A stretch of 64,000 bases of DNA from a virus (IMGVR_UViG_3300022748_000015:1-64000); one strand, 5' to 3'; numbered from the stretch's first letter, positions 1-64,000 are shown. Translations and numbers: made by a program. Notes: generated by a model from the sequence alone, not told the origin.

Positions 1-11
1 TTTTTTGCGTG

Positions 12-29
12 GAGAAAAAATAAATACGC
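12..29 (+). repeat. 18-nt A-tract motif copy 1 (GAGAAAAAATAAATACGC)
   Basis: Read directly; recurs 8 times in 1-5020. Confidence 0.9.
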
Positions 30-54
30 GGATCCAACACGGGGTGTTGTTGAT

Positions 55-84
55 TTGACTTTTGATGGAAGGGGGTGGTAGGAT
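55..84 (+). promoter_or_regulatory. sigma70/SigA-type promoter (TTGACT-18-TAGGAT, extended -10)
   Basis: TTGACT 55-60, TGG-TAGGAT 76-84, upstream of the first ORF. Confidence 0.55.
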
Positions 85-127
85 TGAGTTATCGCTGAAG
101 AGGAGTAGGCGGAAAGGGACAGAAGAA

Positions 128-481
128 GTGAAGAAGATTGCGTTGCAGATTGCGTCTAATGGCGATGTGACAGAGTTGGACATTAGCGAGAACTCGCTCA
201 AGGTTTTGCAGACTGCCGTTGATGGATACATTGAAGCAGTAGACATTTTCGAAGACCTCACCATGTGGGTGAACGAGGAGTTTCTACTTCGTAGCGAGCC
301 AGACCCAAACGCCATTGCGTCGGTTATTTTCTCTATGGTTGGCGGAAGTTACGCTATTCATGGAACAGTCGTTCTCACAGGTGGAACTGACGAAGAGGGC
401 AACACTCTAGGGCTAAGCCCAGACATTGCCGAGGAACTAAAAGGTTTCATTGTCGAGGCTAAGGCTGAGATGATGATTTAG
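128..481 (+). CDS. DUF3846-like phage protein
   Basis: LQTAVDGYIEAV...MWVNEE...GTVVLTGGTDEEGNTLGL pattern. Start moved from 62 to GTG128, which follows the AAGGGAC leader shared by other cassettes. Confidence 0.7.
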   Translation: MKKIALQIASNGDVTELDISENSLKVLQTAVDGYIEAVDIFEDLTMWVNEEFLLRSEPDPNAIASVIFSMVGGSYAIHGTVVLTGGTDEEGNTLGLSPDIAEELKGFIVEAKAEMMI

Positions 482-513
482 GTTTATTGTCCCTCAACAA
501 TAAATAAGGGAAC

Positions 514-552
514 ACGGGTTAGATGCGCAAGCGTCTAGCCCGTTTTTCTTTT
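514..552 (+). terminator. intrinsic terminator
   Basis: Stem 514-526/531-543, GCAA loop, T-tract. Confidence 0.85.
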
Positions 553-573
553 GTCTGACGGTTGGTTGCCTCA

Positions 574-591
574 GAGAAAAAATAAATACGC
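574..591 (+). repeat. 18-nt A-tract motif copy 2
   Basis: GAGAAAAAATAAATACGC, identical to copy 1. Confidence 0.9.
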
Positions 592-637
592 AGCGGGGCG
601 GGCGGGGCAAACAAATGACGACACTCGTTGGAAGTTG

Positions 638-666
638 TTGAAAATGTCCGAGGTATCTGGTATAGT
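638..666 (+). promoter_or_regulatory. promoter TTGAAA-17-TATAGT with TGn extension
   Basis: Hexamers at 638-643 and 661-666. Confidence 0.7.
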
Positions 667-693
667 TTGATTGTTAGCAGAAAGGGACAAGAG

Positions 694-933
694 ATGCTAA
701 AGACAGAACGAAAGAATGATTACGCAGAGTTTGCGTTCGAGGAAGTTATGCGTCTTGCTGGTGGCAAGAGCGAATACTCACCTCACATACTTGCCGCTAT
801 CTGGGCAGAGTGCCACAGAAACAAGCAACTACAAACCCTAGCAGGTATGTATCTAGTTGGCTCAAGCGAGCGTGCTGATAAAAACCTAAAGGCGTTGCGT
901 GCCGAGATTTTCAAGATTTTCTTGGAGCGTTAG
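694..933 (+). CDS. hypothetical protein (early cassette)
   Basis: ATG694 follows AAGGGACAA; the track start at 628 overlaps the promoter. Confidence 0.7.
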   Translation: MLKTERKNDYAEFAFEEVMRLAGGKSEYSPHILAAIWAECHRNKQLQTLAGMYLVGSSERADKNLKALRAEIFKIFLER

Positions 934-935
934 AG

Positions 936-1208
936 ATGTTCGCTTGGCTAGTTATTGTTGTAATTATTGTTGTATTCGCCAATGCGTTTTCGGAGCAAGG
1001 CAAGAACAAACAAAAACCGCAATACACACGAGCAACTAACACGGAGAAGTTTGTAATCGGCGACTTGGTCCGTATCAAGGGTGAGAGCCACGAGTGGGCT
1101 ATTGTTCAGATTTTAGATGACAATCGAGTATTGCTGGACTACAATGATGACGGTAATGACTACGAGGCATTATTGGTGGCAGGTATGGAAGAAGTGGGGT
1201 TGGCATAG
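936..1208 (+). CDS. membrane-anchored protein with a small beta-barrel (KOW/YodC-like) C-terminus
   Basis: Hydrophobic N-terminus; FVIGDLVRIKGESHEWAIVQI pattern. Confidence 0.65.
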   Translation: MFAWLVIVVIIVVFANAFSEQGKNKQKPQYTRATNTEKFVIGDLVRIKGESHEWAIVQILDDNRVLLDYNDDGNDYEALLVAGMEEVGLA

Positions 1209-1408
1209 TGAAAACTATTTGGTATCGGTTCTGGTATAAGTTCTGGCGTAGCGTTGGGTCGGTAGCGTTCTTGGCTTTCCACACTTCGCAGACCTTGGCT
1301 CACAAGTCGTATCTCGCAGGTGGTCGCAGAGGTCGTAGAGCGAAACGCCCCCTCACGGCTATCTATCGCTTTTTCCAAAAGGTGCGTGGTTCTTTTGCCA
1401 GAGGATAA
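1208..1408 (+). CDS. small basic hypothetical protein
   Basis: Start overlaps the upstream stop; Arg/Lys/aromatic rich. Confidence 0.5.
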   Translation: MKTIWYRFWYKFWRSVGSVAFLAFHTSQTLAHKSYLAGGRRGRRAKRPLTAIYRFFQKVRGSFARG

Positions 1409-1436
1409 AACAACTGACCGAGAGGGTATCTCGGTG

Positions 1437-1589
1437 ATGTTCAAGGGCTTGGCAGTAGGTTGTTGGTTCGTTGCCGTAGGTGGCTTCATAGGCGGTGGCT
1501 ACGCTGGGCGAAACCTTGGATTGCTAGTTGCCTTGATTATCGGTGGCGTGGTTTGTCGTTTCTTTCAGAAATGGTTTGCTGACGAATAA
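1437..1589 (+). CDS. small two-helix membrane protein
   Basis: GAGAGGG RBS at ~1420, ATG1437, hydrophobic Gly-rich sequence, terminator directly after. Confidence 0.55.
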   Translation: MFKGLAVGCWFVAVGGFIGGGYAGRNLGLLVALIIGGVVCRFFQKWFADE

Positions 1590-1600
1590 CCCAAAGATTT

Positions 1601-1638
1601 GACCCCTTACCTGAAAAGGTAGGGGGTTTCTTTTTTTT
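1601..1638 (+). terminator. intrinsic terminator
   Basis: GACCCCTTACCT-GAAA-AGGTAGGGGGTT plus T-tract. Confidence 0.85.
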
Positions 1639-1652
1639 GGTCGAGGTGGCGA

Positions 1653-1670
1653 GTGTATTTATTTTTTCTT
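1653..1670 (-). repeat. A-tract motif copy 3 (inverted)
   Basis: GTGTATTTATTTTTTCTT on +. Confidence 0.85.
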
Positions 1671-1707
1671 GAGATGAGATGATGAGCGCAACTTTCAACG
1701 AATGGCT

Positions 1708-1736
1708 TTGACTTTCGTTAGTTGTTGGTGTATGAT
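1708..1736 (+). promoter_or_regulatory. promoter TTGACT-17-TATGAT
   Basis: Near-consensus hexamers. Confidence 0.8.
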
Positions 1737-1784
1737 TGAACTATCACCAAGGACAGGTGATAACACAACAAACAGAGGGACAAA

Positions 1785-2138
1785 ATGAAACACTTCAACA
1801 ACGCAGGCGTGGAACTGATTTCCGTAACCGAGGCTCTAGTAGAGGCAGAAGCCTCAAAGCGTTTGGGCTACAAGTCGAACACTAACTACACTGGAACTGC
1901 CGTCTACAACTTTGTGAACTACAAGACCAAGGACTTGAAAGTTCAGGGCAAGGTTGGAACTGTAAAGTTCTTTACTGCTAGTGCTGTTCGTAAGTTGGTC
2001 GCTGACTACATCGAGTTGCACACTGCCCCGAAGATTTCAGGTCACACGGTTCGTCAGGTGAACACTCTGCTGGAAAAGGCAAAGTCAGACCCTGCTGTTG
2101 CCAAGTATCTGGTTCAGGTGCTTACCAAGGTCGCATAG
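1785..2138 (+). CDS. hypothetical protein (early cassette)
   Basis: GAGGGACAAA leader; lies between promoter and terminator. Confidence 0.8.
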   Translation: MKHFNNAGVELISVTEALVEAEASKRLGYKSNTNYTGTAVYNFVNYKTKDLKVQGKVGTVKFFTASAVRKLVADYIELHTAPKISGHTVRQVNTLLEKAKSDPAVAKYLVQVLTKVA

Positions 2139-2149
2139 GTTTTCAAGCA

Positions 2150-2180
2150 AGCCCCCGTCGCAAGGCGGGGGTTTTCTTTT
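2150..2180 (+). terminator. intrinsic terminator
   Basis: AGCCCCCGTC-GCAA-GGCGGGGGTT plus T-tract. Confidence 0.85.
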
Positions 2181-2196
2181 GCCGTGCCGAAGTCGA

Positions 2197-2214
2197 GCGT
2201 ATTTATTTTTTCTA
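2197..2214 (-). repeat. A-tract motif copy 4 (inverted)
   Basis: GCGTATTTATTTTTTCTA on +. Confidence 0.9.
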
Positions 2215-2316
2215 GCAGCCGGCGGGAGCAATGAACGAACACGGCTATTCGTGGGAAGTTAGCAAAATGTCGGTGGTGCGTGCTAGTATCTAGTTACCTT
2301 TTGAAAGGGGTTTGAA

Positions 2317-2532
2317 ATGTTGGAGTGTATCAACTGTGGCGAGGCGTATGACGAGAACAATGTCCCGTTGTGTGCTGGGTATGATGATGGCGTAACCAAG
2401 TGCGTAGATGTTCGTATGTGCGAGGGTTGCGAGGAGAACGAGGCGCAGAGTGGTGACGACTTGTGCGAACGTTGCGAGCGTGAGTGGGCGCAGGAGCGAG
2501 CAGACCGCGAGTGGGATTATTGGCACGCCTAA
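2317..2532 (+). CDS. small Cys-rich (Zn-finger-like) protein
   Basis: CINC, CEGC and CERC pairs plus extra Cys; GAAAGGGG RBS. Confidence 0.7.
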   Translation: MLECINCGEAYDENNVPLCAGYDDGVTKCVDVRMCEGCEENEAQSGDDLCERCEREWAQERADREWDYWHA

Positions 2533-2539
2533 AAAGGAT

Positions 2540-2567
2540 TTGACTTTTTGGTTTTATCTGGTAGGCT
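2540..2567 (+). promoter_or_regulatory. promoter TTGACT-16-TAGGCT (extended -10)
   Basis: Hexamers at 2540-2545 and 2562-2567. Confidence 0.5.
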
Positions 2568-2610
2568 TGACTTATCAGCCAAGAGGTTGAGTAAACGAAA
2601 GAGGGACAAA

Positions 2611-2832
2611 ATGAAGTTTGTAATCCGCCGAGCAGTAGTTGCTCTAATCGCTATGCCAGTAGTTGCTGGTGCTTATGTTCTAGGCTGTGCCGTTCTAATC
2701 GGACTTGGTGCTGGTGCTAGTTTCACGGTGAATGAGGCTTGGGTAAATGGTTTTGAGATTGCTGGTGCTTGCGCTCTAGTGTTCACCTTTAGCACTCAGT
2801 TGAACAACTGGTTTGAAAAGGTAGGTGCGTAA
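2611..2832 (+). CDS. small membrane protein
   Basis: ATG2611 after GAGGGACAAA; two hydrophobic segments. Confidence 0.75.
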   Translation: MKFVIRRAVVALIAMPVVAGAYVLGCAVLIGLGAGASFTVNEAWVNGFEIAGACALVFTFSTQLNNWFEKVGA

Positions 2833-2987
2833 TGTCGGGCATCGAGATTACTGTCTACAACGCAGACCAAAGCATAGTTTGCCAGCCCTCGTATGAGGCT
2901 CACACTATCGAGCGTGCCAGCGAGATTATTCAGGCAACCAAAGGATTGCTAAAGGCTGGGCAGACCATTAGCGTCAGAGCCTACTAG
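2832..2987 (+). CDS. 51-aa hypothetical protein (not in ORF track)
   Basis: TAATG overlap; reads MSGIEITVYNADQ...ISVRAY*; terminator follows. Confidence 0.65.
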   Translation: MSGIEITVYNADQSIVCQPSYEAHTIERASEIIQATKGLLKAGQTISVRAY

Positions 2988-2999
2988 GTTTCAAGAAAA

Positions 3000-3031
3000 G
3001 ACCCCTTGCTTCGGCAGGGGGTTTTTCTTTT
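3000..3031 (+). terminator. intrinsic terminator
   Basis: GACCCCTTGC-TTCG-GCAGGGGGTT plus T-tract. Confidence 0.85.
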
Positions 3032-3097
3032 GTCTGAAGTTCGTGGGAAGTTGAACACGGCTGATTTCGTGCGAACGCACGATTTTTTGAAAGGGGA

Positions 3098-3115
3098 GCG
3101 TATTTATTTTTTCTT
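3098..3115 (-). repeat. A-tract motif copy 5 (inverted)
   Basis: GCGTATTTATTTTTTCTT on +. Confidence 0.9.
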
Positions 3116-3141
3116 GGCAGACCCGCTGGGCGTGCCAGGAT

Positions 3142-3170
3142 TTGACTTCAGGCGATTTAGAGGGTATGAT
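3142..3170 (+). promoter_or_regulatory. promoter TTGACT-17-TATGAT
   Basis: Same hexamers as the 1708 promoter. Confidence 0.8.
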
Positions 3171-3222
3171 TGTTGTATCAATCAGGTTGGTTGATAGCAC
3201 CACCAGATAGAGGGACAACAAG

Positions 3223-3492
3223 ATGAGCAACTACCTAAACCCAAACGAGGCAACCGTTGGTATGCCAGCAACTTACTGTATTGGCAGTGACCGTTACGCA
3301 ACTGCCGTGACCGAGATTTTCCACTTCAAGACTGGCGCAAAGGCTGGACAGGTAAAGGCAATCCTCGCAGGAACTCGTATGTTCACACTTCGCACCAAGG
3401 GTCGCAAGGCTGGCTACCTTGTTCGTGAGGGCGGGGACTATGGCGTGCTCCACCTCGGCTGGGCTGAGGACTATCGTGACCCCCACTTCTAA
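3223..3492 (+). CDS. hypothetical protein (early cassette)
   Basis: GAGGGACA leader; between promoter and terminator. Confidence 0.8.
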   Translation: MSNYLNPNEATVGMPATYCIGSDRYATAVTEIFHFKTGAKAGQVKAILAGTRMFTLRTKGRKAGYLVREGGDYGVLHLGWAEDYRDPHF

Positions 3493-3507
3493 AGAGTAGG
3501 ACAGAGG

Positions 3508-3538
3508 AGGCTCACCCGAAAGGGTGGGCTTCTTTTTT
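3508..3538 (+). terminator. intrinsic terminator
   Basis: AGGCTCACCC-GAAA-GGGTGGGCTT plus T-tract. Confidence 0.85.
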
Positions 3539-3566
3539 GTCTAGGGGGTCTTGATTTTTTTGCATA

Positions 3567-3584
3567 GCGTATTTATTTTTTCTC
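3567..3584 (-). repeat. A-tract motif copy 6 (inverted)
   Basis: GCGTATTTATTTTTTCTC, exact reverse complement of copy 1. Confidence 0.9.
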
Positions 3585-3642
3585 GCACGGTAGATGACAC
3601 GGCTATTCCAAAAACTTTTTTCAACTTTTTTCGTGTTTCGAT

Positions 3643-3671
3643 TTGACATTAGGCAAATACCCCTGTAATGT
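3643..3671 (+). promoter_or_regulatory. promoter TTGACA-17-TAATGT
   Basis: Consensus -35 with TANNNT -10. Confidence 0.75.
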
Positions 3672-3724
3672 TGGTATTACCAACAAAGGTTGGATAAATA
3701 AAAAAGACAAAAGGACAAACCGAA

Positions 3725-4054
3725 ATGGCAGTAGCAACCAAGAGCAACAAGACCACCAAGACCGCAAAGACCACCAAGGTCGAACTAACCGAGGCTGGCG
3801 TAAAGGCTCTCAACGCTTTCAACAAGGCAAAGCAGGCAGAGGCTAAGGCAAAGGCTCTCAAGGCTAAGGCAGAGGCTATGCTTCGTGCCGAGTTGGGCGA
3901 GGCAACCGAGGCAACTGTTCAGGGCGTAGTTGCCGTCAAGGTAATCGCAAGCAAGACTTCTTCGTTTGACCGCAAGGCTCTGCTGGAGAACTACCCAGAG
4001 GCTTATGGCGCAACCTACCGTGAAACCGAGTATGACTACCTAAAGACCCTCTAA
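3725..4054 (+). CDS. hypothetical Lys/Ala-rich coiled-coil protein
   Basis: AAGGACA leader; clean ORF in a cassette. Confidence 0.8.
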   Translation: MAVATKSNKTTKTAKTTKVELTEAGVKALNAFNKAKQAEAKAKALKAKAEAMLRAELGEATEATVQGVVAVKVIASKTSSFDRKALLENYPEAYGATYRETEYDYLKTL

Positions 4055-4069
4055 GGGTCGCTAGGTTCA

Positions 4070-4107
4070 AGCCCACTCACCCGCAAGGGCGGGTGGGTTT
4101 TTCTTTT
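4070..4107 (+). terminator. intrinsic terminator
   Basis: AGCCCACTCACCC-GCAA-GGGCGGGTGGGTT plus T-tract. Confidence 0.85.
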
Positions 4108-4130
4108 GCCGTGGGTCGGCTAGGGGGTTG

Positions 4131-4148
4131 GAGAAAAAATAAATACAG
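4131..4148 (+). repeat. A-tract motif copy 7
   Basis: GAGAAAAAATAAATACAG. Confidence 0.85.
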
Positions 4149-4216
4149 ATAGCACGGCAGGTAACACGGCTTCATTGGAAGTTTGTTGGAAGTTTGCTAG
4201 GTTTTGGTGTTTTGAT

Positions 4217-4245
4217 TTGCTTTGATTTGGTTACCCTGCTATGCT
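4217..4245 (+). promoter_or_regulatory. promoter TTGCTT-17-TATGCT with TGn extension
   Basis: Hexamers at 4217-4222 and 4240-4245. Confidence 0.6.
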
Positions 4246-4286
4246 TGCTCTTACAAGCAGTTCAAACCAACCCAAGGAGTTTCCAG

Positions 4287-4532
4287 ATGTCAGCAGTAGT
4301 TACCACCCCAGCAGTTGCCGTAGAGGTTCTAGGTCAGAGCGTGACTATCGCAGACCGCCACTTCACTTTCGCAGAGTTGTCTGCCGTTCTATCCCCTGCC
4401 GAGATTGTGCTTATCTGCCGTGCCTTGTCGCAGGCTTCCTACGACAACCGTGACTTCGAGGAGGGCTGGGCAATGGGAGTGCTTTCCAATAAGTTTGACC
4501 CAGCCTATGCCGAGGCAGTAGCCAGCCTCTAG
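4287..4532 (+). CDS. hypothetical protein (early cassette)
   Basis: AAGGAG RBS at 4274, ATG4287, in frame with track ORF 4194..4532. Confidence 0.75.
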   Translation: MSAVVTTPAVAVEVLGQSVTIADRHFTFAELSAVLSPAEIVLICRALSQASYDNRDFEEGWAMGVLSNKFDPAYAEAVASL

Positions 4533-4548
4533 CGCAGGCATACCGACA

Positions 4549-4577
4549 AGCCCTCTGCCGATAGGCAGGGGGTTTTT
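4549..4577 (+). terminator. intrinsic terminator
   Basis: AGCCCTCTGCC-GATA-GGCAGGGGGTT plus Ts. Confidence 0.8.
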
Positions 4578-4579
4578 GT

Positions 4580-5003
4580 CTTGCCGTAGGTGTTTGCCGT
4601 AGCCCAACCATAGCCAAGGCGTTTGCCGTGGCACACCCTAGGCAGGCTTCTAGAGGGGCATAGAGGGCTTTAGGTATTCATTCCTAGCGACTTATCAAGA
4701 ATGTAGGCAAAGGCTTCCTAGGGGCTTCTAGGGGCTTTCTAGGCTATGTTCGCTTATCTAAGCACTCATAGACCTCGCCTAACCCAGCCCAGCCAGCCCA
4801 GACCAGAGTCTAGGCAAGTAGACCCAGCCCAGCCTCTAGCAACTTCTAACCAAGCCCAGCCCAGCCTTAGACCAACCTAGGCAGACCTAGAGCCTTGACT
4901 TAGTTAGTCAAGCCCACCTAGATAAACAAGAGCCTAGACCTAGATAGACAAGACCCTCTTTACTTAGTCAATGACTATCAACCAGCCAGCCAACCAGCCA
5001 GCC
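4580..5003. repeat. non-coding iterated low-complexity region (GGCTTCTAGGGG-like, CCCAGCCCAGCC-like and CTAG-containing repeats)
   Basis: GGCTT(C)CTAGGGG-like copies at 4645, 4712, 4723 and 4733; CCAGC tandem runs near 4783, 4823, 4853 and 4982; no credible ORF. Confidence 0.75.
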
Positions 5004-5004
5004 A

Positions 5005-5020
5005 AAGAAAAAATAAAGAC
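5005..5020 (+). repeat. A-tract motif copy 8 (degenerate)
   Basis: AAGAAAAAATAAAGAC. Confidence 0.7.
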
Positions 5021-5280
5021 AGAGGCGCTAGCACTCGACAGACAGGAGTGCTAACACAACTTCCAACCAGAGAGGCAAGCCCAGACCCCCCACCTCGATT
5101 TAGGAAACAATCCGAGGGGTCACCACATATAGCAGCTGCCCTCTCGCACCCCAAAAGCAGTCAGCGTCCACTATACAACACTATGCCGTTTCTGCAAATA
5201 CCTCCGAATCTCCAGGGAAATAGACCCCCCTTTTCTAAAATCCGGCTCCACAAATTTTCAAAAAAATCGTCCAAACTCTA

Positions 5281-5337
5281 AAAAATAGACGCCCCTATTT
5301 TTACTACTTGACAACGTTCCCACCCCCATGTGATACT
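5281..5337 (+). promoter_or_regulatory. 8-bp palindrome (AAAAATAG-N6-CTATTTTT) followed by promoter TTGACA-18-GATACT
   Basis: Inverted repeat 5281-5302; -35 at 5308-5313; TGn-GATACT at 5329-5337. Confidence 0.6.
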
Positions 5338-5478
5338 CTTTTAAGACGGAGAGCATCCCAGACGCTAAAGGTTTAGGGTGCTCTTTCGTGTACCGTGACA
5401 ATACAACTGAAAAAGAAAACGAAAACAAGTCCCCAGGACAATAAACGACCTACTAACCAATAGAAAGGCGGTCGCTAA

Positions 5479-6108
5479 ATGAAATGGCTAATTGGAATAG
5501 TCAGCATGCTACTGGTAACGGGATGTGCAACACCCCTGAGCCACACAGCAAGCACTCAGTTTGTATTTGCTGACAATATGAAATCGCACATTGAAAATTC
5601 AAACGTGATGAATATTGTCAGAGGTGAGACAATTACAAACAAACTTAAGGTAACATCTCTAGACTCGCTCGCAGCTTCTGCAGCGAAAAAAGCGATGCTC
5701 CGTAAGTTAGAAACAAATGCATCGAAAATCAGTACCACAGTCCTCGCTCTCAAAAAGACAGTAGGACATACCTTCTATGCATTCTCTGGTGCCAGCCCCT
5801 CAGGCTGGGACTGCTCGGGGTTGGTTATGTGGGCGTACCAGCAAATGGGTGTCGAACTCGAACACCGAGCATCTATGCAACAACTAGCAGGGCCTATGAC
5901 AACCAAGCCTAAGGTCGGCGATATTGTTGCATTTACCTATAAAGGTAAAGGATCCCGATATGGTGCCTACCACGTGGGGATCTATCTAGGAGAGGATAAG
6001 ATGATCAACGCTCCTAGACCCGGTGCATCAACTGCTATAGAGTCCATCTCTAAGTTTGCCGGTTCTTATAGCACGGTCACTTACACCCGAATCTTGGAAA
6101 CTTTATAA
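5479..6108 (+). CDS. NlpC/P60-family peptidoglycan endopeptidase, predicted lipoprotein
   Basis: SGWDCSGLVMWAY (catalytic Cys), GDIVAF, YHVGIYLG (His); signal peptide ending LVTGC; AGAAAGG RBS. Confidence 0.9.
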   Translation: MKWLIGIVSMLLVTGCATPLSHTASTQFVFADNMKSHIENSNVMNIVRGETITNKLKVTSLDSLAASAAKKAMLRKLETNASKISTTVLALKKTVGHTFYAFSGASPSGWDCSGLVMWAYQQMGVELEHRASMQQLAGPMTTKPKVGDIVAFTYKGKGSRYGAYHVGIYLGEDKMINAPRPGASTAIESISKFAGSYSTVTYTRILETL

Positions 6109-6132
6109 ATCAAAGCCCAAGATATTGAAAAA

Positions 6133-6165
6133 CGACCTGAGCCACGTCGAAAAACTGGCTCTTTT
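6133..6165 (+). other. predicted H-type RNA pseudoknot followed by a U-tract
   Basis: S1 CGAC 6133-6136/GTCG 6146-6149; S2 GAGCCA 6139-6144/TGGCTC 6156-6161; A-rich loop 6150-6155. Confidence 0.55.
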
Positions 6166-6210
6166 AATTTTTCACTTTCAATTCCAAAACCTTTATGCTA
6201 AGATAACGAC

Positions 6211-6438
6211 ATGATACTTAATGACCTAGGCACCGCAGTCCTAATTACTGCGATCATCATCTACGGAATCGCTATGATTTCGCTTTGCGTCTACGCACTC
6301 CGACTATCTAAGAAGATCCATGATCACGAGGAACTACAGAAGTCACTCCGCATCCGTCATCTTCTTGACCACCACGCCCAAACCCCTCTACTGGGAGTTG
6401 TAACCCCCCAAAACACCAAGGATTACGATGTTGCTTAA
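6211..6438 (+). CDS. small membrane protein, probably leaderless
   Basis: One TM segment; TGc-TAAGAT -10 ends 6 nt before the ATG. Confidence 0.7.
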   Translation: MILNDLGTAVLITAIIIYGIAMISLCVYALRLSKKIHDHEELQKSLRIRHLLDHHAQTPLLGVVTPQNTKDYDVA

Positions 6439-6601
6439 AGTTCTTTTCTTCCTACGCTTTCTCAACTGGACTGCAGTTTCATCCTTGCTTGCTGCAATTG
6501 CTGCAGTAGTAGTGGCGTTTATTTCAACAAACTCCATTGCTCCCGCCATCTCCCTAACCGGATTATCCATCTCTCTAGCCCTTCTGGCATTAAGTGATTA
6601 A
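6428..6601 (+). CDS. 57-aa hydrophobic membrane protein (not in ORF track)
   Basis: MLLKVLFFLRFLNWTAVSSLLAAIAAVVVAFISTNSIAPAISLTGLSISLALLALSD*; fills the gap between neighbours. Confidence 0.65.
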   Translation: MLLKVLFFLRFLNWTAVSSLLAAIAAVVVAFISTNSIAPAISLTGLSISLALLALSD

Positions 6602-6609
6602 ACCTGGAG

Positions 6610-6813
6610 ATGTCTGCATTTCTACATAGTCCCGTTTTAGTGATAAGCACTTTAGTTTGCTTTATTGGCGTAACACTGCTAGCTTTATTTTCACTGGCTT
6701 TCTTAATTACCCTAATTGGAGAGCCTGTAGACCGATATCAAGATATAAATGACGAAGAAGGAGCCCACCACCACTATGAGCACAAAGATAAAGCTCGACG
6801 TAGAAACAGCTGA
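6610..6813 (+). CDS. small membrane protein
   Basis: GGAG RBS; one long TM segment. Confidence 0.65.
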   Translation: MSAFLHSPVLVISTLVCFIGVTLLALFSLAFLITLIGEPVDRYQDINDEEGAHHHYEHKDKARRRNS

Positions 6814-7105
6814 AGATTTCCGAGAGGCACTGCCCTCTTCAGGTCTTTTCGATATGCTCGACTGCGCCCTCTCGGTGCGCTCCAATGCTCTTGCAACTGT
6901 TGACGATATTGATCTCATTGTTACCCTTGTTGAGTCCGCCATAAATGTTGTTGACGTTAATATCTCGGCTGACTACGATACCCAGGGATTTCATATCGAA
7001 ATAATCGAGGTCCCTATTTCCATTGCCGAAGGTAAAAAGAATAAGCCAGCCTCTAAACCAAAACCAGCCCCTGCTATTGAAGACGAAGACGACTTCGATT
7101 TTTAG
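6776..7105 (+). CDS. hypothetical acidic protein
   Basis: AAGGAG RBS before ATG6776, in frame with track ORF 6749. Confidence 0.7.
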   Translation: MSTKIKLDVETAEDFREALPSSGLFDMLDCALSVRSNALATVDDIDLIVTLVESAINVVDVNISADYDTQGFHIEIIEVPISIAEGKKNKPASKPKPAPAIEDEDDFDF

Positions 7106-7134
7106 TTGACACGAAAAATAAACCACAGTAAGGT
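7106..7134 (+). promoter_or_regulatory. promoter TTGACA-17-TAAGGT; spacer holds GAAAAATAAA, resembling the A-tract motif
   Basis: Read directly. Confidence 0.7.
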
Positions 7135-7143
7135 AAAGACATT

Positions 7144-7704
7144 ATGACTACCCACATCAAAAAGAATCAGCAGCTTCCGGAATACATCAACGAAGAGTTC
7201 AACATGCTCACAAGCACGGATACTCGTGATGAACTTATTCGCCAACTCCGTAATGCCGGGTGGACCTTGGAGTCCATCTCATCCGCAGCTAAGGTAACCC
7301 GTGAGCGTGTTCGACAGATCTCGAAGACCGCATACGTCACCCCTGAGCTAGCTCCTAAGCTTCTAGTTGAAATCCCAACTCCTCCAGTTAAGGCAGAGAA
7401 GCCAAAGCCAGAGTACATCGAGCCTCACCCAGATACCCTCGCACGTCTACTCGAGCTTCAGCCGTACGCTCAACAGGTTCGTGCTAATGGAACCAAGTAC
7501 CGCGAGGAAGGCGAGGAATATACAGCACTTGTTAACCACGCCCACACTGTTGAAGGTGTTACCCTTTACCGCCTTGCAAAGCGTCTCGGTGTTACTCACG
7601 GTGCTCTGCGCTTCCGCCTTGTCCGCTACGGCTACAAGAAGCCAGTAACTGCTAAGTCAAAGGTATACACCCCGATTGTTGCGGAGAATAGAGTTTCCAA
7701 GTGA
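7144..7704 (+). CDS. DNA-binding protein with two helix-turn-helix motifs
   Basis: WTLESISSAAKVTRERVRQI (sigma70 region 4-like) and VTLYRLAKRLGVTHGALRFRL. Confidence 0.75.
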   Translation: MTTHIKKNQQLPEYINEEFNMLTSTDTRDELIRQLRNAGWTLESISSAAKVTRERVRQISKTAYVTPELAPKLLVEIPTPPVKAEKPKPEYIEPHPDTLARLLELQPYAQQVRANGTKYREEGEEYTALVNHAHTVEGVTLYRLAKRLGVTHGALRFRLVRYGYKKPVTAKSKVYTPIVAENRVSK

Positions 7705-8009
7705 CCGGATTCAGCTTTAAGAGCACTCACACCCTAAACATCGAGCGTCCAGAGCGTTACGTTAAGCAGTTAAACGCACATCTAGCTAATAAAGCAGAGC
7801 TTTACGAGGGTTTTCTACTCTTCCAAGACCTCGGAGCTGGAGAAGCTGAACCTCTAGATAATAAGATTCAGCTCACTGCTTACTCGGATTCCGAAGAAGG
7901 TCTTAACAAGATCCAAAATATTCTTGCTAAGCACCTCTACAAATTTGCAAAAGTGACTGACCAAGACCCTATCTGGAATCTGGAGAAGAAAAATGTTAAC
8001 AATAACTAA
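7701..8009 (+). CDS. DUF2218-family protein
   Basis: RPERYVKQLNAHLANK N-terminus and HLYKFA C-terminus fit the family pattern. Confidence 0.7.
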   Translation: MTGFSFKSTHTLNIERPERYVKQLNAHLANKAELYEGFLLFQDLGAGEAEPLDNKIQLTAYSDSEEGLNKIQNILAKHLYKFAKVTDQDPIWNLEKKNVNNN

Positions 8010-8940
8010 CTCAGCAGGACAACTTGTAGAGCTTGAAGATGTAGTAATTATTGGTTCCGGCCCTGCCGGTTACACCGCCGCTATCTATGCAGCACGTGCT
8101 GGACTGAGCGTTACGGTTGTTGCAGGCTCCCTCGAGCCGGGTGGCGAGCTAATGAAGACCACTGAAGTAGAGAATTACCCCGGCTTCCAAGTGGGAATTC
8201 AGGGTCCAGAGCTCATGGCAAACCTTCAGGAGCAGGCAGAACGCTTCGGAGCCAAGATTATCTATGAAAATGCTATAGATCTTCTCAAAACTGACGATCC
8301 AGCCTACACGGTATCCCTTGAATATGGAGAATTTATCCATACAAAGGCCGTAATTGCCTCTACTGGGGCTGCGTACCGCAAGCTAAACGTTGATTACGAG
8401 GCAGAAAACCGCCTTGCAGGTCATGGAATTAGCTACTGCGCCACTTGTGACGGCTTTTTCTTTAAGGATAAGTACGTTGCTGTCATCGGAGGTGGAGATT
8501 CTGCCCTTGAAGAGGCCAACTTCCTCACTAAGTTTGCTAAGAAAGTCTTCCTAATCCACCGCCGAGACTCATTCAAGGCCTCTAAGGCAATGCAGGATAA
8601 GGTTTTCAACAACCCAAAGATTGAAATCATCTGGAATGCAGAGGTGTCGGAGTTTATTGGCGAGGAAAAGCTAGCCGGAATCACCCTTTCTAATGGCGAT
8701 GCCCTAGCAATTGACGGTCTTTTCGTTGCAATTGGATCAATTCCACGTGCTGATCTCTTTGATGGCTTGGTTGAACTCGATGATCAAGGTTTTATCAAGG
8801 TTAAAGGACGTAGCTCACTCACCGGAACCGACGGTTTATTTGCTTGCGGTGATGTAATTGACCCTAAATACCGTCAAGCAATCACTGCTGCAGCCTCTGG
8901 CTGTGTTGCTGCGCTTGATGTTGAAGAGTATCTAGGGTAA
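7993..8940 (+). CDS. trxB: thioredoxin-disulfide reductase
   Basis: IIGSGPAGYTAAIY (FAD), CATCDG redox motif, IGGGDSALEEA (NADPH), GLFACGDV...YRQAITAA. Confidence 0.95.
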   Translation: MLTITNSAGQLVELEDVVIIGSGPAGYTAAIYAARAGLSVTVVAGSLEPGGELMKTTEVENYPGFQVGIQGPELMANLQEQAERFGAKIIYENAIDLLKTDDPAYTVSLEYGEFIHTKAVIASTGAAYRKLNVDYEAENRLAGHGISYCATCDGFFFKDKYVAVIGGGDSALEEANFLTKFAKKVFLIHRRDSFKASKAMQDKVFNNPKIEIIWNAEVSEFIGEEKLAGITLSNGDALAIDGLFVAIGSIPRADLFDGLVELDDQGFIKVKGRSSLTGTDGLFACGDVIDPKYRQAITAAASGCVAALDVEEYLG

Positions 8941-8946
8941 ATTTAA

Positions 8947-8954
8947 GGTAGAAT
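8947..8954 (+). promoter_or_regulatory. -10-only promoter GGTAGAAT; leaderless terL transcript predicted
   Basis: TAGAAT 8949-8954 ends 6 nt before ATG8961; no SD or TTGAC -35 visible. Confidence 0.55.
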
Positions 8955-8960
8955 AGCCGT

Positions 8961-10376
8961 ATGGGCAAATCAATTATGGAGATTTTGGCTGCTTTGCCGC
9001 CAGATGAGCGTGCTCTTGCACTCCAAGACATGGATCCAGACCAACTTCTATGGGACTGGTCTGTCTGGGGTCGCCCGGAGCAGCAAGCTCCTGAAGGTGA
9101 TTGGAATATTTGGCTTGTTCTAGCTGGTCGTGGTTTTGGGAAGACTCGCCTAGCATCTGAATGGGTTCGTGAGCAGGCAAAATACACCACCACTGGCCAA
9201 CGTCGTTTCGCTTTAGTTGCTCGTACCGCAGCTGACGTACGTGACGTTATCGTTGAAGGTGAGTCTGGCATCATGAATGTTAGCCCTCCTAGCGAAAAAC
9301 CTCTATACGAGCCTTCAAAACGTCGTCTAACGTGGCCAAATGGCAATACTGCCTCGCTTTTTACTGCTGATGAACCTGACTCACTTCGTGGTCCTCAGTT
9401 CACACACGCATGGGGTGATGAGATTGCAGCCTGGAGACAGACTCCAGATGCCGCAGGTATGACCGCGTTTGATAACTTACGTGTTGGTACTCGTCTTGGC
9501 GCTCAGCCAAAGATCCTTGTAACCACTACGCCTAAGCGAACTCCACTTCTTTATAAGCTAATTGAAGAAGAAAAGACCGGTCGAGTAGCAATTACCCGTG
9601 GTTCTACTATGGATAATGCTGGAAACCTTGCTTCTGCCTATCTTGACACCATGCTTGGCGTTTACGAAGGTACTTCCCTGGCTCGCCAGGAGCTTTATGG
9701 TGAAATGTTGGAGGCTCAAGAAGGCGCTATGTGGACTGAAGAGTCCATTGAAGCCGGACGAGAGAGCTACTACCCACTTTCAACTCCTCTACGAGTTATT
9801 GGTGTTGACCCTTCGGTTGCCGAGAACCCTCGAGATGAGTGCGGTATCGTTGTCTGTGCTTCGACCTCGGAGTCTGACCTATATAAGCGCAACGCCTGGG
9901 TTCTAGAAGATGCTTCAATCCACGGTTCTCCAACCGTTTGGGCACAAAAAGTTGTAGAAATGGCTCGCAAATGGGGCTGTCCAGTTGTCGCTGAGGTTAA
10001 TCAGGGTGGTGCATTGGTTAAAAATGCTATCCATACCATCGATCCAAGCATTAAAGTGCTTGAAGTTCACTCAAAACAGGGTAAGCAACTGCGTGCAGAG
10101 CCTATTACCCTTGCTTACGAGCAGCAACGTGTTCACCACGTAGGGTATTTGTCTGATCTAGAGACTCAGATGATCTCATGGGTACCTGGAGAAGGTAAAT
10201 CACCGGACCGAGTAGATGCTTTGGTGCATGCTTTGACCGCACTTCTCATCAAACCTCCTGCTGGATTTACTGGCGGTAAGATCCGAGCTCGTTCTATGTC
10301 CGACAGAAAGATCGGATTACCTCAAACTGGACGCGGATCTACTGGCCGCGGGGCAGGAATCTTCCGAGTACGATGA
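8961..10376 (+). CDS. terL: terminase large subunit
   Basis: Walker A AGRGFGKT, LRGPQFTHAWGDEIAAW, C-terminal IGVDPS...SPDRVDA nuclease motifs. Confidence 0.95.
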   Translation: MGKSIMEILAALPPDERALALQDMDPDQLLWDWSVWGRPEQQAPEGDWNIWLVLAGRGFGKTRLASEWVREQAKYTTTGQRRFALVARTAADVRDVIVEGESGIMNVSPPSEKPLYEPSKRRLTWPNGNTASLFTADEPDSLRGPQFTHAWGDEIAAWRQTPDAAGMTAFDNLRVGTRLGAQPKILVTTTPKRTPLLYKLIEEEKTGRVAITRGSTMDNAGNLASAYLDTMLGVYEGTSLARQELYGEMLEAQEGAMWTEESIEAGRESYYPLSTPLRVIGVDPSVAENPRDECGIVVCASTSESDLYKRNAWVLEDASIHGSPTVWAQKVVEMARKWGCPVVAEVNQGGALVKNAIHTIDPSIKVLEVHSKQGKQLRAEPITLAYEQQRVHHVGYLSDLETQMISWVPGEGKSPDRVDALVHALTALLIKPPAGFTGGKIRARSMSDRKIGLPQTGRGSTGRGAGIFRVR

Positions 10377-10726
10377 AAATACTTCTAGATGTTTTTCCAG
10401 CGCACGTAGTTGCTGCTGCACCAGGCCAATTCGAGTCCGTAGAGGATATTAAGTCAGATCCCCCGACTCCAGGAACGCACTATGTAGGCACCACCCGCGT
10501 AATCATCACCGAAGATATGATTCTGGTTGCTCAGGATAGCCCAGAAGGCGCTAAGATTGTATTTCGGGAGAGATATCACACACTCATCAATGGCGTTGAG
10601 AATAGAGTAATTACCGATTCAGGCAAGATGTTGGCCTTTAAAAAGGACACAAATTGTGGCTGCGGGTCTAGATTACGTGGTTGGAACCCATATAAGACCA
10701 TAAACTCTATAAAGGACCCAGACTAA
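10373..10726 (+). CDS. hypothetical protein
   Basis: Coupled to terL; CGCGS motif. Confidence 0.8.
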   Translation: MKILLDVFPAHVVAAAPGQFESVEDIKSDPPTPGTHYVGTTRVIITEDMILVAQDSPEGAKIVFRERYHTLINGVENRVITDSGKMLAFKKDTNCGCGSRLRGWNPYKTINSIKDPD

Positions 10727-11013
10727 TGCTAGATCTATTCCCATTCCTACTTTTGACCTTAGCCGCGTTCAGAGTTACCCGTTTAATCACAACTGACACC
10801 ATTCTGGAGCCAGTACGTAATAAAATCTGGTCTAAATGGCCGCCAAGTACTCAGTTTGGATACCTTTTCACCTGCAACTGGTGTACGGGAATGTGGGTAG
10901 CAGGCGCAACTATAGGATTCTACGCACTCTTTCCATATCAGACGCTTATGGTATCATTAGTACTGTCGATATCTGCACTCGTTGGGATTATCTCAACCCA
11001 CCTAGATCGCTAA
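10726..11013 (+). CDS. DUF1360-like membrane protein
   Basis: LAAFRVTRLITTDTILEPVR...YLFTCNWCTGMW pattern. Confidence 0.75.
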   Translation: MLDLFPFLLLTLAAFRVTRLITTDTILEPVRNKIWSKWPPSTQFGYLFTCNWCTGMWVAGATIGFYALFPYQTLMVSLVLSISALVGIISTHLDR

Positions 11014-11028
11014 GCACAGGGAGATCCC

Positions 11029-12753
11029 TTGGGAATTTTCAAGAAGAACCAGAACCAGATGCCAAGAGTGGCACCTGGTCCTCAGATTAGAGCAGCTGCG
11101 CCTCGCAACACGACTCCAATCGCACCTGGCGTTTCCATGGACTCGTTCGGAATCATCTACGCAGAGCCTGCTGCATTCAACTCTCCACGTCCACTGACTG
11201 CTGCTGCAGCTCAAATGAAGATTGGCGATGCAAACGAGGCTACCCAGTTCAAGCAACGCCGTCAATCAGCTGCAGCTAGCTGGCAAGCAGAGGCCTGGGA
11301 GTACTACGACGCCATTGGTGAAATTAAGTACGCCTTCAATCTAGTTGCAAACGTTGTTTCTCGCATCCGCCTATACGCTGCTGTTGTTGATGACCCAGCC
11401 GAGGCTCCGGTTTCAGTAAAGAAGTCTTCGACCGTTTCTCAGGAACTAGCAACTGCTGCAGAGCGTGCACTTACTCGTCTTGATTCAGCTTATGGAGGCC
11501 AGGCAGGTCTTCTTAAAGATGCAGCTCTAAACCTTCAGGTTACTGGAGAATGCTACCTTGTTCAGGTTCCAGAACGTATCGGCTCACGCTTGCCCGAGTC
11601 ATGGGATATCCGTTCGACAGATGAGCTCCAGGTCGATGCTCGTGGTAACTATGTAATCAGCCCTATGCGTGATGTTTCTGGTGGATCTTCAAGCCAGACC
11701 AGCAAGAATGCAATCAAGCTTCCTTCAGATGCTTTCATTGGTCGCATTTGGAAGTCTCACCCTCGCTACTCTTTGGAGTCTGACAGCTCGCTACGCGGCC
11801 TCTTAGACCTCTGTGCAGAACTACTGCTTCTTAACCGTACTTTCCGTGCTACGGCCCGTTCTCGCCTCAATGCGGGTGCACTCTACCTACCTGATGGTCT
11901 ATCGGTTGCAGCGTCTCCAGACCCTGACTACCCATACGACGAGAATGGCGAGTATAACGAGCTTTACAACGCTGAAGAAGCAGCTGATGATTTCGAGGAT
12001 CAACTCCTCGACGCAATGACTACTCCGATTAAAGACGAGGATTCTGCCAGCGCTGTAGTTCCACTGATTATCCGTGGTCCATCAGAGCTTGGTGACAAAA
12101 TCAAGCAGTTCAAGTTTGAGCGTTCATTCGACGACTCGCTGGTTGCTCGTGCTGACCGAGTTCTTGACCGCATCATGCAGGGTCTGGATGTTCCAAAGGA
12201 CATCGTTTCTGGTCTTGCCAACGTTAAGTACTCTAATGCTCTGCAGATCGACGAGTCACTCTACAAGGCCCACATCGAGCCAATGATGCTTCTAATTGCA
12301 GATGCTTTGACAGTTGTCTATCTGCGTCCATATCTAATCTCAATTGGCTATGAAGAGCAGGAAGTAAACCGCCTCAACGTTTGGTATGACCCAAGTCTGA
12401 TTGCCACTCGTAACGACCGTGCAGCAGATGCTGACGCTGGTTTCGATAAGATGGCAATTTCATATGATACCTGGCGTCGTACTCATGGATTCTCTGACCA
12501 GGATGCACCAACTCCAACTGAAGTTGCTCTACGCCTGATTATCGAGAAGGGTGCAGTTGATCCTCAGACTACTGCATCAATTCTTGGTGGTATTGCCCCT
12601 GAACTTATGCAGAAGGCATTCAACGCCAACCAAGAAGCCTCTAAGGCTCCAATGCCTCAGGATGTTCTAGATGCTCTATCTGGAAATCCAGGAGCACCAG
12701 CAGCGACAGAAGCTACACCAACATCACCACCACTAGCAGAACCAGGGGCATAA
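11029..12753 (+). CDS. portal protein
   Basis: Follows terL; WEYYDAIGEIKYAFNLVANVVSRIRLYAA actinophage portal pattern. Confidence 0.85.
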   Translation: MGIFKKNQNQMPRVAPGPQIRAAAPRNTTPIAPGVSMDSFGIIYAEPAAFNSPRPLTAAAAQMKIGDANEATQFKQRRQSAAASWQAEAWEYYDAIGEIKYAFNLVANVVSRIRLYAAVVDDPAEAPVSVKKSSTVSQELATAAERALTRLDSAYGGQAGLLKDAALNLQVTGECYLVQVPERIGSRLPESWDIRSTDELQVDARGNYVISPMRDVSGGSSSQTSKNAIKLPSDAFIGRIWKSHPRYSLESDSSLRGLLDLCAELLLLNRTFRATARSRLNAGALYLPDGLSVAASPDPDYPYDENGEYNELYNAEEAADDFEDQLLDAMTTPIKDEDSASAVVPLIIRGPSELGDKIKQFKFERSFDDSLVARADRVLDRIMQGLDVPKDIVSGLANVKYSNALQIDESLYKAHIEPMMLLIADALTVVYLRPYLISIGYEEQEVNRLNVWYDPSLIATRNDRAADADAGFDKMAISYDTWRRTHGFSDQDAPTPTEVALRLIIEKGAVDPQTTASILGGIAPELMQKAFNANQEASKAPMPQDVLDALSGNPGAPAATEATPTSPPLAEPGA

Positions 12754-12754
12754 C

Positions 12755-13216
12755 ATGGCCGATTTTGAACAGAATATTCCACTAGCCGAGCAGCTTGCTC
12801 ACGTTCTAGGCGATACAGTTGTAGCCAAGTTCTTGGCACACGGTTATCACTGGAACGTAAAGGGCTTTGACTTCAAGGAGTTCCACGCTTTCTTTGAAGA
12901 GATCTACAGCGAGTTCGATGATGCAATCGACCCGCTAGCAGAGAACATTCTCAAGCTTGGTTTTGATGCACCATACCTTCTGGAAGATTTCACTACTCTT
13001 ACTTGCATCCAGCAAGAGCGCATTGAGAATGGCTCAGCTAACGAGATGGCTCAGTCGCTACTGAAGATCAACAATGGTGTTGTCGACCACTACAAGGAAA
13101 TCTTCACTACCGCAAATAGTATGAACGAGCAGGGAATTGCAAACTTTGTTGCAGACCAGATCGATCGTCACCAGAAGATCTCGTGGCAGCTACGTGCAAC
13201 CCTAAGCCTGCAATAA
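12755..13216 (+). CDS. dps: Dps (DNA-binding ferritin-like protein)
   Basis: HGYHWNVKG..F..FH.FFEEIY...ID.LAENI ferroxidase motifs; 153 aa. Confidence 0.92.
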   Translation: MADFEQNIPLAEQLAHVLGDTVVAKFLAHGYHWNVKGFDFKEFHAFFEEIYSEFDDAIDPLAENILKLGFDAPYLLEDFTTLTCIQQERIENGSANEMAQSLLKINNGVVDHYKEIFTTANSMNEQGIANFVADQIDRHQKISWQLRATLSLQ

Positions 13217-13230
13217 CTCTTAAAAAGTTA

Positions 13231-13277
13231 AGACCCGCCACGCCTATCAACGATGCGCACCAGGCGGGTCTCTTTTT
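13231..13277 (+). terminator. terminator-like hairpin with a long loop
   Basis: AGACCCGCC 13231-13239 / GGCGGGTCT 13263-13271, then T-tract. Confidence 0.65.
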
Positions 13278-13353
13278 ATTCAAATAAGATATAATCCCGT
13301 ACTATAAACTAATATAGACGCCTTTTACGGATAAGTTTACTCGAAGGATTTTT

Positions 13354-16300
13354 ATGTCCAAGCTTTCATTTGCACAGAAGACCGCTTTAGTTGCAGCAGC
13401 TGGTTTTAATGACGGTGCTAACAAGGGATTCTGGCGCAAGCAGTGGCGTGATCGCCTCGGCAAGTGGGCTGAGATGGGCCGTGGCATTGATTTCAAAATG
13501 CAGACCAAGAGTGGTGTTGTAGATGGCCACGGTGTTTTTATTGGTGGAACCGATAAGCCAGGCTTTGGACGAGTAATGGTTGAAGGCCAAGAGAATAATG
13601 GCCTCCCATCTGGTGTCTATCACATTGCCTCGGCTAATGGTCAGGAATACGCAGCTCGCCTACCAGAGGGTGCACTTAAGGACCAGGGCATCGAGCTCAA
13701 AGACACTATGGGTAACAATGTTGGTGACCGTCAGGCCAGCGACATTCAAAGCCTAGAAGGTACTCAGATTGATCCGATTACCGAGGAAGACCGAAAGCTT
13801 TCTAAGGAAGCTCCAAACCCTGAACAGGCAAAACTCATCCAACAAGAGCGTGATAACTCTCCTGTTGCTAAACTTCCTGCTGGATCAGAGAGCCGCCTAT
13901 CTTCTGAAGAGCTACAAAACCTTATGCAGGGAGACTCTACTGCTACTGATGCCAAAGATTCTCCAGAAGCTTCTGGATGGTCCAAGGGAGAAGCTGGACG
14001 TAATCGTCCTGGCCAGACATACTACTACACCAAGGTTGGAAATGTTCGCCTAGGCGCTTACACCTATCAAGGTGAAAATACTGTTCAGGTTAATGGCGAG
14101 AACTTCACTAACTATTATGACAATTGGTCAGACTTCCAAAAGGATCTCCCTAACTTCCTAGAGCAAGACAAGAAGATGTCTATCGCCGAGGCAAAATCTC
14201 TTCTTAAGCCTTACGACACCGATGGCTCTTTGTCAAAGATGATTGATAACGGTGCTAATGGTACTGATATCGCAACTGCTCTTCTTTCCAATGAAGACTG
14301 GAAAAAAGATTCGCAGATTGCATTTGACTCCAACTGGGCCGATAATCGCACCCGCGAAGAAAATGCAGCTCATAGCCGCACTGGAAACGCTCGCTCAGCT
14401 CAGTTTGTCCTTGACCGTTTTGCTCCAGAGCAGAATAAGGGATCTAAGGAAGATGCTATTGCTGCAGACCTATTCAAGGCAGCCATAACTGGAAATGATC
14501 TTCCTACTATTGACTCTCTAGAGTCAAAGCTCCAGGATAAGGGTTCAGAGCCAGATGATAAGTTCCAGATGGATCCATGGCTATATCAAATCACTCCTGG
14601 ATCAGAGATTGACTACAATGACTACGTTGTTAATCCAGAGAACTCAGATCAAATTCTTAAGGTTAAGGACTTCAACCCTAGCGACATGGATGGAGCTACC
14701 GAAGTTCTCAATGTTGTTGGTGTTGATGAAAATGGAAATGAAGTAACCTTTAAGCTTCCAGAAAATAAAGAATTCCGTAAGGTAATGGAATGGAAGGCAA
14801 AGCCAAATTCCACTCAGGTGGATTCGACTCCAAAGGATATTGCACCAGAGAATGCCGTTTATGTAGCGCTTAAGGATCTCCAAGCTGGAGATAAGTTCTA
14901 CAACGAGAGCGGCGACCTCATGGGAACCGTTGACTCAACTGAGCCTGCTAAGGATCCAGAGAAGATCAAGGTTAACTACACTAATGCATCTGGCGAGAAG
15001 AAGTTAGTCGTCAGCTATGGTGAAAATACCTATGCAACTGACCGTAAGCCAGAAGATAATGCTCAGGCTCCGGAAGCTGCACCTGCAGAACAGCCAACCC
15101 CTACCGAGACCCCCGCAGTAGAGGCCCCGGCTGAACCTACTCCAGCGGTAGAGGCTCCTGCAGAGCCAACCCCTATCCAGGAAGTTGCCCCTACTCCGGA
15201 AGCCCCGGTAGAACCTAAGCCAACACCAACTAACGTAAAACCAAAGCCTCGTGCCAATGATACCGGTAAATTAATCCCTCGCCCTAAGTTCACTGAAGGC
15301 CAGTTGAATCAGCTTCGTAAGACAAAGCTTGAAGGTTTAGTTGATGATACTGGTGCTGCTGTTCTTGAATACGATTCAAATGGCAAGCCTTACCAGCCTA
15401 AGGATCCTAACGCCATGCTTAACTTCTTGGCTAAGGTATATCCAAACGCTAAGTTCAATGATCAAGGCCAACTAGTGCTCATGCGCCAGGTCTCGAACGA
15501 GAATGGCAAGAAGATCCAATGGGAAATCCGTGCAGCAAACTCGGGTGACAAGAAGATCATCTACATGTTTAACTTCAAGGATCTAAATACTGGTCAGGAA
15601 GAGACTCTCATCCACAAGGATGCCCGTGACTCTGTTCAGGCTCTACTAGGTAAAACCAATAGCCCTGAAATGCTTGCTGATATTCTGACTGGAATTGAAA
15701 CCCGAAAGTTTGGTCGTTTTGATACAGCCAATGCTAGAGATATTCTAGAGCGTGCTCATTACTTCACTCTTCAAGGTCGTACCAAGAATATTCGCGATCT
15801 AGTGAATCACTATGCAAATGGTTTTGCTGCCAGATTCAATCCTAAAAATGGTACTCAGCTAGAGGCCGAGGTTAAATCGCTATTCGACTCATTCTGGGCC
15901 GGAGATAGTGAAACTACTAGACAACGTATGCTGGCTGTGTTCGGCAGAATCCCTATGGACAAGCAGTCACACGCAATTGCCCGCAAGGCTCTACGCGATA
16001 TGTTCCGTGATCGTTATCCTCACGAGTCTGGTCGTAAATTCGGTGCTCTTGTATCTACTGCTTCTGCAACAGTTCGCGGGCAGCAGTTTGACACCCCCGA
16101 GACCAGAGCAATTCCTTATTCATCTGCAAATAAAGTTGATGCAGTAGAAGAGGGAATGACCGTTGAGTATACCAACAATATTGGAGAGAAGTCTGTTCTT
16201 AAGGTTATTGCTCGTCAGAAGGTAAATACTGCCAACCCTACTCAGAGTGGCGATATTTTTGATTACGGTGACTACGTAACAGTTCAAGATATGAATGGTG

Positions 16301-17778
16301 TACAGAGCTCACTTCCAACAACTAAGTTAGCTATCCTGAAGGATCAGAAAACCCCTCTAACTGCATACAAGGGACGTGTCCAAGGTCGACGACTTCGTGA
16401 AGCACGTGGATTTACTTACAACCCGACTCAGTTGCGATTCCCTGATCAGCCATCTATCCCGGACCGTGTCATGCTTGTTGACGACCTAACTCCTGGAGAT
16501 AGCTTCTATGGCAAGGGTGGAAATAACCTAGGTCACATCGTTGAAGTAGTTCCAATCACTGGTAAGGATGACAAGCCAGGTTATGGAATTATGTATATCG
16601 ATGGCAATGGTGACATCCACAAGGTTGCTGTAGCTTCGGGCGAGAAGCGTGGACCTAATGTACAGATTAGCGATGCTAAAAAATCCTCTATAGCAGAGCC
16701 AACTCCTGCAGCAGAAACACCTGTAGGTAAAGTTATTAATAGTAACACCGATGAGTCTGATCCTGATTTTGATCTAGAGTCAATTCAGTTCACTACTGAC
16801 CCTAATACAGTAGAGAAGCCTAAGTCTGTTGGTCTTGACTTCAATCTTCCTTCTAACGCAGTACGTCGTTCAGAGGAGCAGCTACAGTTAAACGAGCAGA
16901 TCCAGGCAGAGATTGACCAGATGACTGCCGGACTAACTACTGCCATGGGACCAAACTGGACTTATGACAAGAGCTCATTCCAGGCTTCTTCGTTCTATAG
17001 CGCAGCGGCTTTCGATGAACTAGTTGCCAAGGCTAAGGAATCACACCCTGACCTCTCGGAAAGCCAGATTAGAACCCTTCTTGAACTCCAGCATGCTAAG
17101 GCATCTGGTTACTTTGCTATGAGCAAGGACCAGATTATGGATCGTATATTCCAGGAAGCTGCTACATACAGTAAGGCCGATGGTGTAGTTCAAAAGCTTC
17201 AAATTGATGTAGCTAAAACTAAGGATGGCCAGATCGAGCTAGCTGTAACTCCTGAAGAGAAGGCTAAATATGACCAGGCACTTTCTGACATCGAAAACTT
17301 TGCATCAAATGCCAAGATGGGACCACTATTTGACCCACAGAAGCACAATATCCGCATTGTAAATGGATCTGGTAAGTTTGCAGACCTATATAAGTCAGCT
17401 GGGTGGACCACCTCAACTAGAGGCCAAATTGCAAACCAAGTGCTTGGTGTAAATATTTCGATGCCTACAAAGGATGATAAGAAGACTGTATCGATTCTGA
17501 TCAATAACAGTCTGCTTAGAAGTGGTGCAGGTCCAGAAGGATTCGTTAATCCAATTGGTGACACCCTAACTCACGAGTTTGGGCACACTGTACACCGAAC
17601 CTTAGAGGATTCGAGCTTCTATGGCGGTCCTTACGCTAAGGCATTCAAGGAATACATCACTCGTTATGGAAAGTCTAAGCAGGAAGAACACTTTGCCGAG
17701 TCCTTCTCTAAGTACATCCAGACCGGCCAATCAACTCCAACATTCTTCCAGTTCCTACAATCTGTTGGCTTAGCGTAA
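13354..17778 (+). CDS. 1474-aa head-region protein with a C-terminal HExxH zinc-metallopeptidase-like domain
   Basis: THEFGHTVH followed by YG....EEHFAESF; Pro/Glu/Ala linker; lies between portal and protease. Confidence 0.7.
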   Translation: MSKLSFAQKTALVAAAGFNDGANKGFWRKQWRDRLGKWAEMGRGIDFKMQTKSGVVDGHGVFIGGTDKPGFGRVMVEGQENNGLPSGVYHIASANGQEYAARLPEGALKDQGIELKDTMGNNVGDRQASDIQSLEGTQIDPITEEDRKLSKEAPNPEQAKLIQQERDNSPVAKLPAGSESRLSSEELQNLMQGDSTATDAKDSPEASGWSKGEAGRNRPGQTYYYTKVGNVRLGAYTYQGENTVQVNGENFTNYYDNWSDFQKDLPNFLEQDKKMSIAEAKSLLKPYDTDGSLSKMIDNGANGTDIATALLSNEDWKKDSQIAFDSNWADNRTREENAAHSRTGNARSAQFVLDRFAPEQNKGSKEDAIAADLFKAAITGNDLPTIDSLESKLQDKGSEPDDKFQMDPWLYQITPGSEIDYNDYVVNPENSDQILKVKDFNPSDMDGATEVLNVVGVDENGNEVTFKLPENKEFRKVMEWKAKPNSTQVDSTPKDIAPENAVYVALKDLQAGDKFYNESGDLMGTVDSTEPAKDPEKIKVNYTNASGEKKLVVSYGENTYATDRKPEDNAQAPEAAPAEQPTPTETPAVEAPAEPTPAVEAPAEPTPIQEVAPTPEAPVEPKPTPTNVKPKPRANDTGKLIPRPKFTEGQLNQLRKTKLEGLVDDTGAAVLEYDSNGKPYQPKDPNAMLNFLAKVYPNAKFNDQGQLVLMRQVSNENGKKIQWEIRAANSGDKKIIYMFNFKDLNTGQEETLIHKDARDSVQALLGKTNSPEMLADILTGIETRKFGRFDTANARDILERAHYFTLQGRTKNIRDLVNHYANGFAARFNPKNGTQLEAEVKSLFDSFWAGDSETTRQRMLAVFGRIPMDKQSHAIARKALRDMFRDRYPHESGRKFGALVSTASATVRGQQFDTPETRAIPYSSANKVDAVEEGMTVEYTNNIGEKSVLKVIARQKVNTANPTQSGDIFDYGDYVTVQDMNGVQSSLPTTKLAILKDQKTPLTAYKGRVQGRRLREARGFTYNPTQLRFPDQPSIPDRVMLVDDLTPGDSFYGKGGNNLGHIVEVVPITGKDDKPGYGIMYIDGNGDIHKVAVASGEKRGPNVQISDAKKSSIAEPTPAAETPVGKVINSNTDESDPDFDLESIQFTTDPNTVEKPKSVGLDFNLPSNAVRRSEEQLQLNEQIQAEIDQMTAGLTTAMGPNWTYDKSSFQASSFYSAAAFDELVAKAKESHPDLSESQIRTLLELQHAKASGYFAMSKDQIMDRIFQEAATYSKADGVVQKLQIDVAKTKDGQIELAVTPEEKAKYDQALSDIENFASNAKMGPLFDPQKHNIRIVNGSGKFADLYKSAGWTTSTRGQIANQVLGVNISMPTKDDKKTVSILINNSLLRSGAGPEGFVNPIGDTLTHEFGHTVHRTLEDSSFYGGPYAKAFKEYITRYGKSKQEEHFAESFSKYIQTGQSTPTFFQFLQSVGLA

Positions 17779-17799
17779 AGAATAGGATAGGATTTATTC

Positions 17800-17979
17800 A
17801 TGGCAGATAGCACTAACGAAAATATCGTAACCGTAATCATTGATACCCCTGAGGGTGCAGAAGAGAAAGAGATTGACCTAGAGTCGCTCTCTCTCGAGGA
17901 GCTTGCTCAGCTTGCTCAGTTTGCTCCCGGTATCAAGGACTACTACGGTACTCGACTTATCGCAGAGCTCGGTAAGTAA
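17800..17979 (+). CDS. 59-aa acidic protein (not in ORF track)
   Basis: AGGA RBS; MADSTNENIV...LIAELGK*. Confidence 0.7.
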   Translation: MADSTNENIVTVIIDTPEGAEEKEIDLESLSLEELAQLAQFAPGIKDYYGTRLIAELGK

Positions 17980-17990
17980 TTTACTACTAT

Positions 17991-17998
17991 GGTAAAAT
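17991..17998 (+). promoter_or_regulatory. -10-only promoter GGTAAAAT
   Basis: Same class as 8947, 23528, 30284 and 35059. Confidence 0.5.
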
Positions 17999-18035
17999 AA
18001 TAGTTAGCGCTAGCTAGCTATAGACTAGGAATGCA

Positions 18036-18434
18036 ATGGCTGAACAAATTCAAGATCAACCGAGTGACCTTATCACTCTATACTGCTACGTCAACAAGAA
18101 GACAAATCTTGTAGAGGCGATAGTTGCATACAGCCTTTTTGGTATGAATATCCGAGTAAACAGTGACTGGGAGATTCTAAAGCGCACTGATCCAAAGCTT
18201 GCTGAATATTTAAATAGCGATGACTACCGCACCTTCCGCGTTGACTGGGACCTAGAGCCAACTCCTGCAGCTGATCTCGATCCTGAAAATGATGAAGAGT
18301 GGGAGCACCAGCTCGTTCAGATGTGGGACAAGGGAGAACCTATCTCCACCAATGACTTGACCAAGTATAGTCATGAAGTAAATACCTCTGCAGCCGTGGA
18401 TAGAACTCCCGAAGCAGACGACTCCGAGGAATAA
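18036..18434 (+). CDS. hypothetical acidic protein
   Basis: Clean ORF in the head operon. Confidence 0.75.
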   Translation: MAEQIQDQPSDLITLYCYVNKKTNLVEAIVAYSLFGMNIRVNSDWEILKRTDPKLAEYLNSDDYRTFRVDWDLEPTPAADLDPENDEEWEHQLVQMWDKGEPISTNDLTKYSHEVNTSAAVDRTPEADDSEE

Positions 18435-18435
18435 A

Positions 18436-20007
18436 ATGATCGAGTTCATTGGAAGAGACGGAGATCTTTCTCTGTTTGGTGGAGACTCTAAGGGAGTTAT
18501 TGTCAACACTTCACTAAGTATTGTTGTACAAGTTGGCGACCTAGATACCCTTTCCACGGCATTCCAATGGGATAAGAGAGGAACCTCCTTCTCTAACAAT
18601 GATCTTGATCTGGCTACTGATGCTGCTGTAGAACTTAACGCTAAGGCAATTATTGCTGCGGCTAGCCGTATGTACACTATCCCTGGTGGAGTACAGGCAG
18701 AAGCTAAAAAAGCGCTTAAGTGGCATGCAGACGAGCACCGAGGTGGTACTCCTGTTGGTATGAACACTGCTCGCACGCTTGCAAAGGGCGGACAGATCGG
18801 CCTTCACAAGATTCGCCACATTGCTAAGTACTTCCCTCGTCACGAGGTTGACAAGAAGGGTCCGGGTTGGAATCCTGGAGAAGATAACTTCCCTTCAAAT
18901 GGCCGCATTGCTTGGGCCCTCTGGGGTGGAGACGCTGCGCAACGCTGGGCATCTGCAATCGTAGAGCGTGAGAACAAGAAGGCTATCACTGCTGGTGGTT
19001 ACGAACTTCCTGGATATGACAACTACCTAGAGCCATCAGACTTACCTGAAACCTACGATCCATTTGTTGATGCAAATGATTTTGATATTGACAATGGTCC
19101 AGAGTTTATGATCCGTGTTCGCATGGATGGTACTGGAATCGATCGTCTTTACAAGGTAGAAATTGATGGAACCGTTTGGCTCTGGGATGGTTCGGCATGG
19201 GATAACCTAGGCCATGTTGATGGTGATGTCTATATGTACGACATGGAACTAGATGATCCATACGATACCTGCGATAAAGACCACTTTATTATTGATGCGA
19301 GCTCAGCTGTAATTGTCTCTGCTCTATTCAAGGAAACACCATATGGTCGTATCTCCGTTGATGCCATCGACGAGTTTGAAGCCAACTTAGCTGCAGATGC
19401 ATTAGGTGAGATTGACGTAGAGTTTATCGATCGAGTCATTACTGCTGCTGCTCCTGGAGCAGCCGGGTATACCTCACTTCCTTCAACGACTACCGATGGT
19501 AACTACACCCCTGCAGAGCGTTCGGCTAATACTGCTAAGCAGGTTAGAGATGCAAACGGGCGTTTTGCTAACCAGGGTGACCGTGTTGTAGTTGGTGGAG
19601 ATCGAGCTAATGGTTCTGGAACTGTAACTAATACTGACAATGGTAAGGCTACAGTTAAGTTGGACAATGGAAATACTATTTCTATCGATGGTAAGTTCAT
19701 GCAAAATGAGTCTGAGTTCATGAAAAACCACACCATGCCCCAGTCTTCCGGCATGCCTCTAGATCTTTCTGGGATTCTTGGAAAGCCTAGAATGCCAGAG
19801 GGTTCTAAGGCTCAACTGCCTGGAACTCTGAAGCCTTATTCGAGCGGCGATCTAAAGCAGATGCTTAGCAGCTGGCCAAAGTATGTAAGCAATATGCGTG
19901 CTGGATATAGAGCTGTTACTCAGAAGGACGTAGCTCAGTGGGCTCGACAGTCTGGAAAGAATGTTGCTCCTGGTGGTTTAGACCTGAAGCAGATCAATAA
20001 CTCATAA
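18436..20007 (+). CDS. multidomain head-morphogenesis-region protein
   Basis: GGTPVG..TAR.LA.G...YFPRHEVDKK...PSNGRIAWALWGGD domain typical of phage head modules; RDANGRF motif; KOW-like segment. Confidence 0.7.
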   Translation: MIEFIGRDGDLSLFGGDSKGVIVNTSLSIVVQVGDLDTLSTAFQWDKRGTSFSNNDLDLATDAAVELNAKAIIAAASRMYTIPGGVQAEAKKALKWHADEHRGGTPVGMNTARTLAKGGQIGLHKIRHIAKYFPRHEVDKKGPGWNPGEDNFPSNGRIAWALWGGDAAQRWASAIVERENKKAITAGGYELPGYDNYLEPSDLPETYDPFVDANDFDIDNGPEFMIRVRMDGTGIDRLYKVEIDGTVWLWDGSAWDNLGHVDGDVYMYDMELDDPYDTCDKDHFIIDASSAVIVSALFKETPYGRISVDAIDEFEANLAADALGEIDVEFIDRVITAAAPGAAGYTSLPSTTTDGNYTPAERSANTAKQVRDANGRFANQGDRVVVGGDRANGSGTVTNTDNGKATVKLDNGNTISIDGKFMQNESEFMKNHTMPQSSGMPLDLSGILGKPRMPEGSKAQLPGTLKPYSSGDLKQMLSSWPKYVSNMRAGYRAVTQKDVAQWARQSGKNVAPGGLDLKQINNS

Positions 20008-20072
20008 TCCCCTGTATATTTTCAAAGTATACTGTTAATAGCGACTATACGCGTATTCCTAGGAGATTCAAC

Positions 20073-20687
20073 GTGAGCGAAGCCGTAACTTCTACAACAA
20101 ATGTTGATGGAAAAGACGCTGCTCTTACTCCCGAGACTTCGGATGTCCCACCAAAATATCTGGCTGTAGTTTCTCCAGATGATTTAGGTGCTGTTATGGA
20201 TCTACTGGCTATTGTTCCAGCAAGTGCAACTAGCACTGAACCAATGGTGTATCAGCGTAAAGACCAAAAATGGGTTCCGTCAGATCAATATCTCCGTGAC
20301 CTAACCTCTCCAACCCCACCTCTTGTAGTTAAACTGCAGGGGGAGGACCTTAATTCAGTTCTAAAGCAGGTAGATGGCCTAGAAGCTGTCCAATCTAGTG
20401 CATTTGATCTAGATTCACATCTACTTTCCTTCTGGGTGGACTCGCTAACTGCAGCTGGAGGGCTAGACCGCAACCGTGGTAACGCAGAGAAGCTACGCCG
20501 CTACTGGGTACACGGAGAAGGTGCTGCAAAGATCCGCTGGGGTACCCAGGGTGACTGGGCAAGATGTGTTCGCCACTTAGAAAAATACCTTGGTGAAAGA
20601 GCTAAGGGTTATTGCCAACTACGTCACAAGGAAGCTATGGGAGTCTATACAGCTACCCACGCTAAGGAAGATCGTAAACATGGATAA
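20073..20687 (+). CDS. head-region protein with a KIRW...RC...YC domain
   Basis: C-terminal domain is duplicated in the next gene; AGGAG RBS. Confidence 0.7.
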   Translation: MSEAVTSTTNVDGKDAALTPETSDVPPKYLAVVSPDDLGAVMDLLAIVPASATSTEPMVYQRKDQKWVPSDQYLRDLTSPTPPLVVKLQGEDLNSVLKQVDGLEAVQSSAFDLDSHLLSFWVDSLTAAGGLDRNRGNAEKLRRYWVHGEGAAKIRWGTQGDWARCVRHLEKYLGERAKGYCQLRHKEAMGVYTATHAKEDRKHG

Positions 20688-23520
20688 CCAAGAATTTATT
20701 ATGGAAGAAGTTCTTACCAAGAACTACGGCACTCCTACTATCGTAACCGACGAAGATATGCTTATGCCTATCGAAGATATCATCAAGGCTCATCAGGATG
20801 ATGATATTTATGATGAAGACTTCACTCCCGAGCCAGAGATCCACAATCTCATGGAAGATGATGCCTGCAAGAAGGCTATGACGGCTGCTGGTGGCCACGA
20901 TCGCAATCGCGGCAATGCTGAAGAACTCCGCCACTACTGGACTCACGGTGAGGGTGGCGCAAAGATTCGTTGGAATACTCCTGGAGACTGGAAGCGTTGC
21001 GTACGCCACCTCGAGAAGTACCTCGGCCCTCGTGCAAAGGGTTATTGCCAACTCCGCCACAAGGAGATGGATGGTGTTTACACTGGTAGCCACCTAAACC
21101 CAGGTGGTAATGGTCACCACGGCCATTTCTCAGCCGAGGAATTCAACCAAAACGTTATTGAAGCATCAATCCTAGCTGCTAGAGTTGCTGATGCCAAGGA
21201 ACGTATGTCTCTGGTTGCATCATCTGGTGCAGATACAGGTGCTGCATTTGTTATTCCTCTACTAATTCCAGAGCAATTAGAGTCTGGCGACGGTAGAAGC
21301 TTTACTAAGGATGCAATCTCATTTAGAGAGCTCCCACTTCCGCTCATGTGGCAAATCAAGACTGGTGAAGGCCATTCTGGTTCCGTAGTTGTAGGTCGTA
21401 TTGACAACATGGAACGTCTAGAAAACGGTATTGGAAACGTTACAGGAGTCTTTGATACTGGACCATATGGCCGCGAAGCTCAACGTCTAGTGCAGAATGG
21501 CTTCCTGCGTGGAGTTTCTGCAGACTTAGATCAGTTTGAAGCTACTGAAGTTGATGCAGAAAATGCAGACGACACTTCAGATGCCACTAAGCCAAAGCTT
21601 TCCATAAATCACGCACGCGTGATGGCTGCTACAATTGTAGCTAAGCCTGCATTCCAAGAATGCACTATCACTATTCCCGCTGCAATTGCAGATACCCAGG
21701 AGGAAGACTTGATTCCTAATGACGGAATCTACGAAGAATCAGTTGATTCTTTCGCAGATATGCAAGCTATCACAGCCTCCGGGTTTCTAGAATCAGAGAT
21801 TCCGGTAGCTCCTCCTACAGAGTGGTTCAAGAAGCCAGCACTAACTAAGGCTACTCCGCTCACCGTGACCCCTGAAGGAAAGATCTTCGGTCACATTGCC
21901 GCTTGGCACGTAAACCACATTGGTATGCCACGTGCAACCCGTCCTCCTCGCTCACGTAGCAAGTATGCATACTTCCACACTGGTGTTGTTCGTACCGCTG
22001 AAGGCACCGACATGCCTGTAGGTCAGCTGACTCTTGCTGGCGGTCACGCTTCGCTTCAAGCAGATGCTCGTGCAGCTGCTAAGCACTACGATGACACTGC
22101 ATCTGCAATCGCTGACGTTCACGCTGGTGAAGATGACTACGGTATTTGGGTAGCAGGTTCGCTACGTCCAGATGCCACTGAGGCTCAGATCCGTGCACTA
22201 CGTGCATCTGCTCCTTCAGGAGACTGGCGTCCAATCGGCGGCTCACTCGAGCTTGTTGCAGTTTGCCAGGTTAACGTTCCTGGATTCCCTATCGCTCGTG
22301 CGATTGTAGCCGGTGGCCAGGTTATGGCCCTAGTTGCAGCTGGTGCATATGATATGGCAATTCTAAAGAGCGAAGCAGTAGCATCCCTCACCATGCGTGC
22401 TCAGGGGCTGAACGAGCTTGCAGCATCGGCACCTACTGACCTCAAGGCACGTGCTCGTAATGCAAAGAATAGCCTTAAGAAGAAGAACCTAGAAAGCCTA
22501 ACTGCTTCTGTTGGTTCTCTTAAGGATCGCGTAGCTGCCGCACAAGCCGAGGCTGAGTTCACATATATTCCTGAAGAAGTTCGTATGGAAGCCGCTAAGA
22601 AGGGCCACGCTCTTCCAGATGGATCATTCCCTATTGAAACCAAGGATGATGTAAAGGCTGCTATCCACGCTTATGGCCGAGCAAAGGCTTCTAAGAAGGC
22701 GGATGTTCGTAAGCACATCATCAAGCGTGCCCGTCAGCTCAAGGTGTCTGACCTAATCCCCGAAACTTGGAAGACTGCTGCATCATCAGAAGCTTCTGAC
22801 AAGGTTGCCAGCATGCGTGCCATGATTGCTTCGGTTTCAGAGTTTGCTGATGCTAAGGAAGCTACTCCAGAGCAGATCCAGAAGCTAGCTGAAGCTAAGG
22901 GCGCTGCTGATAAGCAGACTGAAGAAGAAGTTAAGGCAGCTAAGGAAGTAGCAAAGCTTAAGTACGCTACCCCTGAGCAGCGAGCCAAGGCTGATGAAGC
23001 TCGTCAGAATGGTCGCTACACCCCTAAGACTCAGCCACGTGATGACCGCGGAAAGTTCCGTGAAGTTCTTGCCCACTTGAAGCAGAACCTTGGTGTGGCA
23101 GGTCTTCAAGATGCCTTGAAGCAAGTACAGCACGTAGAGAAGCTTGACTTCGCTGGTAACTATGAAGAATCAGCAAAGGCTAGTTCAGAACTACTAAACC
23201 AACTTGACAGACTAGATTCAAAGGCCCTGAACCCTCAGGACCTAGCTAACGTCAAATCAACTGCTGCAGAGTTAGGTAAAGTTATTTCTAACCTACCTCT
23301 ACCTTTTGGGCAGGATGCTCAGAAGCTTAGATTTAGCGATCTTCCAGCCGGACTCAAGGAACTCATGGGTGACATGATTGACAGAGTTGGAAAGAAGATC
23401 GGTAAAAAGGATGGAGACATTGCTACGGCTAGTCTTAAGTCCTTTATGTCGGGTGGAGATGTTTATTCTCAGGGAGAAATCCAGTCTGAGATGAGCAAGC
23501 TTCTTCGACTCCTTACCTAA
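20680..23520 (+). CDS. capsid maturation protease, multidomain
   Basis: SGDGRSF...LPLPLMWQ...VVGRID...GVSADLD...AATIVAKPAFQE actinophage protease pattern; ALPDGSFPI (DUF6582-like) domain. ATG20680 preferred over track start 20590. Confidence 0.75.
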   Translation: MDNQEFIMEEVLTKNYGTPTIVTDEDMLMPIEDIIKAHQDDDIYDEDFTPEPEIHNLMEDDACKKAMTAAGGHDRNRGNAEELRHYWTHGEGGAKIRWNTPGDWKRCVRHLEKYLGPRAKGYCQLRHKEMDGVYTGSHLNPGGNGHHGHFSAEEFNQNVIEASILAARVADAKERMSLVASSGADTGAAFVIPLLIPEQLESGDGRSFTKDAISFRELPLPLMWQIKTGEGHSGSVVVGRIDNMERLENGIGNVTGVFDTGPYGREAQRLVQNGFLRGVSADLDQFEATEVDAENADDTSDATKPKLSINHARVMAATIVAKPAFQECTITIPAAIADTQEEDLIPNDGIYEESVDSFADMQAITASGFLESEIPVAPPTEWFKKPALTKATPLTVTPEGKIFGHIAAWHVNHIGMPRATRPPRSRSKYAYFHTGVVRTAEGTDMPVGQLTLAGGHASLQADARAAAKHYDDTASAIADVHAGEDDYGIWVAGSLRPDATEAQIRALRASAPSGDWRPIGGSLELVAVCQVNVPGFPIARAIVAGGQVMALVAAGAYDMAILKSEAVASLTMRAQGLNELAASAPTDLKARARNAKNSLKKKNLESLTASVGSLKDRVAAAQAEAEFTYIPEEVRMEAAKKGHALPDGSFPIETKDDVKAAIHAYGRAKASKKADVRKHIIKRARQLKVSDLIPETWKTAASSEASDKVASMRAMIASVSEFADAKEATPEQIQKLAEAKGAADKQTEEEVKAAKEVAKLKYATPEQRAKADEARQNGRYTPKTQPRDDRGKFREVLAHLKQNLGVAGLQDALKQVQHVEKLDFAGNYEESAKASSELLNQLDRLDSKALNPQDLANVKSTAAELGKVISNLPLPFGQDAQKLRFSDLPAGLKELMGDMIDRVGKKIGKKDGDIATASLKSFMSGGDVYSQGEIQSEMSKLLRLLT

Positions 23521-23527
23521 AAAGTAA

Positions 23528-23648
23528 GGTACAATTAGTGATAGGTGGAGCGCCTTGCATCTTTATGATTTAAGTCCCTCGGCCTGAACTGTTCACCAAT
23601 AGATAAGACAACTTATCTATCAAACCAAAACTGGCCTTAGGAGGTACA
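23528..23648 (+). promoter_or_regulatory. -10 box GGTACAAT and ~110-nt leader of the capsid gene with hairpin ATAGATAAG-acaa-CTTATCTAT
   Basis: Read directly; AGGAGG RBS before GTG23649. Confidence 0.55.
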
Positions 23649-25775
23649 GTGTACGACCAGATCAATGCTCAGCTTGACGGTCTCGCGGACCTCACTGATG
23701 AACAAATCAGTGAGCTTCAGAACGAGATCGTAAGCCAGTTTGAGATGGTTGAGGGTAATGACCCAACTCCTGAAACAGTTGATGCTATGACGTCTCTTGC
23801 AGACTCTCTTGACATCGTTCGTGGTGAGCTAGCTCGCCGAGAGGCACAAGCCGAAGAGCTAGCTGCCAAGGCAGCAGATGCTACCGCTCGTGTTAAGGGT
23901 ATGTCTCAAGAGACTGGAGAGGAATTAGCTATGGCTGATGACGCAACTAACCCAGAGGAGGCTCCTGTAGAGGAGACCACCCCTGCCGAAGAAGCTCCAG
24001 CTACCGACGCTGCCCCAGCAGAGGAAGCCGCCGCAGCTGCAGATGAGGAAACTCCTGCAGAGACCACCGTTGAGGGTGGTCAGGAGGAGCCTGCTGATGC
24101 AGCTCCTGCTATTGAGGACGCAGCCCCTGCAGATGCAGCTCCAGTAGACGAGACCCCAGCCGAGGCCCCTGGCCAGGCTGAGGAGGGTTCTGCTGAAGAG
24201 GAAGCTAAGGAAACCCCAGAAGAAGAGAAGAAGGAGCCTGTAAAGGCTTCCGCTGAGCCAGAGGAAGAGACTGCAGAAGTTGCAGAACCAACCGAGGCCG
24301 CAGCTTCAGATGAGACCGCATCAATTGATCAGGTAGAAGGTTCTGAACTTTCGACCGAAACCGCAGTAACCGAAGACCTTGCAGCAGATGCTGCCGAGGG
24401 ATCAGAGGCTTCTGCAGAAGAAACCACTCCAGAAACAACACCTATTGCTGACGAAGTTCAGCAGGAAGAGCAGGCAACCGTGACCGCCGCAGCAGAAGGA
24501 ACCTTCGAGGCTCCAGCTGACCGTCAGCCTGTAGTTCAGGTAGTAGAGGCAGCTCCAGTGGCAATCACTGCGGGCGCTGACATTCCTGGCTACACCGCCG
24601 GCAGCACAATCAACGACATGTCAGAAGTAGCTTCGGCTATGGAGAAGCGCATCCACTCGCTACGCCGTGTAAACGGTGGCGATGGTGAGCAGCACATCGT
24701 TGCATCTATCACTACCCAGTACCCAGAAGAGCGCACTCTTTCGACTGACGCTCTGTCGAACGCTGCCAAGATTGAGGCTGTAATCGGCCAGGACGCACTT
24801 GTTGCTTCTGGTGGACACGCTGCCCCATTCGAGGTTAAGTACGACATCTTCTCGCAGGGTTCAACCACTATCCGCCCAGTTCGCGATGCACTGCCTCGCT
24901 TCCAGGCTGACCGTGGTGGTATCCGCTTCGTGACCCCACCTTCATTTGCTGCTGGTACCTATGCTGACGCTGTTGGTGTATGGACTGCTGCTGTTGATGC
25001 AGACCCACAGAGCGCTACCAAGACCAGCTACACCGTAACCGCTGCTGGCGAGAACACTGTATCAACTGATGCAGTTACTCTACAGCTACAGTTCGGTAAC
25101 CTTATGACCCGTGCTTACCCAGAGCTTATCGCTCGCCACAACGAGCTAGCTCTTGTACAGCACGCTCGCGAGGCAGAGCAGAACCTTCTGGCTAAGATCG
25201 GTGCTGGTTCAACCGCTGTTACCACCTCGTCGCTCATTGGTTTCGGCCGTGACTTCTTGGTTCAGATCCGTCGTGCAGCTGTTGCTTACCGTAGCCGTCA
25301 CCGCATCGACCCTCAGACCACTCTGAAGGCAATCATCCCTACTTGGGTTTACGATGCAATGGCAGCTGACCTCACCCTAAGCATGCCTGGTGACAACACC
25401 CTTTCGGTTTCGAAGTCTGAAATCGATGGTTACCTTGCAACCGTTAACGTTGACCTCGTAGCTTCGCTCGATGCAAACGTATTCGGTACCCAGGGCGCTG
25501 GAGCTCTTCTCGAGTTCCCAGACACCTTCGACTGGTTCCTCTTCGCAGAGGGTACCTTCCTGTTCCTCGATGGCGGAACTCTTGACCTTGGTATCATCCG
25601 TGACTCATCACTGGTTGGCACCAACGACTACAAGATGTTCACCGAAACCTTCGAGAACGTTGCGAAGGTTGGTATCGAGGCTCTTAAGATCACCTCGACC
25701 ATCTCGGTTAACGGTGTGGCTGCTGCCCTCCGTGACACCACTGGTGGCGCAACTGCAGCTGCTATCGAGCTCTAA
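23649..25775 (+). CDS. major capsid protein with a long acidic N-terminal scaffold-like region
   Basis: Position, strong RBS, E/A/P-rich first ~280 aa followed by a capsid-sized globular domain, terminator after. Confidence 0.85.
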   Translation: MYDQINAQLDGLADLTDEQISELQNEIVSQFEMVEGNDPTPETVDAMTSLADSLDIVRGELARREAQAEELAAKAADATARVKGMSQETGEELAMADDATNPEEAPVEETTPAEEAPATDAAPAEEAAAAADEETPAETTVEGGQEEPADAAPAIEDAAPADAAPVDETPAEAPGQAEEGSAEEEAKETPEEEKKEPVKASAEPEEETAEVAEPTEAAASDETASIDQVEGSELSTETAVTEDLAADAAEGSEASAEETTPETTPIADEVQQEEQATVTAAAEGTFEAPADRQPVVQVVEAAPVAITAGADIPGYTAGSTINDMSEVASAMEKRIHSLRRVNGGDGEQHIVASITTQYPEERTLSTDALSNAAKIEAVIGQDALVASGGHAAPFEVKYDIFSQGSTTIRPVRDALPRFQADRGGIRFVTPPSFAAGTYADAVGVWTAAVDADPQSATKTSYTVTAAGENTVSTDAVTLQLQFGNLMTRAYPELIARHNELALVQHAREAEQNLLAKIGAGSTAVTTSSLIGFGRDFLVQIRRAAVAYRSRHRIDPQTTLKAIIPTWVYDAMAADLTLSMPGDNTLSVSKSEIDGYLATVNVDLVASLDANVFGTQGAGALLEFPDTFDWFLFAEGTFLFLDGGTLDLGIIRDSSLVGTNDYKMFTETFENVAKVGIEALKITSTISVNGVAAALRDTTGGATAAAIEL

Positions 25776-25793
25776 ATCGATAGAAATTAGTAG

Positions 25794-25820
25794 AGGGGGA
25801 GCCGGGCAACCGGCTCCCCT
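25794..25820 (+). terminator. terminator-like hairpin after the capsid gene
   Basis: AGGGGGAGCCGG-gcaa-CCGGCTCCCCT. Confidence 0.75.
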
Positions 25821-25860
25821 AATACAAAAAATTTAGACTTTAAATATTAAGGATTAAAGA

Positions 25861-26757
25861 ATGGCTTTCAAGGGTATTTTCCCGGCTCCCAAACTGACTC
25901 CAATGGAGTTCGGTCTATTTAGTGCAGCCAAGCCAGAAGTCACTGGAACCTCGGATGTTGATTCCCGCTGGGTTCGTGGCTTTGAGGTAGACCTAGAGTC
26001 CCGTCCTAACTACGTTCGCTCATGGAGCGAAACCAGTGCAACCTCTGATGTTGCTTACGAAGATGTATCAGCCCCACGCTACCTAGAGGTTAAGCCTTGG
26101 TTCATTGAGGTTGAGGACCACGCAACAACCCTAGGTCTTCTTGGATTAAACCGTTTTGATCGCGTACTTCGCCAACTAGAAGCTGTAACTCAGCGTACCG
26201 TTGAGCGTGAGTTTTGGGAGGGCAATATTGCTCAGGGCGAGGGACTTCCAAATACTTACCTAACTAACCCAGACACCGTTACCATTCTTAATGGTGGAAA
26301 TGCTCTTCCTCCTCACCACGCTATTGCCTATCTAGAGGCTGCAATTGCTCGTGTGTCGGCTGCCGGTGAGCAAGGTGTTCTCCACATGACTCGTGACGTA
26401 GCAACTCTTCTTGGTTCACAATATATGCTTACCCGTGTTGAGGATGACCCAGGCCACATCCACATCGAGACAAATGGTGGAACAACCGTTGTTCTTGGTG
26501 CAGGTTATACTGGAAATGGACCTGTTGGTGCAACTGGAGCTACTGCTACAGATACCTCCAAGTGGATTTACGCAACTGGCACAATCGGTGTTTACCTGGG
26601 AGAGTCAGAAGTAGTAAACGACAACCTAGCGCAAGCTTACGATGTCGCAGGAAACCAGAATGACATGAGAATCAAGGCAACTCGCCCAGTGGCGGCTTAC
26701 TTTGACACCTCGATCCACCTAGCTGTCAAGGTTGACTTGTCAACCACAGCTATCTAA
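25861..26757 (+). CDS. putative virion structural protein
   Basis: Lies between capsid and tail tube genes; exact role not assignable. Confidence 0.6.
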   Translation: MAFKGIFPAPKLTPMEFGLFSAAKPEVTGTSDVDSRWVRGFEVDLESRPNYVRSWSETSATSDVAYEDVSAPRYLEVKPWFIEVEDHATTLGLLGLNRFDRVLRQLEAVTQRTVEREFWEGNIAQGEGLPNTYLTNPDTVTILNGGNALPPHHAIAYLEAAIARVSAAGEQGVLHMTRDVATLLGSQYMLTRVEDDPGHIHIETNGGTTVVLGAGYTGNGPVGATGATATDTSKWIYATGTIGVYLGESEVVNDNLAQAYDVAGNQNDMRIKATRPVAAYFDTSIHLAVKVDLSTTAI

Positions 26758-26786
26758 CCAATAAGATACCAAGGAGAAATAGCTAA

Positions 26787-27896
26787 ATGGCTACTCAAGA
26801 ATATGCAGCTAGCATCCAGGGTGTGTCGATTCGTGTCACCCGCCTGGACGCCGCTGGAAACCTGATGACAGGTCCAGCAGACAGCTACACTACTTCTGCC
26901 TTCATGCGTGTCTCGTTCACCCCTGAATATGAAGAGGGCGACGAGATCACCGAAAAGGGTGCGAATGGTGTTGTCTGCGTAACATACAAGGCTCCAGACA
27001 CTCTGAAGCGTATCACCATGGAGCTCGCAATTTGTGAGCCAGATCCAGAGCTTTCAGCTCTGATCTCTGGTGGTCTTCTGCTTCGCAAGAATGTTGGAAG
27101 CTCGACTGACCCTAACCACAAGTCTGTTGGTTGGGCTGCTCCAGGTGTTGGCGATGACCCTGCTGGTAACGGTGTTGCCATCGAGGCTTGGTCACACGCT
27201 GTGAAGGATGGAAAGCGTGCAGGCGTTCTTCCTTACTTCCACTGGGTATTCCCTTACGTGAAGATGCGTCAGTCAGGTGACCGTGTTATTGAAAACGGTC
27301 TGATGGCTAACACCTTCGAAGGTTACGGTCTTGGAAATGCAAACTTCCAGGGCGGTATTGATGGTCGTTGGGAGTTCCCTGTTGCTGCAGAGCGTCCATA
27401 CGCTTATGCACGTACCGACTGGGCCCCAACCGGTCTTTCCGGGTTCTACACCTGGACTGACAATGCAACTGACCAGGTTGTATTCACCTCATCTACAGCT
27501 AAGCAGCCTACTGCAATCACTATTTCTAGTGCTGAGGCTACTGTAACTGACACCAAGGCAACTCTTGGATTTAGCGCTAACCCTGCCATCCAGGTTGGTG
27601 ACACCATCTACGTTCAGAACATTGGATCACTATTCAATGGAACTCAGACTGTTGCTAGTGTATCTGCTAACACTGTTAGCTTCATCAATGCAGCCATTAC
27701 TGCAGATGCTACTGGATCAATCACCTCTGGTTCACGTGTTACCGTCGCTAATGCAGTTACCGAGAGCCACCCAGCTCCGATTGCCACCACAACCACTCAA
27801 ATTGGTGAGGGTGGAGCAAGCTTCAACGTTCCTGGTAACTTGAAGTACAACGCTGACAATGCAATTGATAACATCATTGCATCGAACGAAAACTAA
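26787..27896 (+). CDS. major tail (tube) protein with a C-terminal beta-rich accessory domain
   Basis: IRVTRLD...FTPEYEEGDEITEKGANG..C..YKAPDTLKR actinophage tail-tube pattern. Confidence 0.85.
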   Translation: MATQEYAASIQGVSIRVTRLDAAGNLMTGPADSYTTSAFMRVSFTPEYEEGDEITEKGANGVVCVTYKAPDTLKRITMELAICEPDPELSALISGGLLLRKNVGSSTDPNHKSVGWAAPGVGDDPAGNGVAIEAWSHAVKDGKRAGVLPYFHWVFPYVKMRQSGDRVIENGLMANTFEGYGLGNANFQGGIDGRWEFPVAAERPYAYARTDWAPTGLSGFYTWTDNATDQVVFTSSTAKQPTAITISSAEATVTDTKATLGFSANPAIQVGDTIYVQNIGSLFNGTQTVASVSANTVSFINAAITADATGSITSGSRVTVANAVTESHPAPIATTTTQIGEGGASFNVPGNLKYNADNAIDNIIASNEN

Positions 27897-27909
27897 ATAA
27901 GTATCTAGT

Positions 27910-27953
27910 AAACGGGTGGCAGACTGGTCTAATCACTAGTCTGTCACCCGTTT
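27910..27953 (+). terminator. terminator hairpin after the tail tube gene
   Basis: AAACGGGTGGCAGACTGGT / ACTAGTCTGTCACCCGTTT. Confidence 0.75.
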
Positions 27954-27975
27954 AAACTTATAGAGAGGTATATTT

Positions 27976-29085
27976 ATGACTAACAACTTATGGATTCAGC
28001 CAGAAGAGCTTGGCGACTTTGGATATACAGAGTTCTCTGAAGAGGCAGCTAGAGTTGCGTCATACCTCCTCTGGGCCATGTCCGGTAGAAAATATACCGG
28101 AGAAACTATAGTAACCGAGCGTTACACATGTACCTTACGTAATAACCGAATGGGGCCATCAAGGAAGACTACTTCTCCTGTTCTTTTTGGTGGAGATGTC
28201 TATAACATCCCGTCGGGTGACTATGATGAGTACTCTGAGCTTACTGCTGACGGTATGTCACCAGACTCCCGCATTAAACTACGTGGCCGCCCTGTAACTA
28301 AAATACACTCTATCCGTAACCGCACTGGTAAGGTTCTGGACCCGTCGAGCTACTACTTGGTAGATCACTCTACAATTCAGATCAAAGCTGGAACTCCTTG
28401 GACCCCGTGCAACACCGAGATCACTTATTCTTACGGAACTCCAGTACCGCTAGCTGGAAAGATGGCAGCTAGGACTCTTGCTATGGAGTTTGCAAAGCTT
28501 TGGGGTGGAGATGACGACTGCTCGCTACCACAGCGTGTTACTTCAGTGGCTCGTCAAGGTATTTCATATACAATCCTCGATAATCAGGAGTTCATCGATG
28601 AGCTCCGTACTGGTTTGTATGCTATTGACCTGTTCCTAAAAACTACTAACCCGGACAATGCTCGTCGTAAGTCGAAGGTATTTAGCCCAGACCAGCCACG
28701 TGCCCGTCGTTATACGCCTAAATCAGTTGTATTTCCTGTAAATGCAGAGCTAGATATAACCCTGGTTAAGGATACAACTACTTCTTGGAGCTCAGAAGGT
28801 CTTAACCTAGACTTAAGCAACTTCTTCTTAGACTCTGGATGGTCTCCAATAGTTGCACTGCGCAACTATAGCCAATCAAAGACTCTAAACCTAGACTCTT
28901 CTAATATCGTACTTGATTCGGGAACTGGAAATATCTCGATTGATTTCACCTATCAGCCAGTTATGAATGCCATAGGCATGGTTGATCCGGGAACATGGTC
29001 TCTATATGCAACAAAAACAATTGATGATGTAGAGAATATAGTTGAAATTGCTACCGGCAATCTTCAAATAAAGATGTATAACTAA
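27976..29085 (+). CDS. head-to-tail adaptor-like protein
   Basis: AS..LWAMSGRKY...ITYSYG..VP..G..AA..LA.EF...C.LPQRVTSVARQGISY pattern. Confidence 0.75.
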   Translation: MTNNLWIQPEELGDFGYTEFSEEAARVASYLLWAMSGRKYTGETIVTERYTCTLRNNRMGPSRKTTSPVLFGGDVYNIPSGDYDEYSELTADGMSPDSRIKLRGRPVTKIHSIRNRTGKVLDPSSYYLVDHSTIQIKAGTPWTPCNTEITYSYGTPVPLAGKMAARTLAMEFAKLWGGDDDCSLPQRVTSVARQGISYTILDNQEFIDELRTGLYAIDLFLKTTNPDNARRKSKVFSPDQPRARRYTPKSVVFPVNAELDITLVKDTTTSWSSEGLNLDLSNFFLDSGWSPIVALRNYSQSKTLNLDSSNIVLDSGTGNISIDFTYQPVMNAIGMVDPGTWSLYATKTIDDVENIVEIATGNLQIKMYN

Positions 29086-29100
29086 TAAAGAGAGGCATAT

Positions 29101-29340
29101 ATGTCAATCCAAACTAATTTCCGTGCATCAGATATGCTCGGAGTTAAGAAGCCAGCCGCTAAGGCCGCAGCTCCAAAGGCTGCTGCTAAGCCTACTGCTC
29201 ACAAGCCATCACTGGCTGACATTGTCAACAAGATTGAGGATGTAGTAGAAGCTGTAGTTGAAGCAGCTCCAGTAGTTGAAGAGATCGTTGCTGAAGCTGC
29301 TCCAGTAGTTAAGAAGATCAATAAGGCTGTAAAGGGCTAA
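29101..29340 (+). CDS. small Ala/Lys/Val-rich protein
   Basis: GAGG RBS; PAAK repeats. Confidence 0.7.
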   Translation: MSIQTNFRASDMLGVKKPAAKAAAPKAAAKPTAHKPSLADIVNKIEDVVEAVVEAAPVVEEIVAEAAPVVKKINKAVKG

Positions 29341-29344
29341 TAAT

Positions 29345-29851
29345 ATGGTTATCGCTATAGATGTTTCTGGTGTTGCCGAAGATGCTACGCATCTTCGTGA
29401 TTTGATGCAGGGTGTTCTAGAGCGTGTTGAGTCCGTATTCCAGTCCTACAACGTAGAACTACCTAAACGCCGTTACTGGACAATGGGGCAACCGGCTGTT
29501 GACTGTGAACAGCTGGTTGTCACCTTTGTTCAGATGTACCTAGGAACTCCGGGGGCACAAGCTTCCGAACCGCAGCGTTGTCATGTCCCTCGTAGCGTTA
29601 CTTTGGCTATTTCAATTTCCAGAGAAATACCTATTGTTGGTCAAAATGGTAGACCACCAAGCCCTGAAAAACTTCTTCAAGCTGCCGAAGTAACAGCAAT
29701 TGACTCATGGACCCTCATGGACTCGGTTAACCTACTAGATCAATGGGACGATACCGGGTATGGTATTGGTGTTATTGCAACTATGGAGACTGCAGAGCCA
29801 GAGGGTGGTTACCAAACTATTACCCTTCAAGTAACTATGGCGGTTCCATAA
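29345..29851 (+). CDS. tail completion/terminator-like protein
   Basis: Neck-region position and size. Confidence 0.55.
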   Translation: MVIAIDVSGVAEDATHLRDLMQGVLERVESVFQSYNVELPKRRYWTMGQPAVDCEQLVVTFVQMYLGTPGAQASEPQRCHVPRSVTLAISISREIPIVGQNGRPPSPEKLLQAAEVTAIDSWTLMDSVNLLDQWDDTGYGIGVIATMETAEPEGGYQTITLQVTMAVP

Positions 29852-29852
29852 A

Positions 29853-30257
29853 ATGACAGCTGAATTCGAGGTAACTAGCTCTAAACTAGTTTTAAACTAC
29901 CCTAAACTCAATGCTTACTTAAACACTCCCGCTGGAGATTTATGGAAGTGGATGGACCGTCGAGGTGACCGAGTAGTTAAGTCAGCCAAACGGCAGGTAG
30001 GTGTTAGGACTGGAAGGCTACGCAGCTCCATCCATATGAGACATGGAGTCTATATGCGTGGCCAAGAACTTTGGATTGGTGCCAATATTAGTTATGGCTA
30101 TATGCACCATGAGGGGACTCGTCCTCACATTATTGCTCCTAAAAATGGTGGAGCTCTGGTTCTCCGTAGTGGGGCGGTAGTTCGAGGTGCAGTACGCCAT
30201 CCAGGCACTAAGGCCAATAAATTCCTGACTGATAATATTCATCATTTTCGATATTAG
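29853..30257 (+). CDS. HK97 gp10-like neck/tail protein
   Basis: VRTGRLRSSI...HEGTRPHII...V.HPGT pattern. Confidence 0.7.
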   Translation: MTAEFEVTSSKLVLNYPKLNAYLNTPAGDLWKWMDRRGDRVVKSAKRQVGVRTGRLRSSIHMRHGVYMRGQELWIGANISYGYMHHEGTRPHIIAPKNGGALVLRSGAVVRGAVRHPGTKANKFLTDNIHHFRY

Positions 30258-30342
30258 TCAAATAATTAAGTATTTCCACATAGGGTAAAATATATCTAGA
30301 GCATTGCTCTATACCCTATGACATTAAGGAAATTAATTACAA

Positions 30343-30666
30343 ATGACTAATAGATTCAAAGATTTTGGTTCGGGTCTAGGAAATACTTCACTAGAGCCTA
30401 TCACCTTCATGCTTCACGGCGAAGAATTCCACTGCGCACCGGCTCTGCAGGGTAAGGTCTTACTTGGCTTTGTTGCAGAGTCGCAGTCGGAGAATTCAGC
30501 TACTCAGGCTGCAATTATTGAAAAGTTTTTTGAAAAAGTCCTAGTTGAAGAGAGCCTAGAGCGCTTCAATGCACTTCAGGAAAGCAAAGACAAAATTGTA
30601 TCGGTTGATACTCTAAGCGAGATTATCAGCTGGGTAGTAGAGCAGTATACTGACCGCCCAAATTAA
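30343..30666 (+). CDS. tail assembly chaperone (short form)
   Basis: Two genes upstream of the tape measure; ends at a slippery heptamer. Confidence 0.85.
   Translation: MTNRFKDFGSGLGNTSLEPITFMLHGEEFHCAPALQGKVLLGFVAESQSENSATQAAIIEKFFEKVLVEESLERFNALQESKDKIVSVDTLSEIISWVVEQYTDRPN
30657..30663 (+). other. programmed -1 frameshift site C CCA AAT
   Basis: X XXY YYZ heptamer in phase just before the stop; the -1 frame reads LIARGLLTWAV into ORF 30693..31076. Confidence 0.85.
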
Positions 30667-31076
30667 TAGCCAGGGGTCTACTGACATGGGCAGTGGATCT
30701 CTGGCCCTATGTGAATGGTAAAGCCTTGACTCTTGGATTGAAATTAGCAGATATGGATGCAGTCGACCTGCTCGATGTGCTGCACTATTTCTTTGAAGAG
30801 GATTCTGCTCGGCTCAGCACGGCGGAGCAGTCGGAGGCTGTTAGTGATTTAAGAACTAGCCTATATAGAAGCTATAACATTAGCTATAAATATGCTACTA
30901 AAAAATCATCATCAGGCCAAACATATGGTGGACATGCTTATGTATCGGATGATAACTCTGATTTAACACCATTAGATCCTATGAACCAAGAGACTAAACC
31001 ATTCGTACCAGCTACTGAGTTCAACCCAGATTCTAGTAATCCTTTTGGCTCCGTACTAGATGCACCATTAGGTTAG
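30657..31076 (+). CDS. tail assembly chaperone frameshift extension (fused product 30343..31076)
   Basis: -1 frame is open from 30657 to stop 31076. Confidence 0.8.
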   Translation, partial: PKLIARGLLTWAVDLWPYVNGKALTLGLKLADMDAVDLLDVLHYFFEEDSARLSTAEQSEAVSDLRTSLYRSYNISYKYATKKSSSGQTYGGHAYVSDDNSDLTPLDPMNQETKPFVPATEFNPDSSNPFGSVLDAPLG

Positions 31077-31086
31077 GAGATAGCTT

Positions 31087-34000
31087 ATGGCTGGCGGCAG
31101 TGTAGGTAGTGTATATATTACAGTCCGTGCAATTACGGATAAAGTGTCAGCTGACATTGAAAAAGCTTTTGCTGGTGTTAATACTGGATCTGTTGCTGCC
31201 AGTGGTGAAGGCGTGGCTAAGGCTTTTAATAGTGCTGTAAATAAGGGAGTAAATGCCAATATCTTCAATAAGGTTGGAGAGTCTCTCTCCAATTTTGGTG
31301 GAGAAGCTGGTAGCGCAAGAGAAAAACTCTTTGAACTAACTAGAACTGGATATATCACCGGAACAGCTCTAGCTAGTCTACTAGGAGCAGTTTCATCCTT
31401 AATTGGAGGCCTGGGTGGCCTTATCGGCGCTGTAGGCGGGGCTATCCCCGCCATGATGGGGCTACTTGGGGCTGTTATATCTGTAAAAGCTGGTATGGCA
31501 GTTGGACAGCTTGCGCTTGAAGGAGTGTCTCAAGCTGTTCAGAAGGCAATAACTCAGACCCAGCAGTACACCATGACGCAGGCTCAGCTGCAAAAGCAAA
31601 CTATAGATTTAGCTTTTGCCTCCGAGAATGCGTCCAATGCGGTTGGTAGGGCTGGTCTTGATCTAGAGAAGGCTAGAAATAATCTTCTTAGGATGCAGGA
31701 TCTCCCTCCTAACTCACTACAACGCCGCGAGGCGATGCAGTCTTATAAGGAAGCAGAAACTGCTTACCGTCAAGCTAAGGCACGTGCAGCAGATGCTAAA
31801 AAAGAAGCCAAGAACCCTATGGCGTTCAAGACTCCTAAGTCTGATCCATATGCCGGACTAACCCCTGCTCAAAAGGATTTTGCTAAATGGTTAGTAAGCA
31901 TGCACAGCCAGTTCCAGGATCTCAAGGACGCCGCGGCTAGTGGATTCTTACCAATCCTTAAGACTAACCTAGAAACAATTATTGCTAAAGTACTTCCTAC
32001 TTTTAAAGCTGGAATACATGATATTGCAGTTGGCCTAGGAGGGCTCACAACTAATCTAACTGCAGCAATTACTGACCCTGGAAATGTGAAGCTTCTTGGG
32101 CAGGTGATGCACAACATAGCTGGTGATCTCCCTCTAATCGGTAAGATCCTAGGTAGCGTATATGGTGTATTTCTCTCTATTCTGGATGCATCACATCCTC
32201 TTGTAACTGACTTCCTAAAGTTCTTAAACACTAAGGTCAAAGGTCTTGACGAGTGGATGAAGACTGAAGAAGGCAAGAAGAAGATGAAAGACTTCTTCGC
32301 TGGATCTGAGCGCATCATGAAGGATCTAGGTACTATCTTCGAAAATACTCTTGGTGGTATCGGTGCCATTATTGGAGCTAACTTCGAGCCAGGGTCTGGT
32401 GGAGATATTATGCTCCAGTGGCTTAAGAAAGTAACCGGCAACTGGGCCGCTATGGATGACACTGTTAAGGGTAAAAATGCTCTTAAGCAGTATTTCATTG
32501 ACACAGCTAATAATTCAACAAAAATTCTTGATGCTGTCGGTGCGCTTGTAAAAAACTTCCTTGCCCTTGGTGCTAATCCAAATATTGGAAAAACCTTCGA
32601 GGCGCTATCTAATCCTGATGCTGTAAAAGCTGCTCAGAATATTGGTACATCTTTAGTTGATGCTGGACCATCACTAGGGAAACTTGTAGCAGATCTTACC
32701 ATCTTTATTGATAAGATGACAGACAGTAAGGCTATTAGTAATTTCTTTGACACTATTGATGGTGCAGTCAGAGGTTTGAATGATCTTTTCAAAAATCCTG
32801 CTATTGATAATTTCTTCAAGCTTCTAGGGCAAATTCACGGAGTAATCTTTGGAATTGTTGGAATTTCTAAGGTAGCTGGCTTTGGCTTTAAGGTCATGGG
32901 AGATACTTATAAAGCATTCGGCGATGCTGTTGGTGCTGTACCTAAATTCTTCCAATCAACTAAGATCGGAATACAGGACACTAGTAATGCTCTAGGTATG
33001 ATCCGCTGGCCTGAAAAGAATAAGCTAGCTGATGCCTTTGCTATTGGAAAATCTGGTGGAAGTTTTAAGCAAGGATTAACTAGCCTTGGAAATGAACTAG
33101 ATAGCCAGATGAGCAGAATGGTTGGCACAACTAAAACTGCATTCGGAAACATGGGGCAGAGCACTAATATATTTACTAGTGCTATTGGCAAGGCTGGGCT
33201 ATTCTTAATGGCTAACCCTATGGTTGCCGCCATTGGTCTTATTGTTGGTGCAATGGTTCTGCTATACAACAATAGTAAAGAGTTCCGCGACTTTGTTGAT
33301 ACTGCATTTAAACAGATCGGTCAAATATTCAGCGACACATGGGGTGCCATCCAAGCTGCTCTCAAGCCGGCTATGGATGCTTTCGATGAGCTATTTAAGA
33401 CCCTAGGTATAGATACTGCTGGAGCTAAGGGAAGTCCACTAGTTGTATTCTTTGAGGCTATTGTGAATATAGTTAAGGTAGTTATTGCTGCACTAGCTGC
33501 TGTAGTTACTTATTTAGTAGGTCAATTTGCTAGAGGCATAACTGCAACAGTATCCATCTTCAGCGGGTTTATCAAGATCATTAAGGGAATTACCGACCTC
33601 ATCGGGGCTTTCTTTAAGGCTCTGACAACTGGCAAGTGGGATGATTTTGCAAAGGCTGCTGATAAGGCTTTCCAGGGTATGAAAGCCGGAGCAATGCAGA
33701 TTTTTGCTGGTATTGTTAATTTCTTTATTGATGGTATCAATAATGGAATCAAACTTGCTAACGATATCAGCAAGAATATCTCTACTGCTACCGGTGGAGC
33801 TGTTAAGCTTGGAACTATACCACTAGTACCTAAATGGGTACCAAAGATGGCAAAGGGTGGAACAGTTCTACCGTCTCCAGGTGGATCGCTCATTAACGTA
33901 GCTGAAGCTGGCCGCCCTGAGCGTATTGAACCTTTGGATTCCAATGGCCTTTCAAACCGTGATAAAGCCTTAATCGACTTCCTATCTGGCGGTGCAGCTG

Positions 34001-34110
34001 GAAAGTCGATTCAAATGAATATATATCCATCAGCTGGTATGGATGAACGTGAGCTAGCTGCTGCAGTATCACGCCAGCTGGCCTTCGAACTCCGTAAGGG
34101 TGGAATCTAA
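31087..34110 (+). CDS. tape measure protein
   Basis: 1007 aa, helical Ala/Gly-rich; C-terminal MAKGG.V......NVAEAGRPE motif. Confidence 0.92.
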   Translation: MAGGSVGSVYITVRAITDKVSADIEKAFAGVNTGSVAASGEGVAKAFNSAVNKGVNANIFNKVGESLSNFGGEAGSAREKLFELTRTGYITGTALASLLGAVSSLIGGLGGLIGAVGGAIPAMMGLLGAVISVKAGMAVGQLALEGVSQAVQKAITQTQQYTMTQAQLQKQTIDLAFASENASNAVGRAGLDLEKARNNLLRMQDLPPNSLQRREAMQSYKEAETAYRQAKARAADAKKEAKNPMAFKTPKSDPYAGLTPAQKDFAKWLVSMHSQFQDLKDAAASGFLPILKTNLETIIAKVLPTFKAGIHDIAVGLGGLTTNLTAAITDPGNVKLLGQVMHNIAGDLPLIGKILGSVYGVFLSILDASHPLVTDFLKFLNTKVKGLDEWMKTEEGKKKMKDFFAGSERIMKDLGTIFENTLGGIGAIIGANFEPGSGGDIMLQWLKKVTGNWAAMDDTVKGKNALKQYFIDTANNSTKILDAVGALVKNFLALGANPNIGKTFEALSNPDAVKAAQNIGTSLVDAGPSLGKLVADLTIFIDKMTDSKAISNFFDTIDGAVRGLNDLFKNPAIDNFFKLLGQIHGVIFGIVGISKVAGFGFKVMGDTYKAFGDAVGAVPKFFQSTKIGIQDTSNALGMIRWPEKNKLADAFAIGKSGGSFKQGLTSLGNELDSQMSRMVGTTKTAFGNMGQSTNIFTSAIGKAGLFLMANPMVAAIGLIVGAMVLLYNNSKEFRDFVDTAFKQIGQIFSDTWGAIQAALKPAMDAFDELFKTLGIDTAGAKGSPLVVFFEAIVNIVKVVIAALAAVVTYLVGQFARGITATVSIFSGFIKIIKGITDLIGAFFKALTTGKWDDFAKAADKAFQGMKAGAMQIFAGIVNFFIDGINNGIKLANDISKNISTATGGAVKLGTIPLVPKWVPKMAKGGTVLPSPGGSLINVAEAGRPERIEPLDSNGLSNRDKALIDFLSGGAAGKSIQMNIYPSAGMDERELAAAVSRQLAFELRKGGI

Positions 34111-35057
34111 TGGTTGATTTAACCAATGTAAATCCAGTAACCCAGTCAGAAGAAAATAAGGCTGTAAATAGAGGTCTTACAAAAGCCCCCTACCCATACG
34201 TAACGGGATTAGAGTTAAAGGGAGATATCTCTCTAGGTAACTTAACCCTAAATACTATCGATGAGAATGGTGTTGTGTGGGTATGCACCGACCTTGAGGG
34301 TTGGTGGCAACATCCGGAACCAGTATTTAATGACCTACCACGTGGTCTTGGTGATGGTTCATACGATGTCAGAGGTCGCTATTCGGCTAGAGTTATTACT
34401 TTGAATGGTGTATTCCTGACTCCAGACGCCTCGTATGTACAAGCTGCCAGAGATAAGCTCGCTATGGCTGCCAACCTTGTATATTCTGGTGCATGGCTTG
34501 TTGCCAAAGAAGGTCCAGATAAGGCCGCCTGGGTCCGCCTAAGTGGTCAACCAAAGATTACTACTGTAAATGCACGTGGTCGCACCGAGTTCACCATCGG
34601 GCTTAAAGCCGGTGATCCGATTAAGTATGAATGGTTTGGAGCAGCTGACCTATACGACGATACTCCTGCACCATTGTATGCAAAGAACACCTCTGCAGGG
34701 CATACGGGATCCGTAACTGTAATTAACAAAGGAAATGTAAAAGTACCAGTTTCTTTTGAAATCAATGGGACTCTAACTTCTAGCGCATCATCCCCTGCAA
34801 AGATAAAAAATATTACTCGCAATGAAACGATAGAAATTGTGTCTGCCCAGGGCGGGAGCGATGTACTATCTGTCGATACCTACAACCGAGAAGTTCTTTT
34901 CAATGATTCCGCGTTAAATGCACGATCGAGAGTTGGCATTCTAGCTGAGTGGATCTATCTAGATCCGGGTGAAAATATTCTAACTTTTGAAGATACCAGT
35001 AATTCTGGTAGCTCGGCCGTATGCAATATTTTCTTCAGATCCGGCTGGATTGCTTAG
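34110..35057 (+). CDS. distal tail protein (Dit-like)
   Basis: Directly after TMP; LEGWW....RGLGDGSY...YSARVITL...DPIKY...LDPGEN pattern. Confidence 0.8.
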   Translation: MVDLTNVNPVTQSEENKAVNRGLTKAPYPYVTGLELKGDISLGNLTLNTIDENGVVWVCTDLEGWWQHPEPVFNDLPRGLGDGSYDVRGRYSARVITLNGVFLTPDASYVQAARDKLAMAANLVYSGAWLVAKEGPDKAAWVRLSGQPKITTVNARGRTEFTIGLKAGDPIKYEWFGAADLYDDTPAPLYAKNTSAGHTGSVTVINKGNVKVPVSFEINGTLTSSASSPAKIKNITRNETIEIVSAQGGSDVLSVDTYNREVLFNDSALNARSRVGILAEWIYLDPGENILTFEDTSNSGSSAVCNIFFRSGWIA

Positions 35058-35107
35058 TGGTACAATATATCTAGAGACAAATACTGAACTAGATAGTTAA
35101 GGACGAA

Positions 35108-37171
35108 ATGCCATCTCAGCGGGATAATGTATCAATCTATAGGTATTTCCTATATGATTTGATATCTAATACCTTCCTTGCCGAGGTCCCTTTCAAAGGT
35201 GTATCTTACGGAAGAGCCCTAAAAGAAGCTGGAAGCTTTAGCGGCTCGATTCCTGTCGTAGATGATACTGCAAGTTTAGATCTTTACAACTCGACAATGC
35301 CAGGTAAGACGGCACTATTTATCGTAAGAAACGATACATGTGTGTGGGGTGGTATGGTTTGGTCCCGTAGCTATAACATAGTAACCCGTTCATTGAGTGT
35401 AAATGCCAGCGAATTTACTAGCTACCTCCACCACCGGGTTATCTGGCAAACTTGGTCGGATGCTTATCCTTGTACTATTACCATAAATAATGGTATTGGC
35501 TCTGTAGTTCTAACCAATGGTACCTATGAGTTTGCTGCTAATATGCCTGTAGCCCTGAGCTTCAGCAATGAGAATGCCATGAAGTATGGTGGCTTCTATA
35601 GTATTGTAAGCTCCCCTGCTCCAACCACTACATCCTTCTCGTTTGATGCATCTAAGTGGTTTAATCCAGATCTAAATGATGGTCTCGGTGGAGAGGATAC
35701 TATCCCGAATCTAGTAGACCTAGAGTGCACCACCGAGGTGCGAGCGGATACATACCACTACATGCGAGAAATGCTAGAAGAGTTGATGATCGACTTTTCT
35801 AACCTAAACTTTGCAACCATTGATATAGAACCAGGAATCTCTAGAAAGTTTGTAGTTCAGTCTGTAAATAGAATCAACAATAAGGCTACCTTCACTGTAG
35901 ATGACAACCACTGGCTAGTTGCTGGTCAGAAGATGAAAGTGACTAACGTCGGTAGCGGGTTCGATGGCATCTACAATGTATCTTCCATACCTGCAGGAAA
36001 CCAAATCACTATTGAAAGTCCAGGATCGGATCTTGCAGTAAGCGCTGTTCCAGCTAGAACTGCTTCAATTATTGCTAAAGAAGTTTCAGAGACCTACGCA
36101 GTAGTCCTAACTACTAGCTCCGCTCATGGGTTCAATACCGATGACGTTGTAGATATTTCTGGTGTAGATACCTTTATTGATGGTACATACCTAATAGACA
36201 CTGTTACAGCAGACACATTCACCATCACAACCCCTGCAACTATTACCAAGAAAACAGCAGTTGTTGGTGGTATGGCCTACGTTAAGCCACTAGTGATTTA
36301 TGGTGAATACGGAAGCTTCTCTAAAAACTCCAATATTGGCTTAAAATTCTCTAATCTAGGCTATAGCGGATACAATACTACGAATGCAGCAATTCGAGGA
36401 TACACTCTAACCTCTGCTGGTGAATACCTGGATGCGTTTTCTAGCAGACTTAATGGATTTGAATATCGAATTGACTGTGACTACGATAAAAATACAAATT
36501 CCTTCTCTAAGACCTTTATATTTCTACCATACAAGCCTCAGTCGTATACTGACTACATAGATAGTCTTCCTAACGGTAAATTACCACTAGGCCAGTCAGT
36601 ACCTCCTTCTGCATTAGGTGCGGATAAGATTGTCTTCGAGCATCCTGGAAATATTTTGGATGCAGCCATGGAGGAAAGTGCTGAAGACGGTGCTACCCGT
36701 GTTTGGTACAGCGGAGCTGATAGTAGCCTAGGTGCAGATGCTAGCCAGCCTTATTCTGGAGCTTCAGCTAACGACTACTTAGGCGGGCTTGATTTCCCAT
36801 GGCCGATTCTTGACTCAGTTCAGAAGCCGCCAGTACAAAATCTCGGTGAGCAGAGCTTATATGACTATGCTCAGTCATACCTATATGACTCGTTGCCTCC
36901 AATATCAACTTTCACTATCTCGGTGAATGGGTCTATATCACCTGAAGTAGGTACATATAAGCCAGGTGATTGGTGCTCGATTCGACTTGATGATCCGTTT
37001 GTTCAGGAAAGACTAAATAGTCACCTAGAGCCACGTACTGATATTTTAGTTCGCAAGATTGACTCCTATACGGTATCTGTCCCGGATACTCCTACTTTCC
37101 CCGAGAAGGTAGACTTACAACTAGTTACGGAAGCGCAGGTGGACAAGGTTGGGTCTTCGAAGACGGCGTAA
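35108..37171 (+). CDS. baseplate hub/minor tail protein with inserted beta-domain repeats
   Basis: YRYFLYDL...LAEVPF..VSY.R.L..AGSFSGSI...WGGMVWSR pattern after Dit. Confidence 0.75.
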   Translation: MPSQRDNVSIYRYFLYDLISNTFLAEVPFKGVSYGRALKEAGSFSGSIPVVDDTASLDLYNSTMPGKTALFIVRNDTCVWGGMVWSRSYNIVTRSLSVNASEFTSYLHHRVIWQTWSDAYPCTITINNGIGSVVLTNGTYEFAANMPVALSFSNENAMKYGGFYSIVSSPAPTTTSFSFDASKWFNPDLNDGLGGEDTIPNLVDLECTTEVRADTYHYMREMLEELMIDFSNLNFATIDIEPGISRKFVVQSVNRINNKATFTVDDNHWLVAGQKMKVTNVGSGFDGIYNVSSIPAGNQITIESPGSDLAVSAVPARTASIIAKEVSETYAVVLTTSSAHGFNTDDVVDISGVDTFIDGTYLIDTVTADTFTITTPATITKKTAVVGGMAYVKPLVIYGEYGSFSKNSNIGLKFSNLGYSGYNTTNAAIRGYTLTSAGEYLDAFSSRLNGFEYRIDCDYDKNTNSFSKTFIFLPYKPQSYTDYIDSLPNGKLPLGQSVPPSALGADKIVFEHPGNILDAAMEESAEDGATRVWYSGADSSLGADASQPYSGASANDYLGGLDFPWPILDSVQKPPVQNLGEQSLYDYAQSYLYDSLPPISTFTISVNGSISPEVGTYKPGDWCSIRLDDPFVQERLNSHLEPRTDILVRKIDSYTVSVPDTPTFPEKVDLQLVTEAQVDKVGSSKTA

Positions 37172-40100
37172 AAAGCTCACTACAGTAATTACTAGCATTG
37201 ATCGCAGACTAAGGTCTATGGAGTCATATACGATTCCAACTCGTATTGCTAGAAAGACAATTACCGCAGCCGAGATTGCTGATGGTGTTATTCCACCGTC
37301 AGACCCCAAGGATTCTGGTGCTACTGGATCAACTTCCGGAACTTCTGCGCCCACAGAATTTGCTGTAATTTCGGCAGCAACCTATTCTGCAAAAAACCTT
37401 ACTGGAAGTGCCGACTGGGTAGAGGTCACTACTGCAACACCCCATGGGTATGCGAAGGGTGATAAGGTCACTATCTTCGGTCTAAATAATAATTTAGTAA
37501 ATGCTGATGGTACTTTCACGGTGTCCGAGCAGATTTCCGATACTGTATTTAGATACAGCCCCTCTTTGAATGGGTTCTATTCTTCAGTAGTTACATTAGC
37601 TACCTCGGCTACTGTCACCCAAAGATCGAGAACTACTGCTGTAGCCACTCTTAAACTCTCTTCTACTTCTCATGGCTTTAATGTCGGTGAGGTTGTCACT
37701 GTTTCGGCAGTTGATGATGCTTACAATGGAACCTTCTTTATTGCTTCTGTTTCTGGTGATACCATCACCTATAAGTTCGAGTCAGAGACTACTTCATCAG
37801 AAGCCACTACAACCTCCACCGGATCTGTAAATGCTGTAACTCACAAGTTTGCCATCATTGGTGATACTTGGATTGATACATCAGCAACTCCTAGTTCATA
37901 TAAGGTCTGGAATGGTCTTAAATGGACCGATTCGTCTAATGTTCCTGCAGGAACCATCGTAAATGATGGTGTAGCACCATCAGCACCGACTGGATTATCC
38001 GCCACGCAAAATGGTTACTATGATGAATCTAGCGGTGGCCCAAAAATTGCTATCTCCCTTAAGTGGAATGCCCCAACTACTAATGCTGACAATACTCCAT
38101 TAAGGGATCTCGGTGGTTATAAGGTATTTTATAAATATGCTGCCGGAGTAGTTGATACTGGGTCAGCGGGAGATGGTAGTACTAACACTACAACTCTAAA
38201 TTCAGATGGAACTCTCACTGGTACTTTTTCATACGCTGCCAATGAGCGGGGATCGGCTAGCACTGTTACCCTGACAACTAGTGCTGGTACTATACAACCT
38301 AGTACTTACTCTATTGCTGCGGGTGCCTCTGGAAATCTTTCTTGGACAGTTTCAGGTCTGTCTGATGCTCAGGAAGTTACCGTATCATGGAGTACTTCAG
38401 TAAATGGCTACGGGGATATAACTGGAACAACTGGATCTACTAATGTAGTTAGTAAAAACAACTATCCAGCTGCTGACTGGCGTTATGATATTTTTGGTAA
38501 TACGTCTATAACAGATACGACTAACCCTACTGCAGCAGACCCGGTTGGTGGCGGACCCGCAGCTGCGGCTACTGATTGGAACGTTGCTGGAGAAGTATCT
38601 GCTGAAGTAGCCTCATATGTAATCAGAGATATAAACGTATCATCTAGTGTGATTTTTGCAGTACAAGCATTTGATTCATCGAAGCTTAACTATTCAATTA
38701 AATCGGATGAGCTAACTGTCTCTACAGGCAAGCCAGCACTAGTTTTAGGTCCATTATCTAAGCCAGATGTAGTAGTCCGACTAGGAACTGCAACTATTAC
38801 ATGGAATGGTAGTGATTCCGGTGGCAATGCTACCCCTCCATCACTTGACCACGTAGAAGTCCATATAGGATCTACTTCAGGATTTACTCCTGGCGATAGC
38901 ACATACAAAGGTGCAATCACGGCTACGGGGGCGGCTACAGGTAACTTTATTGTAGTTGATGGCCTAGCATATAATTCTCAATGGTATGCAAAGTTTGTAG
39001 CAGTTTCCACTACTGGTGTTAAAGCTTCTCCTTCACCAGCCAGTGATCTTTTCACTATCACTCCTCTAGTCGATACAGACCTGATTGCCAATACACTAAC
39101 TACTTGGCCTTTTGCTGGAAAAGTTGTTAGCGCTGGGTCATTAGCCGATGGGTCAATTAATGCATCATCCCTCCTTGGTCCAAATGTAGTTACTCAGGCG
39201 GCTATTTCAGCAAATGCTATCGGTGCAGATCAAATTGCAGCTGGTGCCATTATTGCTGGAAAAATTGGTGCCAATGCGATCACGGCAAACACTATTGCAG
39301 CTGGCGCTATTACGGCTGGAAAAATTGATGCAAATGCTATTACGGCAGATAACATTCAGGCTGGTGCAATTAGTGCATCTAAAATAACAGCAGATGCTAT
39401 TGATGGAAAAATTATCACTGGTGCTACTGTTCGTACTGCAGCAGCAGGTGCTAGGGTTCTTTTAGATTCTTCTGGATTCTATGCCTATAATTCTGGTGGT
39501 ACTCAGACATTCAAAATTGACTCATCTACTGGAACCGTAACAATTGGAAGCTATGCTCCTGCTACATCTAATGATTTGGCTGGAAAGATTAGTAATGGTG
39601 GTGCAGCAGCAGATGTCAATAATCCTGCATACACTACTACAATTACTGGCACAAAAATTACACCTAATTCGGTAACTGCAAGTCAAATAAATGCTGATTC
39701 TGTTGCAGCAGCTGTAGTAACTGCAAATACTGTCACTTCTCAGGTAATGTCTGGATCCAAGTATGTAGAGTTTAGCGGCGCAGGCGGAACTGACATTGTT
39801 CGTCTAGGGTATGGCACCGGTTCCTATGCGGGTGCTCCTGGTGTAGCTATTATTGCTGGTGGCACGTACGTAGGCTGGGCTGGAAGCTGGGGTAGTGGTG
39901 ATTTAGAGGTTGGTACCAACTATTACGACTGCTACTTAGACTTCTTTAGATCAGATAATAGCATTATTATGCGTGGACAGACTGTAACTCTATCCGCAAG
40001 CCCTCTCTCTACTGGTGTTACAGGGTATATGAATCTCGATTCTTTGCGCCTAACGCAGACTGGTGCAATGACTGTTAAATCAAGCAACTCTTCAGCCTTT

Positions 40101-40568
40101 AGGGTTGAAAGTCTTGGTGGTGCATATCATATGTCATTGAATGCTGCTGTTGGTGGTGTTGCTGATTACGCTCGACTCTATGTAGATCCAAAGAACACCG
40201 CTCGAGTTGGGTTACAGGTAGAAGGTGTTATCAATCACTATGGAACAGTAAACCTATCCAGCCGTAGATTCAAGGAAGATATAAAACCATATGAATCTAA
40301 AAAAGCAAATGATTTAGTTTTGGATGTCGGGCTAGTTACTTATAAATATCTAAATAAAGATGGAACCTCCAACCCTGAAGCTGCCTCTCAGCTAGGTGTT
40401 ATTGCCGAGGAAATTCTAGATCTTGGGCTAGATAATGTAGTATTGTTTGATGATGATGGTGTAACTCCTAAGGGAGTTGATTACACTAAGTTTGGGCTTC
40501 TACTTATTCCAGTAGTACGTGACCTAAAAGCTCAGATTTTAGAATTGCAGAATAGATTAGGAGCCTAA
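37149..40568 (+). CDS. tail fibre/spike with FN3-like domains and a C-terminal peptidase S74 intramolecular chaperone
   Basis: AI.A.KI.A repeats; SSRRFKEDIK...LGVIAEE...VDYTKF..LLIPVVRDL. Confidence 0.85.
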   Translation: MGLRRRRKKLTTVITSIDRRLRSMESYTIPTRIARKTITAAEIADGVIPPSDPKDSGATGSTSGTSAPTEFAVISAATYSAKNLTGSADWVEVTTATPHGYAKGDKVTIFGLNNNLVNADGTFTVSEQISDTVFRYSPSLNGFYSSVVTLATSATVTQRSRTTAVATLKLSSTSHGFNVGEVVTVSAVDDAYNGTFFIASVSGDTITYKFESETTSSEATTTSTGSVNAVTHKFAIIGDTWIDTSATPSSYKVWNGLKWTDSSNVPAGTIVNDGVAPSAPTGLSATQNGYYDESSGGPKIAISLKWNAPTTNADNTPLRDLGGYKVFYKYAAGVVDTGSAGDGSTNTTTLNSDGTLTGTFSYAANERGSASTVTLTTSAGTIQPSTYSIAAGASGNLSWTVSGLSDAQEVTVSWSTSVNGYGDITGTTGSTNVVSKNNYPAADWRYDIFGNTSITDTTNPTAADPVGGGPAAAATDWNVAGEVSAEVASYVIRDINVSSSVIFAVQAFDSSKLNYSIKSDELTVSTGKPALVLGPLSKPDVVVRLGTATITWNGSDSGGNATPPSLDHVEVHIGSTSGFTPGDSTYKGAITATGAATGNFIVVDGLAYNSQWYAKFVAVSTTGVKASPSPASDLFTITPLVDTDLIANTLTTWPFAGKVVSAGSLADGSINASSLLGPNVVTQAAISANAIGADQIAAGAIIAGKIGANAITANTIAAGAITAGKIDANAITADNIQAGAISASKITADAIDGKIITGATVRTAAAGARVLLDSSGFYAYNSGGTQTFKIDSSTGTVTIGSYAPATSNDLAGKISNGGAAADVNNPAYTTTITGTKITPNSVTASQINADSVAAAVVTANTVTSQVMSGSKYVEFSGAGGTDIVRLGYGTGSYAGAPGVAIIAGGTYVGWAGSWGSGDLEVGTNYYDCYLDFFRSDNSIIMRGQTVTLSASPLSTGVTGYMNLDSLRLTQTGAMTVKSSNSSAFRVESLGGAYHMSLNAAVGGVADYARLYVDPKNTARVGLQVEGVINHYGTVNLSSRRFKEDIKPYESKKANDLVLDVGLVTYKYLNKDGTSNPEAASQLGVIAEEILDLGLDNVVLFDDDGVTPKGVDYTKFGLLLIPVVRDLKAQILELQNRLGA

Positions 40569-40569
40569 T

Positions 40570-40917
40570 ATGGCATGGGATTTTAGAGCAGTAGAGGAGA
40601 CTCCGGCTGATTCGGTAGGGGTTTGGGTCCCTATGGGGTTGAAGATCGTTAAAGCCTTAGTTGATGATGCCGGAGTTGATGTTGTTGTAGTAGATACAAC
40701 CATAGATGATGCCTTATCAAATGCTGGCCCCGGGTTCTCGGCTGAATATTACCTAGCTGTTAAAGAACTATTTTCTAGACAATTAGATCAAATTTTTACG
40801 CTAGGCGACGGAGGAAACATTAACTTCGCTCTAGCCGGTATTTATGGCAGAAAACTCGAGCAATGTCTAGCAACGGCTAAATATTTAAGTGAAGGGGCAC
40901 CTACAGCTAATGTCTAA
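40570..40917 (+). CDS. hypothetical protein (possible fibre assembly factor)
   Basis: Coupled to the fibre gene; GGAG RBS. Confidence 0.65.
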   Translation: MAWDFRAVEETPADSVGVWVPMGLKIVKALVDDAGVDVVVVDTTIDDALSNAGPGFSAEYYLAVKELFSRQLDQIFTLGDGGNINFALAGIYGRKLEQCLATAKYLSEGAPTANV

Positions 40918-41089
40918 TAATAAATTTAGTGAATCCATTGAACTAGAGCTGGAAGCTACTAGAAAGCTTTTAGACCTAACTAGAGAACGCTTGGCAGCCG
41001 CGATTTTTACAATTACGGAATTAGAAACACTACTAGAGCTATCTAGATCTGCATCCGTAGATACTACTAATACATCTAATGGTAATTAG
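40910..41089 (+). CDS. small coiled-coil protein
   Basis: ATG40910 in frame with track ORF 40889. Confidence 0.55.
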   Translation: MSNNKFSESIELELEATRKLLDLTRERLAAAIFTITELETLLELSRSASVDTTNTSNGN

Positions 41090-41125
41090 TTATAAAATAT
41101 ATGTAAGTAGATTTTAGAGAGACAT

Positions 41126-41596
41126 ATGTTAGAAGTTAAAGACGGATCAAGAACTTTACAGTTCAACGGACATTTATTGGCAGAATCATCCTCTTTTCGT
41201 AGAGGGTCCACTCGTTGGATTGAGTTTAAGCTTTATAAGACTGAGAGTGGTTCATACATCCTAAGCCGCATCGGGGTATCTTTAGTGTTCCATGCCCCTG
41301 TGTGCCAACTAGTGAAACGATATGGGCTAACTGAGGTTGACTACCAAGATATCAATTCAAATTCAATTCCGTGTATAGAATGCGATCCAGATGAGAGCGC
41401 CTCTCTAGTCTTCCCTGAAAAGGATCGCTACTGGGCTCAGGTGAGCGACTCGCCGATTGCTGTTTTAGATGCTTTATATAAATATGACGATGGCGGTGCT
41501 CGCTATTTGACTAATGTAGCTCAGAGATTATTGGAGGATGCTTCTAAGGTTGATGATGCAATTCTTCATGTATACAAGGTAGAAATTATTCCATAA
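41126..41596 (+). CDS. hypothetical protein
   Basis: Clean 156-aa ORF with a CxxC. Confidence 0.75.
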   Translation: MLEVKDGSRTLQFNGHLLAESSSFRRGSTRWIEFKLYKTESGSYILSRIGVSLVFHAPVCQLVKRYGLTEVDYQDINSNSIPCIECDPDESASLVFPEKDRYWAQVSDSPIAVLDALYKYDDGGARYLTNVAQRLLEDASKVDDAILHVYKVEIIP

Positions 41597-41658
41597 TCAG
41601 CTTGCATTATTAAAAACTGTCTAGTACAGTAAAGTGAAGTAAAGACGTAAGGACAATA

Positions 41659-43473
41659 ATGGCTGGATTAGACGGCATCAAACTCGAGTTAGTTAACTCA
41701 GTTGATAAGGCTCAGGAATTTTTACATTGGCTGGGGGAACGCCGTCCGCACAACGCTATAGCAATTGACACGGAAACCGGGGAACTCCCTGGTAATCACA
41801 AGGATCATGCGCTCTCTCCTTGGCATGGCCGTCTGCGCCTAGTTCAGGTTGGGGATGGCATGACTGGGTGGTCTATTCCCTGGGATAACTGGAAGGGCGT
41901 ATTCTACGAGGCAATGAATAAATTTGATGGACCCCTTGTCTGTCACAATATTGCCTTCGAAGCTAAGTGGTTTGAGATTCAATCTGAATGGAAAATGCCT
42001 TGGCATCGCTCCCATGACACTATGATTATGGCTCAGCTGCTTGATCCTCTAGGCTCTGGTGCTCTAAAAGTTTTAACTAAGCAGTATGTAGATGCAAATG
42101 CTGCACGTATGCAAGACCTACTTAGCGATGGTATGGCTAAAAATGGCTGGACCTGGGGTACCGTCCCCGTAGAATATCAACCATATTGGGCATATGGTGC
42201 TCTTGACCCCATCTTAACCATGCGCCTGTGGGAGCAGTTTTGGGAGAAATGCGGCCCTGGTCGTCCGTACTCTCAAGCGTATGAGCTTGAGATGAATACT
42301 CGCCGTATCGTTACTCGCATGGAGCTGAATGGCGCTCGACTTGATCTCAACTATTCCAAGAAAAAGTATCAAGAACTTATTGACTATACTGAACAGGTGA
42401 AGCAATGGGGGCAGGATAGCTACAATGCTTCCATTACTAGTAATGCTCAACTTGTTCGTGTATTTGAACGACTTGGTGCCGAGATCACTCAATTAACACC
42501 GTCTGGAAATAAGTCCGCATCTGCTGATCAGCTAAAAATGCTTGCTCGTGATGGTTCTCCAGAAGTCAAGCAGCTTGCCGAGACTGTACTTAAGCAGCGT
42601 AAGGCTGACAAGCTTGCATCTACCTACTTCTCGAATTTCATCAATGATAATGTCAATGGGTTCGTGCATCCATCTGTAAAGACCATGGGTGCTCGTACCG
42701 GGCGTATGTCGATTCAGAATCCAGCACTTCAGACTCTGCCAAAGGGTGATGACACTGTTCGTCGTGCATTCCTACCTAAAGATGACGATCACGTGATTAT
42801 TACCTCGGACCTTGATCAGGTCGAGTTCCGTATGTTTGCATCTCTGTCTCAAGACCAGAATCTAATTAGCCTATTCAATAATGCTGATGCATCTGGTTCT
42901 GACCCATTCACCGAGATTGGTCGTGAGGTCTACAATGATCCCACCATGGTCAAATCAGATAAGCGCCGAGGACTTATCAAGGGAGTTGTCTACGGACGTC
43001 TCTACGGGGCTGGAGTGGCTAAACAGGCCCTAACTGCAGGTGTTCCAGAAGAGCAAATGCGTGCTGTATCTGATGCTTTTGACCGCAACTACCCTGGTAT
43101 GGCACTTTTCCAGAAGAAGGTTGAAGATACTGGAATGCGCCGCCTCAAGAATGAAGGTCAGGGTTATGTCCATACCTGGACTGGACGTCGCCTACCTTGC
43201 GACGAGGACCGTGTATATACGCTTACTAACTACCTAATTCAGGGCGGTGCAGCTGAGATCTTTAAATCAAACCTAGTGAAGTTAGATCAAGCTGATCTGA
43301 CTGAGCTACTTATTGTTCCGGTGCATGACGAAATTGTTCTAAATGCTCCACGTAAAGATGCAGAGGAAGTTAAGAAACTTGTCCAGGAATGCATGACCAC
43401 ACGCGAGGGTTGGGCTGTACCATTAACAGCTGATGCTGACGGGCCTCTAGAAAACTGGGGTCAAAAATACTAA
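41659..43473 (+). CDS. polA: DNA polymerase I (family A; 3'-5' exonuclease plus polymerase, no 5' nuclease)
   Basis: IDTETG (ExoI), RTGRMSIQNPALQTLP, DLDQVEFR (motif A), YGRLYGAG (motif B), VHDEIV (motif C). Confidence 0.95.
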   Translation: MAGLDGIKLELVNSVDKAQEFLHWLGERRPHNAIAIDTETGELPGNHKDHALSPWHGRLRLVQVGDGMTGWSIPWDNWKGVFYEAMNKFDGPLVCHNIAFEAKWFEIQSEWKMPWHRSHDTMIMAQLLDPLGSGALKVLTKQYVDANAARMQDLLSDGMAKNGWTWGTVPVEYQPYWAYGALDPILTMRLWEQFWEKCGPGRPYSQAYELEMNTRRIVTRMELNGARLDLNYSKKKYQELIDYTEQVKQWGQDSYNASITSNAQLVRVFERLGAEITQLTPSGNKSASADQLKMLARDGSPEVKQLAETVLKQRKADKLASTYFSNFINDNVNGFVHPSVKTMGARTGRMSIQNPALQTLPKGDDTVRRAFLPKDDDHVIITSDLDQVEFRMFASLSQDQNLISLFNNADASGSDPFTEIGREVYNDPTMVKSDKRRGLIKGVVYGRLYGAGVAKQALTAGVPEEQMRAVSDAFDRNYPGMALFQKKVEDTGMRRLKNEGQGYVHTWTGRRLPCDEDRVYTLTNYLIQGGAAEIFKSNLVKLDQADLTELLIVPVHDEIVLNAPRKDAEEVKKLVQECMTTREGWAVPLTADADGPLENWGQKY

Positions 43474-43949
43474 TGGAGATTCAAATGAAATACGTATTAG
43501 CCGTTGACCCGGGTAAGGCTACTGGAATGGCTTTCTTTACTCGTGAACCAGGTCAAGATCCTGTGTTGGTCTGGTCTGGAGAATATCAACAAGAAGAGTA
43601 TGCTAAGCCAATTCGTCAAACACTAGGTGAAGTAATTATGTCTGGCAATTCTATAGACATTGTTTGCGAACGATTCACTATCAATGCCCAGACTGTGCGT
43701 AATTCTCAAGCTCCGTTCTCATTGGAGCAGATTGGCATCCTTAAGCAGTGCATGATGGATATTGGTATGGCTCCAGATGATATTAATTTCCAGAGTCCAG
43801 CTAACGCTAAGGCTATGTTCACTAACGAGAAGCTGAAGAAGCTGGGATATTGGCATAAAGGTGGGGAAGGACACGCACTTGACGCAATCCGTCATGGTCT
43901 GCTACACTTGGTCAGCAACGGTTGGAAACCAATTAATTTGCTAAATTAA
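43473..43949 (+). CDS. RuvC-like Holliday junction resolvase
   Basis: LAVDPGKATG...VCERF...HALDAIRH; alternative start ATG43485. Confidence 0.75.
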   Translation: MEIQMKYVLAVDPGKATGMAFFTREPGQDPVLVWSGEYQQEEYAKPIRQTLGEVIMSGNSIDIVCERFTINAQTVRNSQAPFSLEQIGILKQCMMDIGMAPDDINFQSPANAKAMFTNEKLKKLGYWHKGGEGHALDAIRHGLLHLVSNGWKPINLLN

Positions 43950-43954
43950 AAAGT

Positions 43955-44001
43955 TATTATCAGAAAAAGTTGTTGCATTTACTTTTTTCTGATAATATAT
44001 A
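43955..44001 (+). promoter_or_regulatory. 14-bp inverted repeat overlapping a putative promoter
   Basis: TATTATCAGAAAAA 43955-43968 / TTTTTCTGATAATA 43984-43997; TTGCAT 43973 and TATATA 43996. Confidence 0.6.
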
Positions 44002-44026
44002 AATACGAAACGACGAAAGGAATCAA

Positions 44027-45841
44027 ATGAGTGTCTTTGTAGAACTCGATGATTCTGGTGAGCACATCATCATTAACGCTGAGTGGCGTTTAAAAGAACT
44101 GTGCAAGAGTCTTCCTGGTGCTTCTTGGAGTGCTAAGGAGTCTATCTGGCGTATTCCGGCATCCTGGGCTGGTTGTCTAGCTCTACGTTCTACCTTTAAG
44201 TCTGATCTGGTCCTAGGACCTCACCTTACTGAGTGGGCAAAGCACGAGAAAACTACTCGAGTTGACCCGTCTAATGATCTACGTGATGTGGATGTTATGG
44301 AGGAGGGCGATCAGGATCTTTTCCCTCATCAGCGTGCTGGCGTAAAGTTCCTCTCTACGGCTCGTAGAGCCCTTCTAGCAGACGAACCAGGACTTGGTAA
44401 GACTGCTCAGGCTATTCGCTCCCTAAAGGCCATGCATGACCAGGGGGAGGCTGTTTTTCCTGCTCTCATTGTCTGCCCGAACACCCTTAAGAAGAACTGG
44501 GAACGTGAGTTCGATAAGTGGTGGCCTGGGGTTAATGTGACCGTTATTGGTGGAACTGCAACAAAGCGTCGTGCCTTGTTTGATCAGGACTCCGATGTGG
44601 TTGTAGTGAACTGGGAGTCTCTGCGCAGCCATTCTCGCCTATCACCATATGGCTCGATTTCTTTAGCTCGTTGTATCGAGTGTAAGGGCCACGATTCCCG
44701 TATCACTCCAAACCGCTGTGAAGTTCACCAACGTGAGCTAAATACCATTGGTTTCAAGGCTGTAATTGCTGACGAGATTCACCGTTCAAAAGATCCAAAG
44801 TCAAAGCAGACCCGTGCTCTTTGGGCCGCTACTGGCGATGCGGATATCCGCTTTGCGCTTACCGGTACTCCTATTGCTAAGGATGTTGTTGATCTTTGGC
44901 CTATTCTTCACTGGATTTCTCCAGAAGAATGGCCTAGTCGTACCAAGTGGATTGACCGCATGATTGATACCATGCTCAATGCTTTTGGTGGCATGATGGT
45001 TCTAGGTGTGAAGCCTCACATGGAGCAGGAGTTCTATGCTGCTATTAACCCACGCATGCGACGCATGCTGAAGGCTAAGGTACTTCCTTGGCTTCCAGAG
45101 GTTATCAATGACCGCCGTGATGTCGAGATGGGTGCTAAGCAGCAAAAGGCTTACAATCAGATGCTAGACAATATGATTGCATTGATCGAAAAGGAAGACG
45201 GGACTGTTGGGGATGCTGTTGTAGCTCCTAACCCGCTTACTCAAATGCTGCGCCTTCTCCAGCTCGCTAGCTCATACGCTGATGTGACTATTGATCCTGT
45301 TAGCGGTGAAGAAGTTGTAGTTTTGTCAGACCCATCGTGTAAGGTTGATGCTCTGATGGATGACATGAAGAATGGTGACTTCGGTGATGATAGCGTAGCT
45401 GTCTGTGCCGTATCTCGCCAGCTCATCGATCTCCTTAGCGCACGCCTAACTAAGGAGGGTATCGCTCATGGTCTGATTACTGGAGCAATCGATGCTGATG
45501 AACGTCAACGTCATATCGATGAGTTCCAGTCTGGCAAGACTAAGTGGATTCTATTTACTGCCCAGGCTGGCGGTGTGGGTGTTACCTTGACAACTGCACG
45601 CAGACTTGTTATGCTACAAAGACCATGGTCACTTGTCGACTATAAGCAGGCTCTTGACCGTGTACACCGTATTGGTTCTGAAATCCATGATTCCGTAATC
45701 ATTACAGACTACGTAACTGAAAATACTGTTGAAGAGCGTGTAATTCAGGCTCTAGACACCAAGGCTGACAACTTTGAGCAGATTGTGCGTGACAAGGATG
45801 CACTTCTCAAAATGCTTAAGGAAAGCAAGGGAAAGAAATAG
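44027..45841 (+). CDS. SNF2-family (SF2) helicase
   Basis: LADEPGLGKT, IADEIHR, ALTGTP, AGGVGVTLT, QALDRVHRIG. Confidence 0.92.
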   Translation: MSVFVELDDSGEHIIINAEWRLKELCKSLPGASWSAKESIWRIPASWAGCLALRSTFKSDLVLGPHLTEWAKHEKTTRVDPSNDLRDVDVMEEGDQDLFPHQRAGVKFLSTARRALLADEPGLGKTAQAIRSLKAMHDQGEAVFPALIVCPNTLKKNWEREFDKWWPGVNVTVIGGTATKRRALFDQDSDVVVVNWESLRSHSRLSPYGSISLARCIECKGHDSRITPNRCEVHQRELNTIGFKAVIADEIHRSKDPKSKQTRALWAATGDADIRFALTGTPIAKDVVDLWPILHWISPEEWPSRTKWIDRMIDTMLNAFGGMMVLGVKPHMEQEFYAAINPRMRRMLKAKVLPWLPEVINDRRDVEMGAKQQKAYNQMLDNMIALIEKEDGTVGDAVVAPNPLTQMLRLLQLASSYADVTIDPVSGEEVVVLSDPSCKVDALMDDMKNGDFGDDSVAVCAVSRQLIDLLSARLTKEGIAHGLITGAIDADERQRHIDEFQSGKTKWILFTAQAGGVGVTLTTARRLVMLQRPWSLVDYKQALDRVHRIGSEIHDSVIITDYVTENTVEERVIQALDTKADNFEQIVRDKDALLKMLKESKGKK

Positions 45842-46404
45842 TGACTCTCCTTAACTCGATGCCGTGTAGTTTTTGTGGAGAATATTTTGTTCCAGGCGGG
45901 GCACTATATTCTCACGAGAAAGCCTGCGCTAATGGTGGAGCTAAAAGAAGACGTAGAACTAAATATCGAGAAATATTTTTTGCTAATAATGGTCCTGGGC
46001 CCTATACTTGCAGTTTTTGTGAAAAGCCTGCAATATTTGATGAGGTAATAGTTCATCACCAGGATCACGACGAGACAAATAATGATTTGACAAATCTAAA
46101 AGCTTGTCATAGGATTTGCCATAATAGCCATCATTTTAAAGATCTTTGGTCGGAAAAATCTGATGAACTATTAGCCAGTAAAACTAGAGGGCATAGAGTC
46201 CCTCATAGTGAAGAAACAAAACGGCGCATGAGTGCTGAAAATAAGACAAAAGGATATAGACCTAAACCAGAAGCAATAGCTAAAGCAGCTGAAGTAAATA
46301 GAGGAACCCCTCGTTCTGCTGAAACTAGAGCAAAAATAAGTGAAGGTCATAAGAGAAGAAAAGCAGCTAAGGCTGCTCAGGAGGTGATGCCACATGACGA
46401 TTGA
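45841..46404 (+). CDS. free-standing HNH endonuclease with NUMOD3 motifs
   Basis: CSFC...VHHQDHDETNNDLTNLKACHRICHNSHH; HSEETKRRMS and RSAETRAKISE NUMOD3 repeats; visibly more AT-rich than its neighbours. Confidence 0.88.
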   Translation: MTLLNSMPCSFCGEYFVPGGALYSHEKACANGGAKRRRRTKYREIFFANNGPGPYTCSFCEKPAIFDEVIVHHQDHDETNNDLTNLKACHRICHNSHHFKDLWSEKSDELLASKTRGHRVPHSEETKRRMSAENKTKGYRPKPEAIAKAAEVNRGTPRSAETRAKISEGHKRRKAAKAAQEVMPHDD

Positions 46405-46447
46405 ATCTGTACGAATTAGTAATTCCGAGATCCAAACGTTTAAGTGA
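46394..46447 (+). CDS. 17-aa N-terminal segment of the exonuclease (MTIESVRISNSEIQTFK*)
   Basis: GAGGTGA SD 6 nt before ATG46394; sequence fits the family N-terminal S.S.I.TF motif. Confidence 0.7.
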   Translation: MTIESVRISNSEIQTFK

Positions 46448-47337
46448 AGGACTGTCGTCGTCGTTGGTGGCTGACTTACTATCGTCGCCTTAAGCCAAAG
46501 CTACAAAACTATACTGGAGCTCTTGCTCTAGGTTCTCGTATCCACGAGGCACTAGATCGCTACTACACCTCCGGTATGGAGCGTGATCTTCTTGAGATCC
46601 ACGCTGAGCTTGTCAAGGAAGATATCGATAAGCTAAACAAGGAATACCGTGATACTACAGAGCTTGAAACAGAAGCTGAGCTCGGTCGTGTAATGCTCGA
46701 GGGGTACCTTGAGTGGATTGAGCTCGAAGGTATCGATGCAGAGCTCGAGATGATCTCTACTGAAGAGATTATCGAGCGTCCAATGCTTGACGGTAAGGTT
46801 ATCCTACAAGGTAAGATCGATATGCGTGTCCGCCGTAAGATTGACGGTGTACGTATGTTCCGTGACTTCAAGACCGTTGGTGGCTCATTCGCTGAGTTTG
46901 GGTCTATTGCTCACATGAACGAGCAGGTTCTAACCTACATGACCTTGGAAGAGGCTCAGAACCAGAACGGTGAACGTTCCGAGGGCGGTATATTTACAAT
47001 GCTTCGTAAGGTTAAGCGTGGTGCTTATGCAAAGCCACCATTCTATGACCAGATCGAAGTTCGCCACAATCGTTTTGCACTACGCTCGTTCTACCAGCGC
47101 CTAGAGGGTGTCCTGGAAGACATGATGCGAGTTCGTGAGGGTCTCGATGCTGGCGAAAGCCATTATAAGCTTGCCTACCCAAAGCCTTCTCGTGAATGCA
47201 AGTGGAAGTGCCAATTCTTCGCTATTTGCCCGCTTATTGACGACGGTTCTGCCGCCGAAGCAGCAATTAGTGATGCGTTTGAGTCATCCGACCCATACGG
47301 TTATTACGGAATCGAAGAGAAGAAAGGAAGTGAGTAA
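46444..47337 (+). CDS. Cas4/RecB-like PD-(D/E)XK exonuclease with Fe-S cysteines (main segment)
   Basis: DCRRRWW, LGSRIH, GKIDM...RDFKT, C-terminal ECKWKCQFFAIC. Confidence 0.85.
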   Translation: MKDCRRRWWLTYYRRLKPKLQNYTGALALGSRIHEALDRYYTSGMERDLLEIHAELVKEDIDKLNKEYRDTTELETEAELGRVMLEGYLEWIELEGIDAELEMISTEEIIERPMLDGKVILQGKIDMRVRRKIDGVRMFRDFKTVGGSFAEFGSIAHMNEQVLTYMTLEEAQNQNGERSEGGIFTMLRKVKRGAYAKPPFYDQIEVRHNRFALRSFYQRLEGVLEDMMRVREGLDAGESHYKLAYPKPSRECKWKCQFFAICPLIDDGSAAEAAISDAFESSDPYGYYGIEEKKGSE

Positions 47338-47339
47338 GA

Positions 47340-48107
47340 ATGTCGGAAGTCGATCGCAGTCTAACAATTATGGTTTATGGCGAATCGAAGGTTGGTAAGT
47401 CAACCTTTGCCGTTACAGCACCTTACCCACGCCTAATGCTTGACGTAGAGGGTGGACACCGCTTCCTCCCTATCAATGTAAAGTATTGGGATCCAATTCG
47501 CGAAGAGCCGCCTCAGGCGGACGGTACTTGGGACACTGTTGTGGTCCAGGTTCGCGACTATGAAGTCGTTATGAAGGCCTTCCAGTGGCTTCAGAGCGGC
47601 AAGCACCAGTTCAAGTCTTTGATCATCGACTCGATCTCTGAGTTGCAGGTCAAGTGCATGGACAACATTGCAGGAACCGAACAGATGAAGATGCAGCAGT
47701 GGGGAGAGCTTCTCCGCCACATGGGTGCCCTACTTCGTGACCTTCGCGACCTTACAATGCATCCAACTCAGCCGCTAGAAGCTGTAGTCCTAACCGCAAT
47801 GGCACGTAAGGGTCAGGATGGCGTATATCGTCCCTACCTACAGGGCCAGCTTGCAATCCAGGCTCCCTACTTCTACGACATTCTTGGCGCAATCACCGTG
47901 GAGCAGGTACCAAACCCTGACCCACTACAGCCACCGTATAAGGTGCGACGCATGTATGTAGAGCGTACGCCTGACTATGAGGCTGGAGAGCGTGTCCAGG
48001 GCCGTCTAGGTAAGGTAGTTGAGCAGGGAGACCTTGGCGTCGAACGTATGCTCGATATCGTCTTCGGTGAAAAGAAGACACCAGCAACAAAGAAAACAAC
48101 TAACTAG
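47340..48107 (+). CDS. AAA-family ATPase (Sak4/AAA_24-like recombination protein)
   Basis: YGESKVGKST Walker A, LDVEGG, IIDSISE; next to exonuclease and SSB. Confidence 0.82.
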   Translation: MSEVDRSLTIMVYGESKVGKSTFAVTAPYPRLMLDVEGGHRFLPINVKYWDPIREEPPQADGTWDTVVVQVRDYEVVMKAFQWLQSGKHQFKSLIIDSISELQVKCMDNIAGTEQMKMQQWGELLRHMGALLRDLRDLTMHPTQPLEAVVLTAMARKGQDGVYRPYLQGQLAIQAPYFYDILGAITVEQVPNPDPLQPPYKVRRMYVERTPDYEAGERVQGRLGKVVEQGDLGVERMLDIVFGEKKTPATKKTTN

Positions 48108-48125
48108 TAAAAGGAAAATGATACT

Positions 48126-48701
48126 ATGTCTCTAAATTGGAGCGATCTCATCAAGGAAGCCGGAGAGGCTACCAACAGCTTCGAGCCACTGCCAGACGGT
48201 GACTACGAGTTCAAGGTGGTAGAGGCTAAGGCCACCACCTCACAGTCGGGTAAGGTAATGTTCAAGACTACCAACGAGGTAATTAGCGGTCCATACGCTA
48301 AGCGTCGCGTCTGGGACAACCTTGTTATCTCGCCAGAGAACAGCAAGGCTCTTGGAATGTTCTTCATGAAGATGGGTGCCCTTGGTCTTAACAAGGACTT
48401 CTTCAACGCAAACCCAACCAACGCTCAGATCGAGCAGGCTCTATTTGGTCGTGGTTTCCGTGGAACTCTTGCTACCCGTACCTACAATGGCAACCAGAGC
48501 AACGAGATCAGCAAGTACTTTGCTGCTCCTGCCGTAGCTCAGGCTGCTTTCTCAGCTCCAGCTGCTCCAGCACCTGCTGCAGCACCTGCACCGGCTCCAG
48601 CAGCCCCTGTAGCTGCAGCACCAGCTCCGGCTGCTGCTCCTGCTCCAGCACCGGCCCCTGCCCCTGCTGCCCCTGTAACCTCGGACGACACTCCGTTCTA
48701 A
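48126..48701 (+). CDS. DUF669-like single-stranded DNA-binding protein
   Basis: FEPLPDGDYEFKV...SGKVMF...RRVWDN; AP-rich tail ending DDTPF. Confidence 0.82.
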   Translation: MSLNWSDLIKEAGEATNSFEPLPDGDYEFKVVEAKATTSQSGKVMFKTTNEVISGPYAKRRVWDNLVISPENSKALGMFFMKMGALGLNKDFFNANPTNAQIEQALFGRGFRGTLATRTYNGNQSNEISKYFAAPAVAQAAFSAPAAPAPAAAPAPAPAAPVAAAPAPAAAPAPAPAPAPAAPVTSDDTPF

Positions 48702-48714
48702 ATTACAAAATAGA

Positions 48715-48746
48715 GGAGGCGGGGCACATCGTGTCCCGCCTTCTTT
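48715..48746 (+). terminator. intrinsic terminator
   Basis: GGAGGCGGGGCAC / GTGTCCCGCCTTC plus Ts. Confidence 0.75.
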
Positions 48747-48758
48747 ATAGGAGATTTA

Positions 48759-49760
48759 ATGCGAATCCTTTTTACTGGCATGGCTTCATCCCATGTTAAA
48801 GAATCTTCAAATACTACGTTCTTTGGAACCATGTTCCAGGTTGCAAAGCAATTCTCTGACTCTGTAGATATACTTCCACCTAGTGTTGAGTGGACATCAG
48901 AGATACTAGATAAGTACGATGCTGTCTTTGTTGGTGTAATACCTCCAACAAGCCCTAGTGCTAATAAACTCTATGGTGCTCTTAATGTTATATCTCTACT
49001 TGCTGATTCAAAGAAGCTGTTCTTTGTAGTTGACCACCCGCAGGTGTGGCAATTTAAGTCGAGCATTTCATCTGTATCGAAGAATATTGATTCGATTTTT
49101 ACACCGTTCTATAGAACTAAGTCTGAGTATAGATCAGCTGTGCTTAAAAAAGATAAATTTGAAGGTGCTATAAAGTTATTGTCATCCACTAATTGGCCTA
49201 CCACTATCTACCCGGAACTCCCCTGGAGAAATTCGGAACTTTTACATGAGTTTTTACCGTGGGTCTCTCCGGAAAACCTAGTTGGAGTCAATCTAGATGC
49301 TCACCTGCTCTCGGAGGAGCCAACTATAGAGCTATCAAGAACAAGTTCCTGGTCTGTGGAATATCCAAATACATCCTGGGTACAAAAGATTAGTAAGCTA
49401 ACTACCTACCCTCTAGAAAAGGCTAAGGCATCTATAAGAACTACAGATGAGGATGTTATGTCTTGTATCTCGTCTAGTGCTGGCCTAGTTCTTCCCGCTC
49501 AGGATAGAGGTGTTGGGACTTGGTGGTCTTACCGGATACTTCAAGCTTTGGACTCAGCCACTCCAGTAATTACAGAGTGGAAAGAGTCTAGAACAATTTC
49601 CGACTCTTGGGCAGTACTAATTGGGGAAGTAGAAGATATGGATTTGGCTGATAGAATTGCGTTAGCTATGTCTCAACGAAGAAGTTATATGGATTCAATT
49701 CCCTCGAAGCAAGAATCCACCAACCTACTAGAGGCTCTAGTAAAGACAAATAAGGAATAA
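48759..49760 (+). CDS. hypothetical protein, possible GT-B glycosyltransferase fold
   Basis: MRILFTG Rossmann-like start, YDAVFVG, RILQAL...PV C-terminal pattern; function tentative. Confidence 0.55.
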   Translation: MRILFTGMASSHVKESSNTTFFGTMFQVAKQFSDSVDILPPSVEWTSEILDKYDAVFVGVIPPTSPSANKLYGALNVISLLADSKKLFFVVDHPQVWQFKSSISSVSKNIDSIFTPFYRTKSEYRSAVLKKDKFEGAIKLLSSTNWPTTIYPELPWRNSELLHEFLPWVSPENLVGVNLDAHLLSEEPTIELSRTSSWSVEYPNTSWVQKISKLTTYPLEKAKASIRTTDEDVMSCISSSAGLVLPAQDRGVGTWWSYRILQALDSATPVITEWKESRTISDSWAVLIGEVEDMDLADRIALAMSQRRSYMDSIPSKQESTNLLEALVKTNKE

Positions 49761-49762
49761 AG

Positions 49763-50191
49763 ATGCCAGATGTAAACTACGAATGGATTAGACAGCAGCT
49801 TCAAGATGCTAAAGCTAAGGTTGGATCCGGAAATGCTGTCTTGGAATTATTGGCTGTGTGGGAAAAGCAAACTAAACTCAGCCCTAATTTAGCTAAAGAG
49901 GCAGTTGAACTATTCTCTAAGCTTGCCCTAGGTCATGCTATTAACGCAGTTGAAGAAAAAACTGATGAAGTTTGGATTCCTCTGCAGCCGGGCCAGATTC
50001 GAGTTGGCGATGAGGTACGTGTATTTAATGATGCTTTCTCTGATGAAGCAGGGACTGTTCACAATGGTAGACGTGGTAAGGTAGTTGCTGTGCGTTATGG
50101 TGACGTAATCTTCACATCTACCGATGCTAAGGAACCTAAGTTAAATGGTGTTCACTATTCACCATACAAACTAGAGAAGCGAGTAAAATAA
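49763..50191 (+). CDS. hypothetical protein with a KOW/SH3-like C-terminus
   Basis: IRVGDEVRV...GRRGKVVAVRYG. Confidence 0.7.
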   Translation: MPDVNYEWIRQQLQDAKAKVGSGNAVLELLAVWEKQTKLSPNLAKEAVELFSKLALGHAINAVEEKTDEVWIPLQPGQIRVGDEVRVFNDAFSDEAGTVHNGRRGKVVAVRYGDVIFTSTDAKEPKLNGVHYSPYKLEKRVK

Positions 50192-50424
50192 TGCGTGTTG
50201 CTTTTGAACTAAAGTTTAGTGCCGATACCTTGGAGTCAGCTAAAGCTACAGCTTATGAAGAGGTCGCTAAGTTTCTAAATATCACGGAGTCTGCTGTTGC
50301 AGATTCTGTTGATTTAGAGCTCAAGGTTGGGATTCCTGACCCTGAGAAAAACCTGTATTCTGGCCATTTTGTTATTACAGCCTATGGTTCGCTAAAAAAG
50401 ACACTTTTACATCCAGGTTTATAG
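50191..50424 (+). CDS. hypothetical protein
   Basis: TAATG coupling to the upstream gene. Confidence 0.7.
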   Translation: MRVAFELKFSADTLESAKATAYEEVAKFLNITESAVADSVDLELKVGIPDPEKNLYSGHFVITAYGSLKKTLLHPGL

Positions 50425-50433
50425 CAAAAAATT

Positions 50434-50507
50434 AAATAATGGCATATTCATTTATATGGATATGCCGTTATTTTTTATTTGACTTTTTCATCTTTATAGC
50501 CTAAAAT
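50434..50507 (+). promoter_or_regulatory. AT-rich hairpin (terminator-like) followed by promoter TTGACT-17-TAAAAT
   Basis: Arms 50434-50450/50457-50473; hexamers at 50479 and 50502. Confidence 0.6.
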
Positions 50508-50530
50508 CCAATAGTTAGTGATATAGACTA

Positions 50531-50881
50531 TTGCATATGAAAGATTCTCGCATAGGTGAGTCCCTGTGGTTCTCATGGGAAGGTGATGGGTACCACCCTT
50601 CATCCGATGAGGCTATGGTCTACTACACTGAAGGTCACGTTGATCTTGATAATGATATTGTTAAAAAAGCTTTGGCCTCTTCTCTGCAAAGAGATGGTTT
50701 AGTTCATTCACTTAATCTTGGATTTTCTGCAGTAGAAGCTGCAGATTTTTCATATCTATATATTGGTATATTGGATAGTGAAATGTTCCCATCTATATGT
50801 AAAGAATCAGGCGAAACTGAATATGGGGATCTACTAGATTCAGTAGTTGAAGCAACTCTAGTAGAGGTTATTACTGAATGA
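50531..50881 (+). CDS. hypothetical acidic protein
   Basis: Clean ORF; start may be ATG50537. Confidence 0.7.
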   Translation: MHMKDSRIGESLWFSWEGDGYHPSSDEAMVYYTEGHVDLDNDIVKKALASSLQRDGLVHSLNLGFSAVEAADFSYLYIGILDSEMFPSICKESGETEYGDLLDSVVEATLVEVITE

Positions 50882-51336
50882 TTTTTGATTCACCAGAGTG
50901 GCATGAAGACGCCGAATGTGCAAAAACTTCTAATGAAGAATATAAAGATAACTTTTTTTCAAATAAGTCTTCTCAGCAAAATCCAGCTCTAAGACTGTGC
51001 CAACAATGTCCTGTTAGGCAAGAATGCCTAAAGTGGGGTCTAGAGACTAAGCAAACCTGGGGCATTTGGGGCGGTCTAAACTACAAAAAAATTAGACGCA
51101 CTCTCTCCATAAACTGGGAGGGGCAGGAGATGCGCCATAAAAGATTTCCTCTTTGCCCTAACTGCAATGCTAAAACCTCTAGCTTAGCTACAAAAACTGT
51201 AGATAGACCTACCGCTGGTCGTTGGTCAACAATGAAGGTAGTCGAGTGTGTTGATTGCAAATTTAGTTGGCAAAGCAGAACTAGTGCAAATGCTGTAGAA
51301 GCATACCATTCGCAGCAAACTAGGAAGAAGCGCTAA
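50878..51336 (+). CDS. whiB: WhiB-family Fe-S transcription factor with a C-terminal zinc ribbon
   Basis: W...AEC...C..CPVRQECL...WGIWGG; extra CPNC...CVDC. Confidence 0.88.
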   Translation: MIFDSPEWHEDAECAKTSNEEYKDNFFSNKSSQQNPALRLCQQCPVRQECLKWGLETKQTWGIWGGLNYKKIRRTLSINWEGQEMRHKRFPLCPNCNAKTSSLATKTVDRPTAGRWSTMKVVECVDCKFSWQSRTSANAVEAYHSQQTRKKR

Positions 51337-52411
51337 TAGTATAGAACTTTAGATTATTTACTAGTCTATCGTTAGTTGGTTCTAGATCTACTGCAACCCT
51401 ACCGTAGCTAGCTGCATATCGATATTCACCTAAATTATATGCTGATATTGCAGCTAAATCATATGGCAGTGATCCCCAGGCGAAATCCTCGCAGAGGTAG
51501 TCAAGTGGTTTTTCTTTTGTTTCTAGTGCCTTAATTGCAGCAAAATAGCATAGTTGCCAGTCCTGCTGATTGTAGGCATGCTGAGCTAACTCAACCAGAG
51601 CTTCTCTACGTCCAGGTGCTTCTGCAGTAGCTTTTTCTAGCCAGTCTCTAGTATGTTCTTTATCTATTTTTGCTAAAAATCTCATTGAAGCAGCTCGTTC
51701 TGCTGGCCAAGTTGCACTAGGAATACTTAGATGACGAATGAACTCAGCTTTAGCTTCTTCATATTGTCCATAAAAATAAAGCTCACGGGCATAGTAGAAG
51801 GCACTGCGATCATCATTAGGTGACTCGGTAACTGCTAATTTAAGTAGCGGTAGGTATTGAGAGCGGCTCTTAGTTGGATCAGCTCGATGATGTAGAACAA
51901 CCTTCGGAACGGTCACTCTATTTTCTGGACCATCGCCCTCCCAATAGAGAGTCTCGTGACAAGGTTGACGCCAGCGATATCCAAAACGTGAGTGTACTTT
52001 ATCTGCATAGAACTGGATTCCAGGTGTCACCCCATCTTCTTTCCAGTTCCAGATATAGTCATAAGCAATACGTTGAATGTTACCATTATGCTCATCCCAG
52101 GCTTCCTGAATAGCCTCTACCCAACCGGGCTGAAGGTACTCATCTAGGTCGATACTGAGACAAACATCAATATCAGCTGGGATAAGACTAAGAGCAGTAT
52201 TGCGAGGCACATCAAAACGCCAAGGTCTTTGAGTAATTGAATATACCACCGCACCACGTTCACGCAGCCTTTCTACGGTTCCATCAGTTGAGCCAGTATC
52301 GCAGACTAAAACTAGATCTGCTCCTTCATTGGCATCCATAAACTTATCTACATGCTTAATCTCATTGAGGGAGATAGCGTAAACGCAAGTTTTTACTTTA
52401 TTCTTTTTCAT
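51320..52411 (-). CDS. GT2 glycosyltransferase with TPR repeats
   Basis: YAISLNE...DTGSTDGT...PWRFD..RN.AL...SIDLDE; TPR helices (YYARELY). Confidence 0.88.
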   Translation of the reverse strand: MKKNKVKTCVYAISLNEIKHVDKFMDANEGADLVLVCDTGSTDGTVERLRERGAVVYSITQRPWRFDVPRNTALSLIPADIDVCLSIDLDEYLQPGWVEAIQEAWDEHNGNIQRIAYDYIWNWKEDGVTPGIQFYADKVHSRFGYRWRQPCHETLYWEGDGPENRVTVPKVVLHHRADPTKSRSQYLPLLKLAVTESPNDDRSAFYYARELYFYGQYEEAKAEFIRHLSIPSATWPAERAASMRFLAKIDKEHTRDWLEKATAEAPGRREALVELAQHAYNQQDWQLCYFAAIKALETKEKPLDYLCEDFAWGSLPYDLAAISAYNLGEYRYAASYGRVAVDLEPTNDRLVNNLKFYTISASS

Positions 52412-53438
52412 ACCAGTCCATATTTGCTAGTAGTCGTTTATTTGTTGGATCAAACTCTAGTGCTTGTTTTCCATACTTTATAGCTTCAGATTTATTTCCT
52501 AAATAGTAACAAGATAGGGCTGCTATATCGTAAGGACCTGATCCCCAGGCTTCTTCACTATATGTAAAACCGTCTCTTCTATCTTCTACTGATATGCAGT
52601 AATCTGCTGAAAATAGGGCTTCAGCATGTTCACCTATTGCAGAGAAAAACTTAGCAGCTTCATAGAGAGTTTCTCGTTCCATACCATCATCTATGGCTGC
52701 TTTAAACCATTTACGAGCCATATCAATATCACCTATAGCAAAGTAATTACTTGCAATATTTCTAGCTATATATGATTTAACTACTCCACCATCTTTGCAA
52801 GCAAAGTAGCTCTCATATCTCCAATGAATTGCTGATTGCATATCGCCAATAGTTTGGTAATCATTGGCTAAGAAGTAGCGAGTCCTCCAGTCCGAATCGC
52901 CTTCTAAAATCTTCTTGTGAAGAAGATTTAAGTAGCTGCGTCTACTTTTCTGCGTATCCTGCCATTCATCTAAAAAGATAGAATCAGACCAAATTGCTTT
53001 TTCAGGTATAGCCCAGGATAAGGTCTCATGTACCGGGCCTACCCATTTACATCCGTGACGTGCATGTATTTTAGAGTGCCACTGCCACTGACCACCGTTA
53101 TGGCGATATTTGTGGTTAAGTGTGGTTGCGTCATTTTTCCAGGCCACCTCTAGCATTTCTCGCCACCCAGGGAGCAATACTTCATCTATGTCTAGAGAAA
53201 TTGCTACATCTATATCCTTAGGTAAAAGATTTAGAGCAGCATTTTTTGCATCATCAAATCGCCATGGAGATACTTTTATTTTGTAGGTAGTTATTCCCAA
53301 TTCTTCAGCATATTCTGCAGTTCCATCAGAAGATCCAGTGTCCGCTAAAAGAATGTAGTCAGCCTCGGCGGCTGACTCAAACCATCGGTCTAAGAACTGC
53401 TTCTCATTTAGGGCTATTGAATATACCGCTACACGCAT
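52398..53438 (-). CDS. GT2 glycosyltransferase with TPR repeats (paralog)
   Basis: YSIALNE...DTGSSDGT...PWRFDDAKN...SLDIDE; helical C-terminus. Confidence 0.88.
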   Translation of the reverse strand: MRVAVYSIALNEKQFLDRWFESAAEADYILLADTGSSDGTAEYAEELGITTYKIKVSPWRFDDAKNAALNLLPKDIDVAISLDIDEVLLPGWREMLEVAWKNDATTLNHKYRHNGGQWQWHSKIHARHGCKWVGPVHETLSWAIPEKAIWSDSIFLDEWQDTQKSRRSYLNLLHKKILEGDSDWRTRYFLANDYQTIGDMQSAIHWRYESYFACKDGGVVKSYIARNIASNYFAIGDIDMARKWFKAAIDDGMERETLYEAAKFFSAIGEHAEALFSADYCISVEDRRDGFTYSEEAWGSGPYDIAALSCYYLGNKSEAIKYGKQALEFDPTNKRLLANMDWYEKE

Positions 53439-53440
53439 GA

Positions 53441-54640
53441 TTACTTAGTTGGAAGTACGCTAATGAATTCTCGTGGATCGAAGTCTCCACCAAATACCAT
53501 AGTAAGTAGTCCTGGATTTGATTCATGCCCAGCACGATCACGGAACCACTCAGATCCTGGGTCTGTAGTTGGACACTGAAGCCATAGGCGGTCGCTTACG
53601 TCCATGGTACGGAAGTTATGGTAATGGCCAGATACCCAGATGTCGGCGAGCCCAAGAGCGGTCTGCCCGAGGGATTGACCGGATAGATATTTTTCAATAC
53701 CATTTTGGCTGCTCTGGTGTCCGTGGAAAATTCCAAGGTGGACTCCGCAAATCTCGGTCACTAGTGTCTGGTGCCCCGAGGAAGGGAAACGGAACTGGAT
53801 ATGCTGTAGGGCAGGGTTCTCGGCACAGGCATCTTGAACAGCAGAGGCAATCTCTACGTTCCAACCATCAGCCGGATCTGCAGCTACTTGGCGAGTAACC
53901 TCGTCGTGGTTTCCATTAATCACTGGAACAATCATATGCTCGGCTAGAGGAGCCAGAGCCTTAATCTGAGCCATAAGAAGACGACGTGCAACACGCACCT
54001 GTTCGGTCAAGCCTAGGTCAGATGCAGCAAGACCCTGTAGACGTCCATTCTGAGATACGTTACCTTCAACGTGATCTCCAGGAAGTCCCAGGGTTATGGT
54101 TCCAAGATCTAGGCCCATCTTTTGATAGCCCTTGAATCTATTCACTGCTTTTTCAGTTAAATCTAGAACACGATCAATAGATTGCTGAGACCCGCCGTTG
54201 CTAGTCTTTTTTCCAATCTGCTGATCGCTAGGGAATGCTGCAAATGATCCCTTGCCGGTAGCTTGCTTAATCCCTGCTGCTGGACGCCACTTCTTAATCT
54301 CATCAATGAGCTTCTCGGCATCTAGGTTATCCTCGTAAATAGTCCCCGCTGGCAGTAGGTTGACTCGTACGGACTCTAGGAATTCTCCATCATACTTCTG
54401 CCACTTTCCTCGTCTCATGGACGCTACGGTCCATTCACGGGGATCCAGACCAAAGTCCTCTAGTACTGCAGTAGCATCTTGGACTTCTGATGTAGGGGCT
54501 GGCTTAGATATGACAAAACCGCCCTTGGCGGTATCGATATCCATGCGAGGACGCCAATCTTCAGGAATATTCATCGCTTTAATGTCTGAACCCTGCGGAC
54601 CAGCTGAAGCTAATTTTTCTAATTTTTCTGAGAAACCCAT
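53441..54640 (-). CDS. calcineurin-like metallophosphoesterase
   Basis: SDQQIG, GDHVEG, GNHDE, HGH and GHYH motifs; ATG54640 follows the upstream stop. Confidence 0.85.
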   Translation of the reverse strand: MGFSEKLEKLASAGPQGSDIKAMNIPEDWRPRMDIDTAKGGFVISKPAPTSEVQDATAVLEDFGLDPREWTVASMRRGKWQKYDGEFLESVRVNLLPAGTIYEDNLDAEKLIDEIKKWRPAAGIKQATGKGSFAAFPSDQQIGKKTSNGGSQQSIDRVLDLTEKAVNRFKGYQKMGLDLGTITLGLPGDHVEGNVSQNGRLQGLAASDLGLTEQVRVARRLLMAQIKALAPLAEHMIVPVINGNHDEVTRQVAADPADGWNVEIASAVQDACAENPALQHIQFRFPSSGHQTLVTEICGVHLGIFHGHQSSQNGIEKYLSGQSLGQTALGLADIWVSGHYHNFRTMDVSDRLWLQCPTTDPGSEWFRDRAGHESNPGLLTMVFGGDFDPREFISVLPTK

Positions 54641-54642
54641 GT

Positions 54643-54906
54643 TTAGTTGGCTCTCTTTCCGCAACCGCAGTCGCCTCGACGGTGTCGGTCTATGGTGCTA
54701 TTACTAATATCAAACCCCTCGCCTCGTAAGATGCGTCCTAGTTCAGCACTTGCTACATGGGTAGGATCTTCTTTACTAGTTTTTACAATTGCTAGTAGAT
54801 TTGCTTGATCCTGCTTTGAAAGTTTTGGATCAATAAATAGCTTTGCCAATACACACAGTTGATTTGATTGCGTGGATGCAGCTTGAAGCTTGTCTGACAG
54901 CGACAT
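54643..54906 (-). CDS. small HTH-like protein with HRRGDCGC motif
   Basis: Coupled to the phosphoesterase gene. Confidence 0.7.
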   Translation of the reverse strand: MSLSDKLQAASTQSNQLCVLAKLFIDPKLSKQDQANLLAIVKTSKEDPTHVASAELGRILRGEGFDISNSTIDRHRRGDCGCGKRAN

Positions 54907-54961
54907 AGTTCTCCCTCGTACGTCTATAGTGTCATTAAGTAGTATAGTACTAAATTTTCAG

Positions 54962-55294
54962 TTAACTAGCTTTTCTTTGCCTTGGTTTTGAAGATACTGA
55001 AGTTGGTCTAGTTCTAGAGGTAATCATAAAATCTTTAATCAACTCTACTTCAGCCGATGTCTTGATACTGTGAGCTTCAATTATATTAACTCTATCGGCT
55101 AATGAGCTACCGCCATTCTCCCAGAGTTGGTGTTCAACTCGGTCTAGACGCTCTGCAAGGGTTCGTCCTTTGCTATCAACTCCAATAGAGTCGCTAATCT
55201 TTCTTACAAAGCGGTAGATGGCTACAAGCCCTCCGACGATGACGCCGATTGCGGTAATTACCGCGGCGATTGTTAGAATAATCTCTAGTTGCAT
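54962..55294 (-). CDS. single-TM membrane protein (possibly lysis-associated)
   Basis: N-terminal TM then coiled region (LAERLDRVEHQL..NGGSSLADRV). Confidence 0.7.
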   Translation of the reverse strand: MQLEIILTIAAVITAIGVIVGGLVAIYRFVRKISDSIGVDSKGRTLAERLDRVEHQLWENGGSSLADRVNIIEAHSIKTSAEVELIKDFMITSRTRPTSVSSKPRQRKAS

Positions 55295-55521
55295 GGCCTA
55301 TAATGGATTCTACGGGGAGCGGTTAGATTCGTTCTTCTATTGTACCCTAGAAGGGTTTTCCTTATTTGACGGGCTGTTAGGTCGAGCCGTTGATGAGTTT
55401 GTTCAGTCAATCTGAATTATTTATTAATGCGTGACTTGCAGCATCTTCGAGTATGGGTGTATGCTGTCAATAACTTTGGAGAGCATATGTATGTTTTTAA
55501 TGACGGAATGGTGGACAACTA

Positions 55522-58164
55522 ATGGCTAACTGGGAGTCTGCGGCTGGCCGCCTTGGCCCTGCTGCTGTATGGTACGCAAAAAATGGCTGGTATATCCTTC
55601 CCGTTCATGGCATCACGAAGGATGGACGTTGCACCTGTGGTAAGCCACACTCTGATCCACGTGAAATTGGTAAGCACCCAGCGCTTTATAACTGGAATAC
55701 CGAAGCTTCGAATGATCCGATTAAGGTCGCACAGTGGTGGGAAGAAAACCCCGACTACAACATCGGAGTATTCTGTAAGCCATCTGGCTTCTTCGCAATC
55801 GATATCGATCCACGCTCCGGCGGCGATGATTCTTTCCAGGTTCTAGAAGAGCGTTCTGAGGGCGCAATTATTGCCACTACTGAAGCTATTACCGGTGAAT
55901 ACACTGTTAAGGGCAAGGTAGTTCGTGGACGCCACCTTCTATATAAATGTGACCCAAACGAGAAGTTCCTGGGTAACCTTTCGAAAGAGGGGCTTGGTGG
56001 TATTGACATCAAGCACAATGGTTACATTCTTCTTTCCCCGTCTCGCCACTTCTCTGGCATGACATATGACTGGAAGCCAGGCCATGAGCCATGGAAGATG
56101 GAAGTATCTGAAGCTCCAGAAGAACTTTTAAACGCCCTTCGAGCAAAATCACTTCGTCGTTCGGGCGGAGCAACCACTACATATAAAGAGGGTGAGTGGG
56201 GCTGGCTTGGGGACTTAGAGTTTCGTGGAGAAAAGGTTGATGTCCAGGCAATCCTTGAAGAGGGGATTGATGAGGGTGGTCGTGCTGTTGGTGTCTACCA
56301 ACTCGCATGCGCTCTAGCAAATAAGTTTGGTACTAGCCCTGAATCACGCATGCTCATCGAGTCAATGATGATTCGATTTAATGGGGAGAAGATTCGTCCT
56401 CCAATGGAGCTTGAAGGTCAGAATTCGATTCTGATGCATACTCATCGAGCTATTGATTTTGTTGCCAATAACCCAAAGATTGATAAGTCTTGGCCTGGAA
56501 TTTCTGAATGGGTTGAGAATCAGGGTAAATCCTGGGCAGAATCTGCCCATGAAGAGGGTGTACCTGTATTCTTACCGGATGTGCCTACGGTAGTAGAGCC
56601 AACTCCTGCTGCAAATAATGTTGGAACTACTGTTACCGCCTTAGTTGAGAGCGGTATGTCTGTTACGGATGCCGCTAGTGGTGGAAATATGGACATTCCT
56701 AAGGATGCTGATGCTCTTGAAGCCGAGGGTGGAGGAACTCCAGGCCGTCGCACCCTTACTGATGTCGGTAACGGTCGTCGTATTATTGATACTTTTGGTT
56801 CCGCTCTTCGCTATACTCCAGGTCTTGGTTGGTTTCACTGGACTGGCAACTTCTGGAAGCCAGATGTAGAAGAGCTAGGCATTAATGAACTTGCTAAGCG
56901 AATCTCTCCCGTAATCGCCAGTGAGGTAGTTAACTACGGCGATGGCGATGAGCAAAAGAAGCAGGATATTGTTAACTGGGCTAAGCAGGCAAAATCTAAT
57001 AGCCGTATTGCAAATATGATTAATCAGGCAAACTCTGACACTCGAGTTCAGGTAAGCGTTGAGCAGTGGGATGGTTCGCACCACTTACTCGGCGTTATGA
57101 ATGGTGTTATTGATCTTAAGACTGGAGAGCTTCACAAGGGGCGTCCAGATCTTTATATCACTAAGCGTGCTCCTGTTTCTTATACTCCAGGACTTCGCAA
57201 TGTACGCTGGGAGCAGTTTATTGACTTCGCTACTGGTGGCGATAAGGAGCTTCAGGACTGGGTTCAGCGTGCAGTTGGCTACACCTTAACTGGCCTTAGC
57301 AACCAGGATGTTCTATTCCTTGTCTATGGTCCGGCTGGTTCTGGTAAAAATACTTTTGTCGAAACCATCGTTGAAGCACTCGGCACTGAGCAATATGCAG
57401 GAACCCTACCATCTGACCAACTTGCAGCTGGTAACGGTAATAACTCTTCTCAGCAGTACTATATGGCTGAGCTGCGTGGTAAGCGTATGATTTGGGTTGA
57501 TGAGTTGCCAGAGTCTGAGCGTATCAATGAGAACCAAATTAAGCAGATGACTGGTTCATCAACCATCTCTGCTCGTTCTCCCGGTGAGAAGCCGTTTACA
57601 TTTAAGGCTCAGGGTAAGCTATGGATTACCACTAACCACCGCCCTATCATTAATGATGATGCCATGTGGCGTCGTCTACGTCCAATTCCATGGTCAAAGG
57701 TAGCTGAGAAGCCTGATCCCGATTTAAAGGCCTATCTATCTGATCCTGATGGTGGTCTTCCAGCTGTTCTTTCATGGGCAGTAGAGGGTGCTATTAAATA
57801 CCTTGGTTCTTCAGAAAAAGATCCACTTGGTTGGTGTACTGCTGTTAAGGAAGCTGCAGAAGTTTATCGCAAGAACGAGGACCGAATTGGTATTTTTCTA
57901 GAAGAAGAGACTACTAAGTCTGAAGGCGCTGCAGTTTTAGTTGGAGATATTTACTATGTATACCGCTCGTGGAGCGATATGCGTGGTGAAAAGCCTATGA
58001 CTCAGATTGCATTCCAGCGTAAAATTTCTGACCGTGGTCTAGAAGTAGTTGGCCAGGGAGCTAGAGCAGAGATTCGTAACTATATGCGAACCCCGAAGGC
58101 TGTTCCTCAGCAGGTCAGCGAAGTCAACTGGAACGATATGACGCGTTTTGCAAAGAATATCTAA
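55522..58164 (+). CDS. bifunctional primase-polymerase fused to a D5/P4-type SF3 helicase
   Basis: WYILPVHG...GKHP...NIGV...IDIDPR (Prim-Pol), GRRTLTDVGNG (D5_N), YGPAGSGKNT Walker A. Confidence 0.92.
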   Translation: MANWESAAGRLGPAAVWYAKNGWYILPVHGITKDGRCTCGKPHSDPREIGKHPALYNWNTEASNDPIKVAQWWEENPDYNIGVFCKPSGFFAIDIDPRSGGDDSFQVLEERSEGAIIATTEAITGEYTVKGKVVRGRHLLYKCDPNEKFLGNLSKEGLGGIDIKHNGYILLSPSRHFSGMTYDWKPGHEPWKMEVSEAPEELLNALRAKSLRRSGGATTTYKEGEWGWLGDLEFRGEKVDVQAILEEGIDEGGRAVGVYQLACALANKFGTSPESRMLIESMMIRFNGEKIRPPMELEGQNSILMHTHRAIDFVANNPKIDKSWPGISEWVENQGKSWAESAHEEGVPVFLPDVPTVVEPTPAANNVGTTVTALVESGMSVTDAASGGNMDIPKDADALEAEGGGTPGRRTLTDVGNGRRIIDTFGSALRYTPGLGWFHWTGNFWKPDVEELGINELAKRISPVIASEVVNYGDGDEQKKQDIVNWAKQAKSNSRIANMINQANSDTRVQVSVEQWDGSHHLLGVMNGVIDLKTGELHKGRPDLYITKRAPVSYTPGLRNVRWEQFIDFATGGDKELQDWVQRAVGYTLTGLSNQDVLFLVYGPAGSGKNTFVETIVEALGTEQYAGTLPSDQLAAGNGNNSSQQYYMAELRGKRMIWVDELPESERINENQIKQMTGSSTISARSPGEKPFTFKAQGKLWITTNHRPIINDDAMWRRLRPIPWSKVAEKPDPDLKAYLSDPDGGLPAVLSWAVEGAIKYLGSSEKDPLGWCTAVKEAAEVYRKNEDRIGIFLEEETTKSEGAAVLVGDIYYVYRSWSDMRGEKPMTQIAFQRKISDRGLEVVGQGARAEIRNYMRTPKAVPQQVSEVNWNDMTRFAKNI

Positions 58165-58206
58165 TATTTATGGTATAAGATAGAACTGTACCGGGAGAGG
58201 TATAGA

Positions 58207-58235
58207 CGGGGACTAGGAGTTATTTCTAGTCCCCG
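58207..58235 (+). terminator. hairpin after the primase gene
   Basis: CGGGGACTAGGA / TTCTAGTCCCCG. Confidence 0.6.
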
Positions 58236-58255
58236 CAGTCTTATTTAGGATAATA

Positions 58256-59014
58256 GTGAAAATTTGTATTGCAACACCTATGTATGGTGGTAATGCCAAG
58301 AGTGTATTCATTACGAGCCTTGCCAATCTAACAATAAGACTTGCTCAGCGTGGTCACTCCGTTGTACAGACCAACCTCACCAACGAAAGTCTTATAACTA
58401 GAGCTCGAAATACTCTTACTTATTCTTTCCTAACATCCGACTGTGATGCTCTGCTATTTATTGATGGTGATCATGGATTTGATGCTGATGATATTGTAAA
58501 AATGGTTGAATCTGGTAAAGATTTAATTGGTGCAATTTACCCTATGAAGTCAATCAACTGGCAGGCTGTTAGAAATGCAGCACTGCTTGGTAAAGAAAAT
58601 TTAGAAGAATATTCTGGAATCTTTGCTGTAAATATGTTAGACACATCTCAGCATTTTGATGCCAATGAGCCATTTAGAGTTATGGATATTGGTACCGGTA
58701 TGATGTTTATTACTCGTAAAGTATTTAATGATCTTAAGCCATTGTGCAAAACATATAAGAGTAATAGTTATGGAAGTACTATTCCTTTTGGTGAAGATGT
58801 TGTTGAGTATTTTACTACCGCTATCAATGAAAAAGAGATTCTTTTGTCAGAGGACTATGCCTTCTGTGCAATGTGGAGATCTCTAGGTAATGATGTTTGG
58901 GCCGCCCCCTGGGTGAAGATTTCTCACGCTGGCGAATATAGTTTTTCTGGTCAGTTTGCAAAAACTGTAGAACTTCAGGCTGCAATAGCTGAGCATAATA
59001 GTAAAAATAACTAA
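58256..59014 (+). CDS. GT-A-fold glycosyltransferase-like protein
   Basis: IATPMYGG...ESLITRARN...LFIDGD...GTGMM...LSEDYAFC...HAG pattern. Confidence 0.78.
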   Translation: MKICIATPMYGGNAKSVFITSLANLTIRLAQRGHSVVQTNLTNESLITRARNTLTYSFLTSDCDALLFIDGDHGFDADDIVKMVESGKDLIGAIYPMKSINWQAVRNAALLGKENLEEYSGIFAVNMLDTSQHFDANEPFRVMDIGTGMMFITRKVFNDLKPLCKTYKSNSYGSTIPFGEDVVEYFTTAINEKEILLSEDYAFCAMWRSLGNDVWAAPWVKISHAGEYSFSGQFAKTVELQAAIAEHNSKNN

Positions 59015-59964
59015 TCCCTAGTTGTTATAACTTTTTTATTTTTAAAGTCAAGTCCAGCGAATACTCCAAACTCACTTAAAGTTCGTACGGAGCCTAATGC
59101 ATCTTCTCCAATTCTTTCTAATTCGAATATAGATTTGACTTCTAGGCGTGATTCTTTATCTAAAGTTGGCCAAAGGTCGGGCCAGTCTGCCCAGGCGTGG
59201 TGTCTTCTTGCTAAGTGGTAGGGCTGCCCGCTGTGATATAGATGCCATACTAAGTGATTTCTGGCAGTCACAATATTAAAACCGTGAGTAAATGCTCTGG
59301 CTGCAATAAGAATTTCTTCACCCCAGAAGGCTACTTTTTTATTAGGTTTAATTTTTGCAAAAGATCCATCAGTAAAAATCATGCCGCCAGCTACTGAAGA
59401 TGTGTATTGACACCCGGGTGGTGTTGTTATAGCTAACTGACTAGGTATAAATCCTAATTCAAAGGAGTCAATTCGTTCTTTAAAAGAGACTCGTGTATTT
59501 TTTTGTTCGAAGTGATCCTCTAATATTACACTTCCGTTTTCTATATACCTATAGTTAGGCGGGTACATAGTTATTAGTGGTTTTGCTATTCCAATATTTT
59601 CATACCATCTATAGTCTTGTATAGCAAGTTCATCCCAGTTCTTTTGGAATCGCATGTGTGCATCTGTTTGAAGATAGAAGTCTTCGTCTATATACAATTC
59701 ATTTGCCATATACCTAGATAGTTGTACTCCAATATTATCTGGAGCTATGCTTTCTATATACCTAATCTCTACATGCTCCGGTGTATTTACATGAGAAATT
59801 GATATAGAGTCTTGTTCTAGCGTGCAGTTGTGCACCCCAAAAACAATTTTATTATTTCCTGATGACATTTCTATGGCATTTTTTATTGTCTCAGGGAGCT
59901 CTAAATCCCTATAGGCGGGGAGCTGAACAAATATGCTATTAGTCACCATTTGTTGGTTGGACAT
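59011..59964 (-). CDS. GlcNAc-transferase-like glycosyltransferase (GT60/Skp1 GnT-like)
   Basis: SIFVQLPAYRD.EL..TI...FGV...SRY.A..LY..EDFYLQTDAHMRF..NWD...FWGEE. Confidence 0.75.
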   Translation of the reverse strand: MSNQQMVTNSIFVQLPAYRDLELPETIKNAIEMSSGNNKIVFGVHNCTLEQDSISISHVNTPEHVEIRYIESIAPDNIGVQLSRYMANELYIDEDFYLQTDAHMRFQKNWDELAIQDYRWYENIGIAKPLITMYPPNYRYIENGSVILEDHFEQKNTRVSFKERIDSFELGFIPSQLAITTPPGCQYTSSVAGGMIFTDGSFAKIKPNKKVAFWGEEILIAARAFTHGFNIVTARNHLVWHLYHSGQPYHLARRHHAWADWPDLWPTLDKESRLEVKSIFELERIGEDALGSVRTLSEFGVFAGLDFKNKKVITTRD

Positions 59965-60188
59965 GTTGAATCTTTAAATTCTACTCTTGTAGGCATAAAG
60001 CATCCACACTGGGAACATTGGCTAGTGTAGTTCACAAATAGTGGGCAATCTCGGCAAATATCTAATCTAGCATTGCTGATGTCTTGGTCTATCTTCTCTA
60101 GAGATAGGATATCTGTTGATTTAGGTGATATCTCCGTACCCCGTGTGCTGACTACTTTCTCTTTATAGAGCTGCCAAGCACTAGGCAT
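59943..60188 (-). CDS. DUF6171-like Cys-rich small protein
   Basis: RLDICRDC...QCSQCGCFM...STCPTNKW. Confidence 0.75.
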   Translation of the reverse strand: MPSAWQLYKEKVVSTRGTEISPKSTDILSLEKIDQDISNARLDICRDCPLFVNYTSQCSQCGCFMPTRVEFKDSTCPTNKW

Positions 60189-60516
60189 TCTGTAGTACCT
60201 CTACAAATTTTGGATCACTAGAGTATGCTGCCACTAGCATTTCATTTTCATTTGCTATTTCTTGAACTAGTGCTACTGAATCTCCTAGCAAGAATGCAAA
60301 TTTAGTAGCCATAGGATTAATGTCTATTTCGGCTACTGGAGATCCATCCATATAGAATGTGCCTTCAGCATATGTAGACCCTACTACTACATCCAACCCA
60401 TCGCAGATAACTATTGAAGGATTTGATCTTAGGGTGTCATAAAATCCGTCGTTGAGCTCTACTATCTCTAAATTAAATGCAAATGCATTATCAATGATTA
60501 ATGAAAAAGTTGCCAT
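60181..60516 (-). CDS. hypothetical protein
   Basis: Coupled within the minus-strand operon. Confidence 0.7.
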   Translation of the reverse strand: MATFSLIIDNAFAFNLEIVELNDGFYDTLRSNPSIVICDGLDVVVGSTYAEGTFYMDGSPVAEIDINPMATKFAFLLGDSVALVQEIANENEMLVAAYSSDPKFVEVLQNA

Positions 60517-60522
60517 AGCTAA

Positions 60523-62640
60523 TTATAATTCCTCTTCCATCATACTCGGATCAATAGAGAAGATTCCAAAGCGTGGTGGGAATGAAGGTGGTGTTGCTGT
60601 CGTTGTTGTAGTTGGAGCAGCAGTAGTGGTAGTTGGAGCGGCTGTAGTGGTAGTCCCTCCTACTCCACTTCCACCAGTACATTCGTAATATGCTGTTGAT
60701 CCGGTAGATCCATCAGAACACTTATAGTAAAACTGTTGTACATAACCGCTACCGCAGATAGTTCCTGTATATCCGTTTGTACTATACCCTACATAGAATA
60801 AATTACCATTCACTCTGCCATAACTAGGGCCACACGTCACCCCTGCGGTAGTGGTAGTGGTTGTAGTAGTAGTTGTAGTGGTAGTTGCTGCTCCTGACAT
60901 TGTTATTCCGGCTGAATTTGATGCCAGAGTTGCAAATGAAGAGCTTAATGCTGAGACAGACAAGCTATATGAATTGCCAGGAGATACTGCCCAGCTTACG
61001 CTTGTTCCACCATATCCAGATGATGAGTCTATAGTAACTCCCCCGGAACTCAAGGTGTATGAGTATAGTGCTGTTCCAGATGGTGGATTAGACCAACTAC
61101 CTGTAAGTGAGGTAGATGAGTTTTCAGTTAGAGTTACTGTAAATGGTGCTGATGCAGGAGTAGTTACACTCGCGGAGTTTGATGCTAGAACTGTAAAAGA
61201 TGAGCTTTTCGCTGAAACAGTTAGGGTATAGCTTGTTCCTCCGGCTACAGTCCATGAGCCAGAGGTAGCACTCGTAGCATTTCCAGACGCAATAGTCGTG
61301 CCTCCAGATGAGAGTACATAGTCATATATTGCAGTACCAGCTGGAGGATTTGACCAACTTCCACTAACTGATGTAGCAGAGTTAGCGGTTAAACTTACTG
61401 AAAATACTCCAGGTGGGTTTGTCGTGGTAGTTGTAGTAGTGGTAGTTGACCCTACTGTCGCTGTTCCAGAGAGAAGTACTACACCGCCAGCTCCAATTGC
61501 TTGAACTGTAAACGTATAGCTATGGCCCGAAACTAGTCCAGTAAAGTTATAGAAGTTAGCCGCTGAGTTTGAATAAGATGATCCATTGTAGGACACTCCG
61601 CCTGGATCTGTATTATCAACCAACGAGAAACTAAAATAGGATGTCCCCGTTGGGCCCATGGTCCATGTGGTATTTATTTGAGTATCTGAGGCTGCTACTG
61701 CTGTCACATTTAGACTACCTACTGTAGTCACGTAGGAACTGGAACCTTGATCACCAACACCGTTTATATTAGTTCCAACTACTGTAGCATAGTAGATACC
61801 ATCAGCAACTCCAGTAAATGTTGTACTAGTATCGGTAGCACCTATTCCAGAGGCGGTATATGCTAGAGCACCAGTATTACCGTTATATAGCTTGACTGCT
61901 ACTGCTGATAGCGGAGCACCTCCCTCGTGACCATAGAAATTCCAGGTTACGGATATAGTTCCGGCTGCAGTTACACTTGCATTTACAGCTGGGCCTGCTG
62001 GCTTAGAGGTAATTAGCGCTGAGTTTGACCAATCTGACTGTAAGGATAGTCCGTTAGCATTTCTAACTGCAACTACAAATGAAGTATTGTATCCAGGAAT
62101 TAGGCTATTTGCGGTTACTGGTGAAGAAGATCCTTCTCCAACCTTAACTGTTGAGTTTAGGCTTGAGTATACTTCATAAGTAGAAACAGTTTTACCACCA
62201 GTAGCTCGAGGAACGAATCCAACAGTAGCTCCCGGGTTTCCGTAACTTCTATCAGTACCGATATTAGTTGCTGTACCAATAATTGGAGCCTGAGGCACGG
62301 TTGTAGCCACTACTGCAGCCGAAGGTGCTGAAGGAGCTGAATCTCCGTTGGTCCAATAACCAATGGCTTTAATGGTATAAGTATAAGAAACACCACTCTG
62401 TAGTCCAGTAATATTGATTGGTGAAGTAGAGCTTATAGCTGTAAAATTTCCTGGACTAGATGTTGCTTGGTAGTAAAGTGTGGGACCGCTAGTCGGATCT
62501 GGAGTAAAACTTATATCAACTGATCCATTATTATATTGACGGTTAAGTCCTACGTCTGTAGCAGAGATATTTGTTGGAGCTTTTGGTGGAAGATATGTCC
62601 ACACATTTGCTGAAGCTCGTCCTCCCAGGAATGGCTTCAT
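60523..62640 (-). CDS. FN3/Ig-repeat protein with poly-Thr linkers and a Cys-rich terminal domain (putative virion surface fibre)
   Basis: Repeated GLQSGVSYTYTIKA / SYTLTVSA FN3 strands; several Thr runs; ATG62640 directly after the upstream stop. Confidence 0.8.
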   Translation of the reverse strand: MKPFLGGRASANVWTYLPPKAPTNISATDVGLNRQYNNGSVDISFTPDPTSGPTLYYQATSSPGNFTAISSTSPINITGLQSGVSYTYTIKAIGYWTNGDSAPSAPSAAVVATTVPQAPIIGTATNIGTDRSYGNPGATVGFVPRATGGKTVSTYEVYSSLNSTVKVGEGSSSPVTANSLIPGYNTSFVVAVRNANGLSLQSDWSNSALITSKPAGPAVNASVTAAGTISVTWNFYGHEGGAPLSAVAVKLYNGNTGALAYTASGIGATDTSTTFTGVADGIYYATVVGTNINGVGDQGSSSYVTTVGSLNVTAVAASDTQINTTWTMGPTGTSYFSFSLVDNTDPGGVSYNGSSYSNSAANFYNFTGLVSGHSYTFTVQAIGAGGVVLLSGTATVGSTTTTTTTTTNPPGVFSVSLTANSATSVSGSWSNPPAGTAIYDYVLSSGGTTIASGNATSATSGSWTVAGGTSYTLTVSAKSSSFTVLASNSASVTTPASAPFTVTLTENSSTSLTGSWSNPPSGTALYSYTLSSGGVTIDSSSGYGGTSVSWAVSPGNSYSLSVSALSSSFATLASNSAGITMSGAATTTTTTTTTTTTTAGVTCGPSYGRVNGNLFYVGYSTNGYTGTICGSGYVQQFYYKCSDGSTGSTAYYECTGGSGVGGTTTTAAPTTTTAAPTTTTTATPPSFPPRFGIFSIDPSMMEEEL

Positions 62641-62642
62641 GA

Positions 62643-64000
62643 CTATGCCATCAAATCGCCAACAGCAATCCAGGAGTTGGTTCCTGGACGCTTGATAAGA
62701 GTTGCTGACGCCCAACGGGTGCGAATTCTAAGACCAGGAACTCCCTGGATTGTTACGTTTCCATTAGCTGGAGTTAGGGTTACAAAACCAGTTCCAGTAC
62801 TAATTACTGTAATTTGTGCACCAGTAGTAAATCCAACGGTTGCCTCATCGGGGACATATAGGTTGGTATCCGAACTACTTGATATCTCTACGATTTGACC
62901 ATCATCAGATAGCGCAAGTGTATAGCTAGTGGCTAGCTGATTAAACGAGTAGTGATACGAAACAGGTCCGGTTGGTCCAGTCACTCCAGGCCCTGTAGGT
63001 CCTGTTACGGTGGATGCTGGTCCGGTTGGTCCAGTCACTCCAGGCCCTGTAGGTCCTATTGCTCCTGCAGTTCCTTGAATTCCTTGCACACCCTGAGGTC
63101 CGGTTGGCCCCTGCACACCCTGAGACCCTGCGGTTCCAGTTGGACCAGTCGCTCCCTGGATTCCTGCACCAGTTGCGCCAGTAGGACCGGTTGGTCCCTT
63201 AGTTCCTGTTGGACCAGTAACCGAAGGTCCAGTTACAGAAGGTCCGGTAGCACCCGTTGGGCCGACTCCACCCTGCGGTCCAGTTGGTCCAGGATTACCC
63301 TGCACACCCTGGACACCTTGAGTACCTTGCGGCCCGGTTACACCGGTGGCACCTTGTATACCAGTTGGGCCAGTTACGGAAATACCTATAGGTCCGGTGG
63401 CTCCAGTAGGGCCCACTACATTTGAAGGAGCACCAGTCGGTCCAGTTGCACCGGTCTCACCCTGAGCACCTGTTGGTCCAGTTGGTCCTTTATCTCCAAC
63501 ATCTCCAGTACGAGCAAAGGTGATGTAGATACCAGCTGTATTTGAAATTGAAGTAACCGAGCCAGAAACATAGGCAATAGGTACTTCAAAATAGGTGTCA
63601 TGGTGGTAGTGATTGCCAACTATTGAATAGTAGATATAGTTTTCTGGAGCATTTATCTCCGAAATTTTAAAAGTTCCCTTGATGGCAGAAGATGAGTCAT
63701 CAATAGTTTGTAGGAAGCTTGAGATATCTGTATCAGATAGGTCGTACCAAGAAATATACATTTCTGTAGCACTAGTTAATAGATTATTGAAGCTTAGATT
63801 ACCGTGCCCTGGGTTTTCATCAATAACTGATGTTAGGTAGTGGTATTCATATGTTGCTCCACCAAAAGTACCCTGAGGACCTTGCGGTCCAGTCGCACCA
63901 GTTGGTCCAGTTACAGTAGAGTCAGCACCAATGGGACCTTGATCACCCTGAGGACCAGTTGGTCCCGTAGGACCATGAGCACCAACAATTACCGGCTCCC
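62643..64000 (-). CDS. collagen-like (Gly-X-Y) fibre protein, 5' end beyond the window
   Basis: Long GPTG/GATG runs. The frame stays open upstream of the track start 63761, with more GPQG repeats to the window edge. C-terminal SYTLALSD...GAQITV...SATLIK...W.AVGDL domain. Confidence 0.85.

Follow-up and report, generated by a model that had tools for sequence, protein, structure and literature searches.

The stretch of DNA analysed here, which we refer to as the window, is 64,000 nucleotides of viral sequence (IMGVR_UViG_3300022748_000015:1-64000), and all of the features described below lie on its plus strand. A gene for a SNF2-family helicase (44027–45841; Pfam SNF2-rel_dom, 1e-39, and Helicase_C), found in synteny in Actinomycetia phage DSL-LC01, the closest isolated phage, and in 77 further loci, is followed by a free-standing reading frame of 187 amino acids (45841–46404) with NUMOD3-like repeats, weak HNH_3 and NUMOD3 matches and a match to phrog_9443 (HNH endonuclease). 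Within the 3′ end of the latter lies the Shine-Dalgarno sequence GGAGGTG (46380–46386) of a short reading frame of 17 codons (MTIESVRISNSEIQTFK; 46394–46444), which begins with the ATG at 46394, ends in TTT AAG and corresponds to the N-terminus of a nuclease (PDDEXK_1 model positions 1–10); we call it the N-piece. Its last codon, the AAG of Lys17 (46442–46444), is followed immediately by a TGA stop (46445–46447) and by a second AAG (46447–46449), after which the sequence continues as GAC TGT CGT... from 46450 in the frame of a 297-codon open reading frame. The remainder of the nuclease, the C-piece (46450–47337; PDDEXK_1, 2e-16), runs in this frame from GAC to a TAA stop, and a gene for a Sak4-like/AAA_24 recombination protein (47340–48107; Pfam AAA_24; phrog_124, Sak4-like) lies beyond it. 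A TAA at 46441–46443 closes the frame of the 297-codon reading frame upstream, so the switch between frames must fall within 46442–46449.

The gene product is predicted to be a Cas4/RecB-like PD-(D/E)XK nuclease with an Fe–S cluster. The C-piece scores 61 bits against Pfam PF12705, for which the curated cut-off is 22, and an uninterrupted relative (L003) scores 70 bits across model positions 1–247. The C-piece carries the first Fe–S cysteine, D...DxK, QxxxY and C-x3-C-x5-C; the residues D141, D156-x-K158, Q176...Y180, C19, C267, C271 and C277 are invariant in the alignment and all present in the window's reading frame, and the four conserved cysteines, one N-terminal and three C-terminal, all lie in the C-piece. 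At the junction itself K17, D18 and C19 are invariant in 28 sequences. A preliminary description of this locus had seen in the residues across the junction a Cas4/RecB-family motif leading to the first Fe–S cysteine, an assignment consistent with the PDDEXK_1 match and the invariant cysteine. A profile search of PDB sequences returned no solved relative of the nuclease, and AF2 modelled an uninterrupted relative poorly (pLDDT 58).

In DSL-LC01 the nuclease reads ...ISNSEIQTFKDCRRKWW... unbroken, and the motif ...SNSEIQTFK/DCRR.WW (the slash marks the junction) is gapless both in this phage and at 184 uninterrupted junctions of the fetched loci. Phe-Lys or Tyr-Lys directly adjoins Asp-Cys at 182 of the 205 junctions in these loci; L114 and L145 are uninterrupted too, but with Trp-Lys, and the remaining 21 of the 205 loci are interrupted. 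Likewise, 76 of the 80 best IMG/VR relatives have no break at the junction. Because the uninterrupted relatives read through without a gap, the window has exactly 5 extra nucleotides (AAG-TGAAG-GAC), which the alignment places at 46445–46449, with the placement ambiguous within 46442–46449; they contain the TGA and complete the second AAG. The split of the nuclease gene by 5 nt, first noted in the preliminary description as AAG-TG-AAG, is thus confirmed by 184 uninterrupted relatives that lack these nucleotides.

The same description had proposed orthologue alignment as a check on the conservation of the insert; the junction recurs in four diverged lineages, and a fifth has a 7-nt version. Pattern scans of IMG/VR and JGI metagenomes found the identical 5-nt junction in the four lineages and in several independent metagenome samples, and a scan for any gap of 1–12 nt after Gln-Thr-Phe-Lys found only these junctions. 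A looser junction pattern matched mostly uninterrupted genes (TTCAAA fits TTYAAR), and its results were filtered by script. The possibility of a sequencing or assembly error, raised earlier as an alternative, is ruled out by the recurrence of the junction in many contigs, independent samples and all five lineages. A stop with a matched landing codon arises in 2 of 1024 random 5-mers (computed), and by these comparisons the insert is neither a chance event nor a sequencing error.

We refer to the interrupted lineages as A (the window), B (L021 and L082), C (L084, L085, L088 and L090), D (L087 and L095) and E (L100). The nucleases of B, C and D are 84%, 77% and 72% identical to that of the window, respectively. 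Lineage E, represented by one contig and reached through alignment of HNH homologues, reads TTT AAG TGACAAG GAT, an insert of 7 nt instead of 5; it keeps AAG followed by TGA, as well as an AAG directly before the Asp codon, and the frame relation of its two pieces is +1, as against −1 in the 5-nt lineages. The independent insert types therefore number only two (5 and 7 nt). The Shine-Dalgarno sequence is kept and Lys17 AAG is invariant in all five lineages. In lineages A–D a core of 16 nt, ACG TTT AAG TGAAG GA, is constant while 12 of 14 flanking degenerate codons vary, a constancy with a P value of 0.015 when calculated on the three core codons or 1.4e-4 on eight positions. A metagenome pattern scan for more lineages added copies of B and D only.

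Both pieces of the gene are functional. Compared in each case with the nearest uninterrupted relative, the C-piece has a dN/dS of 0.04–0.07 in A–D, where synonymous sites are saturated, and the nuclease of lineage E, 85% identical to that of the uninterrupted L070, has a dN/dS of 0.033. The dN/dS values of interrupted genes are indistinguishable from those of pairs of uninterrupted genes, and the roughly 295 downstream codons of interrupted genes have accumulated no stops. Across the 11 conserved codons of the N-piece, A–D differ by at least 7 synonymous changes and by none that is non-synonymous (P about 1e-5 to 9e-5), while the N-piece of lineage E differs from L070 synonymously at eight codons and non-synonymously at one. 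These patterns of substitution indicate protein-level selection on the N-piece within the cassettes. With regard to a nascent-peptide signal such as that of T4 gene 60, the N-piece is conserved, but to an equal degree in uninterrupted genes.

The reading frame upstream of the N-piece (45841–46404) is predicted to encode an HNH homing endonuclease, with the insert as the edge of its mobile cassette; the identity of this gene and the cassette edge were both absent from the preliminary description. The residues H66, H67, N79, H88, N89 and H92 (HH..N..H..H) are invariant among 14 HNH homologues, and the NUMOD3 match in the window (19.2 bits) is slightly below the cut-off, with PF07460 precomputed for several homologues. 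In uninterrupted relatives the stop of the SNF2 helicase gene overlaps the nuclease start, and the GTG start of the HNH gene occupies that nuclease start position. The HNH gene is absent from DSL-LC01 and from all 77 uninterrupted loci, in which the helicase directly adjoins the nuclease; it is present in 3 of 80 loci and found only alongside the insert. Lineages A, B and D have intact HNH genes that keep the catalytic motif and, with pN of 0.23–0.37 versus pS of 0.72–0.84, are under purifying selection. These genes are mutually only 52–71% identical, so the association of the HNH gene with the insert is old. In lineage C the HNH gene has been lost except for an in-frame relic of 23 codons, whose start and ...EVVPNDV end are unchanged; the Shine-Dalgarno sequence, the N-piece and the 5-nt insert are still present there. 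A search for HNH relatives in Genome_contigs returned none, and tblastn with the HNH protein against 50,697 phage records gave no match at E ≤ 1e-6. L101 encodes a distant HNH protein in another context and without an analogous insert, and was set aside.

Several observations delimit the mobile unit. A maximum-likelihood tree built on the nuclease body scatters the interrupted lineages, and its well-supported branches need at least 4 gains or losses. The 33 conserved nucleotides upstream of the insert are nearest to those of other cassettes, whereas the 150 nt downstream are nearest to the uninterrupted neighbour of each lineage. In the N-piece, the first Ser codon reads AGT in 4 of 4 cassettes and TCN in 58 of 58 uninterrupted haplotypes, and homology to the uninterrupted L003 ends after GTGAC at the end of the helicase gene, just past the former nuclease start. 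The switch of affinity at the insert, the Ser codon and the break in homology at the 5′ side therefore define a unit that comprises the HNH gene, the Shine-Dalgarno sequence, codons 1–17 and the insert, which in the window would extend from 45846 to 46449. Such a cassette would have entered the phage's Cas4/RecB-like nuclease gene at its beginning, supplying its own Shine-Dalgarno sequence and its own version of nuclease codons 1–17, with the insert (TGAAG, or TGACAAG in one lineage) as its 3′ border. By analogy with MobA and gene 60 of phage T4, the insert may disrupt the target site of the endonuclease and so protect the carrier genome; the HNH protein would then cleave the insert-less allele, to which the insert-bearing allele would be immune. 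The preliminary description had suggested that a programmed bypass could set the level of the nuclease, but linkage to the HNH cassette is the likelier reason for the existence of the insert.

In the reading we favour, to which we assign a probability of roughly 0.65, ribosomes would decode the nuclease by hopping +5 (or +7) nt from one AAG to the other. A ribosome that has arrived at the AAG of the 17-codon piece would face the rare stop TGA in its A site, the peptidyl-tRNA-Lys would unpair, the mRNA would move by 5 nt (or 7 nt), and the tRNA would re-pair with the next AAG, decoding then resuming at the Asp codon. The output would be exactly the ancestral ...QTFK-DCRR..., and the nuclease would be made whole. 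As judged from the reading frames, only a hop restores FK/DC exactly, since a −1 or +1 shift adds two residues. The arrangement AAG-TGA...AAG is matched in both the 5-nt and the 7-nt insert, and in both types the landing codon is the first AAR triplet met on scanning forward from take-off. A mode of decoding that is indifferent to length and needs a matched landing codon would therefore explain both insert types, whereas GTGA reinitiation explains only one. TGA is the rarest stop of the phage, ending 10 of 121 long ORFs. No tRNA-Lys was found among the phage's own genes, which include 10 other tRNAs and a tmRNA. Short hops are inefficient in E. coli constructs, and the host here may differ. 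The matched-codon stop-hop, put forward as a candidate in the preliminary description, has become the best-supported reading after comparison, given the second insert type, the selection on the N-piece and the cassette-specific hairpin. As recoding signals this reading has the matched Lys codons, the rare stop and an upstream hairpin that would drive the ribosome forward.

This hairpin emerged when the RNA of the N-piece was folded alone, and every one of the five lineages forms it by pairing nt 2/3–10 at the 5′ end of the N-piece with the bases immediately upstream of the take-off codon; in the window the arms lie at 46396–46403 and 46433–46440 (ViennaRNA minimum free energy and pair probabilities), with the 3′ arm stopping 1 nt short of that codon. 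The summed end-to-end pair probability of these N-piece folds is 6.75–8.36 in the five cassette lineages, whereas 23 uninterrupted controls average 0.88 and reach at most 4.06; 0.3–3.7% of shuffles attain the observed value. The closing hairpin is thus specific to the cassette lineages. Different letters make up its stem in lineage E, and where B and C have a C·A mismatch lineage D has a U·G pair. Folding the N-piece ORF by itself was needed to reveal the closing stem: the z-scores of whole-region folds were unremarkable, a wider stretch submitted to RNAalifold yielded no consensus structure (only −5 kcal/mol and zero compensatory pairs), and folding and RNAalifold detected no conserved structure 3′ of the junction. 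For gene 60, a stem-loop formed from mRNA leaving the ribosome has been put forward as a driver of forward movement (bioRxiv 10.1101/2024.12.09.627546). Here the 5′ end of the short ORF and the bases upstream of take-off would probably re-zip as they leave the ribosome and so favour forward movement; with the 3′ arm within the ribosome footprint at take-off, however, this driver role is speculative.

Expression of the gene in two parts without recoding is an unlikely alternative to the hop. The 17-residue peptide would end at TGA and the rest would start separately, with the N-terminal peptide supplied in trans or dispensable; the second start would be the GTG at 46444, by termination–reinitiation, in A–D and an in-frame ATG 13 codons upstream in the downstream frame of lineage E. 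The stop/start overlap GTGA in A–D is a classic arrangement for reinitiation, gene callers put the protein start at this codon (P0019–21, P0090 and P0102), and the C-piece holds all four Fe–S cysteines together with the catalytic motifs. Reinitiation at the overlapping GTG, which the preliminary description had listed among its alternatives, is accordingly possible in the 5-nt lineages, where this codon is in frame, but it fails in lineage E, where the GTG sits in the third, dead frame, so that one homologous cassette would need two start mechanisms. Neither GTG46444 nor the ATG of lineage E has a Shine-Dalgarno sequence, and the latter start would burden the protein with 13 junk residues in place of the N-piece. 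Moreover, protein-level selection on the N-piece would demand a free 17-mer that works in trans, and both the hairpin and the landing AAG of the two insert types would be left unexplained.

We consider it quite improbable that a single-nucleotide frameshift occurs at a shifty stop, AAG-UGA, −1 in A–D (...FK-VK-DC...) and +1 in E (...FK-DK-DC...). The reading frames fit, and shifts are known to be favoured where a slow stop follows a Lys codon (Weiss 1987, cited in PMC5009743), but re-pairing would be poor (AAG to UAA for −1 and AAG to AGU for +1), homologous cassettes would have to shift in opposite directions, and two residues would be added inside a motif that is invariant in all relatives. 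Removal of the extra bases before translation, whether from the RNA or through a genome subpopulation without the insert, is scarcely plausible: 5–7 nt is far too short for any known intron, a homopolymer for transcriptional slippage is absent, and the insert is present in all assemblies. The suggestion that the insert is the remnant of a group I-like element falls on the same shortness and on the lack of a structural basis. Readthrough of TGA or an alternative genetic code was also discarded, as the zero frame meets another TGA within 9 codons and is not the frame of the nuclease. Least credible is a dead gene bearing an inactivating endonuclease scar, or an insert that is an assembly artefact; the frame is formally broken and lineage C has a long branch, but in every interrupted gene, that of lineage C among them, synonymous sites are saturated and dN/dS is 0.03–0.07, which rules out a pseudogene, and the intact downstream codons and the recurrence of the junction speak against both.

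The mobA/gene 39/gene 60 cassette of phage T4 reportedly involves a 50-nt translational bypass, work that is said to go back to Huang in 1988 and Bonocora in 2011. The T4 MobA element carries along with the endonuclease both the bypass cassette and ‘HomR’, a copy of the displaced target that the element itself encodes (Manning & Atkins, bioRxiv 10.1101/2022.08.31.505936). The parallels with the present locus are several: an HNH endonuclease accompanies a non-coding insert in an adjacent essential-type DNA-metabolism gene; the N-piece, like ‘HomR’, duplicates the displaced target segment on the element itself; the landing codon matches the take-off codon, which a stop directly follows, as in gene 60; the insert is found in every endonuclease-bearing genome and in some that have lost the endonuclease; and the insertions are scattered among close relatives. 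Both systems also have an upstream RNA stem-loop, although the geometry here differs from that of T4. The gap is 50 nt in T4 but 5 or 7 nt here, so that an A-site take-off stem-loop cannot form within it; the codon is Gly GGA in T4 and Lys AAG here; the nascent chain here is only 17 residues, unlike that of gene 60; and the target, again unlike that in T4, is a Cas4/RecB-like nuclease of freshwater actinophage-like viruses. Since the HNH protein lacks similarity to isolate phages at E ≤ 1e-6, the HNH–insert association appears to be independent of that in T4, and these comparisons indicate a cassette that works functionally like T4 mobA/gene 60 outside that family.

Two other systems resemble the decoding rather than the cassette. 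Synthetic stop-hops of +5 and +6 in E. coli were described by Weiss et al. 1987 (reviewed in PMC5009743); there too a stop lies between matched codons, and the peptidyl-tRNA re-pairs a few nucleotides downstream. Those hops are engineered and of low efficiency, whereas the arrangement here is natural, conserved across diverged lineages, needed by a gene under selection and equipped with a dedicated hairpin. In the terminase gene of Streptomyces phage Hau3, bypassing of 10-nt inserts was inferred from the invariant junction of relatives and has mass-spectrometric support in E. coli (PMC10732093). The likeness is in short frame-breaking inserts in an actinophage gene, but in Hau3 the slow A-site codon is a rare sense codon, UUA, a regulatory role is proposed and a homing endonuclease is lacking. 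The GTGA at the junction in A–D recalls termination–reinitiation at ATGA or GTGA, from which the locus differs in that the GTG of lineage E is out of frame and a conserved, selected part of the domain would be discarded.

Natural programmed bypassing has, to our knowledge, been documented in very few cases, namely T4 gene 60 with its relatives, the mitochondria of Magnusiomyces and, probably, phage Hau3. Stop-hops of the short, matched-codon kind have been seen in engineered constructs only, and shorter natural counterparts of bypassing have long been presumed (2016 recoding review, PMC5009743). If the hop reading is true, the present locus would be a miniature natural counterpart of the T4 gene 60 bypass and a second, independent link between a homing endonuclease and a bypassed insert. 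We judge the chances somewhat better than even that it is a natural, selected stop-hop in the wider sense, in which an HNH cassette with a minimal immunity insert of 5–7 nt brings its own recoding signals and belongs to a wider, unpublished class in environmental phages. A selfish element could in this way guard its own site within an invariant protein motif while the gene is not destroyed, and so minimal and readily testable a system, of 17 codons, a hairpin and 5 or 7 nt, would be useful for asking what suffices for hopping. For annotation, genes called as N-terminally truncated beside HNH genes may in fact be whole. From gene calls starting MKDCRRRWWF alone, P0090 and P0102 may represent two further lineages of the 5-nt type.

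The HNH proteins, predicted homing endonucleases (in the window, 45841-46404, plus strand), carry one of two C-terminal endings, either GGGAL/GGDAL or EVMPHDD/EVMPNEE. Both are encoded by the same stretch (46380-46404 in the window, with its counterparts in L082, L087 and L100, cassette loci of lineages B, D and E), which is one conserved DNA sequence read in two frames. This argues that what is conserved here is the DNA or RNA, comprising the Shine-Dalgarno sequence (46380-46386), the start of the nuclease N-piece (from 46394) and the 5' hairpin arm (46396-46403), rather than the HNH C-terminal peptide. A distant, shorter HNH relative (42% identity, 126 aa) lies at 2489-2869 of L101, a locus from a phage of higher GC, with DNA polymerase I on one side and a RuvC-like gene on the other; its surroundings showed no obvious insert that would break a reading frame.

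On the nuclease tree, the HNH-less lineage C (L084 and L090) sits on a long branch of 0.35 changes per site, versus a median of 0.026, although its dN/dS is still 0.04. Either the lineage is divergent and has no close relatives among the sampled sequences, or its evolution was faster after endonuclease loss. Another nuclease relative, P0066 (278 aa, 92% identity to that of the window, encoded on a 25,014-bp JGI contig), has a gene call that begins only at an internal methionine (MQNFTG...), ∼34 residues short, and may have another kind of interruption close to the N-terminus.

Outside the window, the phage's own genome carries a tmRNA gene followed by 10 tRNA genes (G000:C1 93033-98032), none of the latter being a tRNA-Lys. 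The tmRNA gene encodes the tag ANSRSAFALAA, and a phage-borne tmRNA could be relevant to ribosomes stalled at recoding sites. Within the window, the ORF following the Sak4-like gene (48126-48701) encodes a long, low-complexity, Ala/Pro-rich C-terminal tail (APAPAAAPAP...).
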